IMG/VR virus record: IMGVR_UViG_2534681649_000007
Source of the DNA: a virus
Lineage: Duplodnaviria; Heunggongvirae; Uroviricota; Caudoviricetes
DNA length: 6,192 nucleotides
Direction: 5' to 3' (one strand)
Part shown: positions 1 through 6,192 of the stretch, in pieces
How positions within the stretch are numbered: position 1 is the first letter of the stretch
How the letters are laid out: each line of letters starts with the position of its first letter
Position numbers and translations under genes: made by a program
Notes under the pieces: generated by a model
Told to the model about the DNA's origin: nothing
The model's input: only the letters and a program-made list of their open reading frames with translations
The model's database searches: none

Positions 1-131
1 ACCCAGTTGTAATAACCGATCCTGGATACACCAAATACCTGACACATCGCTTCAATGGGAAATTGTTGTCGCCATTGTTCGATTAACGCGTATTTTTCAG
101 CGACTCCTGTGCAAAATACGCTGTTGCTTTT
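1..131 (-). CDS. IS600-like transposase OrfB frame, N-terminal portion (partial, continues beyond window)
   Basis: Open frame on minus strand from the TAA at 132-134 down to window start. Same frame as the orfB part of the fused ORF in copy 2 (SNSVFCTGVAEKYALIEQW...). One nonsynonymous difference versus copy 2 (Ile versus Ser, codon at 18-20). Confidence 0.6.
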
Positions 132-384
132 TTAATATATCTCGCTCAAGGCGAGCTTCATTTAACGCCTTACGCAGTTGCAGAATTTCAGATTCCAGTT
201 CAGCCACCGTGCGGGAACCAGGAGTACCGAGCCCTTTTCTGGCGGCGGTAACCCATTGTCCTAAAGTGCCTTCAGGAAGGGATAATCGGGAAGCGCCTTC
301 ACTGATCGAAAGTTGATTTTCAAGAACCGTTCTGACAGCTTCGGCTTTGAACTCTTTAGAGTAACGTTGGTTTTTTCTGCTCAT
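97..384 (-). CDS. IS600-like OrfA (HTH transposase regulatory protein), 95 aa with non-canonical C-terminus
   Basis: ATG at 384, stop TGA at 97-99. Translation MSRKNQRYSKEFKAEAVRTVLENQLSISEGASRLSL... is a typical IS3-family OrfA. The A-run at 127-132 on plus (6 T) is one short of the length that would give the conserved OrfA end KKATAYFAQESLKNTR, so the product here ends KKQQRILHRSR. Confidence 0.8.
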   Translation of the reverse strand: MSRKNQRYSKEFKAEAVRTVLENQLSISEGASRLSLPEGTLGQWVTAARKGLGTPGSRTVAELESEILQLRKALNEARLERDILKKQQRILHRSR

Positions 385-445
385 TATTAGCTCCTTCTGA
401 TGCCATTCTATTTCAGGAAGGAGTGTCCGTTAAACTCAGGCTACC

Positions 446-637
446 TCAATCTTCTCTTATTTTGAAATACAGATTCGTCAGATAAGTCAGAAGCCCCAGA
501 AGCAGACTTCCCAGCACACCAATCGCAGCCCACTGTGATGGACTGACCTGATCCAACCACTGCAAAAACCAGTAGCCGGCACTGCCGGCGGAGGTGCCGT
601 AGGCAATGCCCGTTGAAATTTTGTCCATGGATTTCAT
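446..637 (-). CDS. Phage class II holin (phage 21 S / Stx-phage S-like), C-terminal tail truncated by IS insertion
   Basis: 63-aa product [28 protein letters not shown]...[11 protein letters not shown] with the dual-start motif M-K-S-M and two hydrophobic segments. Strong SD GGAGGTGA (RC of 641-648) upstream of ATG at 635-637. The stop codon TGA (446-448) is the terminal TGA of the IS600-like inverted repeat, so the native charged C-terminal tail is replaced. Confidence 0.8.
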
Positions 638-797
638 AGCCTCACCTCCGCAAATAACGGATGGCGTAGTTTTACACTGAGAAATGAAAGGGATTTGAAA
701 AGAAAAAAACGCAAAAGCGGGCGAAACGATATATACAGTAAGGAAAGCACTCTATCCAACAAACCACCCACAGTTAATCGGAATAAAAGCAGAGTGC

Positions 798-870
798 TTA
801 TGAATGATCGCACGCCCGAAGGTTAGTATTTCTGCACAGCAATTTTGCAAAAAAAGGCGATCATTCATAA
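798..870. repeat. 14-bp perfect inverted repeat (TTATGAATGATCGC / GCGATCATTCATAA) with 45-nt spacer, in the tRNA-holin intergenic region
   Basis: Arms at 798-811 and 857-870 are exact reverse complements. Read directly from the sequence. Confidence 0.6.
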
Positions 871-877
871 CTTAAAC

Positions 878-923
878 GTCTTTCAGTCACTCCGGGATTT
901 CCCATCATCGCAGACTGAAAGAC
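878..923 (-). repeat. 11-bp inverted repeat (GTCTTTCAGTC / GACTGAAAGAC) immediately 3' of the tRNA cluster; possible processing or terminator hairpin
   Basis: Arms at 878-888 and 913-923 with a 24-nt loop containing the palindrome GGGAAATCCC. Lies 7 nt downstream of the tRNA-Gly 3' end on the minus strand. No strong U-run follows, so terminator function is uncertain. Confidence 0.3.
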
Positions 924-929
924 TCTGAC

Positions 930-1004
<75 letters not shown>

Positions 1005-1007
1005 ATA

Positions 1008-1083
<76 letters not shown>

Positions 1084-1085
1084 GC

Positions 1086-1162
1086 TGGCCCACCACCGAG
1101 GACTCGAACCTCGCACCGTCAACTTAGAAGGTTGATGCTCTATCCGGATGAGCTAGTGGTGG
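1086..1162 (-). tRNA. tRNA-Arg (anticodon UCU; decodes rare AGA/AGG)
   Basis: Minus-strand sequence CCACCACTAGCTCATCCGGATAGAGCATCAACCTTCTAAGTTGACGGTGCGAGGTTCGAGTCCTCGGTGGTGGGCCA. Acceptor CCACCAC/GTGGTGG with unusual C1:G72, anticodon stem TCAAC/GTTGA, loop CTTCTAA, T-arm CGAGG-TTCGAGT-CCTCG, encoded CCA. Confidence 0.8.
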
Positions 1163-1163
1163 T

Positions 1164-1240
1164 TGGTGGCCCTTGCTGGACTTGAACCAGCGACCTGGCG
1201 ATTATGAGTCGCTCGCTCTGACCAACTGAGCTAAAGGGCC
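1164..1240 (-). tRNA. tRNA with CAT anticodon, ileX-like (likely tRNA-Ile2 lysidine type reading AUA; elongator Met not excluded)
   Basis: Minus-strand sequence GGCCCTTTAGCTCAGTTGGTCAGAGCGAGCGACTCATAATCGCCAGGTCGCTGGTTCAAGTCCAGCAAGGGCCACCA. Anticodon loop CTCATAA. Acceptor and T-arm closely resemble E. coli ileX as recalled. Confidence 0.8.
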
Positions 1241-1249
1241 GGAGGCAGA

Positions 1250-1278
1250 ATAATAACCATATGTCATCACATCTGCAA
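1250..1278 (-). promoter_or_regulatory. Candidate sigma70 promoter for the tRNA cluster
   Basis: On minus strand: -35 TTGCAG (1278-1273), 17-nt spacer, -10 TATTAT (1255-1250), ending about 10 nt upstream of the first tRNA 5' end at 1240. Pattern match only. Confidence 0.3.
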
Positions 1279-1328
1279 ACTCATCTGACCACCAGCACGT
1301 TTAACGTCCTGTGCCGTTTTTCAGGTAT

Positions 1329-1352
1329 AAAAAAACCCGCATAAAGCGGGCT
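1329..1352 (-). terminator. Rho-independent terminator-like hairpin (candidate lambdoid tR'-type late terminator)
   Basis: All-GC 5-bp stem CCCGC (1336-1340) / GCGGG (1346-1350) with loop ATAAA. On the minus strand it is followed by UUUUUUU (RC of A-run 1329-1335). Lies between the IS911 end and the tRNA promoter. Confidence 0.5.
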
Positions 1353-1377
1353 CTTTCAAATGCCCATGTGAAGTGGT

Positions 1378-1521
1378 CAACAAAAACTGGCCACCGAGTT
1401 AGAGTTTTTCCAGTATCGATTTTCCGATTCGTTTGGGGGTAACCCACCGTTATATTCGTGCGGTCTTAGTGCGCTGTAATATCCAACGATATAGTCCGTT
1501 ATGGCGTGAGCTGCCTCGCTG
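1378..1521 (-). pseudogene. IS911 orfB 3' fragment, separated from the rest of orfB by the IS1 insertion
   Basis: Minus-strand translation continues the OrfB frame: ...AHAITDYIVGYYSALRPHEYNGGLPPNESENRYWKNSNSVASFC, stop TGA at 1378-1380 inside the IRR. Confidence 0.8.
1513..1521. repeat. 9-bp target-site duplication (GCCTCGCTG), left copy, for IS1
   Basis: Identical 9-mer immediately flanks both IS1 ends (1513-1521 and 2290-2298). Confidence 0.9.
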
Positions 1522-1770
1522 GGTAATGCTGCCAACTTACTGATTTAGTGTATGATGGTGATTTTAAGGTGCTTGCGTGGCTTCCATTTCCATCAGATGT
1601 CCTTCCTGCTCCGCTACTGAAGGCGTGGTGCGTAACGGCAAAAGCACTGCCGGACATCAGCGCTATCTCTGCTCTCATTGCCGTAAAACATGGCAACTAC
1701 AGTTCACTTACACTGCCTCTCAGCCCGGTACGCACCAGAAAATCATTGATATGGCCATGAATGGCGTCGG

Positions 1771-3352
<1,582 letters not shown>

Positions 3353-3396
3353 ATCACCTCTGTTCAGGTGGCCAAATTCAGTGTGCCACTTCAGGT

Positions 3397-3459
3397 GCCG
3401 AACCTTCCTCCGGATATAATCTGTGATTCCCCAATCAACAGAACCAGAGGAGGTTCGGC
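3397..3459. repeat. Imperfect inverted repeat (GCCGAACCTTCCTCC ... GGAGGAGGTTCGGC) 3 bp from the IS911 end, just downstream of the ydaT-like gene
   Basis: 8-bp perfect core GCCGAACC/GGTTCGGC extended by imperfect pairing, about 30-nt loop. No U-run on either strand, so not an obvious intrinsic terminator. Confidence 0.4.
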
Positions 3460-3466
3460 ATAAACA

Positions 3467-3889
3467 TCAATGCACAACGACAGAATCGTCGGACGACCCA
3501 CCACCGCTGAAATGTGCTTTCCGGTAAACGGCCTGAACTGCGTCATCATGCGCATCAATTGCCGTACTCAACGCTTCCTGCGCCGCCAGTAATGCACGGC
3601 GTTCCAGGGTATCGAAGATACAGAGTCGGTGACGCAGCTCACGCGGAAGAATTGCCAGAACCGCAGGGATCAGTTTCTGAATTTTCTCCCTTTGCGCTTT
3701 CGTTTCACCTTTCAACCAACGGTGATAGATATTCTGCTGATTGTTCCAGTCCTTGCCTGGTACCAGAGGCAATTCGCCGCCCCCCTGCCGCAGATATTCT
3801 TCAGTAATTGCGTTAGCGACCCACGCCTGCCCTTTTTCGGCTGCCAGGGCTAACAGCACTGATTCGATGTGCTCATGCCTGATTTTCAT
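3467..3889 (-). CDS. YdaT-like prophage protein (occupies the cII position downstream of the cro-like gene)
   Basis: 140-aa ORF MKIRHEHIESVLLALAAEKGQAWVANAITEEYLRQGGGELPLVPGKDWNNQQNIYHRWLKGETKAQREKIQKLIPAVL.... SD GAAGGTGA upstream of the ATG at 3887-3889. The start overlaps the dicC-like 3' end by 17 nt. Family assignment is from recalled similarity to Rac/CP-933P YdaT. Confidence 0.55.
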   Translation of the reverse strand: MKIRHEHIESVLLALAAEKGQAWVANAITEEYLRQGGGELPLVPGKDWNNQQNIYHRWLKGETKAQREKIQKLIPAVLAILPRELRHRLCIFDTLERRALLAAQEALSTAIDAHDDAVQAVYRKAHFSGGGSSDDSVVVH

Positions 3890-4100
3890 GAATCACCTTC
3901 CCAGGTCGTTTTGCCTTACGATATTCGTCATAAACTTTGGGGTCGTACTGAAGTTCCCCGCCAGATGCCTCTTGCAGGCGCATCGCGCGGCCTTCAGGAA
4001 CCAGTTCCCCCCATGCAGCAATGCTTGCCAGCCTAACTCCTGCGGCATTGGCAAGCTTTGTTTTGCTGCCAAAAAACGCTATAGCATCAATTTTCAACAT
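3873..4100 (-). CDS. dicC: DicC-like Cro-type small regulator
   Basis: 75-aa product MLKIDAIAFFGSKTKLANAAGVRLASIAAWGELVPEGRAMRLQEASGGELQYDPKVYDEYRKAKRPGKVIHENQA closely resembles E. coli Qin DicC as recalled. SD AAGGAG 7 nt upstream. Divergent from the dicA-like gene. Confidence 0.8.
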   Translation of the reverse strand: MLKIDAIAFFGSKTKLANAAGVRLASIAAWGELVPEGRAMRLQEASGGELQYDPKVYDEYRKAKRPGKVIHENQA

Positions 4101-4176
4101 ATCGAGCTCCTTAGATTTTCCTAAGGAAACTAGATCGTAGAGAAACCTAAGTCAAGAAAGATTAGAATTCCCTAAT
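4101..4176. promoter_or_regulatory. Divergent promoter/operator region between dicC-like and dicA-like genes with repeated TTAG-N6-CTAA palindromes
   Basis: TTAGATTTTCCTAA (4111-4124) and TTAGAATTCCCTAA (4162-4175, ending 1 nt before the dicA ATG), plus related CCTAAG/CTTAGG half-site-like motifs at 4120-4126 and 4145-4150. Layout is analogous to cI/cro operators. Confidence 0.5.
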
Positions 4177-4584
4177 ATGAAAAACGAAACCTTCGGTGCT
4201 CGCCTCTTACATAGGCGTAAAAAATTAAAACTGTCTCAGGCCGCATTAGGTAAGCTGGTCAAAGTGGCTCACGTAACAATTTCTCAATGGGAAAGAGATG
4301 AAACACAGCCGGCGGGGAAAAGATTATTCGCACTGAGCCAAGCGCTTCAGTGCTCACCGACTTGGCTTCTTTTTGGGGATGAAGATAAACAACCAGGCGA
4401 ACCGATCCCGGATAATCAGCCAGCCATTCTGACAGAAGATCAAAAAGAGTTACTTCAACTGTTCGACGCACTGCCTGAGTCAGAGCAAAAGGCCCTGTTG
4501 TCAGAGATGCGTGCTCGAGTTGAAAATTTCAACAAACTTTTTGAAGAACTACTCAAAGCTCGCAAAAGAAGCGCAAACAAATAA
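4177..4584 (+). CDS. dicA: DicA-like HTH (XRE-family) repressor
   Basis: 135-aa product MKNETFGARLLHRRKKLKLSQAALGKLVKVAHVTISQWERDETQPAGKRLFALSQALQCSPTWLLFGDEDKQP...PESEQKALLSEMRARVENFNKLFEELLKARKRS. Shares the HTH_3 N-terminal domain and the conserved C-terminal blocks of E. coli DicA as recalled. Confidence 0.85.
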   Translation: MKNETFGARLLHRRKKLKLSQAALGKLVKVAHVTISQWERDETQPAGKRLFALSQALQCSPTWLLFGDEDKQPGEPIPDNQPAILTEDQKELLQLFDALPESEQKALLSEMRARVENFNKLFEELLKARKRSANK

Positions 4585-4649
4585 TCCCCTTTTTTCTCCA
4601 CACCCTGTAATAAAAAGCACAAACTTTCAAACACTTGTGTTTTTTACAT

Positions 4650-4728
4650 CAAAAAAACTTAGGTTTTTATACATAAAATCTTGACTCCACGTCTTAGGTT
4701 ATTCTAAATTTCATTCATCAAGACACCG
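4650..4728 (+). promoter_or_regulatory. Candidate promoter/operator region upstream of the ydfA-like gene
   Basis: Possible -35 TTGACT (4673-4678) and -10 TAAATT (4697-4702) with 18-nt spacer. Two CTTAGGTT motifs (4650-4657, 4685-4692) resemble the half-sites in the dicA-dicC operator region. Small palindrome ACACCGCACGGTGT at 4715-4728. A weak hairpin plus T-run at about 4610-4640 may terminate dicA. Confidence 0.3.
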
Positions 4729-4786
4729 CACGGTGTTCTCAGCAAACAGTTCCACTACCCCGGCGTTAAGGGGAAATGAGGTCAGC

Positions 4787-4939
4787 ATGGATACTATCGA
4801 TCTTGGCAACAACGAATCCCTAGTGTGTGGCGTGTTTCCCAATCAGGACGGCACATTCACCGCCATGACGTATACCAAAAGCAAAACGTTTAAAACCGAA
4901 GCTGGCGCACGTCGCTGGCTTGCCAAAAATACCAGCTAA
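4787..4939 (+). CDS. ydfA: YdfA/YdaF-like small prophage protein (DUF-type, function unknown)
   Basis: 50-aa product MDTIDLGNNESLVCGVFPNQDGTFTAMTYTKSKTFKTEAGARRWLAKNTS from the ATG at 4787, preceded by GAGGT. It follows the dicA-like gene as ydfA does in Qin. The longer tracked ORF start at 4733 has no RBS. Confidence 0.7.
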   Translation: MDTIDLGNNESLVCGVFPNQDGTFTAMTYTKSKTFKTEAGARRWLAKNTS

Positions 4940-4983
4940 TCCATTTATTGGATTAATTCAATATTCTCGCTGTAGAGGTATAG

Positions 4984-6149
4984 TGAGGTGTACTGGCAAT
5001 AGCGGACACTACCATTTGTTCTTTTTTTAAGCAGCCATCTGATGATATTTTTCCCTGAAGGCTGCCGGGGAGATATTCCCCAGACGAGAGTGACGACGCT
5101 GACGATTGTAGAAAATCTCAATGTATTCCCGTATTACTGAGATGGCTTCATCCCGGTTATTAAAACGATAGTGGCTCAGGCTCTCATTTTTCAGCGTTCC
5201 CCAGAAGCTTTCCATCGGAGCGTTGTCGTAACAGTGACCTTTACGCGACATTGATGTTTTCAGACCAGACTGCTCCTGTATGACCCGGTAATCGTATGCG
5301 CAGTACTGTGAACCTCGATCAGAGTGGTGGATTAGCCCGGCAGGTGGGCGCTGGCTCCTGAGCGCCATAAACAGGGCTTTACCTGTCAGCTCTTTTGTCA
5401 TGCGCTCTCCCATGGCGTAGCCGACAATTTCGCACGTATAAACATCTTTGATGCCAGCGAGGTACAACCATCCCTCCTGTGTGGCAACATACGTCAGGTC
5501 CGCCACCCAGACCTGATTTGGTGCTGTAGGAGCGAACGTCTGGTTCAGCAGATTTGGCGCAACTGGCAGATTGTGGTTCGGGTTCGTAGTCGCTCTGAAC
5601 TTGCGTTTCTGCTTACAGCGTAGCCTTAGCTCCTTACGAAGACGTGCCAGTCGGTCACGACCAACGATGATGCCATTCTCTGCCAGCTCCGTCTGGAGCC
5701 GCCGGGTTCCATATGTTTCGCGAGTGCGGATATGTGCCACCTTAATCTCCAGTTTTAGCCGCTCATCACTTTGTTTTCTGTCTGAGGGTTCATGCTGTAC
5801 CCAGTTGTAATAACCGCTCCTGGATACACCAAATACCTGACACATCGCTTCAATGGGAAATTGTTGTCGCCATTGTTCGATTAACGCGTATTTTTCAGCG
5901 ACTCCTGTGCAAAATACGCTGTTGCTTTTTTTTAATATATCTCGCTCAAGGCGAGCTTCATTTAACGCCTTACGCAGTTGCAGAATTTCAGATTCCAGTT
6001 CAGCCACCGTGCGGGAACCAGGAGTACCGAGCCCTTTTCTGGCGGCGGTAACCCATTGTCCTAAAGTGCCTTCAGGAAGGGATAATCGGGAAGCGCCTTC
6101 ACTGATCGAAAGTTGATTTTCAAGAACCGTTCTGACAGCTTCGGCTTTG
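4984..6149 (-). mobile_element. IS600-like IS3-family element, copy 2, missing its IRL-proximal ~99 bp (replaced by IS1 end)
   Basis: IRR TGAGGTGTACTGGCAATAGCGGACACTACC at 4984. Sequence is collinear with copy 1 up to 6149, where the IS1 terminus begins. Same minus orientation as copy 1. Confidence 0.85.
5027..6149 (-). CDS. IS600-like orfA-orfB in-frame fusion (OrfAB transposase-like), N-terminally truncated by IS1
   Basis: A single ORF spans both frames because the A-tract has 8 A (T-run 5926-5933 on plus) instead of 6 in copy 1. Translation ...ERDILKK-SNSVFCTGVAEKYALIEQW... with DDE-type motifs VWVADLTY, HSDRGSQY, DNAPMESFW. The only in-frame start is a TTG inside the IS1 terminus (6161-6163). 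Confidence 0.7.
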
Positions 6150-6192
6150 GGTAATGCTGCCAACTTACTGATAGTGTTTTATGTTCAGATAA
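6150..6192 (-). mobile_element. IS1 copy 2, terminal fragment at window edge (insB-proximal end), inverted relative to IS1 copy 1
   Basis: GGTAATGCTGCCAACTTACTGATAGTGTTTTATGTTCAGATAA is the reverse complement of an IS1 right end including the insB 3' codons (...LNIKHYQ stop). The element continues beyond the window. Confidence 0.85.

Follow-up and report, generated by a model that had tools for sequence, protein, structure and literature searches.

One-base length variants at the IS600 frameshift run of a prophage contig: an inherited 6A allele and an unreplicated 8A copy

We analyzed a 6,192-nt stretch of viral DNA (hereafter, the window) and found two partial IS600 copies with runs of six and eight A at the site of the element's frameshift signal. 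The reading that we favor, to which we give a probability of roughly three in four, is that the documented –1 frameshift signal of IS600 here carries ordinary one-base gains and losses in its A7 homopolymer. The six-A run (6A) of copy 1 is a genuine inherited allele, real but an ordinary inactivating homopolymer deletion. For copy 2, the odds lean slightly against a true run of eight A (8A), and its extra A reflects either slippage that happened very recently or an error in the consensus of a draft built from repeated DNA.

The window is the entire contig AKNB01000167.1 of the draft assembly GCA_000268185.1, in reverse orientation. Its DNA is a piece of a Qin/lambdoid-type prophage, and both of its ends fall inside multicopy repeats, IS600 on one side and IS1 on the other. 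The elements are arranged as follows:

1-448, minus strand: IS600 copy 1 (IS coordinates 1-448; left inverted repeat at 420-448), cut by the contig end
446-637: class II holin gene, adjoining IS600 copy 1
930-1240, minus strand: cluster of four tRNA genes (Met-CAT, Arg-TCT, Thr-TGT, Gly-TCC)
1367-3393: IS911, split by a complete IS1
1521-2289: the complete IS1 inside IS911
3873-4939: dicC/dicA/ydfA-like genes
4984-6148, minus strand: IS600 copy 2 (IS coordinates 101-1264; right inverted repeat at 4984-5013)
6149-6192, minus strand: terminal 44 nt of an IS1, insB-proximal end, interrupting IS600 copy 2 and reaching the contig end

The four-tRNA cluster sits between the end of IS911 and the holin gene and is apparently prophage-borne; an Rfam scan of the window returned the four tRNAs only and matched the IS600 hairpin described below to no family. 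Frameshift runs are canonical both in the IS1 inside IS911 (A6C, 1828-1833) and in IS911 itself (A6G, 3066-3071).

Both IS600 copies lie on the minus strand, and each shows a single end of the element, the left repeat in copy 1 and the right repeat in copy 2. Because of the IS1 insertion, copy 2 is missing the first 100 nt of IS600, that is, the left repeat, the ribosome-binding site, the ATG, and 12 codons. Across the 351 nt that the copies share (1-351 versus 5799-6149), the only differences are the A-run and one SNP at window position 19. It is uncommon for a single 6-kb contig to hold both a 6A and an 8A copy. A preliminary description of the window had reported the two run lengths as 6 and 8 A, and a homopolymer scan gave the same lengths and the same coordinates for copy 2 (5926-5933); the copy 1 run, described at 127-132, lies at 128-133 and had been placed off by one.

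A sister contig, IMGVR_UViG_2636415858_000002, is 99.9% identical to the window, and the holin-side junction of copy 1 is present both there (L120) and in Shigella boydii Sb227 (L006). The terminal IS1 is missing from the sister contig, and copy 2 is intact there (L066, 4535-5797). While 3-bp target duplications flank many IS600 copies at related loci, 6A and 8A ones included, L066 has none (GGC versus CTA), which suggests that the copy 2 locus took part in an IS600-mediated rearrangement.

We rebuilt a 1,264-bp IS600 reference from both window copies and translated alleles of 5 to 9 A explicitly. The features bearing on the frameshift and its products are the following:

88-127, minus strand: predicted 9-bp hairpin (arms 113-121 and 88-96) together with its spacer, a putative frameshift stimulator
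97-384, minus strand: orfA* of the 6A allele, 95 aa, HTH_Tnp_1 (PF01527), ending ...DILKKQQRILHRSR
122-127, minus strand: 6-nt spacer GCAACA, downstream of the A6 run
128-133, minus strand (T6 on the plus strand): A6 run of copy 1 from the homopolymer scan, A_AAA_AAG in orfA phase
5022-5028, minus strand: second IS600 A7 run, overlapping the orfB stop codon, used as an internal control tract
5027-5845, minus strand: complete orfB part, 272 aa, within the 378-aa fusion
5027-6163, minus strand: orfA'-orfB fusion of copy 2, a 378-aa open frame reading ...DILKKSNSVFCTG...
5886-5925, minus strand: the same spacer and hairpin in copy 2, a prediction
5926-5933, minus strand (T8 on the plus strand): A8 run of copy 2 from the homopolymer scan, with orfA and orfB in one frame

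With 7 A, frame 0 encodes an OrfA of 100 aa (...KKATAYFAQESLKNTR), and a –1 slip yields a product of 385 aa (...KKSNSVFCTG...). With 6 A, frame 0 ends after 95 aa, and the copy 1 protein has the aberrant tail QQRILHRSR; a –1 slip then gives the normal 100-aa OrfA and a –2 slip the 385-aa OrfAB. With 8 A, the 385 aa are read in frame as the same protein as the 7A frameshift product, and a slip is unneeded. A slippery heptamer of the form X_XXZ_ZZN is found in orfA phase in these three alleles, as A_AAA_AAA in 7A and 8A and as A_AAA_AAG in 6A. Relative to orfA, orfB sits in the +1 frame in copy 1 and is fused in frame in copy 2; its –1 placement is found only in the reconstructed 7A reference and in neither window copy. 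The preliminary description had placed orfB in the –1 frame with 7 A and had derived the 6A tail, the +1 position of orfB, and the restoration of OrfA by a –1 slip, all in agreement with the explicit translation. It had also pointed out that the end of the third frame parallels the OrfA end of IS911 in the same window, and the list of open reading frames confirms this likeness. Both proteins expected of an IS3-family element, an HTH OrfA and a DDE OrfB, are present, with precomputed Pfam matches to PF13276, PF00665, and PF13683 (DDE, rve) on the 272-aa OrfB as well as on the 378-aa fusion.

The predicted hairpin begins 6 nt after the A-run, inside the 4-10 nt range of frameshift stimulators, and has a computed minimum free energy of –20.3 kcal/mol (z = –2.5); the canonical orfA stop lies at its 3' foot. 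A possible pseudoknot between the loop GUCGC and a downstream GCGAC was seen by eye.

That 7 A is the canonical length, as the preliminary description had supposed, is borne out by the literature and by a census of copies. Sharma et al. (2014; NAR 42:7210, PMC4066793, Tables S4/S6) assigned IS600 to the cluster A_AAA_AAA_1 as "[true]" –1 frameshifting, with a shift at codon 86, an OrfA of 100 aa, and an OrfAB of 385 aa; the element is listed as having no upstream SD and with "structure: Y" downstream, and the proof is described as unpublished data. Scanning one genome per species for the pattern, we found 7 A in 42/42 IS600 copies of the complete genomes of Shigella flexneri SFBU1023 and Escherichia coli ECMA0423. 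On IMG/VR prophage contigs, at least 130 copies among the matches listed had 7 A, 11 had 6 A, and 3 had 8 A, and runs of 9-10 A were absent from the 144 IMG/VR copies scanned. We based BLAST allele counts on full-length rows of 100% identity and rejected the band of at least 99% identity, which holds partial matches. By this measure, the 1,333 complete E. coli genome records with a full-length match included 6 with an exact 6A copy and 3 with an exact 8A copy, and the 262 plasmid records with a full-length match included 3 with 8A and at least 12 with 6A. The inferred 7A ancestor is thus the overwhelming majority state and the published state.

Given this background, the favored reading can be set out as a mechanism. 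The signal of IS600 (IS3 family, IS3 group) consists of the slippery sequence A_AAA_AAA-G, the 6-nt spacer, and the predicted hairpin; on a 7A message, a ribosome continues in frame 0 to give OrfA or slips by –1 on A_AAA_AAA to give the transposase OrfAB, as published for IS600. Replication slippage after insertion would change the run length, at a rate about equal to that of other A7 runs in the same IS elements. Ribosomes on a 6A message would make the wrong-tailed OrfA*, with a –1 slip on the in-phase A_AAA_AAG regenerating some normal OrfA. In reporter assays with the IS911 stimulators, A_AAA_AAG shifts at 4.3% and A_AAA_AAA at 0.8%; with the IS3 pseudoknot, the respective figures are 39% and 25%. 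To give OrfAB, a 6A message would have to undergo a –2 or +1 event, so that essentially no transposase would be expected and the 6A copy is most likely transposase-defective. From 8A, OrfAB would be constitutive, but copy 2 has already been split from its 5' 100 nt by IS1.

The 6A run at the holin-side copy was recovered in three assemblies, namely the window, the sister contig, and the complete Sb227 chromosome (CP000036), which was deposited separately. At three more loci, two independent assemblies agree on 6 A (L009/L061, L004/L008, and RM12581/RM13514). We took allele frequencies from exact-sequence look-ups and set aside a protein-search cluster table that was too fragmented. The exact 95-aa product is on 122 contigs in its N5 form, among them several Sb227 entries labeled "IS600 ORF1," and on 184 contigs in its T5 form (~300 in total, from many projects); the canonical 100-aa OrfA, likewise in two forms, is on at least 1,000 contigs for each. 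The preliminary description had kept sequencing error as an alternative for both runs. Replication in three assemblies, a complete chromosome included, removes it for 6A, whereas for 8A it is a live option, with 7 A in the sister contig and singletons throughout the testable copies. Within the S. boydii lineage, 6A is a frequent allele, with at least 4-6 loci in Sb227 and 2/4 copies in the sister contig, and it may have spread there by gene conversion or some selection. An annotation of one such element deserves mention: in E. coli O145:H28 RM12581 (L179; NZ_CP007136.1, 2290-3445), RefSeq gives a two-piece "programmed frameshift" CDS of 1,156 nt, and orfB of this 6A copy is in the +1 frame despite that label.

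We grouped the IS600 copies by identical flanks to compare orthologous insertions. At five shared insertions, 6A in one copy is matched by 7A in the other: L001/L187 (fdhE locus), L005/L186 (pheA locus), L175/L038, L083/L128, and L116/L091. The same was seen for 8A versus 7A with both flanks matched (window copy 2/L066 and L145/L101) and with the left flank matched only (L177/L180). The chromosomal E. coli 8A copies behave alike, with the L176 insertion having 7A in 8 other O121 genomes and the L178 insertion in 1 other genome. Because other strains carry 7A at the shared insertions, the 6A and 8A runs appear, from the aligned copies, to have arisen in place after insertion. We considered a copy with the holin flank and 7 A (L025) as the ancestral 7A state at copy 1 and rejected it, as its flanks come from two different loci in a chimeric contig. 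This 1,380-nt contig (NZ_JBNGGG010000135.1, 1-1380), of 1.3x coverage in a "Streptomyces sp. UG1" assembly, carries an enterobacterial IS600 and looks like contamination combined with chimeric repeat collapse.

The preliminary description had read the two run lengths as slipped-strand switching of transposase expression, and it is on this point that our analysis departs from it. The frameshift run is variant in 14/144 IS600 copies in IMG/VR, among the matches listed. The 3' A7 run of the same element, where a one-base change at the orfB stop codon is harmless, has 7 A in 100 IMG/VR copies, 6 A in 12, and 8 A in 1 (13/113 variant), and in GTDB, that is, the two complete genomes, 7 A in 18 copies and 6 A in 4 (4/22 variant). 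At the start of IS911 orfA, the A7 run departs from 7 A in 3/33 copies and in the window as well, and the variation of other A7 runs in IS600 and IS911 comes to ~9-18%. The frameshift run does not exceed neutral A7 runs in variability, and control tracts that vary about equally leave the proposed switching without the excess on which it would depend. Its variability in the two complete genomes is below that of the 3' control (0/42 versus 4/22), which fits 7 A being conserved in recently transposed copies. The variability of the control tracts could itself be inflated by the same sequencing errors. In the window, the IS911 run just after the orfA start has 6 A (3313-3318, minus strand), compared with 7 A in the sister contig and in 30/33 other copies; the ATG is thrown out of frame with the rest of orfA, and the change is a second homopolymer indel private to this contig.

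IS600 belongs to a set of five insertion sequences that have expanded in every Shigella species (Hawkey et al. 2020). A three-state toggle of the A7 run in each IS600 copy, shaping this kind of expansion in Shigella, strikes us as unlikely, and the evidence neither requires nor supports an influence of such a toggle on the expansion of IS600. If the toggle were true, 8A copies, which are rare, would act as natural alleles with constitutive transposase, seeding bursts and soon being lost, and 6A copies would accumulate as producers of OrfA only, aided by the efficient A_AAA_AAG slip to wild-type OrfA, and modulate in trans the transposition of the remaining 7A copies.

The related idea of a contingency locus, in which reversible 6, 7, and 8 A states are selected to set an OrfA-only, a regulated, or a constitutive-transposase mode, draws on the run-length changes in both directions at orthologous insertions of many lineages and on the clean and distinct coding outcomes of the three states. 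We nevertheless hold it to be very unlikely. The same elements have neutral A7 runs that vary about equally, 7 A is short for a phase-variable tract, 8A was never seen inherited, and 42/42 copies at 7A in two complete genomes, with the control varying in 4/22, indicate conservation. As the excess over neutral tracts is absent, the A-run falls outside the contingency-locus class and is not a phase-variable locus.

We give still less credence to an active 6A sublineage that makes OrfAB through a –2 or +1 ribosomal shift or transcriptional slippage and transposes on its own in S. boydii. Many 6A copies do reside at different loci with 3-bp target duplications, a –2 shift yields the exact OrfAB, A_AAA_AAG is a very shift-prone heptamer, and IS3-family elements using +1 transcriptional slippage exist (PMC6211511). 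Each 6A copy with a same-flank match elsewhere, however, is matched at that site by 7A or by 6A again, which points to mutation after insertion rather than to insertion of 6A elements, and 6A is spread over several haplotypes (at least three, as defined by SNPs). Clonal spread of a 6A sublineage by transposition was rejected as the main explanation on the same ground, the orthologous insertions being 7A in other strains.

Ordinary homopolymer indels thus being the reading that we retain, the 8A run of copy 2 calls for separate treatment. The sister contig has 7 A at the copy 2 position and no IS1, and the two contigs are otherwise distinguished by three SNPs and two homopolymer indels, with nothing more. 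Both of these indels are in IS elements, and the eight runs of at least 6 bases in unique DNA agree between the contigs. The 378-aa fusion protein is on record solely in the window's contig, and all five 8A copies with an orthologue are singletons against 7A. A batch effect was also apparent, in that 6A was confined to older IMG genome ids and 8A to the newest. Taxon sampling or the sequencing platform could account for it, and some of the census variants may be platform artifacts and not mutations.

Two further 8A copies share a contig, IMGVR_UViG_2896595138_000002 (L121, 6134-7397; L145, 8968-10231), and have a common private SNP, C>T at IS position 300, 17 nt upstream of the run. The linked SNP suggests either that an 8A element was copied by transposition or gene conversion or that reads were cross-talking during polishing; it hints that elements with 8A are able to spread, and a natural 8A element probably exists in at least one case. 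Three other 8A copies (L176-L178) are annotated in RefSeq as plain single CDSs with the common protein id WP_106914028.1.

The preliminary description had likened 8A to the layout of engineered constitutive OrfAB mutants. Translation confirmed the in-frame fusion, but the likeness had missed the IS1 truncation, after which no native start codon is left; the TTG "start" of the 378-aa fusion falls inside IS1. Because IS1 truncated copy 2, its 8A fusion would have no native expression, judging from the sequence, in which the native start codon, promoter, and left end are all missing. Expression by read-through from IS1, on which the fusion would have to rely, is speculative.

The least credible alternative is that both variants are base-calling or assembly artifacts in a repeat-built draft contig and that both copies really have 7A: the window is a complete draft contig with repeat ends, its two private homopolymer differences from the 99.9%-identical sister contig both fall within IS elements, the direction of the variants tracks the era of the genome ids, and every testable 8A copy is a singleton, but the holin-junction 6A is reproduced in the sister contig and the complete Sb227 chromosome, the 95-aa product occurs on ~300 contigs of many projects, and the eight runs of at least 6 bases in the window's unique sequence match the sister contig.

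The IS600 site and its 7A form are already known, and the 6A and 8A alleles are already deposited and annotated in public genomes; a literature search found no paper describing the IS600 6A/8A alleles. The case illustrates that one-base homopolymer differences in multicopy insertion sequences of draft contigs should not be taken for regulation without locus-anchored reads. The natural 6A form of IS600 is real, common in the S. boydii lineage, and probably nonautonomous, a point to bear in mind when "active" insertion sequences are counted in work on Shigella genome decay. Any 8A allele that came to be confirmed would correspond in nature to the engineered constitutive OrfAB mutants and be a candidate driver of IS bursts.

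Several known systems offer a comparison. Phase-variable contingency loci resemble the A-run in that a +1 or –1 homopolymer change alters expression, and they differ from it in that the IS600 tract is short and has no excess variability over neutral A7 tracts. Insertion sequences using transcriptional slippage (Baranov et al. 2005, PMC1088944; IS1447 group, PMC6211511) have an A-run at the orfA/orfB junction, and indels in the run alter the frame that is read. Efficient slippage of RNA polymerase takes place at ~9 A/T in many bacteria (Baranov et al. 2005, PMC1088944), unlike the window runs of 6 and 8 A; because runs of 6-8 A are shorter than ~9 nt, the window A-runs are not a recoding site of this class. 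The A_AAA_AAG sites of IS911, IS3, and IS150 are recreated in phase by the 6A run of the window, with the difference that a –1 slip there leads to OrfA and not to OrfAB. Engineered fused-frame mutants of IS911, the work of Polard et al. in 1991, and of IS1 (InsAB'), by Escoubas et al. in the same year, reportedly make transposase constitutively. The 8A allele is the natural one-base-insertion equivalent of these mutants, except that the 8A copy of the window is without start codon and promoter. The closest relative is the IS600 A_AAA_AAA_1 site of Sharma et al. (2014) itself, with an element more than 99% identical, the shift at codon 86, the same downstream hairpin, and, when the run is 7 A, products of 100 aa (OrfA) and 385 aa (OrfAB). 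The window departs from it in having 6 and 8 A, in never placing orfB in the –1 frame, and in the truncation of copy 2 by IS1, and its copies are mutant alleles of an IS3-family –1 frameshift element rather than functional members for that feature.

Follow-up and report, generated by a model that had tools for sequence, protein, structure and literature searches.

Truncation by IS600 of a phage 21-type pinholin gene in a lambdoid prophage of Shigella, very probably through ordinary insertion-sequence decay

The window, a stretch of 6,192 nucleotides analysed as a whole, carries a 63-aa open reading frame of the phage 21 S holin family (class II holin, or pinholin) at 446..637 on the minus strand, between an IS600 end on its 3′ side and a tRNA cluster, IS911 and a set of immunity genes on its 5′ side. 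The features are as follows, in window positions.

1..448, minus strand: left 448 bp of IS600 (left inverted repeat, orfA and the start of orfB), cut by the window edge; from alignments
384..97, minus strand: IS600 orfA, with an A6 run in place of A7 at the frameshift site; from the window ORF listing and the sequence
446..637, minus strand: pinholin ORF of class II (phage 21 S-type), truncated to 63 codons and a stop; intact alleles have 71 codons
448..446, minus strand: stop codon TGA, formed by bases 1-3 of the left inverted repeat of IS600; from the sequence and alignments
449, minus strand: final base of phage origin, at the third position of codon 63; T (GAT) in the window, as against C (GAC) in the E. 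coli allele, a synonymous difference
626..637, minus strand: dual-start motif ATG AAA TCC ATG (MKSM), the same as in phage 21, whose record annotates both starts
640..649, minus strand: Shine-Dalgarno-like GGAGGTGAGG 5′ of the first ATG, read from the sequence; the phage 21 ribosome-binding site is annotated at the equivalent place
930..1240, minus strand: prophage tRNA cluster just 5′ of the holin gene (CAT anticodon, Arg-TCT, Thr-TGT, Gly-TCC); ARAGORN, RefSeq and Rfam
1328..1358, minus strand: terminator-like hairpin and U-run between IS911 and the tRNA cluster; folding, -23.2 kcal/mol, z -3.6
1369..3395, minus strand: IS911 (IS3 family), ending at ~3395, occupying the place of the genes for anti-repressor and Q-like antiterminator and of all else as far as ydaT
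1522..2289: IS1 nested in IS911 orfB, with 23-bp inverted ends; from the sequence
3467..3889, minus strand: YdaT-like gene; profile match
3873..4100, minus strand: P22 Cro-like gene; profile match
4177..4584, plus strand: divergent cI-type HTH repressor gene; profile match
4733..4939, plus strand: DUF1391 gene; profile match

The 63-aa ORF matches the Pfam family PF04971 ‘Bacteriophage P21 holin S’ with 114.7 bits (cut-off 26, E = 1.8e-33) over profile positions 1-59 of 64, leaving positions 60-64 unmatched, and it also matches PHROG holin families with E-values of about 1e-29. Its first residues, MKSMDK, are the same as in phage 21, and M1 and M4 are predicted from the sequence to be the S71-type antiholin start and the S68-type holin start, respectively. 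The hydropathy maximum of the product falls at residues 34-51, and the hydrophobicity of TMD1 is weak, in keeping with the SAR type; the two transmembrane segments of the class (SAR-type TMD1 and TMD2) are thus both present. Both hydrophobic segments, the dual start and the Shine-Dalgarno sequence GGAGGTGAGG match those of the intact E. coli allele, so that the initial annotation, which had described these elements as retained, was correct on this point. What the product does not have is the full length of the family (~71 aa with a basic C-terminal cytoplasmic tail), as it ends after 63 residues with the tail KIRED instead of KIREDKRKAARGE. The lysis-cassette context, with a SAR endolysin and spanins on the 3′ side and drive from Q and pR′, is likewise missing, with IS600 on the 3′ side, no endolysin or Rz gene within 10 kb in eight related chromosomes, and IS911 where the Q-like gene would be.

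Up to codon 63 the window aligns collinearly with three intact alleles, those of phage 21, of phage PhiR47_1 and of the E. coli FDAARGOS_944 prophage. Past this codon the intact alleles continue with K/R-RKAARGE and a stop (71 aa), while the window reads TGAGGTAGCCTGAGTTTAACGGACAC..., and the DNA homology to the intact alleles breaks exactly at window 449/450. Over 450..1300, a segment that takes in the tRNAs, the spacer and codons 1-62 of the holin gene, the window shows 100% DNA identity to the E. coli prophage allele; residues 1-63 of the product are identical to the intact E. coli protein and 97% identical to S21. Only the final eight residues (KRKAARGE) are missing, and the membrane-proximal KIRED is kept. 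The cytoplasmic tail had been described earlier as replaced, which needs correction, since eight residues were removed and none were added. Codon 63 itself is GAT in the window and GAC in all three intact alleles examined. Some lambda-hybrid phages, whose match runs one base further, appear to have GAT as well, as this longer match suggests, and the codon could be a long-standing polymorphism or else have arisen as a side effect of the IS event.

The phage 21 record provides the reference anatomy: Q, pR′, a terminator and tRNAs on the 5′ side, a dual-start gene for the S21-71 antiholin and S21-68 pinholin, and a SAR endolysin with i- and o-spanins on the 3′ side. The window gene shares with S21 the MKSM dual start, the SAR-like TMD1, the pore-lining TMD2 and a place past a tRNA cluster within a lambdoid late region. 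It differs in that the product is without the last 8 of ~13 cytoplasmic tail residues, with a tail charge of 2+/2- instead of 6+/3-, and in that the gene is without SAR endolysin and spanins 3′ and without Q and pR′ 5′. The product also carries V46L and F49L, as does the intact E. coli allele. The latter (WP_000839570.1, ‘class II holin family protein’) has eight more codons than the window ORF, and in its prophage a ydfR-like gene, a lysozyme gene and Rz follow the holin gene, which is preceded by anti-repressor and Q-like genes.

To place the end of the ORF within the wider family, the 71-aa intact protein was used as a tblastn query against 50,697 phage records. It matched 438 records, with at least 80% of the query covered in 433 of them, and in a sample of 40 rows taken down the ranking residues 1-71 are covered by the first 38, with only the two weakest falling short. 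Since the phage homologues cover residues 1-71, the window ORF is truncated; homologues that naturally end at this position, which the initial annotation had named as the finding that would speak against truncation, are not what the phage records contain.

Eight complete Shigella chromosomes encode the exact 63-aa protein, and 10 kb on each side of it were examined in each (20-kb loci L003-L010). Over the shared part of the window they are 99.4-99.9% identical to it, the best match being CP026731 with 99.92% identity over 6149 of 6192 bases. The holin-IS600 junction and the 63-aa product are the same as in the window in all eight. One may ask whether faulty assembly or sequencing produced the junction as a chimera at a repeated IS, given that IS600 is highly repeated and that A-runs of 6, 7 or 8 among its copies hint at homopolymer errors in some assemblies. 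The eight chromosomes were, however, assembled independently and include CP000036, which we take to be S. boydii Sb227. The protein is moreover found on 83 contigs and has an NCBI nr entry, ‘MULTISPECIES: phage holin [Shigella]’. With the same product and junction in eight of eight chromosomes and the protein on 83 contigs, an artefact is exceedingly improbable.

The complete IS600 of the related loci measures 1264 bp and is 99.8-99.9% identical to copies annotated as ‘IS3-like element IS600 family transposase’, with the ends TGAGGTAG... and ...CACCTCA (TGAGGT...ACCTCA); the window itself has the first 448 bp only. Two other IS600 copies in these loci begin with the same TGAGG straight after their target duplications, and these starts, together with the element ends, set the IS600 boundary at window 448. 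The PF04971 match, the alignments and the TGA at 448..446 all uphold the central claim of the initial annotation, an S21-type holin gene clipped by IS600 with the IS terminus as its stop codon. The left end of the element, TGAGGTAGCCTGA (441-448, minus strand), has a stop codon in every reading frame inside its first 14 nt (frame 0, TGA; frame 1, TGA; frame 2, TAG), so that any gene entering there is closed within four codons. The in-frame stop of the holin gene, which had been put forward as a noteworthy feature, is therefore unremarkable.

The IS600 copies differ in the length of the A-run at the frameshift site. The copy at the holin gene has A6 (window ~140-147), as do the same copies in four of the eight related loci, the other four having A7. 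With A6 the element encodes a 95-aa orfA with an aberrant C-terminus, compared with the canonical A7 run and its -1 frameshifting between orfA and orfB, while A8 in the second copy (window ~5940-5947) fuses orfA and orfB into a single ORF of 378 aa. These differences are either true slippage alleles or homopolymer sequencing errors. In the second copy, at 4984..6149 on the minus strand, an IS1 end at 6150..6192 has taken the place of the left inverted repeat and of the first ~12 codons of orfA. This IS1 insertion was not seen in the eight related chromosomes, whose homology to the window stops at 6149, and the event is thus strain-specific.

Beyond the far end of IS600, the related chromosomes do not return to the holin gene. 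In five of the eight loci (L003, L004, L005, L008 and L009) the far end adjoins TGATGGACTG..., in a tail-assembly and tape-measure region, and in L007 and L010 it adjoins GGCAGACC..., beside ydaE. These two groups are separated by an inversion between two oppositely oriented IS600 copies (at ~2.0-3.2 kb and 10.2-11.5 kb of each locus), which exchanges the right flanks TGATGGACTG and GGCAGACCATC. The remaining locus, L006 (Sb227), has another IS3-family element interrupting the holin-side IS600 copy, and no right IS600 end was found 3′ of its holin gene within the 10-kb flank. In L003 (11450-11610) the last A of IS600 and the flanking TG form an ATG that opens a 51-aa ORF (MDCVQFVPDPKK...) in the tail-assembly region; this ORF at the right junction is called as a gene in some assemblies.

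A 3-bp target duplication was looked for at the holin IS600 copy in the related loci, and none was present: the left flank reads GAT, the right flank TGA or GGC. Each of the two neighbouring IS600 copies, on the other hand, is bordered by a 3-bp duplication (CTA or GGC). The lack of a duplication at the holin copy indicates an IS-mediated deletion or rearrangement and not a simple insertion. The ydfR-like gene, the lysozyme gene and Rz of the intact E. coli prophage gave no blastn or tblastn match in the eight 20-kb loci; this absence covers 10 kb on each side of the locus, and the cassette could have been relocated elsewhere. An unrelated far flank, together with the lack of lysis genes within 10 kb, means that the endolysin and spanin genes were deleted from this position and not displaced. 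The initial annotation had them displaced by at least the 1.26 kb of the IS and had proposed to look for endolysin and Rz genes beyond it. In the related genomes they are absent within 10 kb and there is no target duplication; past IS600 lie tail genes or ydaE instead. The loss of the lysis genes was most likely caused by recombination between two IS600 copies or by an IS-mediated adjacent deletion.

Because the window ends inside the IS, we infer the far flank in its own genome from the eight related chromosomes. This leaves room for a simple IS600 insertion, in which the remainder of the holin gene and the genes for endolysin and spanins would still lie directly beyond the 1.26-kb element. 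IS600 copies nearby do show 3-bp duplications, as such an insertion would leave, and the window stops inside IS600, with its own far flank outside. The complete chromosomes that share the junction, however, have unrelated DNA at the far end without a duplication, and no lysis genes within 10 kb in any of the eight. As one of them matches the window with 99.9% identity over 6149 of 6192 bases, we regard a simple insertion as very unlikely.

On the 5′ side, the intact E. coli prophage has the order Q-like antiterminator (phrog_753, E = 5e-79), anti-repressor, four tRNAs, holin, ydfR-like gene, endolysin and Rz, and the homology of the window to it spans 450..1369 only. With no more than this part of the prophage kept, the Q-like gene and the interval expected for pR′ are gone; the position of pR′ in this lineage would be that suggested by analogy with phage 21. 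The loss of Q upstream, which the initial annotation had asserted, is thereby confirmed for the Q-like antiterminator region, in whose place stands IS911 with IS1. The former is annotated as IS911 in plasmid records, and it forms the upstream deletion boundary of the prophage late region. Farther upstream, the immunity region (3467-4939) survives between IS elements.

The four-tRNA cluster at 930-1240 is intact and identical to the E. coli prophage cluster. Its CAT-anticodon tRNA is called Met by ARAGORN and Ile in RefSeq, and it is presumably of the lysidine-modified Ile2 type. An Rfam scan of the whole window returned the four tRNAs only, with no structured RNA in the spacer between the tRNAs and the holin gene. 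The hairpin at 1328..1358, absent from the list of a simple terminator scan and confirmed by folding, would oppose read-through from IS911. The only hit of that scan lies inside the holin ORF (1 found, 1.1 expected) and is probably due to chance. A promoter-like site, TTTGCA-18-TATTAT (1279..1250, minus strand; 9/12 matches in a promoter scan), lies just 5′ of the tRNA cluster and could allow some transcription of the holin gene. The promoter scan showed no promoter-like site between the tRNAs and the holin gene, and the fragment is probably poorly transcribed.

If made, the product can be compared with engineered truncations of the S21-68 pinholin. When S21-68 was shortened residue by residue from its C-terminus, the latter proved ‘largely dispensable for assembly’; truncations down to K56 were still pore-forming, and only the truncation to K56 altered the behaviour, as this residue anchors the helix at the membrane interface (bioRxiv 10.1101/2021.04.20.440580). 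The window product corresponds to S68 residues 1-60 and, in this numbering, ends at D60 with K56 kept, which makes pore competence probable. It thus falls within the tested series (S21-56 and the one-residue series) as a residue-60 truncation. The comparison differs in two respects, since the engineered forms were expressed from an inducible plasmid promoter whereas the window allele is chromosomal, and since the tested allele was not the one with L43 and L46 (S68 numbering) of the window product. The truncation shifts the tail from KIREDKRKAARGE (6 basic, 3 acidic residues) to KIRED (2 basic, 2 acidic). The 63-aa fragment retains all that is known to be required for a pinhole. By analogy with the engineered series, it is probably pore-competent and would probably depolarise the membrane if made; the membrane activity considered possible in the initial annotation agrees with the pore-forming C-terminal truncations of S21-68 (bioRxiv 10.1101/2021.04.20.440580).

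The exact 63-aa protein is recorded in 92 blocks of the sequence collection, 23 of which have contigs >1 Mb. The holin-IS600 junction occurs in none of 5,426 complete E. coli genomes. The complete identity of 450..1300 to E. coli alleles indicates that the event is recent, and for the same reason the intactness of the fragment is uninformative on selection.

These observations bear on the question of whether the 63-aa form represents a holin that is short by nature, or else a domesticated and selected toxin or antiholin-type gene of Shigella. A natural short variant is rejected, as homologues among the phage records span residues 1-71 and the ORF terminates in IS600 DNA and not in phage DNA. 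For the reading as a whole one may cite the ORF, starts and Shine-Dalgarno sequence, intact in all genomes read, the occurrence of the protein on 83 contigs, the promoter-like site and intact tRNA genes upstream, and the pore formation by truncated S21 (bioRxiv 10.1101/2021.04.20.440580). Set against these are flanking DNA that has not diverged at all from the intact E. coli allele (100% identity), leaving no time for selection to show, the absence of the junction from the 5,426 complete E. coli genomes, and a prophage riddled with IS600, IS911 and IS1, as neutral decay predicts. We therefore consider this reading, taken as a whole, quite unlikely. Its more specific form, in which lineages of the S. 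boydii type would retain the tail-less pinholin and produce small amounts of it, for example through the promoter-like site ahead of the tRNAs, as a host-controlled membrane-depolarising toxin acting, for instance, in stress-induced dormancy or abortive infection, is a long shot. Were it true, the lower charge of the tail could shift the triggering time.

The locus is very probably the product of ordinary IS decay of a heavily eroded lambdoid prophage in a Shigella boydii-type chromosome, that is, of an IS600 truncation followed by a deletion, leaving a recent neutral remnant. In the proposed course of events, IS600 would have inserted right after codon 63 of the phage 21-type pinholin gene, its terminal TGA closing the frame at the cost of KRKAARGE. 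A later event mediated by IS600, either an adjacent deletion or recombination between this copy and a second one, would have taken out the remainder of the holin gene together with the ydfR-like gene and the genes for endolysin, spanins, head and terminase, so that the far end of IS600 came to abut tail genes or, following the IS600-IS600 inversion, ydaE. IS911, itself hit by IS1, would have replaced the upstream Q-like antiterminator, the region where the late promoter is presumed to have been. The 63-aa product would then have no endolysin to serve, and neither a late promoter nor an antiterminator to drive its expression.

Shigella chromosomes carry hundreds of copies of IS1, IS600, IS911 and IS2, which interrupt and delete genes. 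The present case resembles such IS-driven decay in the nesting of IS600, IS911 and IS1 in and around the prophage, in the deletion without target duplication and in the IS600 inversion that separates strains, and it does not differ in kind from other IS-driven pseudogenisation in Shigella. It is already known in kind, as routine IS-driven prophage decay in this genus, and the sequence is already in public databases. For annotation, the ORF would be better flagged as an IS600-truncated class II holin remnant of a defective prophage than as a functional ‘phage holin’. Two general points follow from the locus: the left end of IS600 stops any incoming frame within four codons, and an absent target-site duplication exposes an IS-mediated deletion as opposed to a simple insertion. 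If the fragment is expressed, it would represent a natural counterpart of the engineered tail-less S21 pinholins.

Follow-up and report, generated by a model that had tools for sequence, protein, structure and literature searches.

The 6,192-nt stretch of Caudoviricetes DNA analysed here (IMG/VR record IMGVR_UViG_2534681649_000007; hereafter, the window) carries a divergent pair of repressor-type genes and two small neighbours, hemmed in by insertion sequences on both sides. This raises the question of what kind of switch these genes form and what is left for it to control. Our answer, held with high confidence, is that the locus is the immunity (lysis/lysogeny switch) region of a decayed lambdoid prophage on an S. 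boydii-type chromosome, in which DicA/DicC-type regulators have been joined to a Rac-type ydaT. The layout is that of lambdoid immunity: divergent repressor genes flank a three-part operator, a second operator set lies at a leftward-type promoter, and a CII analogue follows the Cro analogue (Table 1). By their ORF coordinates, the dicC-like and dicA-like genes diverge across a 76-bp intergenic region (4101-4176), and the dicC-like gene overlaps ydaT by 17 nt (3873-3889); these and all other gene and motif coordinates of the original prediction agreed with ours on re-checking. The prophage context includes a P21-type holin and four tRNAs. Downstream of dicA, the hairpin of the candidate terminator has a folding energy of -9.6 kcal/mol (z = -3.8), and none of 200 shuffles was as stable.

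Table 1. Genes, regulatory elements and insertion sequences of the locus, in window coordinates.
Feature	Position	Strand	Description
IS911 carrying IS1 (1522-2289)	1367-3393	-	PGAP names IS911 and IS1A; ends 73 bp downstream of ydaT
ydaT	3467-3889	-	140 aa; CII-analogue transcription factor, Rac allele
dicC-like Cro analogue	3873-4100	-	75 aa
YdaT box	3880-3895		TGATT-N6-AATCA; single match in the window; ydaT ATG (3889-3887) in the spacer
O1, Oc equivalent	4108-4127		TCCTTAG-N6-CTAAGGA, perfect 7-bp arms; 14-bp core TTAGATTTTCCTAA at 4111-4124
Predicted PR-like promoter of dicC-ydaT	4127-4155	-	-35 TTGACT (4155-4150), 17-nt spacer, -10 TAGTTT (4132-4127)
O2, Om equivalent	4137-4150		GTAGAGAAACCTAA, one mismatch; within the spacer of the predicted dicC promoter
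O3, Oa equivalent	4162-4175		TTAGAATTCCCTAA, ending 1 nt before the dicA ATG
dicA-like CI analogue	4177-4584	+	135 aa; short HTH repressor without a peptidase domain
Candidate dicA terminator	4611-4646	+	AT-rich hairpin, then a T run; from folding and shuffles
Imperfect upstream operator	4659-4672		TTAGGTTTTTATAC; left half-site only; 35 nt before the next site
Putative PL-like (dicBp-equivalent) promoter	4681-4710	+	-35 TTGACT (4681-4686), -10 TAAATT (4705-4710); promoter scan 9 of 12
Perfect operator	4694-4707		TTAGGTTATTCTAA, exact TTAG-N6-CTAA; overlaps the PL-like spacer and -10
ydfA (DUF1391)	4787-4939	+	50 aa; ATG at 4787, stop at 4939; first gene of the PL-like operon
IS600	4984-6149	-	Starts 44 bp after the ydfA stop; PGAP IS3-like element IS600; interrupted by an IS1 end from 6150

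The gene identities are settled, since curated family models, PDB sequence matches and characterised relatives with 96-100% identity agree; the families first proposed, DicA, DicC, YdaT and YdfA, were all recovered above curated cutoffs (NCBIfam, Pfam). The DicA-like protein matches the NCBIfam DicA model (NF007257/PRK09706) over residues 1-135 of 135 with 237.3 bits against a cutoff of 101, and is 62% identical to K-12 DicA, which is likewise 135 aa long (PMC10448788), and 97.8% identical to the DicA of the PPompW prophages. Pfam assigned only HTH families to it, at residues 6-72 (HTH_3 at 13-64), and detected neither a peptidase match at E<=0.01 nor an S24 self-cleavage domain. The DicC-like protein, 75% identical to K-12 DicC, scored 158.3 bits with NCBIfam DicC (NF007282; cutoff 130) and 49.7 bits with Pfam P22_Cro (PF14549; cutoff 30.2). 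YdfA matches Pfam DUF1391 with 102.7 bits against a cutoff of 27 and is 90% identical both to K-12 YdfA and to Rac YdaF.

YdaT is 96.4% identical to K-12 Rac YdaT over 140 aa. It matches Pfam YdaT_toxin (PF06254) with 44.4 bits against a gathering threshold of 21 and PHROG 163, a CII-like activator, with E=1e-36, and it aligns over its full length (residues 1-140) with PDB entries 3c4r (E=1e-6) and 8bt1 (E=9e-6). Mutants of Rac YdaT have assigned DNA binding to H56/R57 of the recognition helix and oligomerisation to L107/A110 of helix 6, W58 having also been mutated (PMC11879457); the translated sequence retains H56, R57, W58, L107 and A110 at those positions. K-12 YdfX was considered as the counterpart of this YdaT and rejected: at only 38% identity over 29 aa, it represents the same family and a different allele. 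The original prediction highlighted the combination of a DicA/DicC pair with an overlapping YdaT-family gene. Such a linkage through a 17-nt overlap is standard rather than special, K-12 Qin (dicC/ydfX) and each of the seven other loci examined having it too; YdfX of the DicC operon has already been named the Qin homologue of YdaT (PMC11879457), and the same architecture has been described for Qin (PMC10448788).

Exact TTAG-N6-CTAA palindromes occur three times in the 6192 bp, all within the module, against an expectation of 0.07, and none of 200 shuffles reached three. Two of them, O1 and O3, are the 14-bp palindromes reported before between dicC and dicA, the second abutting the dicA start codon as described; the earlier tally was incomplete, having missed the third exact site (4694-4707) and the one-mismatch O2. 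O1 is placed 52 nt from the dicA ATG, like Oc in K-12, just downstream of the predicted dicC -10, and includes the dicC Shine-Dalgarno sequence. Centre-to-centre spacings are 26 bp from O1 to O2 and 25 bp from O2 to O3, and by sequence and position O2 is the element that completes a lambda-like three-part operator with O1 and O3. The tested K-12 operator Oc is TTGTTAGTCATAACTAACAA, with a TTAG-N6-CTAA core in which the change CTAA>CTCA abolishes DicA binding (PMC3441716). The window palindromes share the core of Oc and occupy the positions found in Qin.

These positions are conserved beyond Qin. K-12 Qin, PPompW, Rac 442/2, FDAARGOS_944 and a Klebsiella phage all place one site about 50-52 nt and another -1 to 2 nt from the dicA ATG, although DicA identity drops to 62%. 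The O3-type site is common to all TTAG-type alleles and never ends more than 2 nt from the start codon (in the Klebsiella phage it overlaps the start by 1 nt). The middle site, at 24-26 nt, belongs only to the four window-type alleles and is absent from K-12 Qin, PhiR42_1 and Rac 442/2; O2 lies 26 nt from the ATG here and in FDAARGOS_944 and PPompW, and 24 nt from it in the Klebsiella phage. The flanks of the operators vary symmetrically, TCC..GGA in some alleles and TTG..CAA in others, and the mEp460 allele has switched to TTGAG-N6-CTCAA, a pattern that would be expected from real operators and immunity-specificity variants. Since the flanks are TCC/GGA here and TTG/CAA in Qin, the immunity specificity of the two loci may differ.

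The PR-like promoter proposed for dicC-ydaT has a weak -10 and falls below the promoter-scan threshold, so that it was read from the sequence only. It is positionally identical to its K-12 counterpart, in which TTGACT is followed after 17 nt by TATCTT and then Oc, the -10 abutting the strong operator in both. No dicA promoter was detected at the scan threshold (9 of 12). Within O3, TAGAAT (4164-4169) could serve as the -10 of a leaderless dicA mRNA, and no purine-rich Shine-Dalgarno sequence could be read upstream of the dicA ATG; initiation on a leaderless dicA message is our proposal. In K-12, DicA in vivo bound only Oc, and neither Om nor the start-proximal Oa (PMC3441716), which makes DicA occupancy of O2 and O3 uncertain. 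For the same reason, autoregulation of dicA through the start-abutting O3 is plausible but not established, and O3 may instead be a DicC site.

CTTAGG, said to recur upstream of ydfA, is indeed present there twice (4658-4663 and 4693-4698), and its second copy is the left half of the full palindrome overlooked before. K-12 dicBp has the same architecture (TTGACC ... TTAGTCATGGCTAATCT), with an operator over the -10 and a half-site upstream at the same 35-nt spacing, and is repressed 22-fold by DicA (PMC10448788). We also considered a structured leader or nutL-like element at 4712-4795 and rejected it: despite 96% conservation with K-12, the segment folds no more stably than shuffles do (z = 0.10).

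A further regulatory element, missed by the earlier reader, is the YdaT box. On the coding strand it reads GTGATTCATGAAAATCAG and differs from the footprinted Rac box ATGATTCATGAAAATCAA (PMC11879457) only in the terminal base at either end. At the DNA level, homology to Rac sets in at 3895 and homology to most other E. coli dicC regions at 3880, the two ends of this box. YdaT has been described as a CII analogue (PMC9986795); the role given for it in CP-933P by the original prediction agrees with the literature. The present YdaT, however, is the Rac allele and only ~30% alike to the CP-933P protein. A plus-strand scan of 3896-4100 found no promoter at or above 9/12 (activator-dependent promoters are expected to be weak), and by-eye candidates for a reverse PRE-like promoter within dicC reached only 7/12. 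In Rac, the reverse promoter PracR4 lies in ydaS (PMC11879457); the dicC DNA is unrelated to ydaS, a gene that has no counterpart here.

Both early operons are truncated. On the left, the replication genes have given way to IS911::IS1. A reading of the 73-bp gap from IS911 to ydaT as an IS remnant was rejected, as 3394-3466 is the natural spacer between ydaT and the replication genes in 503 E. coli genomes. On the right, the IS600-like insertion reported 44 bp after ydfA is in place and carries the PGAP name IS600. In K-12, the dicBF operon is under DicA control (PMC10448788), as the original prediction correctly stated for the Qin region, and dicF and dicB were proposed to have been replaced or displaced here by IS600. 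The junctions do not bear this out. Comparison of the IS600-bearing relative L007 with the IS-free L004 revealed a 1264-bp simple insertion with a 3-bp TAG duplication, ruling out a replacement or deletion event; in the 99.9% identical relative S. boydii ATCC 8700, IS600 is a clean insertion with a 3-bp duplication, and the IS-free relatives have no dicB. In the IS-free allele, ydfA is followed by a sub-threshold DicF-like element, isrK, a C4 RNA and a Rha/ASH gene; the DicF-like match, outside the window in L004, scored 28.6 bits against a gathering score of 48 (Rfam). DicF (Rfam RF00039) had no gathering-score match in the window or in the relatives L001, L004, L007 and L028, and tblastn found no DicB, YdfB, YdfC or YdfD in the window or in 10 relatives. 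With the Qin dicBF operon (ydfABC-dicF-dicB-ydfDE), the locus has only ydfA in common.

Gene identities, the positions of the motifs with their conservation, and the IS junctions are shown here; from these parts we infer, by homology with Qin, Rac and lambda, each binding and regulatory step of the following circuit. A DicA dimer would bind the strong palindrome O1 and probably O2 as well; together they would lie across the leftward PR-like promoter, over its spacer, its start region and the Shine-Dalgarno sequence, and turn dicC-ydaT off, and the same binding would probably stimulate the weak dicA promoter, as in K-12. Bound to the palindrome that overlaps the -10 of the PL-like promoter, which reads rightward, DicA would silence ydfA and whatever lies downstream. 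O3, overlapping the possible leaderless dicA -10, is likely where DicC or excess DicA would turn dicA off. YdaT would bind the box at its own start codon and may boost repressor synthesis from a reverse promoter in the cro-like gene, as in Rac. As DicA has no self-cleavage domain, an antirepressor, and not RecA, probably controls it. With IS911::IS1 73 bp past ydaT and IS600 44 bp past ydfA, the remnant would be a self-contained repressor circuit controlling only dicC, ydaT and ydfA in cis.

Among the closest known systems is the dicA-dicC immunity locus of the cryptic prophage Qin of E. coli K-12 (Bejar/Bouche work; PMC3441716, PMC10448788). As in Qin, a cII-like gene and dicC are followed by the oppositely oriented dicA and ydfA, with the same 17-nt overlap of dicC and the next gene, and TTAG-N6-CTAA cores lie ~52 and 1-2 nt from the dicA ATG. 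Beyond the sequence divergence of DicA and DicC, the present locus differs in carrying a full-length Rac-type ydaT where Qin has the truncated, unrelated allele ydfX, in the absence of ydfB, ydfC, dicF, dicB and ydfD, and in a prophage position that adjoins ybhA/mod, as in its relatives, and not the Qin site. With the racR-ydaS-ydaT region of K-12 Rac it shares YdaT, the box on the start codon, a YdaF-type YdfA and the lambda-like layout, whereas RacR/YdaS have no detectable similarity to DicA/DicC, and the DNA homology starts exactly at the YdaT box. The paaR2/ydaS/ydaT region of CP-933P in O157:H7 (PMC8630535, PMC9986795; PDB 8bt1) also has a YdaT-family CII analogue downstream of the Cro analogue and a box of the type TTGATT-N6-AATCAA; it differs in its distant YdaT (E = 9e-6 over the full length), its repressor PaaR2 and a parDE-type toxin-antitoxin pair.

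Identical or near-identical modules were found in E. coli FDAARGOS_944/943, S. boydii ATCC 8700, PPompW of EHEC and MN652886. S. boydii ATCC 8700 (CP026731.1) matches window positions 1-6149 at 99.9%, all IS elements included. In FDAARGOS_944 the four genes recur at 97.9% DNA identity, DicA and DicC being unchanged at the protein level, but this strain retains the replication genes and a complete left arm (Rha, YdaE, RecE, Gam, xis, int). In 'Escherichia phage Rac' of strain 442/2 (MN652886), the genes are annotated ydaT, dicC and dicA. The PPompW prophages share the O1, O2 and O3 sequences and differ in another cII-like allele and in a dicB-like cell-division inhibitor gene downstream.

Why such a circuit should be retained allows several readings. 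One, which we advance tentatively and by analogy, is that DicA is kept because its loss would de-repress dicC-ydaT, Rac-type YdaT being growth-inhibitory when expressed, much as RacR is essential in K-12. The near-identity to Rac YdaT speaks for it, as do reports that racR silencing up-regulates ydaS-ydaT and is toxic (PMC5700377, PMC5700373) and that YdaT expression perturbs host operons (PMC11879457). Nine close Shigella copies (99.3-99.9% identical) form a small set retrieved by exact YdaT match, and give suggestive rather than formal evidence on selection. They show no variation in dicA but repeated inactivation of dicC, the gene upstream of ydaT and translationally overlapped with it, which could disarm the operon. 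Against this, the argument is analogy throughout, and the invariance of ydaT is built into a sample obtained by exact-protein look-up.

It is doubtful that the module is instead a neutral relic of a dead prophage, without a selected role and with too little time to have decayed, even though both flanking operons have been destroyed by IS911::IS1 and IS600 and the ydfA promoter carries many substitutions among the close copies. In the same direction, dicC is broken in four of the nine (Q51stop in L004, L005 and L008, a frameshift in L010), so that the full switch is dispensable in that host, a point that also weighs against our main reading. Yet dicA has 0 variable sites in 408 bp across the nine copies, O1-O3 are almost unchanged, and the public assembly collection has the exact DicA protein in 10028 of its index blocks. 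A repressor acting in trans, the idea of the original prediction, in the form of superinfection immunity against same-operator phages or control of a dicB-type operon elsewhere, is unlikely. PPompW, with its closely related DicA, the same operators and a dicB-like gene, would offer such a target, and cross-regulation is possible in E. coli genomes, whose DicA-type places number two at the median and eight at most, but the window proved to have no dicB, ydfB, ydfC, ydfD or DicF at gathering score, and none of these four genes lies within 10 kb in any relative. Finally, that dicC and ydaT form a toxin/antitoxin pair, as the database names (Pfam YdaS_toxin and YdaT_toxin; PGAP 'toxin YdaT family protein') and the toxicity of Rac overexpression (PMC5700377) might suggest, is most improbable and largely refuted by published structures and footprints, YdaT being a tetrameric POU/HTH DNA-binding CII analogue with footprinted sites (PMC9986795, PMC8630535, PMC11879457) whose label has been contested on genetic-context grounds (PMC5917428), with a YdaT box present at this locus, and the DicC-like protein lying above the P22_Cro cutoff and below that of YdaS_toxin (20.4 vs 30 bits in Pfam), which, with both proteins reassigned as transcription factors (PMC11879457, PMC9986795), argues against type II toxin-antitoxin membership.

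Within the immunity region, variation among the same nine Shigella copies is concentrated at the ydfA promoter. A 30-bp core (4683-4712) holds 10-12 variable positions in this small, YdaT-matched set, and the other ~1450 bp only a handful. The changes affect the -35 (TTGACT>TTAACC) and lie in or beside the -10 and the right half of the operator (4707 A>G; 4708 A>T and A>G; 4711 T>C; 4712 C>T), and several of them look like independent hits. Recurrent selection on the PL-like promoter/operator in Shigella would be one explanation, although we consider it improbable; in a domesticated prophage whose early operon is leaky and harmful, lineages could time and again adjust that operon or switch it off and still keep the repressor, which would fit the retention of dicA as a guard against YdaT toxicity. 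The pattern could also stem from patchy gene conversion from paralogous DicA-type prophages.

Overall, the switch architecture and its parts are known biology, already characterised in Qin and Rac, and position this locus as an ordinary lambdoid switch. For annotation, it teaches that the label 'toxin YdaT' should be read as a CII-like regulator. The locus is an example of shuffled modules whose joint falls exactly at the YdaT box, and of the trimming of a Shigella prophage by IS elements down to its repressor circuit. If the concentration of changes at the ydfA promoter were confirmed at population scale, it would provide a small, testable case of selection on the control region of a domesticated prophage.

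The 6192-bp window is a prophage remnant riddled with IS elements. Positions 1–6149 match the chromosome of Shigella boydii ATCC 8700 (CP026731.1; strain name from PMC9430107) at 99.9%, and near copies are also present in other Shigella chromosomes, e.g., that of S. boydii 600657 (CP049281). Two directly oriented IS600 copies flank the entire 4.5-kb remnant, comprising the holin gene, the tRNA genes, IS911::IS1 and the immunity module, and recombination between them could delete or relocate this segment. The IS1 end that cuts the right-hand IS600 is absent from the related loci L003, L006, L007 (ATCC 8700) and L009. The tRNA genes of the late-region remnant, which adjoin the P21-type holin gene, are Gly-TCC, Thr-TGT, Arg-TCT and one with a CAT anticodon, called Met by ARAGORN and tRNA-Ile in a near-identical E. 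coli record.

Features of the window and RNA matches in the IS-free relative (L004), with model scores and curated cutoffs (for RNAs, Rfam gathering scores) in bits
Feature	Coordinates	Strand	Source	Score	Cutoff
IS600 copy, end portion	1–448				
P21-type holin S gene	446–637	-	Pfam		
Four tRNA genes	930–1240	-			
IS911 with IS1 inside	1367–3393		PGAP names		
73-bp spacer	3394–3466				
Four-gene immunity module	3467–4939				
ydaT-like	3467–3889	-	Pfam YdaT	44	21
dicC-like (17-nt overlap with ydaT)	3873–4100	-	NCBIfam DicC; Pfam P22_Cro	158; 49.7	130; 30.2
dicA/dicC intergenic region (76 bp)					
dicA-like	4177–4584	+	NCBIfam DicA	237	101
ydfA-like	4787–4939	+	Pfam DUF1391	103	27
44-bp stretch	4940–4983				
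Second IS600, cut by IS1 end at 6150	4984–6149				
DicF-like RNA	L004 8713–8763		Rfam	28.6	48 (below)
isrK	L004		Rfam	68.5	50 (above)
C4 antisense RNA	L004		Rfam	78.6	45 (above)

The feature is real, and the original prediction correctly recognised it as an immunity region of the DicA/DicC type whose YdaT is CII-like: its structural statements, including the 17-nt overlap and the 76-bp intergenic region, were all correct on re-check, and its calls of DicA, DicC, YdaT and YdfA exceed the curated NCBIfam and Pfam cutoffs, which place all four proteins firmly. DicA, DicC and YdfA are 62%, 75% and 90% identical to their K-12 Qin counterparts. PHROGs classes the protein encoded by ydaT as a CII-like transcriptional activator. 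It is 96.4% identical to YdaT of K-12 Rac, against only ~30% likeness to 8bt1 of CP-933P, and the residues that were mutagenised in the study of Rac YdaT (PMC11879457), H56, R57, W58, L107 and A110, are conserved in it. Directly 3' of dicA, a 12-bp AT-rich hairpin with a T run (4611–4646; fold z-score -3.8) is likely a terminator missed by the G+C-based scan.

Both palindromes of the original prediction are present, TTAGATTTTCCTAA at 4111–4124 (O1) and TTAGAATTCCCTAA at 4162–4175 (O3), the latter stopping 1 nt short of the dicA ATG. The window contains three exact TTAG-N6-CTAA sites, all within the module, against 0.07 expected, and none of 200 shuffles reached three. Three elements had escaped notice. 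A middle site with one mismatch, GTAGAGAAACCTAA at 4137–4150 (O2), makes the region a three-part operator with centre spacings of 26 and 25 bp. Of the CTTAGG motifs preceding ydfA, the second makes up one half of the perfect palindrome TTAGGTTATTCTAA (4694–4707), which sits between a -35 TTGACT (4681–4686) and a -10 TAAATT (4705–4710), and a TGATT-N6-AATCA repeat (3880–3895) is centred on the ydaT start codon. On the minus strand of the intergenic region, the order TTGACT, 17 nt (with O2), TAGTTT, O1 (with an AAGGAG Shine-Dalgarno) and dicC ATG superimposes on the K-12 sequence, from which we infer a PR-like promoter; on its own it was too weak for the promoter scan, which also located no reverse promoter within dicC. 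The ydfA leader and gene start (4716–4800) are 96% identical to K-12 Qin, with no unusual structure predicted for the leader, whereas the promoter and operator immediately upstream have diverged.

The K-12 operator Oc, TTGTTAGTCATAACTAACAA, has the same TTAG-N6-CTAA core as the window palindromes; it titrates DicA on a multicopy plasmid, confers DicA-dependent repression in vivo and is inactivated by one CTAA>CTCA change (PMC3441716). The ydfA-proximal promoter likewise shares the design of K-12 dicBp, with an operator over the -10 and a half-site 35 nt upstream; DicA represses dicBp 22-fold (PMC10448788). We compared eight immunity regions: the window, K-12 Qin, E. coli FDAARGOS_944, phage Rac (strain 442/2), PPompW, PhiR42_1, Klebsiella phage ST405-OXA48phi1.2 and mEp460. 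Seven of these have two perfect palindromes near the dicA ATG, one 50–52 nt away from it and the other ending ≤2 nt from it or directly at it (with an overlap of 1 nt in the Klebsiella phage). Changes in the palindrome flanks are symmetric: the window, PPompW and Klebsiella alleles have TCC..GGA, and the alleles of K-12 and 442/2 have TTG..CAA. In mEp460, the most divergent DicA allele (53% identical), TTGAG-N6-CTCAA takes that position instead. Operators of heteroimmune relatives would be expected to combine a conserved position with symmetric co-variation in this way.

The combination of DicA/DicC-type regulators with an overlapping YdaT-like gene is not special. The 17-nt dicC/cII-like overlap occurs at all eight loci, including K-12 dicC/ydfX, and PMC11879457 already identifies YdfX, from the dicC operon, as the YdaT homologue of Qin. 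GenBank record MN652886 carries the annotation ydaT/dicC/dicA, and an identical DicA is listed in 10028 index blocks of public genomes. The system to which the module belongs is well described, and identical copies of it occur in many public genomes.

By analogy with Qin, Rac and lambda, the module would most likely work as a lambda-type bistable switch. DicA would block dicC-ydaT at O1 (and O2), its binding there would also help its own weak promoter, as reported in K-12 (PMC3441716), and it would block the ydfA operon at 4694–4707. Of the 15 bp directly preceding the dicA ATG, O3 takes up 14, leaving no space for a Shine-Dalgarno, and it includes a TAGAAT located seven nt from this start codon on the 5' side. 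These two features lead us to suspect that the dicA message is leaderless, like that of lambda cI from PRM. O3 may serve the shut-off of dicA by DicC; in K-12, DicA left the corresponding site, Oa, unbound in vivo (PMC3441716), and repression of dicA by DicC overexpression is cited in PMC10448788. Since an HTH is the sole Pfam domain of the window DicA, an antirepressor rather than RecA would be expected to inactivate it, as shown for Qin DicA (PMC10448788). YdaT, in turn, should bind the predicted box at 3880–3895; the Rac YdaT box, ATGATTCATGAAAATCAA, has been footprinted, and YdaT activates a reverse promoter there that raises repressor synthesis (PMC11879457).

Homology to Rac DNA runs from 3895 to the ydaT stop, and most DicC-type regions of E. 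coli share homology with the window from 3880 onwards. These edges place the joint between the DicA/DicC and Rac-type ydaT modules in the YdaT box, which is ordinary lambdoid mosaicism. IS911 lies 73 bp after ydaT, and the intervening sequence is the usual spacer between ydaT and the replication gene (an HTH replication-initiator gene) in 503 E. coli genomes; its imperfect inverted repeat, CCGAACCT.. / ..AGGTTCGG, here abuts the IS911 end. FDAARGOS_944 has replication and late-regulation genes, whereas the window has lost them at the IS911 side.

Over 3394–4983, nine Shigella copies, a small sample retrieved by exact YdaT match, are 99.3–99.9% identical. Among them dicA (408 bp) has no variable site and O1–O3 are almost invariant. 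Intact in the window, dicC is broken in 4/9 copies, by Q51stop (G>A at 3950) in L004, L005 and L008 and by a +1 frameshift (T insertion at 4054) in L010. Within the ydfA promoter, a 30-bp core (4683–4712) has 10–12 variable positions, including 4707, 4708 (two kinds), 4711, 4712 and a -35 change, and several substitutions look like independent hits in or beside the -10. Selection could account for this mutational hot spot, as could gene conversion, suggested by the coincidence of some changes with other alleles.

The original prediction held that IS600 had replaced or displaced dicF/dicB. Compared with IS-free S. boydii 600657, however, IS600 in L007 is a 1264-bp insertion with a TAG duplication, and tblastn with DicB, YdfB, YdfC and YdfD gave no match within 10 kb in 10 relatives. 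The lineage was already without dicB before the insertion, a link of the module to displaced dicF/dicB is not supported, and IS600 cuts the PL-like promoter from downstream genes other than dicB. The IS-free allele has a Rha/ASH-type gene within 421 bp after ydfA. The three tabulated RNA matches fall between the two genes and in the first part of the Rha gene as called, with isrK and C4 overlapping its 5' part. A sub-threshold STnc100-like match also lies in this stretch (L004 8290–8763, minus strand; equivalent to L007 7023–7211), beyond IS600 and outside the window. The region after ydfA in IS-free relatives thus looks like an antirepressor-type module with P1/Gifsy-style control, not dicB cell-division genes, and this isrK/C4/Rha module may be the natural inducer of the window-type DicA.
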